64,000 bases of DNA from Peribolospora baueri. Lineage: Eukaryota. The DNA lies in assembly GCA_029717555.1 (NCBI GenBank), contig JAMDHS010000018.1, positions 62,001 to 126,000 on the forward strand, given 5' to 3'. The translations under genes were made by a program, and so were the position numbers. Positions 1 through 64,000 of this stretch are shown piece by piece. A model generated the notes under the pieces. The model had not been told where the DNA came from and ran no database searches. It was given only the letters and a program-made list of their open reading frames with translations. Every line of letters starts with the position of its first letter. Position 1 is the stretch's first letter.

Positions 1-1125
1 CAGTTCAATTGAGCGTTTGTATCTATCCGATTTTCCGGTCGGTCACACAGTTGATGATGGGAAGCTCCATGATGCTGGCGTCAAGTCGGCAGATCTTCGC
101 CTTCAGCCGAGACGGGGCTTTGCCGTTCTCTAAAGTGAGCGGGAAGAGGTCATTGCATCACAGCATGGCCTTCGCTCATCCGTCCATTGGCGCGCTTCAA
201 TCATGAATTGCTGCGTTCTTCTGTTTGTCAGTGGCTCTATCGAATCCACCCCAGGACGCTCACGCCCATCAACACGGCCTGGTTCACGGCCATTATCGCC
301 GGCCTGCTTTGTCTGCTTGGATTGGCCGGCACCGCGGCCATCTCCGCCGTCTTTTCTCTCTCTGGTGAGGCGCCCGGCATGGATAGATGACGCGCATACG
401 TTCAAAGAATCCTTGTCTCTGACTCCATTCGTGCCATCTCATACGAACAAAACGTTCCTCGACAACAAGTCGTTGGCTCCTACATTGCCTACGCGATCCC
501 CATCGGTGTCCGTCTGCTCAACCCGGCCAAGCTCCGGCCGGGGCCGTGGTACCTCGGCGACAGGTGGTCAATGGTGGTCGCTGTCGTCGCCGTCACTTTC
601 ATGGCTTTCATGAGCGTCGTTGTCCTGTTCCCCAGTTCGCCTGATCCCGGGGCTGGTGATATGAGTGAGTGACGACGCTTTTCTGACGCAGTTAATGGTG
701 AAGGGGTCCGCTCGTGGAGATAAAATATCAATAGCGTCGTTTCCTTCCGTCTCGTTCCCGCTTTCATCTTTTGCAGACTACGCCGTCGTTGTCACTGCCG
801 GAGTCATGGGCTTTTCCCTTCTGGCGTTCTACTTCCCCAAGTGGGGAGGAAAGTACTGGTTCTCGTGAGTATTGCCCCGAGGTGTCCCGCTCCACCTAAA
901 GTGTTTGTCTCCGGCTCCTTCGGCCACTCTGTGTGCTATCAGGGCTAATTTTACCGCTTTCCTTTCCTCCGAACCTCTTTCAGTGGACCTCTCATGACCG
1001 TGCACGACCCTCAGACACGCTCTCATCCCAACCTGGCGGAAGATGCAGGCAGCAGAGAGTTGGAAAAGGAAGTCCCTCAGCAGAATCTCAAGTCCGATCA
1101 CGACAAGTCTGGTGAAACCTCGTGA
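1..1125 (+). CDS. APC-family amino-acid/GABA permease (Uga4/Tpo5-like), 3' part only; spliced
   Basis: Exons encode ASSRQIFAFSRDGALPFS, TPINTAWFTAIIAGLLCLL, PGPWYLG, DM|YAVVV...WF..GP, which is typical of fungal ACT-family permeases. GT-AG introns; stop TGA at 1123-1125. The 5' end lies outside the window. Confidence 0.85.
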
Positions 1126-1997
1126 ACGTTCCCCCCGCCCGGAAGTGGCTCTTTCGGACCCCAAGGGCTGTGCTGCCCCTTTCTGCATCTTTCCTTTCTT
1201 TCGGAGTGCCGTCCTCCTCTCCTTTCGACTTTACGATACCTTATTTGGCTCATTGTGAATTGACAATCATGAGGGGCACAACCCCCCATTGAGCGAGCGC
1301 TTTTCGGAGGCCACTGTGATAATCTTCTTTGAATTGCTCTTGCTCGCTGTTGATTTGGAGGCTCGTCTTGATGTTGCCTACTCTCTGTTTGGATTATGCA
1401 CAAAGGGGTCGTAGCTCTGTTTTCGTCCCTCACAGTTATCGTCTGGGTGTGTGGTTACCCTTTCACTCCTCAACGACAGCTCTACGTGGTTACCTCACGG
1501 TTCTGCTTGTTTCGCGTACCTTTTGTAGTGTGCGCTGTGCTTCGACGACAGGAGGAGAGCGGGACATCGTTGGCAGATCTGTCAGTTGACCTTTTCAGAT
1601 TCTGCTTTCTTTCTCGGTACGCGTCTTAACAGACCGCCTTTTCTTCGAACCGCCCTCTGTTCTCGCTTCTCCAGTTATTTCGAGGCGTCCATGGTGTCTG
1701 TGCTCGAGGACTTGCATCCCGCAGCGCTCGCTTGCCCACAATGACTATGCCAGCTACCGAGATGCGAATATATCATTCGTGATCTCGTAGTCTATTCTTG
1801 TCCCCTTGTAGCTCCCACTTCTGGTTCAGCCCGGTATCTCGCAGCTTCCTTTATCTACTCCACACCTTCAACGTATAAAAATCGATTTTGTGTCGCGTCT
1901 GGTCGTTTCTCTTGTTGTCAACCTTCTTCCCTTCTTTCAAACTCTTTTTTCCTTCACTAGGCGCATTCGGTCTCCAACCCGCACGCATCAACCCTCA

Positions 1998-2369
1998 ATG
2001 TGGTGGTACGACTTCGAGACGGTTGACGACAGGCTCTGCCTATTCCTGAGGGTAAATGGTGGCGAAAGTCGCTCATTGAAGGCGTTTTGGGAGCCCGAAT
2101 GGTCGGACGTGATGAATGTGACAAGCAGGGACGAATTTCCTTTTATTATTCGAAGCCGCTCCGTGGTGGACGTGAGCCGCGAGAGAATTGGCGAGATCGC
2201 TATCTTCTGGAACCCTTCGCTCCCAGGAGCGATCCCCGACATCACCGATCCCGAAGGTTGCCTACCGCTCCTAGAGACTACAGTATTCTGTGATGCAGAA
2301 TCGACCGACATCATCGCTGCTCTACGCCGCGAATTCGTCGCCGTTCGGGGAACGCCTCGTTCGCTTTGA
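1998..2369 (+). CDS. Small intronless hypothetical protein (123 aa, MWWYDFETVDDRLCLF...)
   Basis: ATG at 1998 follows TATAAAAA (~1874) and a pyrimidine-rich tract. The composition looks globular; no family recognised. Confidence 0.45.
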   Translation: MWWYDFETVDDRLCLFLRVNGGESRSLKAFWEPEWSDVMNVTSRDEFPFIIRSRSVVDVSRERIGEIAIFWNPSLPGAIPDITDPEGCLPLLETTVFCDAESTDIIAALRREFVAVRGTPRSL

Positions 2370-3385
2370 CTGTCGACCAGTTCTTTCATTGCCTTTCCAC
2401 CCGGCGCTTCAAACCCTTTCCCGCCTTATCAAGTCGAACCCTTCCACCACACGCCAGGAGGGGGAAGCATCAGAGAGGGAAAGGGGCAGAAACTGCAGCA
2501 AGAAGATGAAGCAGAAGGGAAGTAGGGAGCAGAGCTGACGCCCGCGCAGACCCGAACGTGCCTGTCATGATCTCACTCGGAGATGGGAAGCAAGTGAGCA
2601 CCGCAACACTTCCGCTCGACGCGCTCTTTCTCTGTTTGTCGCCCTCGTGCGACCCTTTGTCCTCTCCGTGGCCGCGGTCGTGCCGGTGCTGATGCCTAAG
2701 AATATGTAGCCGCGTAGCTTTGATACATTTTGCGAATTCGAAGAATGCCTGACGACGGTCAACGCGGCATATCCGATAGGTGCTTTCATAGCTTGGATAT
2801 GAACATCCTCGCAGAAGGGGACGCCATCCCTTGTGAGCACGGAAGGAGACATCTGTCGCCGGGGCCACGGACAGCCAAAGTTTAGAGATCTCATCCCAAA
2901 AACCCTATTCCGTGCCCTTCCCCGCGGGAGACGACAAACAAAGGTGGAACATGTCGAGAAAAGGTCTATAAAAATCTCGCCCACGCGCTCGCAAACGATG
3001 GCCGAAACAAAAGGCCGCTGTGCCCTCCTTCTCCATTGTCACGTACTGGCTCGCTCATGATATATTCCGGCACCACGTTCACGCTTTCACCCGTATAACC
3101 TTCGCCGTCATCTGTATTCTAGTTCAGTCCAGTCCAGCCCAATCTGCCGTCGCGAGTTGTGCGAACATCAACCCGCAAATCCCAGACCAGGTCAAGTTGC
3201 AGAGCGAGAGAACGCTATTTTTGGTTGTGTCTCGAAAGGACGTGCATCAAGCGATTGAAGGGCTCAGCATACTTTTTATATCTCGGCGAGTAGCTTCCTC
3301 GCCTCTGGCGTTCGTCGGGAAAGGTGGGACTCAAGCTGCATTTGCCGTGAAACTTGTCCAGCCGACTTGCCTTCTTCCTGCAACG

Positions 3386-3688
3386 ATGAGCCGGCGCCAG
3401 CAAGTCGCCGCCTTCCTCGACAACAACCATCCTGGCAATTTCAATACTGGGTGGCAACTGAACAACAAGAATTGGAAAACCCTGCCCAACGTAAGGTCAG
3501 ATGACTTGAGCTACCCTTACCGCCTCAAGGTCCGCTCGGTCAACGACGGCGAAATGAGCGTGTGGGAATACGACGGCAACGGAAGCGAGACTTGTCTTTG
3601 CGTGCGCAGTGTCCCCGAAGGGTGCAGTGGGAAGCGGATCTATGCCGAGCTGCAACGCTGGTTCAACGGCGGGTTTGAGGTGAGTTGA
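3386..3688 (+). CDS. Small hypothetical protein (~100 aa, MSRRQQVAAFLDNNHPGNF...)
   Basis: Open frame with C/G-ending codon bias like neighbouring genes. It ends at GAG|GTGAGT, so it could be spliced further. No family recognised. Confidence 0.45.
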   Translation: MSRRQQVAAFLDNNHPGNFNTGWQLNNKNWKTLPNVRSDDLSYPYRLKVRSVNDGEMSVWEYDGNGSETCLCVRSVPEGCSGKRIYAELQRWFNGGFEVS

Positions 3689-4167
3689 GGTCGTCATTCC
3701 TTCGTCCCTGGCTTCGTTCCGTCGTCCTACGCTTGCACCGACCTCTCTTTGTCCATGTGTTGATCGGCTATCTTCGAGACGCAGCGCAAGCCATGTAAAG
3801 CCGCTTAGGTAGTTCCACCATTTCGCCCTTGACAATCACACGACTGTACATGCCTTGCAAGTCCCGAGCGCTGGACGCTAGCTTGAATAGAACTGTTTCT
3901 TCTCGCAAGATAGCAAACTTGCCCGGGCGGTCGGTGCTCAAGTTTGGCTCTGCTACTTGAAGCGCTCAGCAGTAAGCAGCCCGCAAGCGGATGAGAATAC
4001 ATCACGTGATATAAACATATAGTCGTGCGAACATGTCACGTGAAGTCTTTATGTCCCGACCTGGCCCCTTCCTGCCTACCCTCTCTCCTCTCCACACGCC
4101 TGCAAGAGCAATTCACGGCCGGCTTCACCTTCCCCTGTCTGGACGCTCTCATAAATCGACGGTCGTG

Positions 4168-7100
4168 ATGGCCATCGACGTCCAGCCGCTTCGGTGCGCC
4201 CCGCCGCCGGATGCACCGCCCCGGCCACCGACCGATCCCCGCGCCTTCGTCTTTCCCGTCATACCCAACCTGGTCACGTTCACCTCACCGCCGTCCGGCG
4301 TGGTTTTGGAGGAGGACCCGTTGGTGGAACTGGATGCGTATTGGAGGCGCGTGCGACACACCTGTTCCGTCGACCCTGGCCCCCTCGTCGAACGTTACGG
4401 AACGCAAGAGGGCTACTGCGAGGGCGTGCGCGTCTGGAGGTCCGTCGTGTTCGTCACCCCTCAGGCCATGGGCAGAGGTCAGAGCTCATCGAGCCCGAGA
4501 GACTCAGAGAGGGCTGCGGCGACAGACCTTCTCGAAAGACTGCAAAACATGGGAGAATGGAAACGAAACGCAGCGAGGATCGACGCCTTTGCGACGAGGT
4601 GAGTTGCCTCTCAGAGGTGCACGCATGTCATACGTAGAGCTAGAGAGTGAAGGTGCAGAGAGGAAAGCGGACAGGCCGCATAAAAGAGACGGTGCTTAAA
4701 GTGGACAGGTGGATGTGGAAAGGAAATGCTTTCAAAGATTGTACAGCAGACGACGTTGACGCACAAACCAAACTTGGATGCCTCATTCGAATCACCGTCC
4801 TTTTTTTTCTTCCCCCCTCCCCTCTTCCCCTTCGTCCCTCGGAAAAGTTACGACCCTTACTCTCCCCACTCGATCACCTCGTATGATCCCACGCCTCAGC
4901 CCGTTCCCTACCTCTTCCTGGCCGGCCTGCCGCCCGGATACCCGCCCGACTACCTCACGCGTCTCCTCTCGCCGGCCGGCCGCGTCATCTCCAGCGAGGT
5001 CTTCGGCTCTAAGCAGGGTGGGACCGGTCCGAGCTCATCTTACGGCCGAGTGCTGATGGAGGATCGACAGGCGAGCGTCGGCGCACTCTTGCTCATGCAC
5101 GGCCGTAATCTTAATGCCGTCACTGCGGTGAAGAAGGACTCCGTCCTGGCCAGGTGGGAGGTCCAAAGGGGGGCGCCCAAAGGCTCGTATGCAGTCCCTG
5201 CCAATGTTGGGGCCGCTTCGAGACCGAGAGGTCCTGATCTGATGAGAGATGGCAGAGACGGAAGAGACTACGGAGGCTACCCAGGCGCGCAACGATGGCA
5301 AGAACGAGAAAGAGTGCCTTACTACCCCGGAGAGGATCGACCTCGTTATCCCGGAGAGGACCGACCTTCCTGGCTGCCCTCGCAGCGAGCACCTGACTAC
5401 GGCCCAGGTCCAGTCGAACAAGGGGCGCCACAGGCGTCGCCACCGCCTCTGCAGAATGAAACCAAACCGGCGGCCATGAGCGCGTTTGACGCGGCAGCTC
5501 TACTCAAGCGCATCATGGAAGGCGACACAGCACCGGCGCCAAAGGCAACTCCAGGGCCGGCTCCAGCGACCATTGCCATACCTCCTCCTCCACCGGTAGA
5601 GAGAAGGCCGGACTACGGTCCTCGTTACGACGCTTACGGCCCTCCAGAGACATATCCGCCTTATGATCTCCCGCCGCCACCGCCACCACCGCATGTTGGA
5701 TACCGTGGTGGACCAGCTCCTCTACCGGCCTTCCCGCCGGCCGCCCCTCCGTCCCGATACGATGATTATTATCGCTCATCGTCGTCTTCTTACGACCCTT
5801 ATCCTGACCCTGGAGCAGACCCTCGCGGGTACGCTTATGGGGATCCGCGTGGACCTGAGCGGGGTCCCTATGAGCGGGATAGAGGCGACCCCCGCGGTCC
5901 TCCTCATCTCGACAGAGCCCCCCCCGGCGGCCCTCCCCCACTAGACAGGAGAGGCCCGCCAAGCGAAAGGCTTTTGGCGCACGCCTCGAGGACGCGATGC
6001 AAGTGGGATATGAAGGGTGCGTGCGTCGTCTAGTGCAATAGTTGTGAAAGCTCGACGCGAATCGCACGCTCACATTCCCATGTGTCTGTTTTTCCCCTTG
6101 TTCCCCTGTTCGCTCATGCGTGCAGGTTATTGTCGCAACGGCAGCAGCTGCTGGTTCATTCATGGAGAGCCGCCTTCAGATCGAGCAGGCGGGCCTTACA
6201 GAGACCGTGCCCCCTCGGACGATAGGCGGCCCCCTTATCCCTCGGCCTCTCGTTACGACGACGACCGGCGCCGAGGATATGGCGACCAGCGCCCGTACGG
6301 CGATTCTGATCACGCTTACGACCGCCCGCCGCCGGCATCGTCCGACTATGCTCCGGCGTGGGGAAGGGAACGAGATGGGGACGGCGGAGGGGGCGGTTCA
6401 CCACCCAAAGGCAGAGGGTCAAAGCCGCCGAGTCGAGAACAGCAGGACAAGGACAGGCTGCTACGCGAAAAGCTCGACCATGAGCGTCGTGAGGAGATGA
6501 AGAAGTCGGAAAACGAGGGGGAACGGAGCGGTGATGGGGGCGATCATCATGTCCCGGCCGACGCTTCTACAGCTTTGCCGCGTGACACCCCCGATCAGTA
6601 TGCCGCGGCCACCGTCACCATCGGGGACGGAGCCGGAGCCGGAGCCGGTCCGCTACAATTGCAGGACGAAGGCACAACGATGGAGCCAGTACAGCAGCCA
6701 ATGATGACGACGAGGAAGAGACCGCTGGAGAAGGACGGGGACGAGGCTGAGATGGAAGAGAGCGACAAGAAGGCGCGCATGGAAGGCGGCTTCATCCACA
6801 ACGGCGGCGGCGGTGGTGGCGACGAGACAGGCGAGGGCCACGGCACGGAAGGCGCGGGAGCGGTGGATATCTTGAAGCACCTCAAGGCTCAGGCTGATGA
6901 GGCCATCGCCGCTGAGGCGGCGGAAGCGACCGAGGAGACGAAGGCGGAAGGGAGGGCAGATGACGTGCCGACGAAGGCAGGCGATGATGCGTTTGGAGTG
7001 GCTGTTGAAGGGATGGGCGAAGGGATGGGCGAGTGGACGGCGAAGCAGTCAAGCGGGCCGACGGGTGAGCACAGCGAGCCCACCGCTGAGCACAGCGAGC

Positions 7101-7261
7101 CCACCGCTGAGCACAGCGAGCCCACCGCTGAGCACAGCGAGCCCACCGCTGAGCACAGCGAGCCCACCGCTGAGCACAGCGAGCCCACCGCTGAGCACAG
7201 CGAGCCGATGCCTGCGCAGAGCGGGCCATCGCCTGAGCAGAGCGGTCCTGCACCAGTATAA
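4168..7261 (+). CDS. Putative RNA-binding protein: dsRBD-like + RRM + CCCH zinc finger, long Pro/Arg/Asp-rich disordered regions
   Basis: Phase-compatible introns at 4599-4847 and 6017-6125. RRM-like segment YLFLAGLPPGYPPDYLTRLLSPAGRV...YGRVLMEDRQASVGALLLMHG. Splicing reconstitutes CKWDMKG|YCRNGSSCWFIH (C-x7-C-x5-C-x3-H). Confidence 0.75.
7067..7206 (+). repeat. Perfect coding minisatellite, 21-bp unit GAGCACAGCGAGCCCACCGCT x ~6.7 (EHSEPTA)
   Basis: Directly visible identical tandem copies in the last exon of the RNA-binding protein gene. Confidence 0.97.
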
Positions 7262-7520
7262 AGGAATGAAATGCAATGCGAGTCTTGTTATGATATCTAT
7301 CATGAAGCGCTCCGGCTCCAACAGCTAGCTATCCGCACTTGGCTTTGGCCGCAAGTATAGTACACACATACAATACAGTGTTGTACTGGAATATAAGTAC
7401 TTGATAATGACAGCGATCGGCGAGGATTCGATTCCCAGCGGCTTCCGTCTTCCTCCCGTCGTCCATCTCCACCTTCACTCCATCTCCTCAGCGCCGCATC
7501 TCGTCTGCACCTCATTCAAT

Positions 7521-9072
7521 ATGGCGGTAAGCAATTTCGATTGATGACGAGTGTGGTCGATGGCCTCAGTCCGGATCCACGCACTTCCCTCCGCTTCAGT
7601 CCCAGCAGCCGCTGACCTTTCACATTGCGTCTGGCACATCTCTCGCAACCGTCAGATCAACTGGATCCTCCTAATTTCTCGCCAGGGCAAGATGCGCCTC
7701 GCGAAATGGTTCACTACTATGAACCCCAAGGTATGATGGAGCTCTTTCAACTCTTAAACTGGATGAAGAGGGATAATGTTGTATATAGATCGTTGCACTA
7801 ACGGATATACCGGGCGGGGATTCCGTCGGCAGGCCAAGTCAAAGATCATCAAGGATATCACCCAGCTGGTGCTGGCTCGGCGAGTGAGCCTGCGTTCTCC
7901 TTGTTTCCATCTAAGTTGCATCTGAAGTTGAGCCGGTGGCAGTGATCTCTGACGACGGTTACGACTCGGTTCGTTGCATCACGACGTCGTCTGAAGACAC
8001 GGATGTGTAACTTCCTTGAGTACAAAGGTGCGTACTCTCACCTTCCACTGCATATCTTCTCCCTTGCGAGGAAGAGATTACCTGTGCTCCAAATCGCTCT
8101 TCTTTTGTCCCTTCATCTCACCCCACCACGTTACGACCCTCATCCGCTCGCCTCACAGACTCTAAAGTCGTCTACCGACGCTACGCCTCGCTTTTCTTCG
8201 TTTGCGGTATCAATCAAGGCGACAACGAACTGGTAACTCTCGAGATCATTCATCGATACGTCGAGATCCTTGATCGGTATTTTGGCAACGTGAGTGGGGA
8301 GCGGATGGATTCGTCATGCGGAGCGGGATTACCACCTATGGAGGATCAGCAGTCCCTTTCCCGACACCGTTGGTTGTGTCAATCATCTGCTCGGTTGGTG
8401 CTGATACGTTCCCTATACGTCGTCTTCTTCTGTGCCTCTCTTCTGCACAGGTCTGCGAGCTGGATCTGTGAGCGTCTGCTTCTTCCCATCTTTCAATATG
8501 AGTGATTAATTTCAAACGTGTTTTTCGCCACTCGCTGACGGCCTCCCACATTCGCCTCCTCGTTCCCCCACCTCATCTGTTTTCAGCATTTTCAACTTTC
8601 AAAAAGCCTACTCTGTGAGCCTCCCGCCTGCTTCGATTCAGTTTGCTGAGTCTCATGTCCCCCACACGCACCGCGAAGTAACCGAGCGCGCATGTGTCAC
8701 CTCGCCGCTGCCGGTCTCCCACTAACGCCCCCTCCCAAAAACCTCTTCCCTTCCCTCTTCCCGAATCTTTCCACCGCACATTGTACAGATCCTCGACGAA
8801 CTGATCATGGCAGGCGAGATGCAAGAGTCATCCAAAAAGTCCGTCTTGCGCGTCATCGGCCAGAGCGACGCGATTGAAGACGCCGAGAACAGCGAGGATG
8901 TGCGTTCTCTTCCGTTTCCATATCTGCCTCGTGGACTCTTCCGAGCGAAGAGGACATCAACTATGAGCGCTTTTTTTTTTGGTGCTGACCTGTTGTCACC
9001 CTCCCTTCCACGCCTCTCCGTCATCGTCCACCCCCCCAGAGTTTGGCTCGAATCGGATCTCGCAGTGGATAG
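7521..9072 (+). CDS. APS1: AP-1 adaptor complex sigma (small) subunit
   Basis: Spliced [21 protein letters not shown]...CNFLEYK|...[11 protein letters not shown]...[36 protein letters not shown]...[17 protein letters not shown]. Confidence 0.93.
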
Positions 9073-9483
9073 GCGAGCGGACGGGGCTACCACTGTACGA
9101 GTATGCGCACGGGCTCTTCGTCTATGATAAATATACCTGGGACACCTGTTCCTCTCTTCTTCTTGGGCCTCGTTAGTCAGACGCGGCGACCACGTCGAAT
9201 CTGCTCGGACGAATCTGCAAATACTTGTGCATTCTATTGCACAAGTTCAACACCGAATCATCTATATCGGAAACGTGAATCCGAGACGGTCTGAGAGTAA
9301 GATGGAAATCGATTTAGGTGGTTGCATGACGACTCTGAAGCGAGTCGACATGAAGTATGGACGGACGAAGACTGTTCTGCGACGACGACACCCGGCCCCG
9401 GGCTCGTTTCGGTCTCTCCTGGTCTCCTCTCGTCTTCGACCCCGCCCCTCCCCCTAAATTCCTAAATATTCCTAATTCTTCGT

Positions 9484-11943
9484 TCAATCATCCTCATCCT
9501 CGCCATCTTCTCGCTCATCCCTAACTGATCTCTTGATTACGGCCCTGAGGGTGATACAGAAGAAGGCGGTCTTTAGCGTTTTCGTCCGAGCACTCATCTC
9601 CTCTTTCCGTCCGAGCACGATGCAAACTGGTGCGACGCCCAGATTCATCCGCCGAGGGAAGACGCACCTGAAAAGGATCCGCCACATCAGGAAGTACCAG
9701 AACAGATTAAGGAGAAGCAAAAGGAAAAGAGGAGTGAAGACCTGTCCAGCGGCGGGGAGGAACGAATGGAAGGGGAGAGTCCAGACAGGGTCAGAACAGG
9801 TCCGAACAAGGCGAACGTTGGAGAACGGAGCGTTAAACGGCTAATCCCCTAGAATAGCTCGCCACGACGATTGCAAGTACAAGCTCTGACTTCCGAGTCC
9901 TTCGTTCCTCCCACTTCAAACCCCGAACGCATATTCACCTGATACTTCATCCACCAAGTCAACCACACGCCTTCGCTCGGCCTGAAGAACTTGGCGTGTT
10001 CAGGGATGAGGTCAAACTCGAACCACACCGATCGGAGTGTGTCGGCGGAAAGGTAAATGCGGAAATAGCTGGCGTAAGTGGAATCAGAACGATTGACATA
10101 TAAAGTGAACAGCCGCGAGTGAAAAGTGAGTGAAAAGGGTTGTGTACGGTAAGAGATATGCCCATAGGTACGCAGAACATACAGCAAGCAGGAGAAGACA
10201 AAGCTCAGACTCACGTCCAAAGAATAATGAACGTAAGGAACGCAACAATTGACGTCCTCTCCAGCTTCATATAGTTGATCGACTTTGCGAGCTGTGTTAT
10301 TACGAGAAAACGAGTGGCCGACGACAAGAAACAGATACGTGGTAAGCGCAAGGTTCGGCCGCGATGGAACATGGTCGCGAAGATCGGACGATAGTTGCGC
10401 TCGAGAGCGATAAAAGTCGTTGGAGCGCAAGGCTTACAGCGAGGAAGCAATCTGGGATATCCATGCAGCAGAACACGGTGGTGCCGATCATGGTGAGGTT
10501 GATGCCGTAGCTCCACCCGACGAGCCAGAGAGTGACAAAGTGCTGAATGGGATGGATCAATAAATATATAACAGACCGAACGGAGGGATGTCAACGTCAG
10601 CGCGGGCGCCGGAACCCCTCGGGTGATAAACGGCGGACTCACGTGAGCGATCAGCTCGTTGTAGTCCTTGCGCGGCTTCTCGAGCTTGAGGATCATGACG
10701 ATGGCTTGCTGGAGCCAATAGGAGAGCTGAAGGAGGTAGTATGCCTTGAGCTCCGGCTTCATGCGCCAATGCGGGTACTCTGCAAGAGATGCAAAGGAAG
10801 AACAAGGACACGATGCATGAGAACGCAGGTGGGAGGTATGGCCGGTGCTACGGAGACCACTCACTCAACCAGAAATGTTCCGTCTCTGCGCAGCATAGCG
10901 CAGTTAGCCAGATAGTGAGGTGACAGAGGGAGGTGATAGGGTGAGTCCATGGTCGCCAAGTGGAGCACAGCAATCGTCTGCGCCTGATCGCAGGTTGCAC
11001 TGGAGTGCATCAATCACTCACGGTACCACCAGTTCTCTTGCCTACTCATGACATACAACCCGAGCGAGCTGGAGAGGCCGAAAAAGAGGATGGCGTATCC
11101 CTGCTCCATAAACCTTTGCAGCTTCACCTCCTTCCTAATGCCCCACCACTTGGCAAAAGGCCTAAAGATGTAGAGGGTGGTAGTCTGTCGGAAGCAGGAG
11201 AAGACGATGACGTAGAACGCCAGGAAGCACAGGTCCAGAAGTCCTTTCCCGTACCGCACGTCCGACGGGTCCTCTCCCGCTTCCGGCGGCAGACGGTAGG
11301 ATAGGAAGATGAAGGGAGCGAAGGGGTTGGGTACATTGGGCGTGAAGAACGCCCAATTTGCCCACAGCAGGACGACGAACGATGCGAGCTTGAAGGAAGA
11401 AGCTGGGAGCGGGAAAAAGAGTTCGGCATAGGACATTGCAAGGAGAACGGGGAAACAGAAAGATGGATTTGATCGCATCAGTCGGAATTAGGCTCATTTG
11501 CGCGATCGGAGACGCGCACGCATCGACCCACCTGGCACCTTCATCCATTGCATGGTGACCACGTCTTCCCAGAGGGACGCCGTGATCTTATGGGGCCCCT
11601 CATCCATCGACTTCCGCACCGTCGCGCTCTGTCCGAGCTTGCTCTCCTTCGCCGCCTTCCTCTTTCTCAACCCGCCATCTGTAGAAGCGGCAGGAGAAGC
11701 GTCCTCCTCGGCGGCGGGGGAGGCGGCAGCGATGCGCTCGGCGATGTCAGTCATGGTCTGTTCCGCGGGAGAGAAACTATCGACGTCGAGCGGGCTCTGC
11801 TCTCCCAGGTGGAGGTGCGCGAGGTGATGGTCGGGATCGTTGCGGGCGCTGTTCACCGAGTCGATGATGATGCGGGACATAGAGCGGCGCTTGCGGACCG
11901 AAGGCTGGGAGGTGCCGTTGGCGGTGGTCGATGACGACGACAT
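9484..11943 (-). CDS. LAG1: Ceramide synthase (TLC/Lag1 domain)
   Basis: YGKGLLDLCFLAFYVIVFS, RFMEQGY, KAYYLLQLSYWLQQ, EKPRKDYNELIAH|HFVTLWLVGWSY...MDIPDCFLA (Lag1 motif), LNLFWYFLMWRI, acidic tail DEREDGEDEDD. Confidence 0.92.
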
Positions 11944-12386
11944 GGTGGGCGAGGTGAGGTGCAAGGTCGAGAGAGCGGTGGCCTGAACCAGCCTGCCTCG
12001 TTCGTTCGTTCGTTCGTTTGGTCGCGGGCAGGAGGAGGTCAAGCCTCTCGCCGTCGTGATCGTCGAAGAAACCGTTTTGGCTGTGGCTTGGCTCTTGCGC
12101 CGTCCGCCCAATCGGCGTCACCAGGCCTTCTCGCCGCAGCCGCGTGTCGAGAGAGAGGCTTGATGGCACGTGCCGTTTGCGGGTTAGGGTTAGGGTCGTC
12201 GCGCACAGACCACTTCGGGACCACCTCGGCACTCGGTAGGACGTCGTTGCAATGTGAGAGAAGAACGTGGGCAAGCGATTCCGAAGCAGCGTATGTTCGT
12301 GCACGCGTACGGTATATGGACATGCGCAACGACAGAAAGTGGAACAGGCCTCCTTCTCCCCCGTCTCGCACCAACGCTAGACTCGC

Positions 12387-15300
12387 TCATTCCTCCGTCT
12401 TCATCTCCCCCGGCACATACTCTCGCCTGTCCTCCTCGTCCCCCTTCTCCCGCGCGGCCGACGCGATCGCGTGCACCTTGCGGTCGTCCCTGCGAATAAA
12501 AATGTCGTCGATCTCCTCCAGCGTCTTGTTCGCTGTGTTTCATACGCACACAGGGAAACACGACCCGGCAGACGAGCAAGTAAGAAGGCAGGGTCAGGAG
12601 ACGCACGCCTAGTCGTGCACGAGCAGTCTCCGGTCTCGCACGGTGCCCGCAAGCCGCCATGCCATCACTTACCTGTTTCCGGATAATAGTACCACAAGAT
12701 GGGAACAAAGACAGCGTTGAAAATGCCGAACATGACGTACGTCTTCCATTGGATATTCGCGATCCTGATGGATCCGCGACACGGCACGGCAGCGGCCCAA
12801 CGCGTCAGCTCCCTGAAACGACGAAACGGAGGGCGGATCTACTCACGCTGGTGGAGTAATCTGGACAATGATAAAGTTGCAGATCCAATTCACCGCCGTG
12901 GCAAGCGCACCGGCTCGAGCTCGAAGTCTGAAAGGCGTCAAAAGGAAGAGAAGGACGGCGATGTTCGCGACGAAGACTTCGGTGTCAGTCGTTTTAATCC
13001 TTGCACGATGTCGTATCCGAGTCCTACCTCCCTATCCGTCGCTTCGAGGTATGGCTCACCGAAGAGGCAAAAGTTCCGGTCCGTACATCCATGGTGTCTG
13101 GCGATGTACGAATCGAAGGCGAAGCCAAAATCGAAATGAGTGACTGATCGTATCATGGTAAACACGAGCAACCGTCGTAGTTCCATTCACTCACCCCCAG
13201 ATAGCAGGTACCAAAAATGGCTGGTCAAACGGGAGATTAAAACAGGGAGAAGGGCGACGGAGATCAGCCAGCTGAGCCGACGACTATGGCGGACGTGGCT
13301 AGGGACAGCCGTAGCCTCTCACCGATATAGGTGAAAAAGAACGTGACGGCCGCCTTGGAGGCCACCGGGTTGTTCAAGCTGAGCAGGATGGCGGCGAGGA
13401 ACATGCTGATGGCCTGAACGCTTGACGCGACCATGAACGGCTTTGGCCTTCCGAACCGGTCCAGGAAGAGAAGGGGATAGATAGAGGCGAGGAAGAAGAC
13501 TACGCCGTTCAATCCGCCAACGAGAAGTGCGGTATCTCGGCTCATGCCCACGGACTTTTGCAAAAGGATAGGAATATCTAAGGGGGGAATTGAGGATGAA
13601 AGTGGCAAGGTGAGCCCTATATCTCCGATGCCATAGGATTGCCGAGGTAGATGGGTTCAATGGATGACTTACAATCTAGGGGAGAAGCCGCGAATCATCC
13701 GGCGGCGAAAAGAGGGTGGTAGCAGGGGGAAACGAGCGCCCAGGGAGTGAGTGACTAGCGACGTGCCTTCCGATCCTGCGCGCAAGACCGCACTCACAGA
13801 CCAAGGCGTTGCACCCGGACATCTGCTGGAAGACGTTGATGCCGCAGGCTAGCAAGACCCTCTTCCTGTTCTGCGTCTCGTTGTTCGCCCATAGCTCCTT
13901 CCACTTCAGCGGGCCCCCCTCAGCTTCAGCGTCGAGCGCGGCCTGGATGTCTGCTTGGCGGGCAAGCACGACTTCGTCGGCTTTGGTTGACGTTTTGGAC
14001 TCGAGCGCGGCGAGCACGGAGAGCGCCTCGTCCGTGTAACCGTGGGCTTGGAGCCAGCGGGGAGATTCGGGCAGGAAGAAAAGCTAAATGTCCGACGTGG
14101 CGACCAAAGGCGGGAGGAGGGAAGGCTCCAACTCAGTCTTCCTTTCTCTCTCCGAGTTTGCTCCGATTTACTGGAGAAGTGCACGACTGGATCAACCAGA
14201 GCGGACGGCAGATAGTGTACTCACCATGGACAGTGTGACGAGGGCGAAGACTATCTGGAAGCCGACGGGGAACCGCCACTGAACGGGGCCGCTAGGGTCG
14301 CGTTAAAACAGGACCGAGGGTGAGTGATGATCCGACACGAAAGTAGATAGCTCGCGATGCTCACCTGTGCTTCGACATGCCGTAATCAAACCAATACGAC
14401 AGAGCAATGCCTCCCCTGACAGAATCGGGTGGTGAGAGGTGAGCTGCGCTCGACGACCTTTTTCAACCGCACTTGGTATGGAAAGTCCAACTTTCACTTG
14501 TCCACTATGGACCTACCCGATCATGGACCCTTGGAAAGACAACACGCGTCCTCGTCGATGCGGTTTCGCCACCTCAGCGTTCCACATGGGGAATGTGGCA
14601 GCGTTCAAGCCGTTCCCGAAACCAGTGACGATGCGAGCGACGATGAGTTGAGCCCTGCTGAAGGACGAGCACTGCAAAGCGGCGCCGATGATCTGAGTCG
14701 CATCATAAGTGCGGAATAGAAGAAACGTCAGATGAACGCTGTAGAACCGTGGTAGGCGAGAGCCGGCCTTGTCTCTACCAAACGTCGCCCCAATGCTACT
14801 CGCCATAATGGTCAACCCGAGCATTCCCGTCTTCCGCCGACCCAACCCTTCTGCGAACACGGCGGTGAACAGCTGAAAAGGAAGCGCATGAAAATGAGCG
14901 TGTTGGGAGGCGAGACGGCGAGGAGAGCACAACTGGAGGAATTGCGAGGAGGCCCACGAGGGACGGCGACACTCACAGCGCCAATGAGACAGCCGATGTC
15001 ATCTAGGAGAAGCGGACAAGGATCATGGAGACGGGGAAGGCGGTACGAATACGGTCAGATTGAACGAGAGCCGGGAAGCCGAGCTTGGACCAATGAGACC
15101 CACAAATGGCGACGATAGTTCCCTGGAGTCCGGAACTCGGGTTATTGAACTGTTTCAAAAACTCCGGTCCGTCGATGATGCCGGACAAGACGCCTTGTCG
15201 ACGGGACGTCGAGAAGTGGAGATGCGTATGTCAAGAAGAGCACAGGCAGATGGGGTGCGTCAGTAAACAGCGCAGGGACATCACTGAGGAGCAAATGTCG

Positions 15301-15441
15301 CAGGTGAAGATCCGCTTAAACACCTTGGTCGTAGCCGAGGAGTAAGAAGGCAGAGGAAGAGGCGACGGTGATGGCCGCGATAAGACTTGAGCCTCGTGCC
15401 CCGAAGAAATATCGGCGAGGCTCCATGTCTGAATTCGACAT
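12387..15441 (-). CDS. MFS sugar porter (hexose/polyol transporter)
   Basis: FLLLGYDQG, ARIVTGFGNGLN, QWRFPVGFQ, LPESPRWL, FQQMSGCNAL, LDRFGRPK, WYLLS, PETGDCS...KTLEEID-type motifs; many introns. Confidence 0.9.
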
Positions 15442-16378
15442 GGCTCAGCCTGAAGGGGGAAAGAAAAAAGGGAGAGAGGCCGGGGCGGGTAAGGGGGAGG
15501 GTGGTAGGGCAGAGCGAGGCCCCTTGGATCCCTGCCCGGGCTCGACGTTTTATGTGTTCTCGCTGACCCCGTGTCAGCTCTGGCGAGGGAACCAGAGAAC
15601 TGGGTCTGGGCGATTAAGCGAGCTAGCCGCGAGACGTGGTGGACGTGCTTGCTTGTTCGCCACGCACGTCCCTGCGAGAAGCGACGAGAGATGAAAAAGC
15701 CGCGAGCCATCTTTGCGGGAGCGGGCTGGGGCCCCTCGGCAGAAGCGGTGGGGAGCGGGGGCGGGGGCTCGCGGGACGAAAGCAGATGTGCGGGCTAGTT
15801 GCTCTGCGCTGGTTACTCTGCGCTGATCAGACTGAGACCAATTACATCGGTCGAACGCAAGCGGACGCCGTCGTGTCTTTCTTCTCGATCTCGGCCTTGT
15901 CGAGCAAGAAAACGCCGAAGGCCGATACCGACGCCAACGACTGGCGTCTGACAGGGACCGGCGGTGTCTGTTTGCGCCACAGCCCTCGCTCGGTGTTTTG
16001 GTTTTCCCTTACCGAGGCCGAGCTAGCGACGTTCCACGTCCTATCTGTGGGCAGACAGACGGCGAGATGGATGGGAGGAAAGGGAGGAACTTGGCGCAAA
16101 TGGGCAATCATGTTCCTCCTTTGCAGATCTCCCTCCGCCTGTTTTCCAACCTCGGCCATCGGTCTCCTTTTGGTGTCTTTCCCCGGGCGGACCGCGTTGA
16201 CGTCGTCGGGGAACCTGGGGGAGGCTCGTGCACATTTCAGACGAGCGTCGGGGAAGGCGACGATGTTTTCTTCCCACTTCCTCTATTCACAGACTCTTCG
16301 TCCTTCCTCGCCCTCTCCTCGCTCGCTCCAACCGCCCATCAATCACTCTCTCGAGCCGTCCATCTAGCTCCTTCCGCC

Positions 16379-17839
16379 ATGGCATCCGCTTCTTCGGTAA
16401 GCGTAAGCGAAGCCGTGTCAGTGAGCAAAGGTGGAGAATGCCTCGCCAACCCATCGAAGCACCCTTCATATCCTTCTCCCCGCTTTTTGCTCCCAGCAGA
16501 AGACCATTCCCGAGGTGCGTTCTCGGTCGCTCCAAGTCCGCGTTGCAGTGCAGCGATGAGACTGCAGACAAGGCAAGCGCAAGCGTGAGCGAACGCTCAT
16601 GCTCAATTCACCCTCGCCCACTTCTACCCCAGTTTACTCTCTCGGGCAAGGTAGCCGTCGTGACCGGTATGTTCTGCGGACGCGACAAGCGTCGGTCGTC
16701 CAGCTTTGCGTGTATACTGCAATCTCGTTCCGTTTCGCTCGTGCTGGACTCAACCCCTCGTCCACCGTTTTCGTCTTCCCAGGCGGCGCTCGAGGCCTGG
16801 GGCTCACCATGGCCCGGGCTATGGCAGAGTCGGGCGCGGACCTCGCTGTGCTCGACGTGCTGCCCGCTTCCGAGGCACTCTGGTCTATCCGAGAACTTGG
16901 AGTTCGGGTTGAGTACTTTAAGTGAGTTTTAGTCGCGCCGTCGTGTCGTGCCCGGAACTCGTACGGGGCTCGTGTCTCATCCATTTCTCTCGTCAAATTC
17001 AACCTCGCCTTCGCTTTTTACACTGCCTTTTTGCAGATGCGACGTGACGTCGGAAGCGGAGGTCAATGCGGCGGTCGAGCAAGTCCGCGCCAAGCTCGGC
17101 GGCATCCACGTCTGTCTTACCGCCGCCGGCATCGTGCGCGACGTGCCGTTCCTGCAGCACTCGCTCTCGGACCTACAGGTCCAGCTCAACGTCAACATCG
17201 TCGGCACCTGGCTCGTCGCTCAGGCGTGCGCCAAGGTCATGGTTGAGCAGGGCAAGGGTGGGAGCATCATCTTTATCGCCAGCATCACCTCTCATCAGGT
17301 GCGTCCCCTTCTGCTCCCCCCGGGATCGATTTTCCGCGACGAGGGTTGACCCCCACTCGACGTTAACTTCGAACCGATCCATCTGTCCACCTCCGTCATC
17401 TCTCTCAGGCCGCTCCCCAACAACGCATCGCCGGCTACTGCGCCACTAAGGCGGCCGTACGAGGTCTGCTCAAGCCTCTCGCCATGGAACTTGCGCCTCA
17501 CCGCATCCGTGTCAACTCCATCAGCCCCGGCTGTGAGCACATATACCGTACCCGCGCCGAAATTGCAATCGTCCTCGACTTCTTTCGCATCAGGCTGACT
17601 TTCCCCTCCCCTTTTCTCCACTCTTTCCCCTCGCCCCGACAGACATGAAGACGGACATGACAAAGGCCCTCGGCGAGTCGAACCCAGAGCTGATCCGCGC
17701 CTTCGAGAAGGAGGGCATGTTCGGGCGCATGGGCGAGCCGGACGAGCTGCGCGGGCCCGTCGTCTACCTTGCCTCAGACGCCAGCGGTTACCAGACCGGC
17801 CAGGACATCTTGGTGGACGGCGGTGTGAGCGGATGGTGA
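16379..17839 (+). CDS. Short-chain dehydrogenase/reductase (D-arabinitol/sorbose reductase-like polyol dehydrogenase)
   Basis: FTLSGKVAVVT|GGARGLG Rossmann motif, GGSIIFIASI, catalytic YCATK, IRVNSISPG|YMKTDMT, YLASDASGYQTGQDILVDGG. Confidence 0.9.
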
Positions 17840-18490
17840 TGATGTTGAACGACGTTAGTGAAGGGATGAAGCGACATGTACGTTCCTTGCCTAGAAAGAA
17901 GGGAAATAAAAGTGGAAATTCCAATAACGGAGTGAGGACGGCCGTCTCAAACTGCCCGTCTCACCAGAGTGTCAAGCCGTGCTGTGAGCCCCTGTCCAGT
18001 AAAGTAAGATTTGCACGACGCTGGACATGTTACCGAGGGCGTTCGCTGCTCCAGGTAAGTGATTGGCCCTGAACAGTACCCCCTTTCTCCCTTCATAAGT
18101 TGGGACAGTCGGCAGCCGGAGCAGTCCCAGAGGAGCGGCACCGTCGGTCAAGGTATCAATGAAGAATATCCTTGCCCAACCACTTTTATGTCATCCTCTC
18201 TCTTTCTTTACCCACGGTCCACGTCCATCTCAGAACCACAGACGATATCCGTTCGGATGTGAGATGGATGTAATTGGTCATAGCAGATGCAGCAAGGGTA
18301 AGACGACAGGGCGCCTGTGCCGCGTGGACGTACCACATACACCCGAGAAAAAATGATCGCCCGAGGGGAGAACGCAAAGGGAAGCGCGGCCACCAAACCG
18401 GCTTCGCCCGCCGTCCGGGCCATACAGCTTTTGATGCAGGAAGGAGTACATACAGCGATCCGGAACCAGGAACAAGATTGCCGCCGTCGT

Positions 18491-19867
18491 TTACTCCTTG
18501 ATCTTGGTCGTACCGCGAAGGAGACCGGTGCGGCGAGCGGCGATGAGACCAGCCTCTGCAGACAACCGAGTCGGAATGGAGAACAATCGTTCTCGTTAGC
18601 ATGGACGAGACCTCGGGTAGTCGTAAAGCAGCGAAGAAACGTACTCTGGCCACTGGAGCTGTCTCGGCGAACCGTGGACGAGTGTCCAATGTGCTGGTGG
18701 TTACCACCACCGTGCGGGTGGTCAACCGGGTTCATGGCCACACCACGGGTCCTGTGAGGAGAGACAAGAGTAAGTCAGAATACATCATCGAGGAAGAACG
18801 AGGGAAGACGGTGGGATAACTCACTTCGGCCAAGACTGTTAAAGTTGCGCAGTACGAGGAGGGAAGGGAAAAAATGAAATAGTGAGCAATCGTCGGGGCA
18901 CAACGACGTAAAGTCACAATCAAAATGGAGACACACGTTGCGCTGTGGGGGGAGGAAAAAAGGACAAAGGACAGATGAGCTTCGTGTCTACTGCAGAACT
19001 TGGAAAGCAGGATTGCGTCGACTCACCTTCCTCTTCATGAGGTGGAACTTGCGACCGGCCTTGAGGAAGGGCTTGTCGATCCTGCCGCCACCAGCGACGA
19101 TACCAATGGTGGCACGAGCAGAGCCAGAGATAGTTTTCTTGGCGCCAGAGGGGAGCCGAATGCGGCTCTTGTTGTTCTCGGCGTCGTGGCCGATAACAGT
19201 GGCGTAGTTGCCGGAGGTGCGAGCGAGCGCGCCGCGGTCGCCGGCCTTCTCCTCAACGTTGCACACAATGGTACCCTCAGGGCACTGCGAGAGGGGGAGG
19301 ACGTTGCCGACCTGGAGGCTGGCCTTCTTGCCGGCGTAGACGAACGAGCCAGTGGCCATGCCCTCAGTGGCGATGAAGGTTTCCTTGCGAATCTTGTAGC
19401 GGTAGGGGTCGCGGAAGTAGACACGGGCGAGAGGAGCACCACTGAGAGAAAAAAAGTCACGAGGTCCAATCAGCATCGGCAGCTCGAGCTGGCAATTCCA
19501 GGACCTATGTGTTTCCGGTCGCATACGCCTACGTTCGGGCGACCTCAAATGCTCTTCTCCTTCCGTCCCTCATAGGAGAGTGGCCATCGAGTCGAACCCT
19601 CATTGATAACACTCAAACGGCGAAAGCTTTATCGCCGCTACCGCACCCCCCACCGCCCTCTCCATGCCACCGTCTGCTCCTGACGATTGCCGCGCGTCCA
19701 ACTACTCACCGACCGGCGTCGTGGATGATGTCCTTCACAACACCGCGGATGTAGCCATTGCGCTCGGCAAAGTCGAGCGGGCGGAGCTTGGCAGGCGCCT
19801 TGTTGTGCTTGGTGTGGGCCTTGAAGATGCCGCCCGACTTACGCTGGTTCCTGATCACCCTTCCCAT
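18491..19867 (-). CDS. RPL2: 60S ribosomal protein uL2 (L2/L8)
   Basis: [19 protein letters not shown]..., [47 protein letters not shown]. Confidence 0.98.
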
Positions 19868-20689
19868 GGCTGGCTGGCTAAGCTGGTAGGTGACGGACGA
19901 CGAGGTGTTTTTTGAGCTTGACGGCTTGAGCGGTCGACCGATTCGATCTGCTTGGGCGTGGTCAGTGAACGCTCGCCGCAACTACCGGGCTTCGTGCCGC
20001 AGTCGCGCTGGCACGAATGAGCTGTACAGGTGACAATAGTAGGGTTAGCAAAACATCCCCTACAGCGAGGGAAATTGAGTACGTATTTTAAAAATGCTGT
20101 ATTTATTATCAAGTACTTAACACCTCGAGTCCGAGAGCGATATCCTGAGACGAGTTGAGCAATTCACGTGCACTCTCCCCACTCATGCGAAGCGAGTCTA
20201 CAGCTCTTGAAAGTAATCAAGGCGTGAGGGAGAGAGAGAGAGAACGGCCTCGGGCGGACATGCGAACAAATCGGGCAAGACGATGGTTCGACCGAGAGCA
20301 TAACAAGAGGAAAAGATGTCGAGGGCAGATAGGACGGAAGACGGTAGTAAGGTAGCTAGGTAGGCAGAGAGGGAGGCAGACGGGGGACTAGCTTACAGCG
20401 CAAATCTCAGGCTAGATGCATACTCCGCTTTAATGTACGTTTACAAAGTATCAATCAAACGATCGGGGGGGGGGGGGGGGGGGCGAAGAAAGAAAAGACG
20501 GTGGAAATCGTCGCACCACTCGCTCGCTCGCTCGGCACCGGACAAGATACGATCAGATAGACGGCGACGAGCCAAGAATGAAGGAACGAGAATAGATCAG
20601 GACAAGTCCCAGAGCGACGAGCGCGGGCCGAAAGCGAGGTGCGAACGAACGTCGGTTGCCGTGCCGTGCGGTGCGAGCCTCAAATGAGG

Positions 20690-23600
20690 TCAGGATTTCT
20701 CATACGGCGACGGCGGCCACATGGAAGGCGAACCGGCCGGGATGGAGGCAGAAGAAGAAAAGGAGGCTTCGGCGACGGGCGTCGCCGACCCTCCGCCACC
20801 GCCCTCGCCCTCTTTCCCAGCCGTCCTTTTCTTTGCCTTGCGGTTCTGTGAGCGCGAGTACCTCAGGCCACAGGCGTTGCACAGGGTCTTGTGGCCCTGC
20901 GGTCCTCGTCGCCACTCCGGGCTATTGCTCGTGCCACACGAGATGCATGATTTCGTCTGCGCCGCCGCCGCCGCCGCCACCGCGGCGAGCGTCGCCACCG
21001 AGCCGCTGCCTGTCGATGACCCCACACCACTCGCGCCAACCGCTCCACCCCCGGACACCGGCACGGAGGGCCCGGATGATGTGGAAGACGCAGCGTTGGC
21101 CGCCTGTCGTCGCCCTCCGGCGCCGGCATAGGGAGACGTGCCTCCGAACGAATCGCTGCGCTGCTCCAAGCCAGGCCCAAACTCCCACGCCGGGTCCCGA
21201 GCCCTTTTCTTGCTAGAGCCAACCCGGCCATCCGAGCCGTCCGTGGAGGACTGTCGGGAAGGGCTGGGGGCGGTGAGATGGCTCTCGTCGAAGGGCTTGA
21301 TTTGACCGCCTCGCTGATTCCGAGGCAGAAACTGCTGGTAAGTCGTCTGGAAGCACGCCAAGATGACCGAACCATACGGGATAAGGACGCTTTCTATGCT
21401 CCGGAGCATGCCCTCGGTCGTGACGGTATGCTTGGCACGGAACCTCCGCGTGCATGAGGTGCGCGCATCCGAGGAACCGGACCCGGGCGTGAGGCTGACC
21501 CCTTGAGCGAGATTGGCATAATCCTCCGCAAAGTAAGAGCCGTCGCCGTACGAGATGGTGTTGGCACCGGTGCTCGAACAGGTGGGCGAAGGCGCGGGCT
21601 TGTAAGGGTCTTTGCTCTCTAAAAATCGAGGCTGGGGCCAACTGAACAGGATATCAAACTTGTTCCCGCTGGACAGGACCTGGAAGACGTGCTGTGGAGG
21701 CTGCCCATGCCCCCGCGGCTTCGCCGCCCCAGGCGCCGAATGTATATTTTTCCAGGCCATTTGACATTGCTGAGTTTAAAGAAAGACGGGCAGAATCAGA
21801 TGACCGAGTTCGAACGAGATGTGGACTGGCCTGCACTGTAGAGCGACAAACGCTCACCTCGGCGTCGAACGCGCCCTCTGGAGTGCCACACCAATTCGTC
21901 CAATCCGTCTTGCTCTCCTCGTTGTTGTCGTCCGGCCTTTTGTCTATGATGCCGGTCATATCAACGCGGGGATACGAGAGATGAGCGAACGGATTCTGGA
22001 TGATGAGGCGACCGCGGCCCGTCACTCGACCCTCATCCATGCTCACCGATGATGGCATGGAAGAAGCAAAGCACGAGCCCCTCGCCAACCCAATTGATCA
22101 CAATGTCGATCGGAATGTAGTTCTCGTCGAGCACGACCAAGTGGGCTTCGTCGGACGTCGGGGCGCTCTCGCAGCCCAGCTTCTCGCGGATGCGGGGCAC
22201 GCGAAGATAGCGACATCTATGCGGACGGGCGGGTGGTCATCAACCGGGAAGCGATGGGTGGCAGGGCGTTCCGGTCAGTTGACATGTACCAAGCGCATTA
22301 ATGAGTCCTTCAGGCGGCCAACACAGGCGTTCCTTTGGACGTAAGAGGAACGACTACAGACGGTGCGACCGGGTCCCTTGCTGAAGGCAGCAGCCGTCCG
22401 ATGCTCACCTAGTGACGCTCCCAAACAACGTCCGGCTTTCGACGATGTCCCTGAGGTCTTTGCTTGCGCGCTCCCTCTCGTCTGGGTGACAGAAGTCGAC
22501 GATCGGCCTGCCTATCATCGCAGGGGCCTGCTCAGCGACGTGGGCCTGGAGGACGGGGTCAAGATAGAGGAAGGAGAGCGCAGGGGCGGAGAGGAGGGCC
22601 CAGTCTGCGCGAAAAAAAGACAGAATGGGAGAAGGGGACGATGCGAAACATGAGCATGCGCGAGTAGCACGGACGTAAGCTGAACGTTCGATCCGATCTG
22701 GTGCGGTGAAAAGGGCCGCGCAAGAACGGTATGCGGTTGATCGACTGATCGACGGGTGATCGAGCGAGCCACGCGGGCCGACCTTTTCCACCGATCACGA
22801 CGAGATCACCACGAACGCGTAAAAAAAGGCAAGGGGGGCGGCGGGCGAAGAACGGCATGGCGAGGACAGAGCTCGTGAAGAGGGGGGACAGACGGACGAA
22901 CGGACGGATGGATGGATGGATAGATGGATGGAGGACGTGCACTCACAGCACCGCGTCTTGCCCAGTTCGGCTTTGGGTGTCGTCGTGGGGGTGGTCGAGT
23001 CGCGATCGGCGGTTGCGGAACGAGGGAAGGGGGATGTCTCGCCGTCGTAGACGCTGACCGAGAGACCCTCAGCATGGAGCGCCTGCAGGCTGCCGGCGTG
23101 GACGGCGCCGCCGGGCGGAGGGTGGTGGTGATGGGACGCCTGTCTGGGCGGCGTGGCGAACGTCTGGCTAGCCGAGACACCGTACGGTCCGCCAGCCGGG
23201 CTTTGCTGTGGTGGTGGTTGTTGTTGCCCGCCTTGCTGCTGGGCGTGAGAGTAGGTGGCGTACGACCCTGGCGGCGTAGGATGGAGATGGTAGGGTGAAC
23301 CAGGTACGGCGGAGGGCGGTGCCGGAAAGGGAGAGAAGGGCGCAGGCCCAGCCAAGGAGGGATCGATGGCGTAGCCAGAGACACCTCCCGCCGGCGGAGG
23401 ATGAAGATGATATGGCGAGCCCGGCGCGGCGGTTGCTGCCGCTGAGAAAGGAGAGAAGGAGGAAGGCCCTCCCAAGGAAGGATCGATGGCCATCATACTG
23501 GTCGAGCCCGTCGAGCCGGTGGTGTGGAGGGAGGAATTGGAAGGACTCGATACGGATCCGGAACGAACATGGCCGGGGTTTCCATGGTGGGAGCCTTCAA

Positions 23601-23829
23601 CATTGTCTTTGTCGTTGTCGTTGTCGTTATCGTCGCCGTCGTCTCCATCGCCAGCGCGGGGAGGGGGGGTGGAGTGGCGGAGGGAGCTGACGGGGGTGCC
23701 GATGGTGGGCGTGCTGACGCCGTGATGGGCGTGGGGAGTGCGGGAAAAGGTAAAGTAGGAGCCGCCGCCAGAGCCAGCTCCTGCTGAGGAGGAGGGCGTC
23801 ATTGCCGGCGCGAATGGCGAGCCAGGCAT
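20690..23829 (-). CDS. PAS-domain GATA-type zinc-finger transcription factor
   Basis: C-terminal CISC-x18-CNAC finger (SPEWRRGPQGHKTL) and a PAS-like segment FLYLDPVL...IVDFCHPDERERASKDL; low-complexity N-terminus. The start codon is tentative. Confidence 0.85.
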
Positions 23830-24338
23830 GATGGTAGCGGGCGATGGCGATGGCGATGGTGCGTATTCAGAAGAAGGAAGCAAGCAAGGCGCGCGCACAG
23901 TCGTCGGTGGGGGAGAGGCAGAACGATGGACGGGAGGAGGGGAGGAGGGGACGATACCTGATCGGAGCGGCGAACAGCGCACATAGGCGGCGCTCCGATC
24001 GCGTACCCGACGGATCCTCGCACGCTCACGTAATAAGAAGCAAGGCGGGCACGCCACACGTGCAGAGAGAGAGGCCCCCTTCCTCGGCTCTCGCTCTGCA
24101 TCTTCTTGAGCAATGTGCACTATATACGACCGTTCCAGCCAAGATCGGCAAACCACTACGAAACGATATCAACATGAAAACACGGTAAGACCAGGGACGG
24201 ACGACGAGTGAGACGGAACGGGACAGAAGGGGACAATCCCCGACGGACGGCAGACTCAAGATCAAGATAATTAAGGACACCGTCAGCATAGGGTCGAGCC
24301 CAGATCGATGATACGCAACTCCACGTGCCCATCTTCTC

Positions 24339-26613
24339 TCATGGCGACGCGGCGGCAGCACCCTCATCATGAGGCGACGCAGTGTTGGCGGATCCGGGCA
24401 CGGCGGCAGCGGCGTTCGCGTGCGCCGTGTCAGCGTCGTCGTGAGCCGGGGCAGAGCCTTCGGGAGCCTTTTCCTCCCGGCGCGACATGCGGCGGGAGAG
24501 GTCGCTCGAGCCCTGTCGGTCTTGCGACGGTCCCGCCGAGCCCTTCTTCTCGACCTGGCCCGCGACATGGTCCCATCCAAGCCGTTGTGATCATCAGCGT
24601 CGAGGTATGGAAGGAGGAACGTAACATTTGCTTCGATGCTGATACTCACGGCATAACCACCAGGACCGATCTCGACCTCGCTGCCCTTGTGAGGCGCGCT
24701 GTACTCGGGCACTTCTTCGCCATGGGCACCCGACGTGCTAGCCTCAGGCTCCAGACGGTCGCCGGAAACGGGAGCATGAGCCGGAACGCTGCCAGTCGGA
24801 CCGTTGGCAATTTCGGCAGCGCGAGCGCTGTAAAAAGTTGGCTGATCAGCACAGAAAGTAGGACCGTCCACGACCGAAAGACACCCGCGCCGCTCACCCG
24901 TGCTGGACCTCCTCCTCTTCCTCCTCCTCCTCTTCCTCTTCTTCTTCTTCCTCGACAGAGCTTCCCTCCTCCTCGCTCCCCTCCTCCTCTTCCTCGCTCC
25001 TGTATCCAGCAGCACGCACGGCAGCGGGCACGGGTCCGGAGCGGTCCATCTGCTCAGACGAAGTGAGGTAAACCTTGCTCAACTGCTTGCACTCGTTCCA
25101 CCACTCCAGGCACTCCTGGTGGCTCCTCGCGCGGAATGTGTACGCGTGCTCGCGGTTCATGCCCAACCCGGCGAGCGAGCCGCCACCGCCGCCGCCGAGT
25201 CCGCCGGACACCTTTCGCCCCTCGATGTGGAACTTGTGGCTCTTGGAAGACATGGTCGACGGGGCTCCCAGGGTACACTCGGGGAGGAAGAGGCTCAGAG
25301 CCGGGTTGGGGTGCTTGGTGAGGTCACTGCTGGCGTGTTCGTGGAGGTAGCCGGCAGGGGTGAGAACGTAGAAGGCTTCCTTGTAGGTCTTAGTGAACCG
25401 CTTCTTGCGCTCGAGGATGCCCTGGTGGACGGGGATAACCGACGGGTCGTCCTTGCCGGGGTAGTCGATCATCTCCGGGTTGCGAAGTGGTGTGTCGGGG
25501 TCGAGGAGGTGATCCGACCGAGCTGCGAAAGCTATCCACTCAGCGTTGGGCTGGAGGCTTCGCATTTGGACGCCGAGAGCGAGCCAAGTGTCCTGTACCT
25601 GCGCGCTCATCCGTCCGCTCCACTCGTCGAAGGTCTGCCATGCGGACTGGATGCTGCGCACGATACCCTCTTCAAAATGAGCGCTATTCTGCTGCATGAT
25701 GATGATGCTCTTCTGTAGGGCGTTCTCCTCGGCGACCTGGTGCTGGAGCTGACGGAAGACGCTCTGGTTGGCGATGTACGGGTCCTCACGAGCGGTGACA
25801 TTCATGGGCGTGTTCTTGAGCAGAGTAATGGAGCGGGCGAGTTCGGAGATCATCTTGATCGACAGCTCACGCTCCTTCGAGACGCCGTTGGCGAGTTTGC
25901 CCGTGTCCTGCTGGACGTTCTTGATGTGTGCCTTGATCTCGGCGCGGAGCTTCTGGAGGTGCTGGACAATCGATCCCTCGACCGTCTTGGCGAGCGACGC
26001 GTGGTGGTCGGCAATCACACGGGTTTTATCGCTGCAGCGGCAGGACAAAAGGACGAGAGGAAACCGATTAGGGCGATGGGAAGAAATGCTCTCGAGCGCG
26101 GTCCAGAAGTCGGTTGGCTCACCGAATGCCGTAGTAGATGTCCTGCATGCCATTCTCTCCAAGGAACTGGTGCCCTTCCTATAAGTGAGGAAGGGCAGAA
26201 TCCGGTCAGGGTCACAATCGCAGGGAGAGCACCCGAAGGGTAGAAGGAGAGACGAGAAGACTGACTCTGAAAGGAACCTGGATGACGCCAGCGAGCTTGG
26301 TGAGCTCCTTGGCGGTGTTGTACTCAATATCAGCTATGCCCTCAAAGTATGCGATTAGCTGCTTGGTGACGTGCTTCCAGCCTAGAGCGCGCGGGCGCAG
26401 AGAGTCAAACGATGATGAGCACATGCACCCGTTCCACCAAGGCGTCGCGATCGACCTGTACGCACCGGTGAACCTCTCGATGAGGATGTCGCTCGGCCTC
26501 AGCTCGTGCGGCCCAGTGTTCTTCTTGATTAGGCTGGCATTGCGGGAGGCGACAGTGGACCTCCTCGACACCGATGTGGCTCGGGAGACGGAGTGGGCGT
26601 CGTAGGTCGACAT
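24339..26613 (-). CDS. Slm1/Slm2-like BAR-PH domain phosphoinositide-binding protein
   Basis: ILIERF..WKHVTKQLIAYF coiled-coil/BAR region. PH domain HQGILERKKRFTKTYKEAFYVLTPAGYLHE...YTFRARSHQECLEWW, followed by a poly-Glu tract. Confidence 0.85.
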
Positions 26614-27372
26614 GGGTGCGTGCGGTGTGATGACCTGTACGCGGACGTGATGAGAAGTGGGAGAGAAGGTTTGAAGCCTTGAGCAAGAAGAAGCGATGGC
26701 AGGGGGCAAAGGGGATGGAGACGTAGATGTTAACAATGAAGGAGGTAAACGAGGATGAGATGGATGGTGGTCAAGGACGGTGGGCGATGGTTGATCGGCC
26801 TCATCGTATGTTCCTCCGTCGCGACTCCGGGTTACGTCATGGGGCAAGCCCCTCCGCTCGGCACGCCGACCCGGCCTGGCCTTCCTCTCGACCGGATGCG
26901 CGACGAGACGTCGGTACGTAGCTTATTCGCTGAGATTGCGTTTATTTGCCATCTGGCACCTTTGTTCTTCAGGATTTCAATGCAATGAGGGCATTCATCG
27001 TATCCACATGTACATATGTGATGTGCTCGTCAGGGATCGTAGAGTAGGAGAGGGGGAGAGGGGGGCGTCATCCTGCTTGGCTTAGCTTTCAGGACCCGAA
27101 TGGGCAAGTGCCTTGCCTTTTCTGGGCCTGCAGGCACCCGACACCACTTCAAGCATGTAATGGCCTTGAATACGATCTGCTGGGACAGCGTTCATGCGAG
27201 AGCGACGGAGGGCAAGGGCAAGGAAAGAAAAAAGGGAAAGGTCGTCGTCATGTAGCGTCTGCCTCGTACGATCGCCGCAGTAGTGCCGCAGCAAATGACC
27301 GCGGACATCGTCGAGACTATGATAACGTCCGTCAGGGTTCTCTCTCTCGTAAAGACCGTCGGACGACTTAGG

Positions 27373-29656
27373 ATGGTGGCGGATGGTGAGCCGAGTCCAG
27401 CCATCGGTCGAGTGAAAATAAGCAGCAATCGATGCTAAAGGTCGCTCCTCCCACCCGTCGTATGCTTAATTTCGACCAGAGGCGCTGACATCACGCGAGC
27501 GCCAGGCGAGGGCGCAGGAAGTGCTCGCTGCCATGCTCGACAGACCTTCGGCAAAGGCAAAGCTTCTTTCGGAGATCGTGAGCCAAACGGCCGGCACTTG
27601 TGGTGCCGGTGCAAACGATCTTCTTCTCTACGTTCTCACGCCCTTCTGACGTGCTCAACAGTTACGCTCGAAAGACAACCGATTTCAAGAGTTCTGTCCG
27701 CACCTCACCCGTCTCGAGTGTCAGCAGAGGATGGGTACTGTATGTCCGAGGGTGAGTGAAGCTCGCGCTATGGCCGTATCTTCTTCATCCTGTCTACTTT
27801 CGATGTGCTCCATCTTTCTCACTTCGGTTCTGTGCCTTTCATTCACGTTCTTTAGGTACATTTCCGACCTGTCTATAAGGTGAGGGAGGCTTGCCTCAAG
27901 CCTTCAAGCGGTCTCATGCACCAGAGGCTGACGACGGCGTGGACTCTTCTTGTCTTCCAAAAGCCTCATACGGACCCGTCCTTTGGACATTGCAGGTGTG
28001 CATACTCCTCTGCCAAATTATCCCGAATCGAGTCAAGGCTGACTGAACGGTTGCGGACCGTCCCCACCCTCTCTTTTTCTGCCTCATCCCACCGGGTGCA
28101 TTCTTATTTTTGTGCAGCTACCTCAACACCTGTCACCGAACAGCAACTTGCAAGTACATGCACTTCGACCTTGACGAGTCGGGCGATTTCGAATGGCAAG
28201 CCCCGTACGAAGAGGCCGTGGATCCGATCACCCAGGCTGTTGGCAGCTTGGAGGCGTACCCTGAGTGGAGGAGGGGTTGGCAGGTAAGCTGTTCAACTGA
28301 CTACTGGATCGAGAGAGTATGCGAAATGGGACGAATGACCAAGTCAACATTCCGGTTTTTTGTTTGCTTTGTTCGGGTTGGTCGAATGAGCAGCTTCCAC
28401 CTCAGTGGTTGAACGTGGACTTGAGAAACTTTGACTTTTCAGTGCTGGGCAAGTTTGACGTCATTTTGGCAGACCCACCGTGAGTCGCTTTACTGGTCTG
28501 CCGCTATCCAAATCTCCGCTTTGACTTACGGTCTCGGTGATCTTCTACTCTCCATGATGGCAGGTATGACATCCACATGGTGAGAATAATTTCTTCGATG
28601 ATGATTGCGACTCATGCCGACGCCTTACGCCCTTCGACCCTTCTCCACGGCCGCGCAGAGCCTACCCTATGGAACAATGACGGATGACGAGCTTCGATCA
28701 ATGTCAGTCCCACAATTGCAAGACGAAGGTCTCTTTTTCCTCTGGGTGACCGGCAGGGCGCTCGAGCTCGGGCGCGAACTATTGGCTCACTGGGGGTGAG
28801 CGCTTTGGTTACCATTTCTCGGCTCATACGCTCTATCCAGGGACTGAATTTACTGTTGCACGCGACAGATACACGCGCGTCGACGAGCTCATTTGGGTCA
28901 AGATCGGCCAAACGCAGAGGTTGATCAGGACCGGTCGGACGGGTCATTGGCTCAAGTGAGTGTCCTGTTTTAGGGGGAATCTTGTTTTGCCGGTGCGATG
29001 CGCAAGGCGGAAGGCGGCCACTGATAGGCTCGTATTGCTGCCCCTTGGCACCTCTCCTCGTCACTCTCGCAACTACCAGCCACACAAAAGAACATTGCCT
29101 GATCGGCGCCAAGGTGCGCAATCGTCCTCCCAACATCCTCGTCGATGGCCCAGCGAGAGCCGTTCCTACTTGGGTAAACCGTGGGATTGACTGTGACGTG
29201 ATCGTGAGCGAGGTGAGGAATACGAGTAGGAAGCCAGACGAGCTGTACGGGATCATCGAGAGGCTTTGCCCCGGTGGGAGGAAGATTGGTGAGTTTACTG
29301 CGAGTAATCGAGGTCGTGGTTGCGCTCGAGTTTCAGCTGCAAGAGACGAAAGGTCTCCACTATCGTCTAACGGCTTCCCTTTCGTTGCTGGACGATGACA
29401 GAGCTGTTTGGAAGGTGGCGCAACGTCCGGCCAGGGTGGCTGACGCTTGGAAATCAACTTGGACGCGGTGACGAGATTGTGAGTACGCTGCGTCACGGCA
29501 CTTTTGCGTTGTGAACAGTGAACGGTCCTCTAACGCCAACCCCTTCCTCGTCGGCCGTTCCCCCGTCGCTAGCATGACCAAGGTCTGAGGGAGAGGCTCG
29601 TACGCCGATATCCTGAACGTGCTGTCACTCTGTCGTCGTCATCCGTCCATGCCTAG
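27373..29656 (+). CDS. IME4: mRNA N6-adenosine methyltransferase catalytic subunit (MT-A70; METTL3/Ime4 orthologue)
   Basis: Zinc-finger region [10 protein letters not shown]...[28 protein letters not shown]70 domain [26 protein letters not shown]...[14 protein letters not shown]...[21 protein letters not shown]...[15 protein letters not shown]...GWLTLGNQL. The start may be at 27295. Confidence 0.93.
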
Positions 29657-30126
29657 TGACGAGGCGGATGCCACGCCAGGCCCCAAGTGGGTCGATTGGC
29701 TTCATCTCCATGTCCTGGTGTGAATTGAATTGCGTTCATCGTCGACCAAGAGCGCCTACAGCGGCGAAGTTGAATTCAAATTACTGCCACCGACGTCGCC
29801 GCCCGTCGACGCATTCTTCTTCAACGGACGCTTGCACGGTCCGCCGCCCGAGCTCCTTGTCCCTTCGGACAGGACAGATTCGAAGGTTACAGCACGAGTT
29901 TAAAGTCCAGCTTTACGATGGTCTCCTCGTTCCTTCGCCCTGTCGCCCTGTTCGCCGTTCTATGCGTGTTTGTTGCCAATCCAAGTCCTCTTTCTCTGAC
30001 CACCGGGACCGAGCGGAAACTGGCCCATGGCCAGTGGGCTTGGGATTGTGGCCACGTCGCACTCGCTCCTCACCTGCGCCGTCTTCTGGTTGCTCCCATC
30101 GGATGCAGTCTCCCAGTTGTCGTCCT

Positions 30127-30279
30127 CTATCTTGGGTCCTTATCTGTATTCAAGACATTTGCACGTGTTGTCCTTCTCTAAATTTCATTACAATCCTTCT
30201 CTGCGTCCGAGAGATAGCCGCGATAAGCGAGCCAGGGCGCCCTTTATATAACCCACACGACCGGCGAACGATCAGATAG
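30127..30279. promoter_or_regulatory. Cluster of GATA-core sites plus TATA upstream of the thymine dioxygenase
   Basis: CTATCT 30127, TTATCT 30140, AGATAG 30212, CGATAAG 30221, AGATAG 30274; TTTATATAA at 30243. Confidence 0.5.
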
Positions 30280-30345
30280 ACCGACGTCCTCCTACTTTGC
30301 CCTTCCGTCCAGCTCTCTTTTCGCCTCAAACCCGTTTCTCAACTC

Positions 30346-32180
30346 ATGTCCACCTTCCGCTGCTCTCGAGCTCTCGCCTCACGCGGTCTCCGCCAAGCCT
30401 ATGGTGTGCCAGTGCGAAGGTTGGCAACCGTAGCAGAGGTGTGTGTGGGGGAAAGGGGAGGGGGTTTGGAAGTCCGGCGGCTCCTCTGGAGTGCCGAACA
30501 TGTGGGTTAACCACTCTCCCCGTATTTTCCTTGCAGGCTCCCAAGAAGGCTGTTTCTTTTAAGATCCCTGTGGTCGACTTTAGTCGCTTCCAGCACGCCC
30601 AGTCGGACGCCGAGAAGCTCGACTCGGCCAAGGAGCTCGTCCACGGCTTCAAGGAGGCCGGCTTCGTCTACTTGGACAAGCACTCCATCCCTGCCGAGGT
30701 GGTTCGGGACACATTTGCAATGGTAAGTTGGAGGCCTTCAACTATGGCTCCGCAGGCTCTACTGGACGGGTCGTCGACAACAGAGGCCCGCTCGAACGGG
30801 CGCTGATCCATTCTCCCACTTGAATGACCAGAGCAAAACATTTTTCGAACTGCCCATGGAAACGAAACTTCGTCTTTCTTGGAAAGGTGCGTGTCGGAGA
30901 ATCTGTCATCAAAAACCAGCTAGGATCAAGGTGACGTCTGACTTACCCTACCCAATCCCACCGCTTGCCTCTCAATCACGCTCGCCTCCTCATCGGCTTT
31001 ACAGATCCTCGCTCCAACCGCGGTTACGTAGCTCCAGGCAGAGAGCTGGTGACGCAGTCTAAGTCAGCCGAGGAGATTGCAAAACTCCGCAAGAGCAAAC
31101 CGGACTACAAGGAGTCCCATGAGATCGGGAGAGAGTGGGACGAGGTGTGGCGGAACGAGTGGCCTACAGAGGCGGAGGTGAGCTCTTCTGATGACTTCAA
31201 GTGAGGGGCTGAGTACAGTACAAGCCGTCCAGAAAAAAAAACCGTTGCTGATGCGACATCGATATCCGCACGTATTTCTTTTTTTCCGAACCAATAGCTC
31301 CCAGGCTACAGAACGACGATGCTCAGCTTCTTCCGCACCTGTCACGAGCTGCACGTCTCGGTGATGCGCTCTCTCGCTCTCGGCCTTGATCTTCCGGAGC
31401 ACTGGTTCGATGACAAGGTAGGTGGACCAGGGAATAGCTGTCTCTCCTTTTGGTCGGCCGAGATTAGATGGGTAAAATGGCTTCCGATCTTGCCTAGCAT
31501 GTCTTCCTACTTCCCTGCTCCTGAACTAACTGCAACTCTCGACTTGCACCCTGCTTTCACTCAATCCACCGCCCTCAGGTCAACGAGCAATGCCACAACC
31601 TCCGCACACTCTGGTATCCTTCCATACCCACCAAGCTCCTCCGCACGGGCGGTCATCGTGCTGGGGCCCACTCAGATTACGGAACTGTTACTTTACTCTT
31701 CCAGGATCAGGTGGGAGGGTTGGAGGTGCAAAACCCACATACGGGCAGTTACGTCCAGGCGACCCCCATTGAGGGCACTATCGTTGTGAATGCTGGAGAT
31801 TTGTTGTGTGAGTCGACAAATCCCTCTTTGAAAGGCCTATTTAACGCGTCTGGACTGTCCGTATATGGCCACGATGCGCTGGCCGCCCCAGAGACGGTCC
31901 TGGATCTGACTCTCTCGTTCGGTTTGGATCCTATTCAGCCCGCTGGTCGAACAACGTCCTCCGCTCGACCCTTCACCGTGTCGTCGCGCCAGCCGTTGAC
32001 CCGAATGCCGGCGAGGATGCCAAGACGCCCTCGCGACAGAGCATCGCTTTCTTCTGCAACCCCAACTTTACACAGAAGATCGAGTGCATCCCCACCTGTG
32101 TGGGCGAAGTGGGGCCCAAGTATCCTCCCATCGGGACGGAGGAGTATATTGTGTCGAGGTTGAAGGATACATACAATTGA
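30346..32180 (+). CDS. Thymine 7-hydroxylase (thymine dioxygenase)-like 2OG-Fe(II) oxygenase
   Basis: IPVVDFSRF, HGFKEAGFVYL, W|..PRSNRGYVAPGRE.VTQ, PDYKESHEIGRE, HSDYG (HxD), TLLFQDQVGGLEV, RWSNNVLRSTLHRVV (distal His), RQSIAFFCNPN (RxS). Collinear with fungal T7H as I recall it; adjacent to an IDCase gene. Confidence 0.85.
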
Positions 32181-32378
32181 GTGGTGGGGCGAGAACATTG
32201 GCTCAGCCGCTGCGTTTCGAAGAACGGTATGTGGTCGATGATATGTCACTATTTAGGGTATTTCCGGCGCTTTCCATGCCCCATCCCTTTTGTCCATTGG
32301 AATGAACACATCATGAACCTTTAAGGCCAGTAAGATTGGTACTCTGCTCGCCCTGGGTCAAGCAGGTGGATCCGTTGC

Positions 32379-34193
32379 TCAGACGTCCAACCCGAACAGC
32401 CTGATTGCGTTCTCGCCTTTGACGTCCGCCTTGTCCTGCGCAGTCCAAGACTCTACGGAGTCGATGGCGCTGAGGTTCTCTTGCACACTGCGCCATTGCA
32501 GTTCTTGTTCTTCTGCAGTGATGGGTGGGAAGAAAGGGTGGTCGGTGCCTGCGGGCGAACGAAAAATAAAAATAAAAAAATAAAAAAAAAATAAAAAAGA
32601 GGAAGAGGAAGAGGAAGAGGAAGAGGAAGAGGAAGAGGAAGAAGGAATGATGAGCGGGGTGGTCGAGCGACGGGATGGAAGGCGGCCTCCGAGGAACGGC
32701 TGCGTATGCGCGTCCTCGGACTCACCAAACATCATCCTGCCAACGCCAGGTGTCCCCTTCCTATCGATCATATATTTGGGCTCCTCCAATCCCCTCTTGA
32801 ATCCTCTAGCTCTGCCGGCCGTCTTAGCCACGAACTCCAACTCCTCTGCACCGTACGCCACAGCGTCATAGTAGAGCTTTCCAAGGTAGTACCTCACGTC
32901 GTGCTGGAGACGAGAGGAAACGAGAGGGTCGTGGATTACACAAGAGGAGAGGCGAGAGGAGAGGGCCGGAAGAGCACCGCCACTGTGTGCCAGAAGGAGA
33001 CGAAGGTTCGGCAGGCGATCAAAGATACCAGAGAGGATCAGGCGGGTGGCGGCCTACGGAAGAAGGGACGCGCGAAGAAGCTCCGTATCAGTATGTGTGA
33101 AATGTTCAGGTAGCGGAGCCATGTGAAGCAGCAAACAAGGAGAGCTGAGACGGTCTTTTGAATCAGTTCAACGCCAATTACCTACAATTGTCGTCTCCAT
33201 AGGAAAGCCCATAGCCAAGGGTAAGACGTGGCCGTTCTCCTTGTCGCCGTATAGCCCATCCGGACGATTCGTGTCAGCGCCAAAGCCGTAGTGAGGGTGC
33301 TAAGCGGTGGAATGCAGATCGGCAAGTAACAGAGGGTAGCAAGAATGAAGAGCGTTCCAATGGGGAGAGAGACAAGAATGGGGATCTGTCAGTGGACCAC
33401 TACACAACATGAATCAGAGTGACAGGCGGATAGCATCTGCTCACCAGAAAAACGGTTAACCCCTCCTTACCAATCTCTTCCCAAACAGGTAGCAGCCTCT
33501 CGTCATCCAGTCCTTTGCCAATTCCCCGACTGCCAAGGATGAGACCCTTCAAATGAGGCAGCTCGGCAATCTGCTTCACCGCCTCTCTAAGCGCTTCGAT
33601 GTGTATGCCCTCCACAAGCGGGAGGACTCCAAAGGCAAAGAGCCTCTTATCGGTTCCAGGAGCAAACTTGGACGAGAGGGAAGATGCGATAGAGGGCGAT
33701 TGTGAAGATGGGACGGTGGCGCAGTACTCTTCCAGGTCTGCGTTCACCTCTAACGCGGCTTGCACAGCCTCAGAAGGGGAGAGGAAGTCGAGCCACGGGT
33801 TGGCGGGGGAGACAATCGACACGTCAATAGAATGGTTGTCCATAAAAGAGAGTTTGGCAGCGCGAGACCAGTACTGCAAAAACAGGATGAACACATGGGC
33901 AAGAAAAGTGTAGGGGGGGATCGATGAGTCGTCAGACGAAACGTCAAGAAGCCAGCACGCTACCGGCCTACCTGTTCTCCAATGGGTCTTCCCCCGCTAG
34001 GCTCATCTGGAAGGAGCAATAATCTGTCCTCGCTCGTTTTTCCGTCAGCCGACGTCCTAGAAACGATCTTGGGGACTTCTGTGCGTCGGCGCATCATGTC
34101 CACCAGACGAGGGGTGTAGACATGCGTGTGGACATCGACGAGGAGCGGGCGCTTGAAGACCGCGCGGAGAGCGGAGAGTGGAGCGGAGGACAT
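32379..34193 (-). CDS. Uracil-5-carboxylate (iso-orotate) decarboxylase, amidohydrolase superfamily
   Basis: VDVHTHVY (HxH metal motif), KLSFMD...IVSPANPWLDF, GIGKGLDD, VFL|HPHYG, GHVLPLAMGFPMETTI|A, LLLAHSGGALP, MMFG|TDHPFFPPI. These are diagnostic IDCase motifs. Confidence 0.9.
32599..32640 (+). repeat. (GAGGAA)7 microsatellite next to an A-rich tract, inside the last IDCase intron
   Basis: Directly visible. Confidence 0.95.
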
Positions 34194-34498
34194 CTGCAAC
34201 GAATAAAGATACTGGAAAAGGGCGGGAAGCTGTGAGGCCAAGTACGAAGAAGGAGAGGAGCGAGGAGGGCGATACTTTCCAGCTCGTCGTCCATCCCCGC
34301 TCGCCTCGTCTTCTCGATCGTGATAAGACCCGCCCGCGCACGGACGGTTCGCGTAGCCGCAGCAAATAAGAGATAGGGAGATAAGTCTGGAAGACGGCTG
34401 AGCCAAGTCGTGCGCAACGCCGGACGGCTTGAGAGACGACTGGATTCTTCTGGCTCATGGTTGCTTGAGCCGGTATGTTTGCCTCTCACATTCGCCGA
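34194..34498. promoter_or_regulatory. Putative bidirectional promoter (IDCase/ALDH) with three GATA sites
   Basis: 305 bp between the divergent ATGs; TGATAAG 34321, AGATAG 34371, AGATAAG 34379. Confidence 0.55.
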
Positions 34499-37400
34499 AT
34501 GGCCTCCACGAGCACATTAGGTCGCAAAGCCGCTCTGCCTGCGTCATTAGTAAGTTCGCTTGAAGGACGTGAAGAGAAGCCGGGGTGATAACAGTCGGCC
34601 AAGCTCAGAAGATGACATTTATCACATTGAACCCAACAGAATCGAACTTATGGCCCCTGGATTGGCGGCCGGATTGTGATTGACACCGGTGCGGAAAAGT
34701 GAGCCCGTTCCGACTGAGCGTCCTCTTTTTCATCTCCAGTCGGCGACGCTGATGTTGGACCCTTGCCCTCACGGCTCATGTGTGTACAGGCTGTCCATTG
34801 AAGATCCCGCGGACGGATCTGAACTTGCATAGTGAGGAAACGAGATCTTACTTTTTTCTAATCATTTTGCCCCCCTGCTTAACACGTTCGTTGGATATCT
34901 TGTTGTCGTTTTCATCCCTCCATTTACTTTTCAGCGTCCACCAACCCACGCCGGCACACGTTTCCAGCGCTCTGACCCTTGCCCAAGATACCTTTGATTC
35001 TGGAACGTGGTCCCGAGCTTCCGCAGTGTATCGCTCTAAAGTGCTGTCCAAGATGGCTACACTCTTAGAGGAGAGGGTGGGAGAGATGGCCGAGGTGGAG
35101 ACTTTACAGACAGGCAGTGAGTGAAAGTAACATGATGGATGTTTAATGACATAAATGGGAGGGATCCTACTAGAAAGGAGAAGCAACGACCTGATGAACG
35201 CATTATTTCTTTTATTTTATTTTATTTTATTTTATTTCTTTTACCTTTTCGTTACCGCTCCGCCGCGCAGGACCGATACGGGAGATGAAAGCCCAGCTAA
35301 GCAGGCTTCCTGAATGGCTGTGAGCCATACGATCTCTCGTATTCAGGCAAAAGGTCTGGAACATACGACCGGCGTGCACATACTGATATTCTCCTATGCC
35401 CCATCTGCTCCAACGGATGATCGAAGTCATTACTTCTCGGCCCTACTTCGAACTTATGAGGTGCGAGCGAAGCTACACGTCGCTGTTTTTGGTGCTCACA
35501 TTGCCTGACTTCTACCGAACTCGTCGTCCCCTACCGTGCATACTACCCTACCGTTCACTCTTTGTTGAATTATCTAATCAGAACTCCCTCCTCCCAACCA
35601 CGGGCCCCTTGCTCAACTACACCACTCGTATACCGTTGGGGGTCGTCGCGCTCATCACGCCCTTCAACCATCCCCTCCTCATCGCAGTCAAGAAGATTGC
35701 CCCAGCACTCGCTGCTGGTAACGCTGTCATTGTGAAACCTAGCGAGGTGTGTACGAGGAGAGACAGAAGAGGAAACACCATGTCCATTGGTTGTTCTTCT
35801 CGTCTTGCTTTGTTTGCCGTATGGCGTTTCCATCCTTGCTGAGGGATCCAAATCGTGCGAAACTCACATTAATGTTTCCAAACATGCATATAATGTTTTA
35901 TTATTTCCCTTTCTGAAGCTTGCACCGCTGACGGTTCTCCAATTTGCGGAGCTTGCGCAAGATGCCGGCCGTAAGTCGGGTCACTGACCCAGAAGATATT
36001 CGCCTTTTCCCTTGTGTTTTTCCCACTCTTCCTCATTCTCGTCCATTTCCATTGTGTTTGACCACGCAACAGTCCCAGACGGCGTACTGTCCGTCCTTCC
36101 AGGAGTGGGGCCGAGCGTTGGCAAACAAATCATCGAATCGCCTCTGGTGAGGAAGGTGGACTTGACCGGTGGTAGTAAGTGGGCTACTTCGACCTTACTG
36201 CATCGTTGGAGGGGGTTGGAACACTCCTTGCTGACGTGCATTGAGCGCATGCAACCAACTTTCCTCCTCGCTTTTACTTCCTTTCTTGCATTTCTTCACG
36301 CCTCGCCTCTCGGCACACAGCTGAAGCAGGCCGAGCCATAGGTCGCACCGTGGGAGGCAATCTCGCCTCCTACACGGCTGAACTGGGCGGGAAGGCAAGT
36401 CGTCGTTCCTTCCCCTTCTCGTTGATTTTCGTTTCCCGATAGGCGGGCAGGCTGCAGTGGATCATGGTCTAGGTGCAGAGGCATACGAGCTGAATTCTGA
36501 TTGCAGGCTGCTGATCTGCCCCGTGTCCACCTTTGCACCTCTGCAATCGCGCCGACAACGATGCCCTCAGGCCCCTATCCTCATTTTCGACGATATCGAC
36601 CTAGACCTGGCCGTGAACGGCGTCTGTTTTGCCAGCTTCATCGCCAGTGGACAGACGTGAGTTCCACTGAAGATCCGCTGTTCCCCTCGCGTTTCATTTG
36701 CTCCTCTCTTCTTGTTTGCTCTGCTGATCTTCAAGCGGGTTCGCAAGCTGACGTGCCTTCATTTTCCTCCCTTTTACCCTTTCAAATAACCTATTCTACG
36801 CACGTGCACACAGTTGTGTCTCAGGAACACGCATCCTCGTACAGGAGAGTATACTACCCACATTCCTGGAAAAACTCAAGGAGAAGTGTAAGAGCATTGA
36901 GAAGAGGATGGGCGATCGTGAGTATATTTGTTGCTGATCTGCGAGGACGTGGGAAAGAAAACTGTTCCTTTCCCGTGCTCATCTTTTGGTCTTTAGTGAC
37001 TCCCAAACGTGGCCCAAACTCACTTGCAAACTTTGTATGGTTCTCACCATGCTTCCTTGCCGATAGCCGCAAATCCTTCTTCGACAATGGGTCCCGTCAT
37101 CTCTTCCGCTTCCCTCTCACGAGTACAATCCTTTATGTCCAGCGCCATCTCCGAAGGCGCCACGGTCCTCACCGGCGGAAAGCGGTTGGAGGGATCAAGC
37201 CAGCTGGATGGCTTCGACCGGACTCAAGGATATTTTTTCCCTCCTACTGTTTTGGTAGACGTCACCACCAACAGTAGAGTTTGGAAGGAGGAGGTGTTTG
37301 GGCCGGTGAGCCTTTATTGCAAGTCTTATCCTGAGCGGGCAAGCAACGAAGTAGTGCTTAGCCAACATCGCTTCATCATTGGGGCTACTGGCCTTGTGTT

Positions 37401-37939
37401 GAGCATGATTCTGATGATTAACAGGCATGCCTTGATTAGAGACCGCTGGTTCTGACTGTTACCTTCCTGTTTCCTACAGGTCATTTGTGTTATGCCGTTC
37501 AAAGACGAGCCTTCTGCGATCCGTCTGGCCAATGACTCGCAGTATGGCTTAGGTGCGGCTGTCTGGACGTCGAATGGAGCACGAGGTCACCGCGTGGCGG
37601 CAGGCATTGAGGCAGGCCTCGTGTGGATCAATAGCCATCACCGAAATGATCCTAGCAGCCCCTGGGGTGGCATGAAGGACTCTGGCATCGGGAGGGAGAA
37701 TGGTCTGGAGGCTTTCAGGGCTTGTGAGTGGACTGATTGTCATTCCTCAAAAAGGTCAGAGCCATTTGCTGAAAACGAGCAAACGCTCTCCCCCTCTATC
37801 CTTTTCCACACCCTCGTTATTCCTCAACTCGCCAGACACGCAAACTAAGTCAGTGATAATGAGCACTGCCAGTGAGGAGCAGGCGCTGCAGACAGACGAC
37901 TGGTTTGCGGATGATGGAAGTGAAAAGCGGTACGGTTAA
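34499..37939 (+). CDS. NAD(P)-dependent aldehyde dehydrogenase
   Basis: [45 protein letters not shown] (catalytic Glu), FIASGQT|CVSGTR (catalytic Cys), [29 protein letters not shown]. Confidence 0.93.
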
Positions 37940-38252
37940 TGTATGTCTGCTGTCCGTCGTTATCACCGAAAAGGACTGATCGGACATCGGCTAACACGTC
38001 CAGGAGAAGAATTGCGCACTTGTCTTGCCACTACTCGACGAAATCACGAATAAGCGCCACTATACAGTGGCCTTCTTCTCTACGGTTGTGATGTTCGACT
38101 GAACTGAGCTACAGCAGTTGCATCGGCCAGACGCGAGTATGAATAACCTCTGAGAGAAAGATATCAAAGATTCGTCTCAAACCCCATGCAAATTTGAGAG
38201 TGTATGCTCGAGGCGACGACTGACAAGTCTGCTACCGTCCAACCTGTCACCT

Positions 38253-41224
38253 TTATTGGCCTGCAGCATACGGAGAGGAATCTCTTTCGTCAATAGGCGG
38301 GCTCTCGTGAATAACGTTTTCACCCGAATTGTCCTCGACCCCTAACCATCCGGCGATCATGTCGAGGAACGAGCCGCGCATATTATCGTGGTCGTCGTCA
38401 TACTCCTCGTCGTCGTCATACTCATAGTCGCCATCGTCTGGATCCTTGCCCTCCCCAACGTTGTCAAAAAGACCCTTCTTTTCGTCCTCGAGCAAGAGGC
38501 TGTCGAATAGGTCAAGTGTGAAATGGTCCTCGTCCGTCTTCTTCTTCCCGTTGCGATGCCGAATCGCCCGACGCCTCATGCACCTCGTGGGCAGGCGAGA
38601 GATGTCCCCTTCACACGGCACGATCTCCTCTTCCTCCGCACTGGAGACAATGTCGGTAGCGTGCATCATTGCCTCTTCCACAGCCACGCTCTCCTCTGTC
38701 GTGGGTCGCGGGCGCGTCGTGGCCGGCTGGTAGGAGGGACTGAGGTGCTCCCGCGTCATTGGATATGGTGAGTGAAGCCGTACCATCTGTGGGATACACA
38801 TTGTCAGGCCAACTGTTCAATGCCTAGAGCACAAGGTGAGTGATAAGAAGCAAGAAAGGGACGATAACCGACCTTTTCGATGCCTGCCGTGGCCACGTAA
38901 GGCAAAGTCTGGCAAGCAGAAACGGGGGTCCCAAAGGAAGGTGAGTTCCCTTCCGACGAATTCCGGTCCGAGTGCTGTCAATACTCACCGGATGGGCCAA
39001 GGCAACGTTGACGATGGAGCGATGCCCTAACCGGTACACGGCAAACAAGCATTATGTTAGACTAGAATCACGCAAAACTAGGTGTCAAGCCCTCGACACG
39101 CCAGATAGGTCGGAGGCGCACCTTCCAGGCGATAAGTCGGCTCTGTCAGCTGTACCGGACGGATCGCCGTCCTGCCTTCTTCACACCCGCCAAATGCGCT
39201 GGGCTTCATGAAGGCTAATCGAGAAAGGCGCAAAAAAAAACGAATTTAAGTCACGACACTCTCAAATCACAAAGGCAACGACGTGAAGGGTGCTCACCGA
39301 TATCCCCAATCTCCGCTCCCTCCCTCCACTTTCTCCAATCCCCAACCCCACCGACGTCATCCGCCTCCAACTCCTCCCTCATTCTCGTCAACGTCTCCAC
39401 GCGGGGCACTCTCCATCCATATCCCCTGAAGTCGTCGCTGCCGGTCCAATATATCAAGTCATCTGCCCCTCCAAAAGTCGAGAAGGAGCCGTGTTTGATG
39501 GTGCAGCAGTTGGAATAGAACGGCCGAGAGCCTGGGGCGGGAGGGCCCGGAGAAGGGGAAGCGGCGGGAGAGTCGGAGCATGAATGTAGGTTATATGGGG
39601 AAGGAGGCGGGCCAGCACGGAGGAAAGACGAGGTAGAAAGGGTAGCGAGAGGCTCGGGAGCGAAGGTCGCGTAAACGGTGGGAAGATAACGGGAGAGGCT
39701 GGCGAAGACGATGCCATAAGTCCGAGTCAACACCGAAGTGCATATACTGAGCTCGAAACGCGAGCTGACACTCACTTGACAGCAAACATCTTGCCACCGG
39801 GCTCGAACGCCAGGCCGGACACCTCAACCCTGACAGACTTGAAGCCGCCGTCTGTCTCATCGACGTGCTGGTGGAGAATATCCACGTACTTAACTAGCGG
39901 CTCCACAGGCTTGATTTCAAGGGAGTGTGGGTCGGAGAAGACAGAGGACCTGAATGATTTGCGGATATCGTGAAGCCTGCGGAAAGACAAATGGGAGGAA
40001 TGGGAATTACAGTCAATGAAAAGGCCTATCAATGGAAAAAAAGGGCAAAAGTAAGCCAGACGCACTTGATAAAGCCGTGAACTCCCGTGCCAGCGACGAT
40101 AAAGCTCCTCCCGTCCGCAGGATTCCATCTTACAGCGCTCAACAAGGCCATCTCGAAATGATGCCCAGAAGGCCGTACTCCGGCCTCCCGCACGTCAAAA
40201 AGCCGTACCAGACCGTCCTCACTCGCAGTCACGACTAGGTTCGAATTGGTAGGGTGTGCGTCGATCTCGCGAACCTCGTCATCGACCTTGGCCACGTGAA
40301 CGGGCGGCGTACGTAGGCAGGACCAACGTCTGCGTTCGGAGGGAGAATACGAAGCTGAGGGAAGTGCAGCGATGTCGTAGCAGAGCAAGCGCTCGCACTT
40401 TCCGGCGCCATACAGACGACTCGAATCCGAGGAGAAGGAAAGGGAGAAGACGTTGGACTGACGGACGGGGAGAAGACGAAGGGCGGAGGGGGAGGGGGAT
40501 GATTGATGAGATGAAGACGTGGTCGAGTAGCACGGGTCGGACTTGACACCTACCAGTGGACCTGTAAAAATAGCCACCGGACCGGCCTCTTCTACGCTAC
40601 CCTGAATGTCCCGGAGGAGGATGCGATGATCTGCCGACAAGGCGGAGGACGTCGAATGAGCCGTAGTTCCAGCGACCAGCAGCAGACGGCGCGAAGCATA
40701 GAAGAAAGAGGGAGCTCACCGTCACCCGCGCTAGCCATCCACCGCCCATCTCCAGGTGAAAAGGCCACGGCGTTGACGCAGGCAAAGTGGCCAACCAAGT
40801 CTCTTAATTAAGATGAATACGGTAGAGAGTAGGTAAGGGAGACCAGCGTTGGTTCCACTGTGCCCAATATACGAGACGCTATGCGCCGCCAATGGGGACG
40901 CCCAAGTACTCACTTCTGGTAGGGGAATCCAGTGCTTTTCATCGTTTCTTCGAGCATCCTCCGCCTTGCTCCCCTCGCCGCCACCGTAGACCCAGCGAAA
41001 ACGCTAGGGATGCGCGATCCTGGTAAAGCGGGGCGGGTAGCCAGCACATCATGGAAGCAACACTCATGATGCTGAGTCGGTCCTGTAAACGGCCGGCTGG
41101 AAGGGCCGGGAAGGGTGAAGTCGGCGTCGGCGGTCTCGATGAGGTCGGACTCGACTGCTGAGCGAGAGGCGAGGGACGCGGCCGAGGCGCGACGTTTGCC
41201 TCGGGATTTTGGTTGATCGTCCAT
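38253..41224 (-). CDS. WD40-repeat protein, DCAF5/WDR22-like CUL4-DDB1 substrate receptor
   Basis: GHFACVNAVAFS...MASAGD|DHRILL, VTASEDGLVRLFDVR, NCCTIKHGSF...TGSDDFRGYGW, GHRSIVN; acidic C-terminal tail. Confidence 0.75.
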
Positions 41225-43240
41225 CGTCCTGGAAGGCGCCTGTGTTCGTTGAACGTTCCTCTTAGAGCATCAAGAACGGGCACAGTCGTTGGGCAAAGAG
41301 CGGAGAAGCTCAGTTGTGAATGGGACGGTCGTATGCTGTTCGTTCCCTTCCAACGTCCTTGCTCTACCTTATAAAGTAGGACAATATTACATGCTCCGAT
41401 CACACTCACGTGATAACCACGTGCTCGATCCATCGCTATGACCAGCTTCGTACCAGTTGATACCGAAAGAGTATCGAGGGGACACCGTCGGGGGATGTCG
41501 ATCACCAGGGGTTGACAGCAAAGAGCGCTGGAAGCGATAAAGTGGTGATTGTGATTGTTTTTGATTGATACCGAAAGGAATGTGGTATCTGTCACCGACG
41601 GGTGCGACCCGGGTTAGGTGACGGGTTCTGGTGATGGGATGTGCCCCCGAAGCGTTTAGCAAATGTAAAAGATGATGGTGGTTGTTCTCTATTCATCGTC
41701 TACAGATCGGCTAAAGTGCCACAAGAGCCGGTGGTCTCACCATAGCGTGAGACCAAGCGGGCGGCAGCGCCAAGCTCAAGAGAAATTGCAAGCAACACAT
41801 ACACATCAGGCGGAGGAAGAACTAGTACAGTTAGCTACCCTTAAGTGAAGAAGAAGTAAGGCGAAGTAACGACAAACAGCTCGAGATGAACCTAAACGAC
41901 AGAAGGACCAACGAGACGAATGCAGCTTGGCGAAGAAAAGGACCGAAAACGTAGATGGGTAGGAGTCAAGCAAGAGTCAAACCGGAAAGAACTAACAAAA
42001 GCAAAGCCTGCATAAAAGCTACACGAAGAAACTCGAGCACCGAGAGAAGAGAAGAAGACCACGGCGAAGGGGAAGCTATGGGAAGGGGGGGACATTGCGA
42101 ATGGGAACATGCGAGGGCGGCGGTAGTCCTACAGAATAATCACTATGAGCAGGACTCGAGTTCTTGGGCGCATGAGAGTTGAAGAAAAAATTTTGGACTT
42201 TTTATGCCGTTGTGGGTCATGGAAGGAGCCGGTGTAGAGGAGAACACGGCCCAGGTCGAGAAGGACGGAGGTTGTCGGGAACGGCGAGATGCAGATAGCA
42301 GAAAAGGTAGGAGAACCGCATGTCTTGACGTCTTGCCGTCTTGCCTCTTCTGCTTTTCTCGCCTTGGCGTTCCCAGGAGCCTCGAAAGGTTGCGTAGGCG
42401 TGAACGGCGAGAACGAGGTAGACGGAGTGGTGATTTGGGAGGGATGGGGGTCGTTCGCAAGTGGATGTGAAGCGTAGTGCCGCTGTGAAGAGCTTGATAT
42501 GATAGAAAAGCGAGTGCGCTCGTCACGTAGATTTTACAGCGCCTCGACCGGCCCGCGATGGCCGGATGGCGTTCTTCCAGATGATTGAAATACCAACTGA
42601 GTGGGCAGTTGAGGTGATCGACGGCGTTGAAGTACAAGCTGGAAATCCCTAGTGTGAAGGCGTCATAGCCGTCGATAAGCATTCGCCTTCACGGAACTGA
42701 ACAGCCAGTTCGCCTCGAGGTTGAGGCAGGTTAGAAAAGAGCAACGAGCCAAGAGGTCGGCAAAGACCGAGGCGAATGATTAGATGTTCAGTGACAAAAT
42801 TCTTGACGAAAAGGAGATCAGACCCGGAGACGCATATGGCCGGACGGGCAGGGCAAGATCAGTCGAGAAGGCGGGAAGACGACCGGGAAGACAACTGAGG
42901 GCGAGAAAAAGATGGATGGACACGAGTAGTTCGTAGTTGATTGAGTGGGGAAAGGCCGTTGATGATGAGTCGAGGCGGAGCAAATCAGGCGGGGGTATCT
43001 TGCGAGGGAGATCGAGGCCGGAAGAAAAGAGGCTGGGGAAGACATATATGTACCTAGCCGGAAGCTGATCGGCACCCGTGCCAGCAGGGTCATCCGTTCA
43101 CCGCCACTGGTCCACGTTGTAGTCGTCGTCCAATCACTCCACAACAGTAGCGTCACGTTACAAAGCGACGATCGCCGGACGTATGCGCCGGAAGTCGTAG
43201 TGTCGAGCGCACGTAAACACTCGAACGTGCGTGGAGACCT

Positions 43241-44248
43241 TCAGTGCTCAAAATGGCCCATGAGCAACCTCTCTCCGTGCGGGCTGGGCCTGCGAGCCAT
43301 GCTATTGCCCACGCTCTGTCGCCTGCCCCTGACCGATGGCTTCTTGGCGCCTGGGGCTGGACCTGTCGATGGCTGATCCGGCGTGGCAGAAGCAGGCAAT
43401 GGAGCAGGACTGGGTGTGTGCTGGGGCAGACGGGCTTGCAGTTCAGGTGACTCTGGCTGGCTCCGGATGGGCTCGAGAGCGGGCGGAGAGGAGCGCTGGG
43501 TACCGCCGGAGAAGAGACTGGAAGGGGGGACAGGGGCGGCACTCTGAGGACCAGAGCTCATGCTTGTCGATCTGAAAGGCCGGCCAGAGATGCTGAGCTT
43601 GCGAAGGAGGCCGCCCAGTCTGCCAGCTCCACCTCCGTCCTCGTCTCGCGCGCCGGCTTCAGAAGCGCCGGACATGGTGGACCATCGCTGAAGCGAGCCG
43701 ACGCCGCCGGCAGGGATGCCACTGCCGGAGCTCATGCGCCTGTGGGCGGTGCCGAAGTCTTGAGAATAGGGATGGGAGGTGAGAGGAAAGGACGTGGTCT
43801 TTCCGAGAGCAGCGCCGCCGGTGTAAGACACGCCGTCGGGGCCGTCCGCAGAAGAGAAGGGGGAAGGGGCGGAGGGCCCTACGGGGGTGGAAGGGTCAGG
43901 GTCGTTGGCGGAGGAGTTGGAGGATTCGGCGGTGAAAGCGCTATCATTGGAGCCGCCCCGAGGTCGAACAGAGGAGAGGATAGGACTGACGGGCTGGCCG
44001 GCGGGGCCGGACCAGCTAGCGGGCCAGCGGGCGTGGATGGGGCTGGACGCGTGGGCTGTAAAGTAGCCAGTGACGGGGGAGGTGGACGCACCGAACCAGC
44101 CGGAGGCGCCGAACGGAGGCGACTGCTTGGAGGCGCCCAAGCTGTCCGACCGGGAGCGGTGATGAACAGACTCGCGTGCGTTAGGAATCTGCTGTGGGGC
44201 CGCGCGGCCGGCGATGGCATCGACGTCGGAGGTTGGGGCGGTGGTCAT
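43241..44248 (-). CDS. Intronless Ser/Pro/Gly-rich hypothetical protein (335 aa) with C-terminal RRPSPHGERLLMGHF motif
   Basis: Long open frame preceded by a pyrimidine-rich 5' region; low complexity; several RRxS/RKxS motifs. Confidence 0.7.
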   Translation of the reverse strand: MTTAPTSDVDAIAGRAAPQQIPNARESVHHRSRSDSLGASKQSPPFGASGWFGASTSPVTGYFTAHASSPIHARWPASWSGPAGQPVSPILSSVRPRGGSNDSAFTAESSNSSANDPDPSTPVGPSAPSPFSSADGPDGVSYTGGAALGKTTSFPLTSHPYSQDFGTAHRRMSSGSGIPAGGVGSLQRWSTMSGASEAGARDEDGGGAGRLGGLLRKLSISGRPFRSTSMSSGPQSAAPVPPSSLFSGGTQRSSPPALEPIRSQPESPELQARLPQHTPSPAPLPASATPDQPSTGPAPGAKKPSVRGRRQSVGNSMARRPSPHGERLLMGHFEH

Positions 44249-44969
44249 GACGGGGAGAGGAGCGGTGACTGCCTGGAGAAAGGCGAGGGGGGCGGGGCGG
44301 ACAGGAGAGGGGACGAGACGTACAGAAGGGGAAGGAGAGGAAACGATGGTTACGTGTGTGTTTGTAGGGGCGAAGCGGTGGTGATGGCGAGCTGGGGATG
44401 GAGGAGGAAAAGAGAAGCGAAGTCAATTCGCTCAGGCCATCTCACCTCGACTGGGTGGGTACATAACGTTACTGAGCCACTCCAGGCTCAGGGCGGGCGG
44501 ATATACACGGATACAAGAGGACATGTACGGAGATAAGCGACTGCACCCCACATGTCTCACTCCGGCCACGGCTGCCGATCGCAAGCGCGATCACGGCCGG
44601 ACGCAGCTAGTGCGAGTGCGAGCTTATTACGCGGCGGCGGAGACGAATGCCGATCCTATACCATCCATCTCGATGCGGCCGAGTAAGGCAAAGCAGAAAT
44701 ATGGACCCGCCCAACCAGTCTTCGCCACCGTAAGCGGACGGTCCTAGACGTCTCCGCTCCTCAGGCCGAAAGCGAAGTACTGTAATAAAACGGTCAGACT
44801 GCCAAGAATGCTGAGATCACGCACTTAACATCCCTAGATGCGCACCACGTGACCTGCTCGAACGTGCACGTGCCGTCCACTCCCCTTTGCGTGCATACCG
44901 ATCAATCCACCCTCTCCCTATCTCCCTCACTCTTACCACCTCCATTCCGTCCCCGCCTACACCAACGCC

Positions 44970-47900
44970 ATGTCGGATCGCGGCGATCATGATTCAGGCT
45001 CACATGTCAGGGCCGACGGTGCTGTCGAGCCCGTCTCGGACGTCCCAGGTCACATGTACGAGTCCCTCGACTCGGAAGCGATCGAAGAGCTCCGAGAGGT
45101 TGCACACGGTTACGGCGTCTCTCCGCCACTGCCAAACATCCCACCTCCTCGAAATGCCTCCCCCATGCCTTCCACGTCCACATCCAACCCGCCTCCAGGC
45201 GAGTCCGAAATTGACTTTGACGCCGCTCAACGAGACAGACGACCGTCCTCAGTGGCCGCCGATCGCCCGTCTCGTCCCTCCTCAGGCCTCCGCCACACCC
45301 GCCCAACTTCATCCCGGGAGGACGACGGAAATGGCGCCAGGGAGACGGGCATGGACGTGAGTCGAGCCGCATACCTGGCCGCCGACCAGCTGAAGGCGAA
45401 CGAGGACCGTTCCAAAGACTCGTCCAGTATCAGCAGGGCCGCTCCGCCCCACGGCTTCGACGGCAGCACTATCGAGCTCCCTATGCCCGATCACCAGAAG
45501 GCCGAAATCGTCGCCCGTCATCTCGTCAGTCGCGAGGAGCGCGAGAGGGGCGGAAGTCAGGACGAAGATGCATCTGGCTTGCAGACCACCCTCTCCGGGC
45601 TCGCCTCCGATGCCAGCGGGGCGGGGACCCCTCAGGATAGAGACACCAACCCCCCCGACCGCTCGCCACCGTCGTCGTCCGTCGACTACAACACCGAGTC
45701 GCCCTTTTTGCCCCCTTCCGAACCCTCCGGCTCCAACTTTTCTCGCACACAAACTTTGCAGCGCCAGCAGTCCGAGTTCGATCCTCCTCATGACATGCTC
45801 GGTGGTGACGTCACTAGCGGTATCTACAAGTGGGCCCACGAGAACCGCAAGCGCGTGCGCCGAACCAACAGTCTCGACCTGCCCCGCGACGGTCCTGTTG
45901 ATCCGGACGTGCCCCGAGCTCAAGACATGCGACAGCCTGGCGGCTTCCGGAGGAACTTTGTCTTCCAGAGGGCCCAAGAGCAGGGCCAAGAGAGGCCGAG
46001 GGTCCTGCGCTCATTCATCGACTTTCTCACCCGTGAGCGGAACGACCCATGTTATCGTTTTCCGACTAGTCGATCATGTGCTGAGCACACATTACCCCCT
46101 TTCCGTTCTCATTTCAACTCCGCCCCCTTCCCGCCCCCCTTCCTCCTAGTCTACGGACACTTGGGTGGCGAAGACTTGGAAGAGATTGACGAGTCCGAAT
46201 TAGCTTTTGACGAGGAGGAGGCGGCCGAGGCCGAGGCTGCCGCCGAGGCCCCACCGCCGGGGGCCGAGCCAACGTCTCCAGAAAGGGGCAGGACGGAACG
46301 CACCCCATTGCTGCAAAGGGCACGCAGCAGACCGCGCGGCAAGAGTGTCCAGCGGCCGGGAGAGGCCAGCGTCACTGAGGCCGTTTTGATGGTGTGCTTT
46401 GCGTCGCCTATTATGATGATGAATACGTCTCGTGCGGATTATTTACACCTTCCCGTGCCATCACGCTTTTGGCCCTACAGCTCACCAAGTCCTTCATTGG
46501 CACCGGCGTGCTTTTCCTCGGCAAGGCGTGAGTCTCCGCTCTTATTCGAATTGATTCTATTTGAGCTCTCCAACCGTGCTGACGGACCTTCCTACTCCGC
46601 GCTCCCGTCCAGCTTCTCCAATGGCGGCATCCTGTTCTCGACTGTTACCCTGGTCACGATCGCCGCGCTTTCGCTTTGGTCGTTCCTCCTCCTCATCTAC
46701 ACTCGTCTCGACGTTCCGGGAAGCTTCGGCGGTGAGTTCGTTATGAGCAAGGTTTCACCACTGCAGCGCTTCTGATTTGCATTTGCTTTCATGCGCAGAT
46801 ATGGGCGGCGCGCTGTACGGGCCGACAATGCGCAAGATCATCCTCTTCCAGATCGTCATATCTCAGGTCAGCCTCACTATAGCGATGCCGCCTTCTTCCT
46901 CTCCGTGCTATTCCCGCCGCAGTCCTAACGTTTATTTTCTTATTCCAAAAGCTCGGCTTCGTCATGGTGTACATGGCCTTCACCGCGGAGACGCTTCAGG
47001 CGTTCATAATGGCGGTGACGAAATGTCGGGTCGTCGTCCCCAAAGCGCTCTTACTCATCGCCCAGTTCCTCGTCTTCCTGCCCATGAGCTTGATACGCAA
47101 GATCAAGAAGCTCTCCGGCACGGCTCTCGTCGCCGACGCATTCATCCTCGCCGGCATCATCTATCTCTTCTCCACCGAGATATCCATTATCGCCAAGAAC
47201 GGTTTGGGAGACGTGCAGCTGTTCAACCCCAATGACTTCCCGCTCTTGGTTGGGTGAGTCGTGCTTTCTTGCCTATCACTCAAAGCATTCTAGTGGATGC
47301 CACTGTCAGCGTTTCCGTTCTCACGATGACCCCATCGTTGCCCATTTGTGTCACCTAGCACGTCCGTGTTCGCGTTCGAAGGTATCAGCCTGTGAGTCAC
47401 CTGTCGGCTCTCTTTCCCCCCTTTTCCCGAGCGCCGAGCTCACTTCAGTATGGGCTTATTCGAGCTTTGCCCGATCTCTTGCGGCAGTATCATCCCCATC
47501 TCGGAGTCGATGAAAGAGCCTGAGCGGTTCCCCGCCGTGTTGACCGGCGTCATGATCCTCGCCACCGTCATCTTCGCCTGTGCGTCCGTCTATTGCTTCC
47601 GTAGCGAGATCCATTAGATTCAATCACCCTTAATTTCTTTTTGTTCTCGCTTCTTTGGCCCTTGCATCCTACAGCCTCTGGTGTGCTCGCCTATGGTGCA
47701 TTCGGATCAGGTGAGTGATGATCGAGCCGGAGTCGTTCTCCTCTCCTTCCAGATCTGACCGTGTCTTCGGATTGTGACGCCGTTCATCAGAAATTCAAGG
47801 TATGCGTGCACTCGGATTTGTCACGTCTCTGTTGATCCTGCGTTTAATCCGGTCTCGTTTCGTTCCTTTGTGCAATAGCCGTCGTGATCACGAATCTGCC

Positions 47901-48554
47901 CCCGAACGACAAATTCGTTCAGGCCACGCAGTGCTTGTACAGCATCGCCATCATGCTCTCCACACCGCTTCAGCTCTTCCCCGCCATCCGTATCATGGAG
48001 AACGGCATTTTCAGTCTTAGCGGGAAGTTCAGGTGCGTACTGCCAACGGACCACCGCCGATCCTCAAATCCAGGTCGCGAGCCCGCAAGCAGTCCTTGCT
48101 TACCAGCTTAACAATTGGGACTCCTCTCGTCGGCAGTAACAAAGTCAAATTTGAAAAGAACGTGTTCCGTTGCTGCGTCGTCCTCCTCTGTGCCTTCGTC
48201 GCCTGGATCGGCGGTGCCGATCTCGACAAGTTCGTCTCCCTCATCGGTTCGGTCGCTTGCGTGCCTCTCGGCTTCATTTACGTAAGTTGCGGCCAGTTTT
48301 TCGGACGCGTTCGCGCGCTCATCTTCGGTTTGGCTTCCGTCTCTGCTCGCCCCATCCCTTCCCAGCCTCCACTTTTGCATCTTAAGGCAAGGGCGACAAG
48401 ACGGCTCACCAAGACGGCCGATGTTGCGCTCCTTGTCTTCGGCGTCTGCTGCCTCATCTTCACTACCAGCCAGACACTTTACCATATGTTCAATCCGGCC
48501 TCGCAGCCGCAAGAGCCAGAGGGGTCGAAGTGCAAGCCGCCGACGCCGAGGTAG
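44970..48554 (+). CDS. Vacuolar amino-acid transporter (AAAP family, Avt3/Avt4-like)
   Basis: LGGDVTSGIYKW, MRQPGGFRRNFV, SFIDFL|..YGHLGGEDLEE, LTKSFIGTGVLFLGK, FSNGGILFS, FAFEGI, PLQLFPAIRIMENGIF, DLDKFVSLIGSVACVPL. Confidence 0.92.
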
Positions 48555-48785
48555 GTGTGTCGGTGTCTCGATAAGTTATTTTGGCGTCGGCGCAACCCAT
48601 CCGGGTGTCAGGCTCTGTTAGTGGTCAGCTTTGCGTGCTTTGTATGTAGATCAGGTCATTCGTTGAGAAAGCATCACAGGCTCTAGAAATACAGTGTCAT
48701 CCCTCCATGCGCTTCAGGGCGTCCGTCTTCGCAAAGGTGCGGCGTGGCCGATCCATAACCCACGCGTCGCGATACATCAAGGCGC

Positions 48786-49714
48786 TCAACCTTCAAGCAT
48801 GCTCACGAGCGTTTCCACCACGCGTCTCTGCCGTTCCCGGGCGTGAGGGTCTCGTGTCTGGAAGAAGCAGGGAACCTCGAGCTCTTCCAGCGCGCGCTGT
48901 TGTCGCGCCACCAACGCGTCCCACCGTGCAAGAGCCGCCGCGTCAAAGGACGTCAGCTCGGAGCGCTTGGTGGCGCTGTTGGAAGGCGACGTAAATGTGC
49001 AGACAGTCAGAAGCTGTTCCGAACTCGCCGAGGAGAGGACGGCGGGGGACGTGAGGGCGCGACACTCCCACGCACCTCAAGTGCGACATGCCCACCTCTG
49101 GTCCGCCCGCAATCTGAGCTCGATCCGAGGCCAGCTGTCTTTCGAACTCGTCCTGATCCTCCTTCAGCTAGGAGACGACGTGTTCAATTCGCTCCGTCTT
49201 TCCACCGCAGGGGGGCTGTGCGAAGGATCCAAAAGCCAGGGCCTCACTGGAGAGGCTCACCTTTTCCAAAGATGCCAGAAATTTGGTGTTCGTGCTAAGA
49301 TTTCCCAAGTAGGGCAGGGCTTGAGGGAAAGTGAGGTGACGTAAGTCTCTCTTCCTGGGGTCCCTCGTTGGCGCGACGCTTGGTGGTGGAGACGAAGCTT
49401 GAATGTCAGGCAGCACGTCGGAGAGGGCCGACGAGTGGCGCCATGCCGGAGGAGATGCCCCATCCGGCGGCAGAGCTGAGAAGGTCTCCGGGTATACGGG
49501 GCGACGTGATGAACCCGAAGCGACGCTCGCAGACGTCGCAGCGGGCCTGACTTGACTCCCACCGCTTCCGCCGCCGTCTTGTTGGGCTTTAAGGAGGGCG
49601 AGCAAGCCCTTCACCCCGTGAGGATCTTCGTCGGGCTGTCTCCCCAACGCAAGTGAGCATGTTACCCCAATATCACAAAGCAGAAGCAATCTCTCGCCTC
49701 ACCTTGAAGTTCAT
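48786..49714 (-). CDS. Conserved fungal hypothetical protein (DUF2458-like)
   Basis: Spliced frame with RDLRHLTFPQALPYL, LKEDQDEFERQL, RWDALVARQQRALEELEVPCFFQT...RQRRVVETL. The family label comes from memory of the motif. Confidence 0.65.
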
Positions 49715-49885
49715 CTATGCCAAACCGGCATCCTCCAAGTCGTGGTGGTGCTCGTGTGAGCCTCATCGCGGCGGCGTGAGTGATCGCCCGATGGCGGTGC
49801 CGCAGTTTATCCTACCTCGCTCGGACTTTGTTCTTCCTTCTTCGATCATCGATGTCGGTCATCCTCCTCGCTTATCCTCCTCACA

Positions 49886-52800
49886 ATGCCGCCGTTCAAG
49901 AAGCGCAAGTCTACGACGAGGCTTCCAGTTGCGCTCCAAGAGGAGCTTGGGATTAATCTGAGTGCGTGAACTTTGACGGGCACCGATGCTTTCATGTGGC
50001 GGGGTCTCTCTCACATGAACTCATCCATGTCTCTTGTTCGTCGGTCTGGCAGGGAATCCTTCCAGGCGAAAGCCTACACATTCCAACAAACGCAAAGGCA
50101 TCGATTTGCGGAAGCGTCCTGATACTCCGAACAAGCGTGTGCGGACCTCGGTCCCGGCCGTTGACAGTGCCAAGGCACTCAACAAAACCCTTCCTGACGC
50201 TCCCTCCTCCTCCAAGGCCGCTGAAACGCCGCTCCAGCGACTGCTGCAGAAGCAAGCAGGACCAAGCCGAGATGAACAGGATGGACGGCCGGATAGAAAG
50301 GGCAAGAAGACACGACGGCAGTTGGCCACGGTTGAACAGGAGGAGGAGGACGAGATCGCCTGGCTAGAGTACAAGCTCGGCATATCTGGCAAGAAGAAGG
50401 GGAAGAAGAAGGTCGAAGACGACGTCGAAGACGATGGATTGGATGGTATGGAATCACTTCTTCTCTCAATGCTTTGAGCTTGTAGGTCGCCTATTCAAGT
50501 GCCCATGCGTTTTGGCTTTGTCTCGTTCAGATCTCCTAGAGGATCTGGATCGATTCGCGCCAGACGCCTGGAATGTCGACGGCGGCACGGACGGTGCAGA
50601 GACCGATGACAGCGCGTCTGAGGAGGAAGTATTATCGGACGACGATGAGGCGTCGGAGACGGGAAATAGTGAAAGCGGGGACGAGGCAGGGGAGGATAGC
50701 GAAATTGCGTCGTCTGAAGGCGAGGCAGAGGACGCTTCGAAGGACGGCGAGTCGGAAGTAGGGTCCGAAGGCACGGGGCATTCAGACGCGGGCGAGGAAG
50801 AGGCCGGAGTGGAAGAGAAGTCGCTTACACGCGTGGCGGACGACGAACCCGTCAACTCTGAAGAGCTGACTCGCCTGAAGCGCCAAACGCAAGGGTTGTT
50901 GAACAGGCGAGTTGGTCATGAAGGTCTATCGTGGTCGACATTTGTCCATTTCGTGACTGACTTTACCACGACGGCTGCAGGCTTGGCGAAAGCAACATGG
51001 ACAGCATCTTGTCAGAAATCGAAAAGCTTTATCGCAGTCACCGACGACACGGTAAGTCTTCCCTTCTCTTCCAGTTGTAGACTTCGACTTCTCATATCGC
51101 ATGCTCTCTTGGAACACCGTAGATGTTACTGTCAGTGTAGTGGACATCGTGCTCGAGGCTGTGTCGAGCAGATCAAGTCTCTTGGATGCCTTCGTCATTC
51201 TCCATGCTGCATTTATCGCCGGCCTGCACAAGATTCTGGGAGTGGAGTTCGGTGAGTGGTCCCGGGCGTTGTTGAACGAAAGTTTCAGTTCATGTAACGC
51301 TCTAAGTAATCATATGTTTTGATTGCGTCTATAGCGGCGCGCTTCGTGCAGACCCTCGTCGCTTTGTTCGAAGCCAACTACAAAAAGCTCCAGGCTCCCA
51401 AGCTTGACGAGACGAGGACTGCCGAAGAGGACACAGAGCCTACTGGCAGCAAGGAATGCATGAACCTTATCGTGCTGATCTCTGAGCTGTATAACTTCCA
51501 GGTCGTTTCGTGCATCTTGATATACGACATGGTCAAGAAGTTGCTGGACAGCGAGCTGACGGAGCCTGATGTGGAAATCCTGCTGAAGGTCATCAGAGGT
51601 AAGTAGAGACTGACGAATGATTTGGCATCGTTCTCGTTACTGAGCCTTCTGTCGTCTGCTTCTTGCAACAGCATCTGGGCAGCAGCTCCGGCATGATGAT
51701 CCCTCTTCCCTGAAAGAGATCGTCGATCTCGTGCAGGTCAAAGTCAAAGCTTTGGATCAGACAAAGATCAAGTACGTGTGAACAATGTCCTGAATGCTCA
51801 ACATGTCCTTTAGTCCTCATCCTATGTGTCACGGTCCTTCTCCTGCAGCTCTCGAACGAGGTTCATGATCGAGATGATGAACGATCTGAAGAACAACCGT
51901 ATCAAGGCCATTGGCGGGAGGCAGTCGGCTGTGGAGGCCACCGCGAGGGTGAAGAAGTTTTTGTCCGGCTTGGAAAAGCGACATACGGGTAAGCAGACCA
52001 TAGACACCCAGAATCCCTTAGGTTGCCTGCTCAAGTCATCCTTTGCGTTCGGCTTCTAGTGAAGGCGCACGAGCCACTGCGCATATCGCTGGAGGACTTG
52101 CGCACAGCGTCTACAAAGGGCAAGTGGTGGCTGGTCGGAGCAGCCTGGAAAGGCCATGGCGATTCAAGTGCGCCAGAGAATGCGCCAGAGAATGTTGGGA
52201 CGGCAAAGGTGGTCAAAGAGCATTCAGACGATGCGCTCCTCAGGCTCGCCCGGGCCCAAGGTATGAACACCGACATCCGCCGGAGCATCTTCGTCGTCCT
52301 AATGAGCAGCGAGGTGAGTATGATTTCAAGGGCATACTCCAAAGATTCAAGGCTTCGGCGCTGAAGCAGTTTCTTCCGCATCGGCAGGACTATGTTCATG
52401 CCTCGCAGCGCCTCTTGCAGCTCAAGCTGAGCGACGTCCAACGTCGTGAGATCATTCGTGTGCTGTTGCACTGCTGCGGAAATGTAAGATTGTCTGTCCG
52501 TCGACCGCTGCTTCTTGGCCAAACGCTAATCACTGTTGACGTCGGCCTGTAGGAAAAGGTCTACAACCCATATTACGCTTTGGTTGGCCATCAGCTTTGC
52601 GACCACTCGCACGCATTCCGCGTTACTCTGCAATACTGTCTGTGGGACTTTTTGCGGGAATTGGGGGAAAGTGATGCCGGCGGTCTGGAGTTACAGAAAA
52701 GTCTGGGGGCCAGCGGCGTGGCGGACGGCAGTCATGTGTCCTTTCCACGGCTGAAGAATACGGCTCGAGCATACTCGTGGTGGATAGCGAAGGGCAGCTT

Positions 52801-53216
52801 GAGCCTGACAGTCCTCAAAGTTAGTGAGCGTTGATCTATGTTTGATTTGGTCCGCGATACCGTATAGTGACAGCTTTTTTCCTTGATATACCCAGACCCT
52901 TAACTTTCTGGAGCTGCAGCAAAAGACGATTTCTTTCCTTCGACGCCTTCTTGCCCATCTGCTCCTTGACCTTCAACCCCTCTCCGCCGGCTCTCGGCCT
53001 ATAGGATCGCAGAAGGCTCGCGAAGCCATCGAGCGGCTGTTCGTCAAGGTGGTCGGTAACCCGTCCCTCACTCACGGGCTGCTCTATTTCACCCAGACCA
53101 CTCTCCGCGACGAGGACGCGGGACAGGATCACTCGTCTCAAAAAGCCCTTGCGTGGGGTAAAGAGGTCGTGAAAGAGACTCTTAAAGTGGGTAGCAGTGT
53201 CGCCAAGGACTTGTAA
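49886..53216 (+). CDS. SGD1: Nucleolar MIF4G + MA3 domain protein (Sgd1/NOM1)
   Basis: EDEIAWLEYKLG, QTQGLLNR|LGESN, NLIVLISELYNFQVV, GQQLRHDDP, RFMIEMMNDLKNN, KGKWWLVGAAWKG, LARAQGMNTDIRRSIFVVLMSSE|DY, YNPYY. Confidence 0.92.
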
Positions 53217-53220
53217 TCGA

Positions 53221-54269
53221 TCAATTCGCTGTGGGAGGCAAATCATCTTTTGGCGCTCTCTTAGAGAATATCACTGTGCACACAGTCGAGCCCTTTGAAC
53301 CCCCGAACGAGAAAGTAGGATGCTCTATGCGTCCCGACCAATGCAGTCCTGGGGGAAGGCGGATTGGGAAATCAAGTACGAATCATATAGTTTCAGTCCC
53401 GTGTTCATCTTTAGGCCGGGTTAAGGTGTGCCAGAAAACCATATGGGCGCTCACCAGCAGCCTGGAAACGCGTTTTCAGCTCATCCTCAGTGAAGTTACA
53501 TGACGTGATACAAAACTTGCCAGTCGGACTGAGGAGCTCATGGATCTTGACTGGGTAGAGCTCAACGGGAAGTCGTCCGTCGACAGGGTGGCTGCTGAGG
53601 GCCATGGCGTCAAAAGTACCCTTGTCCAGGATCAAGTCGTACGCACATTTCGAACCACTTTCTGGGGCGCTCCGCAAGACGTCGAGAACATCCCATGAGA
53701 TACCGGCTATGCCTCGAGACACGGCGATGGCGCTGGCAAGCTTGATCGAGGGTGAAGAATAGTCGACGCCACGCATCTTGCTAGGCGGAAAGCCTGCGTC
53801 GACGAGTGCAAAGAGCAGATGCCCGTTTCCTGTCCCCATGTCAAGAATGGAGGGAGCGTGCTCCAGCTCTGGCGAGAAGTTGTCGGCCACCCAATCCACC
53901 ATCTTCTCTACGGAAGACTCGCCGAACCTATGAAGAAGCGAGGAGAAGACGCGTCAGCCAACGGCAGCCACACAGGTATCATGACGAGCTCACCAAACTT
54001 CGCCCTCGTCTCCTATATCCTCAAAGTTTTCCACTTCTCGCCTGAAGCAGCACGAAGAACAGAGCGCCTTGTTTTAAGTCGCCCATTGCAAGACCCTACA
54101 GCTCAGCAATCGACTCACCCGTACACATCGTCCCAACTGTCCGAGGTTAATCCAAAGAGCATGGCTCAGAGATGACAAAGATTGCAGAAAAGCTAGATAC
54201 TCCAAAAGAGTGAACAACTCACTACTCCTTCGTCCCCAGACGGGACTCTGGCAGAGCTTGTTCGGCCAT
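53221..54269 (-). CDS. EFM4: Protein-lysine N-methyltransferase Efm4/See1 (EEF1AKMT2/METTL10-like)
   Basis: SRLGTKE|.WDDVY, DIGDEGEVWFGE, ILDMGTGNGHLL, GVDYS, LDKGTFDA, ITSCNFTEDEL, HPTFSFGGSKGSTV. Confidence 0.92.
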
Positions 54270-54468
54270 TAGGACAAGGTGGAAGGAAAGACGATAACTC
54301 AGGTGCTCGCAAACAGTTCATGACGTTTCTTGGCTGCGGCGGCGCCGATCACGTCGAGAGCTACTAACACCTCCGTACTCGCTGTTTAGGTCTACCAACG
54401 ACGACGAGGCCGACAACAGTGTCGCCGGAAAGTGTCGATCCCGGCTTTCGATCGGCGAGCTGTTTGCC

Positions 54469-57400
54469 ATGCACACCGCCTTCCAAGCCGCCCCCATACT
54501 GGAGGGCTTCAAGGAGAAGATCGAGGCCGTGTTTGTAGACGGTGAGCAGCAGGACGGAACGTAGCCGACGTGTCTGTTCGAGGAGTGTCGACTGTCGCTG
54601 AAAATGAAAGGGACTTGTCCTTCACAACAGACGATCGTCTCTATCTTGGCAGCGCCAATGGCTCCCTTCACGTCTATAAGTTATGCACTTCGGAAGGCGA
54701 GAGCATATAGACAGTTCATTTGAGCCTTTGTGGAGATGCTAAGCCAGCATTCATTCCTCTCTTCTTTACGGCGGCTACCAGATGGTTCGACTTTTCGCTC
54801 AGAGCTGGTCGAGGTAAAGAAGGACTTTTCTCGAAGGGCAGTTGAGCATCTGTCTGTCATTCCCGAGATCAAGAGTTTGGTTTCTCTCTCCGGTAAGCAC
54901 GCCGGCCCTGCCGTCGCCCGCCGCTCAGGTTAAGGAGCTGACCGTGTGGATACGCTTCGCAGATGGATACGTCAGTCTCCATGACATCCACACGCTGAAG
55001 CTCCAATCACAGCTGGCGCAGACAAAAGGCGCACTTTCCTTTGCCGTCGACACCTCGGTCCAGACGTATCTCGCCGACGGTACGTACAAGGTCGAACGTC
55101 CGACGTCTCAAGTCTTTAGCGACATCGACGCGAAGGCACGACAGGAAAAGGACATGCAGTCTACTTCTACTGCCGAGGAAGCAAGCGGTCCGGCTCTCGT
55201 GACTGCGTTGGCTGTCGGGTGCCGGAAAAAGGCAGTATTGTTTCGATGGCGAGACGGCGAGTTTGAAGATGTTAAGGTGCGATGGTTCTGCTTGTTTGAT
55301 GAGGAAATTGCGCACCTCGGGATTCCGATCGAGCTCATCGTGTCAAGCTGACGTCGCGTTCGTTCGGTGCATTTATTTGCAGGAAATCGTCCTCGCCCAT
55401 TCCCCGAGGTCCCTCGCGTTTCCCAGCTCTCACTCGCTCTTCGTGGGATTCAACCCTTCTGATTACGCCATCATTACCTTTTCCTCCTCGAAAGGAGGAG
55501 GAACACGCGCTCGAGCACCAACGTTATCACCTGATCAAGAAGGAGGTTACCAAGTGTCTGAAATCTCGGTGCCCTCTATCGCAAGCGGTTCGGTTCTGCC
55601 TGCCGCCGGTAGCTTGGGCGCGCTATCTGGACTTGGCGGCTTGGGGGGATACATGACGCTCGGTATTAGAAAGGCCGCTAAACCGGTCGTGGTCAAAGTG
55701 GATGGGGAAGAAGTGCTTGTTGGCAAGGACAGTGAGTGCATACATTTTATCACGACGTCAGAACAATGCCTGACGACTGCAAATTACGTTGCAGACATGG
55801 GGGTTTTCCTCGGCCCCGATGGGAAGCCGGCAAGGCGAGAAGGTCTTAACTGGCCAGCCATTCCAGAAGAAGTCGGTGAGTATGAGCAGCAGGCTTTCCG
55901 CTCTTCTCCTTACTCGAGTTAGGCTGATTTATTGCCGCGCCTGAGGCGCTATTTAGCTTTTGCTCGCCCTTACGTCTTCGCCGTACTTCCTGCCGGAGTC
56001 AGTGTGGGAGACGAGCCGGTCCAGAAGGATTCAAACCCGCTGCCGCTGTTACAGATCCGATCTTCTAGCACGTTAGTCGCTGTACAGACCATTCCTTTCC
56101 CGCCAACGACATCGGAACCGGGTGATACAGCCCCGACATCTCCGCCGCTCGTACGCCTCATCACGCCTTCGCCGTCTTCAAAGCCGCCGGTGTACGTTAC
56201 CGTGACACCGACGGATCGCTCACGCACCGAGGGCACGACCGTCTGGAGACTGGAGATGAAATCGTGGGGTCAGCAGATTGACGAGCTGGTCGAGAAGGGG
56301 GAGTTTGAAGAAGCTCTGTCCCTTCTGGATACTGTAGACAAAGTCGTATTGGAAGACAAGGTCAGGTGGTTCCGCTTAGGCAAGGACTGCTCTTGGTTGT
56401 ATCGCTGACTTCATTGCACTCTTGATACAGGACGAGCGCAGGAGGAGTGTCTTAGCCTTACACGCCGTGTCACTGTTCTCGCTCAAAAAATTTGACGACG
56501 CCATCGACATCTTTATAGAGCTGAATATCAATCCGGCCAAGGTTATCTCACTTTTCCCGGAGGAGATCTCCGGGCCCTTAGCTACGGACCGTGACGACTG
56601 GTTTGAGGCTTTTGGCCGGAGAGGTCGTCGCCCACCCAAAAGCGAGCTCAACACTGCGGACGAGCCTGCAGACGCTTCTCAACGTACGGACGAAGACTTC
56701 CGTCGCTCAGTGGATACCCTCACGCGCTTCCTTACCGACAGACGCCGGATCTACGCTCCGATCTTGGAAATCCATCCATCGGCGCCCTCCTCGTCGACGT
56801 CTGCAACACGCAAGCGATCGCCTCGAGACCTTCTCGATATCCCATCGCAGCCATTAGAGACGCTAGACGCCGAACGTCTCTTTGATCTGGCCATGTGTGC
56901 TGATACCGCACTTTTCAAGGCATATGTCGCAATCAAACCGGCTCTCTTGGGGCCCCTGTGCCGACTCATCAATTGGTGTGATGTTCAGCAAGTCGAAGAG
57001 ATCCTCATGGCAAAGAAGGTGTGCCGGAAGAGCGCACTCGGAGATTCTCTAGTGATCTTTCGTCTAAAACTATCGATTTTCTGCTGCAGAAACATCAAGA
57101 GCTACTGGACCTTTACCACGGGAAAAACATGCACAACGAAGCCTTGCGACTTCTGCGCAGGTGAGCCTTCCTGGAGCCTCTGGGTAGAGCGTCGGATGTT
57201 CATCCTGGATTGTTCGTCTTGTAGACTCAGTGATGACGAGCCCGAGCCGGAGGACAAAGTGGAGCCGACAGTCCGATACCTTCAAAAGCTGGGGGCCGGG
57301 TACTTGAGCTTGATCTTTGAGACGTCGTCTTGGGTTTTTGAGACATACAAGCCGGCAGGCCTTGAGGTGAGCCAGTTACACTTGCTCCATCAAATCAGTA

Positions 57401-58677
57401 AGGCGTGTGGCATTGACAGGCCAGCACAAATGCTTTGGCCTACAGATATTCACTGCCGACCTGGAAGAAGTGGAGTCGTGGCCAAGAAGGGACGTAGCAC
57501 AGTTCCTTGAACAGTCGGATCGAGGTCTGGCCATTGGCTTCCTAGAGCACGTAATCCATACCCTTGGCGATGCGAGTCCGGATTTCCATGAAAAACTCGT
57601 ATTGTTGTATCTTCAAGAGGTTCAAGAGCTTCAGCGAGGCAGCGGAAGTTTGGGTACGTTCAACCTCATTTGTTATCGTTGGCGCAGGCTCCACCGCTAA
57701 ATTTCTCGGTTGCGTTTTTCAATTTCCTCGATCATCTCGCAGCTGCGACCGCGGAACAGATCTACTCGCGCCTCCTGCGGTTCTTGGATTCGTCTGACCA
57801 GTATCGGGCTGATCGCTTGCTGGCGCGTGTGCCTCAAGAAGGTGAGCCCCTGCGGCCGTGATACAACCAGTGCTTCTGCTCAATCTATCTTGTCCGTTTC
57901 TCCACCTTCCAGACATGTTTGAGGTTCGAGCACATCTCCTTGGCCGTTTAGGTCAACATGAAGCTGCATTGCAGATTTACGTTCACCGCCTTCAAGATTA
58001 TCAGCTTGCCGAAGAGTGAGCTGCATCCTGCTACGCAAAGGGCCAGCAAACAGACGATTCACTCTCCTTTCCCCCCCCCCTCTTTTTTTTCCGGTTTGCC
58101 AGGTACTGCAAGAAAGCGTACAAGGAAGATATGCCGGAGAGCTCCAACCCTTTCTTCCTTCTCTTACGGATCTACTTGCGTCCCCGGTCAGGGTCGCCGT
58201 CTCTTTTAGCACCTGCACTCCACCTGGTCACGAAACATGGCAGCAGAATGCCCGCGATCAACACACTCGACATGCTCCCCGAGATGGCTACTTTGAGGGA
58301 GGTGGACAAGTTTCTGGACAAGATGATTCGCGACACCACTGCTAAGCGACGGGACGCAAGAGTGTTAAAAGAGGTGGTGAGAGCTAGGTCGGACCAAGTG
58401 GAGCGAACCCTGATGGCCCTACATCAGCGGAGAGTGAAGGTCACCGAGAGCAGAACGTGAGCAAAAGGACCTGTTGTCATTTCAGTGCCCTGACAAGGTT
58501 CACTGACCTCCCTCCCTCCTTGAAATCGTTCTCAGATGTCCTCGTTGTCACAAGCGCCTCGGAAACAGCGTCATCGCAGTCACTGCCGAGGGCGAAGTCC
58601 AGCACTTTTACTGTTCGATCGCGTCCAGCAGTGGTGAACGACCTGTAGCCAGGATCGCGGACGGTTCTTGGCTATGA
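54469..58677 (+). CDS. VPS39: HOPS subunit Vps39/Vam6 (CNH + clathrin-repeat + Vps39_1/2 domains)
   Basis: N-terminal CNH-like region, QQIDELVEKGEFEEALSL, NPAKVISLFP, DTALFKAY...LGPLCRLINWC, LLGRLGQHEAALQIYV, C-terminal CPRCHKRLGNSVI. Confidence 0.92.
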
Positions 58678-59034
58678 GTCGCGAGTGGACCGTTGCCCGG
58701 GCTAGACAAGTACTGCCTGTACATAACCCAAACTTGACATGAGATACCACCTGCTGAATTTAATGCTGTTTTCTCAAACCAAGGGCTGGGCTCTTTTGAA
58801 AGCTCCACCACCTTGATTTATGTGCTTTCCTTTCACATCCGATTCTTTTCTCGAAGAAGAACTTGACTGGAACAAACGTTACAGATTTGGAGGGCGCTTT
58901 CGACCGGGTATGTCGTAGGCAGGACGACACGAGAGCGCTCGCTACTCTGTCTTAGCGACGCGGATGGTCCCAGACGGCCCCTATCCGTCCGAGCCTCGTC
59001 GCCGCCCAGTGGAGATGGCGAACCTGCCTGCGAC

Positions 59035-60120
59035 TCAGCGCAACTGAGGATCCGAATGCTTCTCGCCTCCCTGCAGTTCGTACCCTTTGCCGCGATACTC
59101 CTTACCCCAGACACCGTACCTTCCTGGCTGCAAGATGCCGTTCGGATCGAGGGCATCCTTGATCTGCTCGTGCAGTTGCCACAGACGGCCTCCTCCCCAA
59201 TTGTAGAGCTTGCTGATTTGATCCTGTTGTGGAGGGCCGACCGATGAAAAGGAGTAGCAAAAGGGAACATGATGTGCGGGCATAGGGAAGCGAGTATGGG
59301 TTAACCAATCGTTCACCACAACACCGAGGCGGAGCGTCCAAGCCTTGAAGAAAAGCAAAGGAATGCCCTCCTCGAGGCCACCCGAGACTCACTTGGCAGG
59401 CAATGTGAGTTCTGTACTCTCCATAGCCGAGCTTGGCCGCCTCGTCGATCATCTCGCGAAGACAGGTCAACGGCCTCTCCTTTTCGGCAGGATCGTTCCT
59501 GTTGAACAGGATGGTGACAATGTGATGACCTTCGCGCGGTCCAATGTCTGTATGTGAGACGAACGTTCAGAAGCTGCAGAGGTTAATCGGATTAAGGGGT
59601 CCAAGGAGAGTATGATCAGCATTGAACCGTACACCGCCGACGTTTCAATATGGGGAAGTGGCACGATCAAACTCACAGAAGGTGGAAAAATTGTCAAACC
59701 CATACTTATGCATAATTCTCTTAGCGATATCAACCTGGCTCCGAGCGTCCTTGCCCGTGACCGGAGATATGGGCGAGAAGAACAGGTGGCCTGTACGGTT
59801 GTCCTGCGCGAGCGTCTTGGCGTCGTCGCCGCCTTCGTCAAGCCAGCGGAGCCACTCCAGCTCGCGGAAGGTGGGCACTCCTGCAAACACGAGACTGCGA
59901 TCATGAAGGTAGGACCAGAACGGCACTGTCCGTTCGATAAATGTATAATGAAACACGCGCAAGCTCTTCAGACATGTGTCGCGACGGACGAGGAATTCTC
60001 AAGATGGAGGCGAGTGGAAGATTGCTGACGACCGATCTCACCTTGGTCGCGCGTGTAGATCTTCGCGCCAGGGACTTTGGAGTACTCCGCTTTGACTATT
60101 TCGAAGGTGGGTGCTTTTCG
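59035..60120 (-). pseudogene. 5'-truncated vanillyl-alcohol oxidase (VAO/PCMH flavoprotein) gene remnant, C-terminal part only
   Basis: Four in-phase exons give FEIVKAEYSKVPGAKIY...AGVPTFRELEW...HLFFSPISPVTG...GPREGHHIV...GYGEYRTH...KDALDPNGILQPGRYGVW. No N-terminal FAD-binding exons could be found upstream. Confidence 0.7.
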
Positions 60121-61108
60121 CTTCTACTCCGTCGCGCGTCTTGCGCCTCACGCTCCTTACCGACTTGCAACCTTGCGCTCGAATGGCCTCATGACCCCAA
60201 CGACTTACGAACAGTCACGAATCACGACGGATGGTCAGTAACAGGTGGATGATCAGGGTTAGCAGTCTTTCCGTGATTTGATTATGGCTTCAATTGACGA
60301 CCTTACCGCTCGAGTGGTACTCGCGACTTAGGTGGAGGAGGATGTCGTCATCGACGGTGGACAAACCGTGGGAATTTGGCCCGACTGCGCCCCAGACCCC
60401 TATGTACTACCATTGCGCCCACGCTCCCTCTGGAGGAATACCACCACGACTTACTCACAGCTATAAGTCAAATCACACTGGTCTGCAGATACGGAGAGGA
60501 GGATGGCGAATGCGAATCGCGCACGGGCCACACTCCGCCGCAACCGGCAAGGCCATTATCGCGACGACGTGCATCCGACGGCTTCCTTTACGCTTTCATC
60601 ACGACTACAGCTCGCAAGACTCTACTGAAGCGCTCCTTTGCGAGAGGCTCACTCAACGACCGCTGAAGCCGATAACGAGGACGCGCTTCTGGACACACCT
60701 CGTCTGTCAGTTTGTTATTGCACCCCAAGGTCCTCTCACCTTTGTCTCGAAAACAGGGGCCACGTTCGCCGGACGACAGCTTAAAAGAAGGGCCTGTCGG
60801 GCGTGCTCGTTGTTATATCCGTTCTTCCCTCTTCCATCTTTCTCACACCTCAGCAACCTCGCTCTCTCACTCCCTGTCCTCTCGCGTATTAATCCGAGTT
60901 CCCGCTCTTTTTTCTACCTTTTCTTTGTTCTCATCTTTCAAAACATGCCTGTCTCGACCCTCGACATCCCCACATCAACATTCGGTCGCATCTGAAGATC
61001 GTCGAAGACGCCCTCGAGCAGGCCCGTATGGAGTCTCTTCTCCAAAACTCCATCACCAGTCTCATACGTCGTGGCAGCTCCGCTTCGCGTCGCAGCGTTG
61101 CCTCGCAG

Positions 61109-61586
61109 CGTAGCACCGCCACCCAGCGTAGGACCTCCTCGCGGAGCAGCGGTAGGTCCCGCAACCACTCCTTGCGCGCCAGGGAGGTGGTGCTCGTCCG
61201 ACAGACCCCTAGGCGCAAGGTCCACGTTCAGACTTGGGTCCACGGGAACCCGTTCGTGGCTGACAGCGGACTAGTCTCCACCCTCGAGGAGGACGAGCAA
61301 GAAATCTTCGGAACCTGGTCCCAGTGGTGCTCTGAGGCCTGGGGTCCGTATGACGACGCCATCGACCGAGGCACTTCCCGCTTCCTATCCGTTTCCCCGA
61401 GCCGCGACACGAACTGGTACAGCCAGAGCTACAAGCAGGGCCAGGTCGTTCCTACCTGTGCCTTGACACAGGGCGAGTCTTTCGTCTTCGAGTCTGGCGT
61501 CGACTCCACGGACGGTCCCGCAAGGAGTGGTTGCGGGACCTACCGCTGCTCCGCGAGGAGGTGCTACGCTGGGTGGCGGTGCTACG
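61109..61586. repeat. 68-bp inverted repeat (arms 61109-61176 and 61519-61586, one mismatch) around a 342-bp spacer
   Basis: Arm 2 is the reverse complement of arm 1 at 67 of 68 positions. Confidence 0.92.
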
Positions 61587-62434
61587 TCGCCAATGCCCTT
61601 TGCATTTTGGCACATTCCCTATGGTCACTGGTGTCAAACTCCCTATGTGTCGATTCTAATGCAAAGTGGAAAGATCGATTGAGACGTCGAGACCACACCA
61701 CGATGAGGAGAGGTTATGAGATGACCTTGCCTAGTGTGCTGTCCCCAGCTCCGGACCTCACCGTCGTTTGCAGTGGGGCTCCAATCGAGGCGGTGTCACG
61801 GGCTAGGTCCTAGTCCAGGCACGTGTAAATTAGCTGCGGCACCCGATCGGGTGGTTATCACCGGCATGCCAGAGGGAAGGGAAGCCTTTGGGGAGCTCAC
61901 TTTGGCGGAGCTCATGCGGTGTGTACTGCAGTGCCTTTGTTTTTCCGTCGATTCCATAGATGCTTGGTTTGTTCTTAAGGAATGATCCTGTTGATTCTGA
62001 GCTTCATATATATATAACAATGAACGGAGGTTAGAGGACCTCGGCTTCAAGAATTCTAAGATTTTCCGGCACCCGTGTTTGACGCGAAGATACCTACACT
62101 ACCCTATTCTCTCAAAGTTAGGGTTCTGCTGGAATGCGCGCCTTGACTGGACCGCCCTCCGTCCTGGTTGACAGGCTGATTTTGGCTACGTCGTTGCACG
62201 TTCTCTGCACAGTTTGGATAGCATCGTAAGTAGATGTTTGTGTTTTGGTCCTGTGAAGCTCATAACGTGTTGCAGAGATCGAGCTGAACACAACACTTTC
62301 CGACTGAAGGGCCGTCTGCAGTGGGAGCGCCGGTCGAGTCGTTGCGACGTAACATTCCTGTCAGCCGGCTTTTGTTCCAACGGTTTTCGCCAGCCCTTCC
62401 CTCGTCCCAAAATTCGCAATCACCTACGGCCCCT

Positions 62435-63717
62435 ATGGATCTTTCTCCACACATCAAGGAAGGGGTCGACGAGTTTGTCAAACATTTCGATCGCTCAAAG
62501 TTGCTCGCCATTGCCCTCGCAGCCAAAGGCTCCTCGGCAGCAGCGAACTGGACGGACAGCTTCGGCTATGGCAACATTCATGTTGTCATGCAGCTCCGAT
62601 TTGACGACGGTGCTCGCTGGGCTGCCAAGGTGCCGTGGAACGAGAAATGGGGAAGCACGTCGGACGATATGGAAAGGGAAGCCATACTCCTTCGTCATTT
62701 CGCTCAAGTCTTGCCTCATCTTCCCATACCTAGGGTCCACGCCTATGGCTTGGTCGAGGGCAGGAATGCTAACGTGGGCATTCCGTATATTTTGATGGAC
62801 TGGATGCACGGGTCGCCTCTGAGGTGGACTGAAAGCCAGCCTCCGACTACAAAGGCTCGTCACAAGGTGCTCCGTCAGATTGCTGCTTTCAACGTCGAAC
62901 TTCGTATGGCGTCACTACCTTCCCTCGAGAGTGCTCATATCCGTCCCCCACCGGACGACGTGACGCAGTGGCTGGTAGCCTTTGTCGATCGAAGGCTGAC
63001 CGGGATGTTGACGGGTCAAAGGAAAGGGTTTGATCTAGTCGACTTGTTTCTCCATCGACATCTCATCGAGAATCTCTGCGATCGACCGGAAGGGCCGGAA
63101 AAGGTACCCGCCTTCTTCGTTCACGATGATTTGAATAGCTCAAATGTTCTCGTCGGAAATGAGTACAAGGTCGTAGGGTAAGCTTCACATCATCCTTAGC
63201 CAGGCTGGAATCCCCGAGCGGTCGAAGGTGGACCATACTGAGGTGATGTGTATTGCACTCGCATGTCAACAGGATCCTCGACTGGAACGGGTTCAACGGC
63301 GGTCAGCTCCTCCCTTTCGTTCGCGCCATCTGTTTTCCGACCTTCCTGGACCACTCTAAAAGAGGGCCAATCTTCGATGCCGACCGAGCGGCGTACGTGG
63401 ACTTCTACCGTCAAGCAGAAGAAGAGAAAGGGGACGAGCTTTGCCAGCCGCGAGGCTGGCCACTGCTTGCGGATGATCAACTTCAAGAAGCCATGACTGC
63501 TCTGGATTGTCCCGGAGTTTTGAGAGAGATGTTCGAGGGAAGAGGACGCGGAGAGAAGGAGTGGGCTATCGCTGCGAAGCAGTTAGAGAAGTACGCCCGG
63601 ACGAAGGAAGGAATGCAGGCGGAAGTGGAGAGGTTGGATACGTTTGACCGGTTGCACGAAATGATCGCCGCGCATTCGGCGCCGGAGGAAGGGAAGGACT
63701 ACATCACCGGCGGGTAA
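62435..63717 (+). CDS. Aminoglycoside-phosphotransferase/choline-kinase-like (APH) protein kinase-fold protein
   Basis: G..HVVMQLRFDDGARWAAKVP, EREAILL...LPIPRVHAY, GIPYILMDWMHG, Brenner motif HDDLNSSNVLV, then one intron, then ILDW. Confidence 0.85.
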
Positions 63718-64000
63718 GTAGGGCTCGAGGCGTGGCCACTGTGATCATCGTGAACACGTCTGTCTCGCTTGGAATGATACTGGAGACAAAAGGATAAAGA
63801 AGATGGCGCAGCTACACGTCACTGTCATTCCAGAATAAGACGCTGCGTGTGATGAAGAAGCGTAGATAACGCTCCGCATGGGCCTGCAACGTCGAGTCAG
63901 CGTGGCACAATGTAAGCAATTGGGTCACGCTACCCTCGAATCGAACAGGAAACAATGACCACAGCCAATAAGACTTCAGATTGAACTTAGAATGTAGGGA

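Follow-up and report, generated by a model that had tools for sequence, protein, structure and literature searches.

A stretch of 64,000 nucleotides (the window) was shown by comparison of its predicted proteins to carry, at 30346..37939, the probable oxidative branch of fungal thymidine salvage that turns thymine into uracil, consisting of thymine-7-hydroxylase (T7H) and iso-orotate decarboxylase (IDCase), together with an aldehyde dehydrogenase (ALDH) of a clade termed ALDH-X. The first-pass annotation had described a three-gene thymine-salvage cluster; its T7H and IDCase parts stand, whereas the ALDH is a putative 5-formyluracil dehydrogenase, a role drawn solely from recurrent gene neighbourhood and having slightly less than an even chance of being correct. 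The T7H/IDCase pair itself is ordinary. The position of ALDH-X beside IDCase in some distant fungi and on a giant-virus-like contig suggests an unrecognised pathway step. In the proposed scheme, T7H would oxidize thymine to 5-hydroxymethyluracil (5hmU) and then to 5-formyluracil (5fU), the window ALDH would convert 5fU to 5-carboxyuracil (5caU) with NAD+, and IDCase would decarboxylate 5caU to uracil. The ALDH step would thus offer a second way through the last oxidation, independent of 2-oxoglutarate and O2, and would clear a reactive aldehyde. Oxidation of 5fU by an ALDH gives exactly the compound that IDCase decarboxylates. No published proposal of a 5-formyluracil dehydrogenase role was found in the literature searched.

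Manual models built from three-frame prints, with checked coordinates, gave three intact, intron-rich predicted genes without internal stops. Predicted splice sites were GT-AG throughout, except for a single GC-AG intron in the ALDH gene (36395-36570). The features are as follows:

30346..32180, + strand: predicted T7H orthologue; ATG 30346, stop 32180, 7 exons, 365 aa
T7H exons, + strand: 30346-30438, 30537-30722, 30832-30886, 31005-31177, 31298-31417, 31579-31807, 31939-32180
32181..32378, no strand: spacer between the convergent T7H and IDCase stop codons, 198 bp
32379..34193, - strand: predicted iso-orotate (uracil-5-carboxylate) decarboxylase (IDCase) orthologue; ATG 34193, stop 32379, 5 exons, 420 aa
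IDCase exons, - strand, 5' to 3': 34193-33972, 33873-33445, 33299-33186, 33053-32726, 32548-32379
34194..34474, no strand: intergenic region between the divergent IDCase and ALDH ATGs, 281 bp, presumed shared promoter
34475..37939, + strand: predicted aldehyde dehydrogenase of the ALDH-X clade; stop 37939, 15 exons, 536 aa
ALDH exons 1-8, + strand: 34475-34549, 34640-34698, 34790-34831, 34935-35116, 35271-35319, 35427-35460, 35582-35746, 35919-35970
ALDH exons 9-15, + strand: 36073-36174, 36321-36394, 36571-36656, 36814-36917, 37067-37305, 37480-37723, 37836-37939

The previously noted 198-bp gap between the T7H and IDCase stop codons was recovered exactly, as was the head-to-head arrangement of IDCase and ALDH, but not its 305-bp spacing. 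No ATG occurs in the ALDH frame that encodes the conserved N-terminal strand, and one is supplied by a further exon of 75 nt upstream (34475-34549), separated from it by a 90-nt GTAAGT...CAG intron; the start was therefore moved to 34475, which reduces the ATG-to-ATG spacing to 281 bp. The exon-1 peptide is similar to the N-terminus of the closest homologue, P0118 of Mrakia frigida, and is predicted to form a mitochondrial-type leader. Gene order was identical in a close relative (organism B, run X3), and among the 12 of 35 indels listed for that comparison, 10 fell within 30346-37939, with five in introns, five in the IDCase/ALDH intergenic region, and none in exons. A probable basidiomycete origin, as first suggested, is supported because the best full-length homologues of IDCase (56-60% identity) and of ALDH (55-65%, P0118 being the best) are basidiomycete proteins and the ALDH groups with Mrakia in the tree.

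Pfam DIOX_N and 2OG-FeII_Oxy domains were found on the exon-bearing ORFs 30252-30803, 31525-32160, and 31845-32177 of the dioxygenase gene. The N. crassa thymine dioxygenase (5c3p/5c3o) was the top solved-structure match for all four T7H exons tested; NCU06416 is presumably the Neurospora T7H. Nineteen of the 20 functional residues given in PMC4787775 are identical in the window protein, the exception being Thr215, which is replaced by Ser. HMMER alignments to 5c3p, in which the chain index equals the residue number + 2, showed identity at the Fe ligands (His214/Asp216/His271), the 2OG ligands (Arg190, Tyr194, Arg286, and Ser288), the base-binding Phe292, Tyr217, Asn87, Glu122, and Asn294, and the C-terminal helix residues Tyr324/Arg328. 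These best-match and residue tests bear out the assignment, and the gene is, by its predicted protein, a true T7H orthologue. Compared with the T7H of fungal salvage, it has an additional basic N-terminal exon, which is predicted to encode a 31-residue leader (6 K+R, 1 D+E). It was the sole 2OG oxygenase found in the window, where neither a nucleoside 2'-hydroxylase nor a nucleoside hydrolase was seen.

The amidohydrolase gene (amidohydrolase_2, cog2159) is likewise a true IDCase orthologue as predicted, since its solved-structure matches at E<=0.01 were IDCases only and all 11 key residues listed in PMC6305744 are kept (His12, His14, Arg68, Asn98, His195, Phe222, His251, Arg262, Asp323, Phe326, and Phe327). 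These comprise the metal ligands His12, His14, His195, and Asp323 (alignment table and motif alignments to 4hk5 and 4lan) and the carboxylate binders His251 and Arg262. Arg68 and Asn98, which are uracil-specific and missing from LigW and gamma-RSD, are both present; Asn98 was aligned directly, and Arg68 was placed from a multiple alignment plus gap-free extension. PMC8550094 gives the Neurospora gene NCU06417 the name uracil-5-carboxylate decarboxylase uc-7; according to the first-pass annotation, T7H and IDCase are adjacent in Neurospora, which would fit these gene numbers if NCU06416 is T7H. Relative to known fungal thymidine salvage (N. crassa T7H, 5c3o-5c3s; Cordyceps/Metarhizium IDCase, 4hk5, 4lak, and 4hjw), both enzymes therefore occur here with their catalytic and substrate-binding residues kept. 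Pfam names the superfamily only, and both functions are predicted from sequence, which leaves room for the dioxygenase or the amidohydrolase to be a paralogue with a different substrate and for the locus to serve something other than thymine salvage. However, this is very improbable given the 19/20 and 11/11 residues kept, including the uracil-specific pair, and given that the best or sole solved relatives are T7H and IDCase themselves.

In the ALDH, Pfam Aldedh (PF00171) matched five exon-bearing ORFs, and the motifs NHP (at 176), KPSE (199), ELGGK (274), and GQTC (305) occur in one copy each, so that the catalytic Cys (GQTC), general-base Glu (ELGGK), and oxyanion Asn (NHP) of the superfamily are present. 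The ALDH-X clade has an SH-aLRT support of 100%, with the window ALDH and Mrakia sister to Agaricomycetes, and the window protein appears orthologous to a basidiomycete clade with a single-copy look. By its predicted members, ALDH-X is a conserved eukaryotic clade outside any characterised ALDH clade. The first-pass annotation had held that an unrelated clade would speak against its proposal; the ALDH lies in no characterised clade. Among solved structures and curated families, P0118 was closest to betaine/aminoaldehyde and hydroxymuconic-semialdehyde dehydrogenases (4go3, 2wme; TIGR01804 BADH), which share the ALDH fold and the catalytic Cys, Glu, and Asn with ALDH-X. In contrast to them, ALDH-X ends in a conserved tail peculiar to it, with an HHRNDP...WGG block and DWF...RY at the very C-terminus, and falls below the equivalog cut-off: with P0118 and a viral ALDH-X standing in for the spliced window protein, P0118 scored 435.6 bits against 668.6 for TIGR01804 and 421.1 against 593 for NF009725, and the viral protein scored 446.1 bits against 668.6 for TIGR01804.

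The ALDH may instead be an unrelated, probably mitochondrial housekeeping enzyme, its adjacency to IDCase an ancestral accident of gene order and salvage a matter of T7H and IDCase only; this is a realistic reading, although well under an even chance. No NCBIfam equivalog cut-off was reached by the orthologue P0118, and therefore no tie of the ALDH to pyrimidines is provided by that resource, which favours an unrelated enzyme. Fungal and oomycete ALDH-X proteins have N-terminal extensions with the look of mitochondrial leaders, whereas IDCase homologues do not, and the clade is broader than the organisms where IDCase was found: ALDH-X is present in Mrakia and oomycetes, in which a word-limited search, itself weak evidence, found no IDCase. 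Bacterial relatives of ALDH-X lie in unrelated GntR-ALDH-MFS modules. K-mers common to the IDCase/ALDH intergenic region and the region upstream of T7H were not above shuffles, which also fits an unrelated ALDH, as does the self-sufficiency of T7H, given that the N. crassa enzyme carries out all three oxidations by itself in vitro (PMC4787775). The residues needed for 5fU are kept in the window T7H; in favour of the proposed ALDH step, the affinity of the N. crassa enzyme for 5fU is ~3-fold weaker than for thymine, according to PMC4787775.

The neighbourhood evidence bears on both readings. Twelve species occurred in both the ALDH-X and the IDCase homologue lists; the two genes were on one contig in seven of them, as judged from a matching 'longest contig' value, and on separate contigs in four. 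Distances, for which accessions and locus tags were stand-ins for gene order rather than coordinates, were inferred to be 0-2 genes in Tulasnella sp. 403 (FRB99_002366 and FRB99_002368) and Ramaria rubella (successive accessions KAF8591484 and KAF8591485), and 29-82 accessions or locus tags in the remaining five same-contig species. Such co-occurrence in 7/12 species, with one contig (Tulasnella) of 33.7 kb, is far above chance and is left unexplained by an unrelated ALDH; it indicates ancestral linkage, not function. Adjacency is gone in most Agaricomycetes, and neither ALDH nor T7H was near IDCase in any of 10 basidiomycete-like metagenome loci with at least 5 kb of flank on one side, which again favours an unrelated enzyme. 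In 22 of 80 metagenome loci, IDCase has a T7H gene upstream of it in divergent orientation, and the T7H/IDCase pairing is therefore common; the two are neighbours in the window as well, but tail-to-tail (198 bp) rather than head-to-head, and the divergent partner of the window IDCase is the ALDH, unlike in those 22 loci, none of which contained an ALDH. Synteny of ALDH with IDCase elsewhere, on which the earlier proposal had also been staked, thus holds in two fungi, Tulasnella and Ramaria, and on a giant-virus-like contig, L031, and fails in most other loci examined. The observations that the first-pass annotation would have taken as refutation were accordingly made only in part.

Contig L031 (GC 0.26) carries an ALDH-X C-terminus, a 33-bp gap, an IDCase with all 11 key residues, and then a convergent HIBADH-like gene. 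ALDH-X and the HIBADH-like gene form a divergent pair in all six giant-virus loci found (by Pfam in four loci, by tblastn in all six), and one giant-virus bin with this pair also has an IDCase, followed after 39 bp by a uracil phosphoribosyltransferase (UPRTase). Viral ALDH-X clusters with eukaryotic ALDH-X in the tree. A second AT-rich IDCase contig (L072), which extends 114 nt upstream of the gene, had no ALDH there, a point against the link. On L031, IDCase stands between two genes that otherwise form a fixed pair, ALDH-X and the HIBADH-like gene, and in one bin this pair is found together with IDCase and UPRTase; both observations are left unexplained if the ALDH is unrelated. The 5-formyluracil dehydrogenase role could be extended to an oxygenase-free route in which a HIBADH-like 5hmU dehydrogenase, ALDH-X, IDCase, and UPRTase would lead from 5hmU through 5fU, 5caU, and uracil to UMP. 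This viral module of marine-protist giant viruses would possibly recycle 5hmU-rich host DNA, and basidiomycetes would keep the ALDH step beside IDCase, bypassing the third T7H oxidation; the whole proposal is speculative and rather unlikely. In the toluene xyl upper pathway, an oxygenase, an alcohol dehydrogenase, and an aldehyde dehydrogenase act before decarboxylation (CH3 to CH2OH to CHO to COOH), with the later steps NAD-dependent, and the viral set would fit this methyl-oxidation logic; no xyl-type dehydrogenase route for thymine or 5hmU was described in the literature searched. Among solved structures, the uncharacterised 4gbj was closest to the viral HIBADH-like protein, and 3cky ranked third (E 2.9e-16). 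The latter, 2-(hydroxymethyl)glutarate dehydrogenase, is a distant relative within the HIBADH family and oxidizes a side chain from hydroxymethyl to formyl.

The same partner could place the ALDH in pyrimidine metabolism with another aldehyde, either malonate/methylmalonate semialdehyde from uracil/thymine ring breakdown, 5-formylcytosine, or a formyl-nucleoside, which is improbable. With a semialdehyde substrate, the viral pair would resemble bacterial mmsAB (HIBADH and semialdehyde dehydrogenase); the top NCBIfam match of the viral partner is indeed HIBADH (86.8 bits vs a cut-off of 291.6), 3-hydroxyacid and semialdehyde steps are classically catalysed by a HIBADH-family enzyme paired with an ALDH, and UPRTase, the neighbour of the viral IDCase, also opens the URC route by which yeasts degrade uracil. 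However, the general-base Glu motif of hydrolytic ALDHs (ELGGK) is retained in ALDH-X, whereas CoA-acylating methylmalonate-semialdehyde dehydrogenases lack it, and neither the window nor the viral loci yielded any gene for opening the pyrimidine ring. In two Spirochaetaceae MAGs, an ALDH is followed directly by an IDCase-family gene and then by an Amidohydro_1 gene. This order is an analogy for the proposed link of ALDH and IDCase, and the third gene belongs to a family that includes deaminases and would suit cytosine-type substrates, but the Spirochaetaceae ALDHs are not members of ALDH-X, and Arg68 is missing from the accompanying decarboxylase. Nothing was found in favour of 5-formylcytosine as a substrate of the window ALDH.

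TET-type oxidative demethylation has its textbook chemical model in the thymine-to-uracil pathway, which, to our knowledge, is taken to require T7H and IDCase alone. If the ALDH is unrelated, the locus is another copy of this known two-gene pathway. If the ALDH is a 5-formyluracil dehydrogenase, its NAD-dependent reaction would be a new enzyme activity in pyrimidine salvage and would account for the way a mutagenic base aldehyde is cleared from cells, and the conserved eukaryotic ALDH-X clade would gain a function. The viral set of HIBADH-like protein, ALDH-X, IDCase, and UPRTase would then represent virus-encoded reclaiming of modified thymine, and would be a source of enzymes to detect or convert 5hmU, 5fU, and 5caU.

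The window is intron-rich eukaryotic DNA (GC 52-63%) that contained genes for a dioxygenase, an amidohydrolase, and an aldehyde dehydrogenase (ALDH), identified below as a thymine-7-hydroxylase (T7H), an iso-orotate (uracil-5-carboxylate) decarboxylase (IDCase), and a member of an ALDH clade that is here called ALDH-X. The predicted gene models were built by hand from three-frame prints, and their coordinates were then checked.

Hand-built gene models of the cluster
30346-32180, + strand: dioxygenase (T7H), 7 exons, 365 aa
34193-32379, - strand: amidohydrolase (IDCase), 5 exons, 420 aa
34475-37939, + strand: ALDH, 15 exons, 536 aa

None of the three models had an internal stop, and 23 of the 24 introns were GT-AG, the remaining one (ALDH intron 36395-36570) being GC-AG. 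The convergent stops of T7H and IDCase were 198 bp apart, as the first-pass annotation had reported, whereas its head-to-head distance of 305 bp between IDCase and ALDH had to be corrected to 281 bp, with the ALDH start in an upstream exon (34475-34549). The start was placed in this small exon because no ATG occurs in the frame with the conserved N-terminal strand; the exon's 25-residue peptide is similar to that at the N-terminus of Mrakia P0118, the nearest homologue. Organism B, a close relative (run X3, ~1.7% diverged), carried the three genes in an identical order. All ten of its listed indels within 30346-37939 were located outside exons (five in introns and five in the IDCase/ALDH spacer); this placement backs the predicted models only in part, because the listed differences covered just 12 of the 35 indels and 40 of the 165 substitutions. 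Two intronic stretches of simple repeats were passed over in the read comparison: 32553-32650 in the last intron of IDCase (T-runs and a CTT/TCC-type run) and 35200-35248 in intron 4 of ALDH (a TTTTA-type run). Organism B also contained a 513-nt piece of ALDH (window 37234-37746, exon 13 end to exon 14) as a separate contig at twice the depth, flanked on either side by foreign sequence, as would be expected if the stretch were shared by a second locus.

A Pfam scan of ORFs of at least 95 aa covered most of the window (120 + 113 ORFs). The neighbours of the cluster are housekeeping genes, with clathrin adaptor small chain, TLC, sugar transporter, SDR, ribosomal L2, GATA factor, BAR/PH, and MT-A70 upstream, and WD40, amino-acid transporter, methyltransferase, Vps39, and APH downstream. 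No second 2OG oxygenase, nucleoside hydrolase, base permease, or uracil phosphoribosyltransferase (UPRTase) was detected among these ORFs, and the cluster is confined to three genes. The MT-A70 ORF (adenine methyltransferase family; 28925-29395, + strand, E 1.1e-10) is located just upstream of T7H. The region upstream of T7H and the IDCase/ALDH spacer had 12 promoter words (8-mers) in common, which is not above chance (shuffles, mean 5.8 and maximum 17).

The dioxygenase contained the Pfam domains DIOX_N and 2OG-FeII_Oxy. Neurospora thymine dioxygenase (5c3p/5c3o) was the best solved relative for all four exons tested (E 1e-12 to 8e-19), and other families scored far below it. Work on Neurospora T7H (PMC4787775) names 20 functional residues, namely the Fe ligands (His214, Asp216, and His271), the 2OG binders (Arg190, Leu192, Tyr194, Leu223, Val273, Arg286, and Ser288), the base binders (Phe292, Tyr217, Asn87, Glu122, and Asn294), and a helix network (Thr215, Asp256, Ser268, Tyr324, and Arg328). 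When mapped by HMMER alignments (chain index = residue number + 2), the window dioxygenase was identical at 19 of these 20 positions, with Thr215 to Ser as the sole change. The structural matches and the residue identities bear out the earlier call of a T7H orthologue.

The amidohydrolase matched only IDCases among solved structures at E<=0.01, and was 56-60% identical over its full length to basidiomycete homologues. PMC6305744 lists His12, His14, His195, and Asp323 as metal ligands, His251 and Arg262 as carboxylate binders, a set of three Phe residues, and Arg68 and Asn98 as the uracil-specific residues of IDCase. All 11 of these key residues were present in the window protein, which, together with the structural matches, upholds its annotation as IDCase. 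The N-terminus was approximately 10 residues longer than in homologues. A reading of the gene pair as ACMSD plus aminomuconate-semialdehyde dehydrogenase was rejected because no ACMSD structure was matched at E<=0.01 and Arg68 and Asn98 were kept. Judged by sequence comparison, T7H and IDCase of the window are securely identified members of a known pathway, in which T7H makes 5-hydroxymethyluracil (5hmU), 5-formyluracil (5fU), and 5-carboxyuracil (5caU) from thymine, and IDCase turns 5caU into uracil. The first-pass annotation proposed the ALDH as a 5-formyluracil dehydrogenase, which would oxidize 5fU to the substrate of IDCase. The presumed promoter region common to ALDH and IDCase favours this proposal; on the other hand, T7H needs no partner in vitro according to PMC4787775.

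Five exon-bearing ORFs of the ALDH matched Pfam Aldedh, and the catalytic motifs were present. A homologue search with the variable exon 37000-37281 yielded only eight distant matches (<=50% identity), and one with the conserved exon 37480-37722 yielded 1198 proteins at E<=1e-8. Within the best 120 of these 1198, full-length identity of the spliced window protein was 55-65% with proteins from many basidiomycetes, Mrakia frigida being the highest (65%), and 52% with oomycete "betaine aldehyde dehydrogenases." In a maximum likelihood tree of 92 rows, the window ALDH and Mrakia formed a pair (SH-aLRT 94), the sister of which was an Agaricomycete clade with Tulasnella branching first; the basidiomycete clade had 100% support, and oomycetes were the next group out. 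The gene looks vertically inherited because this pattern mirrors species relationships. The Mrakia orthologue P0118 fell below all NCBIfam equivalog cut-offs (BADH, 435.6 bits vs. 668.6), and its best solved relatives were 4go3 (hydroxymuconic-semialdehyde dehydrogenase) and bacterial BADHs. ESM Atlas returned nothing beyond generic ALDH and amidohydrolase clusters. ALDH-X, the eukaryotic clade containing the window ALDH, shows strong conservation in a C-terminal block and in the tail and, by these profile and structure matches, is not a characterized family. Fungal and oomycete ALDH-X proteins had N-terminal extensions of 15-40 residues enriched in R, K, S, and L, which are probably mitochondrial leaders, and this probable location argues against a 5-formyluracil dehydrogenase. 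The 25 aa of ALDH exon 1 (34475-34549) included four K+R and no D+E, and T7H exon 1 (30346-30438) encoded 31 extra residues with six K+R and one D+E, a peptide that resembles an organellar leader. T7H and ALDH, each with a separate small exon for a basic, acid-poor leader, may therefore share an organellar location.

Linkage of ALDH and IDCase in other fungi was read from names, longest-contig values, and accession or locus-tag numbers, with accession order as a proxy for gene order. Twelve species were common to the 109 IDCase homologues and the best 120 of the 1198 ALDH homologues.

ALDH and IDCase in 12 fungal species ("same contig," equal longest-contig value for both proteins)
Tulasnella sp. 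403: same contig (33.7 kb), locus tags FRB99_002368 and FRB99_002366, within 0-2 genes
Ramaria rubella: same contig, consecutive accessions KAF8591485 and KAF8591484, within 0-2 genes
Moniliophthora roreri: same contig, 29 accessions apart (second strain, 33)
Jaapia: same contig, 33 apart
Paramarasmius: same contig, 39 locus tags apart
Leucoagaricus: same contig, 62 apart
Cristinia: same contig, 82 apart
Plicaturopsis, Cantharellus anzutake, Macrolepiota, Phlebiopsis: different contigs
M. perniciosa: uninformative, contigs too small

The two genes were thus 0-2 genes apart in two species, farther apart on the same contig in five, and on different contigs in four, with one uninformative. The synteny that the first-pass annotation proposed to look for was present and tight in Tulasnella sp. 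403 and Ramaria rubella, but not in the nine other species in which the genes are farther apart or on different contigs. Linkage is clearly ancestral in Agaricomycotina, and close adjacency persists in three or more deep lineages (the window organism, Cantharellales, and Gomphales). That the two families recur as neighbours in deep lineages of fungi speaks for a 5-formyluracil dehydrogenase, although most fungi examined have lost the adjacency; that the ALDH is an unrelated neighbour is a serious possibility, held with less confidence than the dehydrogenase reading.

JGI metagenome contigs scanned with an IDCase alignment yielded 80 loci, each of which was searched with the three window proteins. 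A flank of 5 kb or more on one side was available at ten basidiomycete-like loci (L004, L006, L010, L011, L014, L020, L025, L028, L030, and L036); their IDCases were 48-57% identical to that of the window, and none of the ten contained T7H or ALDH. In 22 of the 80 loci, T7H was matched at 100 bits or more upstream of IDCase on the opposite strand, so T7H-IDCase pairing is common but head-to-head. T7H-bearing loci accounted for 20/22 intron-less loci of GC<0.6 with an upstream flank of 1.4 kb or more, and no ALDH was found in the T7H-bearing loci. In contrast to these head-to-head pairs, T7H of the window is tail-to-tail with IDCase, and ALDH is the divergent partner. One metagenome IDCase (L075, 57-1166; GC 0.42, 11/11 key residues) carried approximately 20 residues of basic and hydroxyl-rich character ahead of the HxH motif, a stretch that looks like a leader.

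The genome-collection scan gave 47 IDCase loci, among them those of Alphaproteobacteria (L081-L119, e.g., L084, L089, L096, and L103), with holders including Rhodopila, Reyranella, Enhydrobacter, Asaia, and Acetobacteraceae; the four or five checked, Rhodopila, Reyranella, and Asaia included, kept 11/11 key residues. A T7H-like gene was nearby in only two of the 47 loci, and the alphaproteobacterial neighbourhoods were heterogeneous, with no adjacent ALDH. At L103, a GntR regulator and a luciferase-like monooxygenase precede the IDCase gene. Relatives of ALDH-X in Pseudomonadota (43-46% identity) were located in GntR-ALDH-MFS modules that contained no IDCase, T7H, or HIBADH-like gene. Two Spirochaetaceae MAGs harbored a tandem of ALDH, IDCase-family gene, and Amidohydro_1 gene, in which the ALDH fell outside ALDH-X in the tree and the decarboxylase had Val in place of Arg68. 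This tandem is an analogy to the window pair and a separate system, and might serve a related pathway acting on a different 5-substituted pyrimidine.

Bacterial loci compared with the window genes
L160, 7952-12472: ALDH-X relative with GntR/FCD regulator and MFS transporter
L161, 7393-11163: the same module, with a divergent alpha/beta hydrolase
L162, 6558-11135: the same module, with a divergent alpha/beta hydrolase
L120, 2-3590: Spirochaetaceae tandem
L121, 3474-7136: Spirochaetaceae tandem

The virus-like contig L031 (1520 nt, GC 0.26) contained three coding pieces: the C-terminal 58 residues of an ALDH-X, with the clade tail (60% identical to the window ALDH); an IDCase 33 bp after it with 11/11 key residues; and the convergent C-terminus of a HIBADH-family dehydrogenase. 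Its IDCase was 71% identical to that of L141, a giant-virus MAG contig (GC 0.22) with neighbours typical of giant viruses (XRN, a poly(A)-polymerase regulatory subunit-like gene, NUDIX, MazG, and SET). No ALDH was found in the 114 bases upstream of IDCase in a second AT-rich contig (L072), and the genome-collection IDCase scan returned no AT-rich prokaryotic counterpart of L031. Among 401 genomes of the class of genome G001, a true IDCase occurred in G001 only, the other 11 matches being paralogues (28-33% identical). A T7H scan of viral contigs gave only one GC-rich locus, with generic 2OG oxygenases of 30% identity.

Genes in giant-virus and viral contigs
L141, 10004-11014: IDCase, all 11 key residues
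L141, 11053-11700: UPRTase, 39 bp after IDCase, passes NCBIfam NF001097
L143, 9002-11464: divergent HIBADH-like/ALDH-X pair
L144, 828-3260: the same pair, HIBADH-like gene at 828-1712
L145, 8955-11401: the same pair
L146, 827-3264: the same pair
L148, 1955-4387: the same pair

An ALDH-X scan of the viral collection detected six loci (GC 0.22-0.25), which represent approximately four distinct viruses owing to the near-duplicates L144/L148 and L145/L147. Their ALDH-X proteins were 45-46% identical to the window ALDH and formed a clade with 100% support within the eukaryotic ALDH-X radiation, apart from the bacterial relatives and the Spirochaetaceae ALDHs. By tblastn, a HIBADH-like gene lay directly upstream on the other strand in all six. 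This gene was 58% identical to the L031 fragment, encoded 295-304 aa, carried NAD_binding_2 and NAD_binding_11 in the four loci tested with Pfam, and fell under every NCBIfam cut-off. L146 and L141 carry one bin name, and one giant-virus bin thus appears to hold all four genes (HIBADH-like, ALDH-X, IDCase, and UPRTase), although binning is not proof. Literature searches found nothing on a giant virus with aldehyde dehydrogenase and 3-hydroxyisobutyrate dehydrogenase, and nothing on IDCase with UPRTase in a giant virus, a search in which IDCase in giant viruses was not queried by name.

The wedging of IDCase into the otherwise fixed ALDH-X/HIBADH-like pair in L031 favours a 5-formyluracil dehydrogenase, whereas the ALDH-X clade is broader than the set of organisms in which IDCase was found. 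No ALDH step was found in the T7H/IDCase salvage literature outside subscription-only work (which includes the original cloning papers), and searches pairing 5-formyluracil with aldehyde dehydrogenase returned only an unrelated DNA-repair assay. Titles and abstract openings likewise indicated no route of 5hmU salvage by a dehydrogenase to 5-carboxyuracil. Activity of the ALDH on another pyrimidine-related aldehyde is improbable. That the ALDH is a 5-formyluracil dehydrogenase is a tentative reading of its sequence and gene context, at slightly less than an even chance. The viral HIBADH-family enzyme may oxidize the hydroxymethyl group of 5hmU, which would be chemically reasonable; one of its solved relatives, 3cky, is a 2-(hydroxymethyl)glutarate dehydrogenase. 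Together with UPRTase, these enzymes would provide an oxygenase-free route from 5hmU via 5fU, 5caU, and uracil to UMP.
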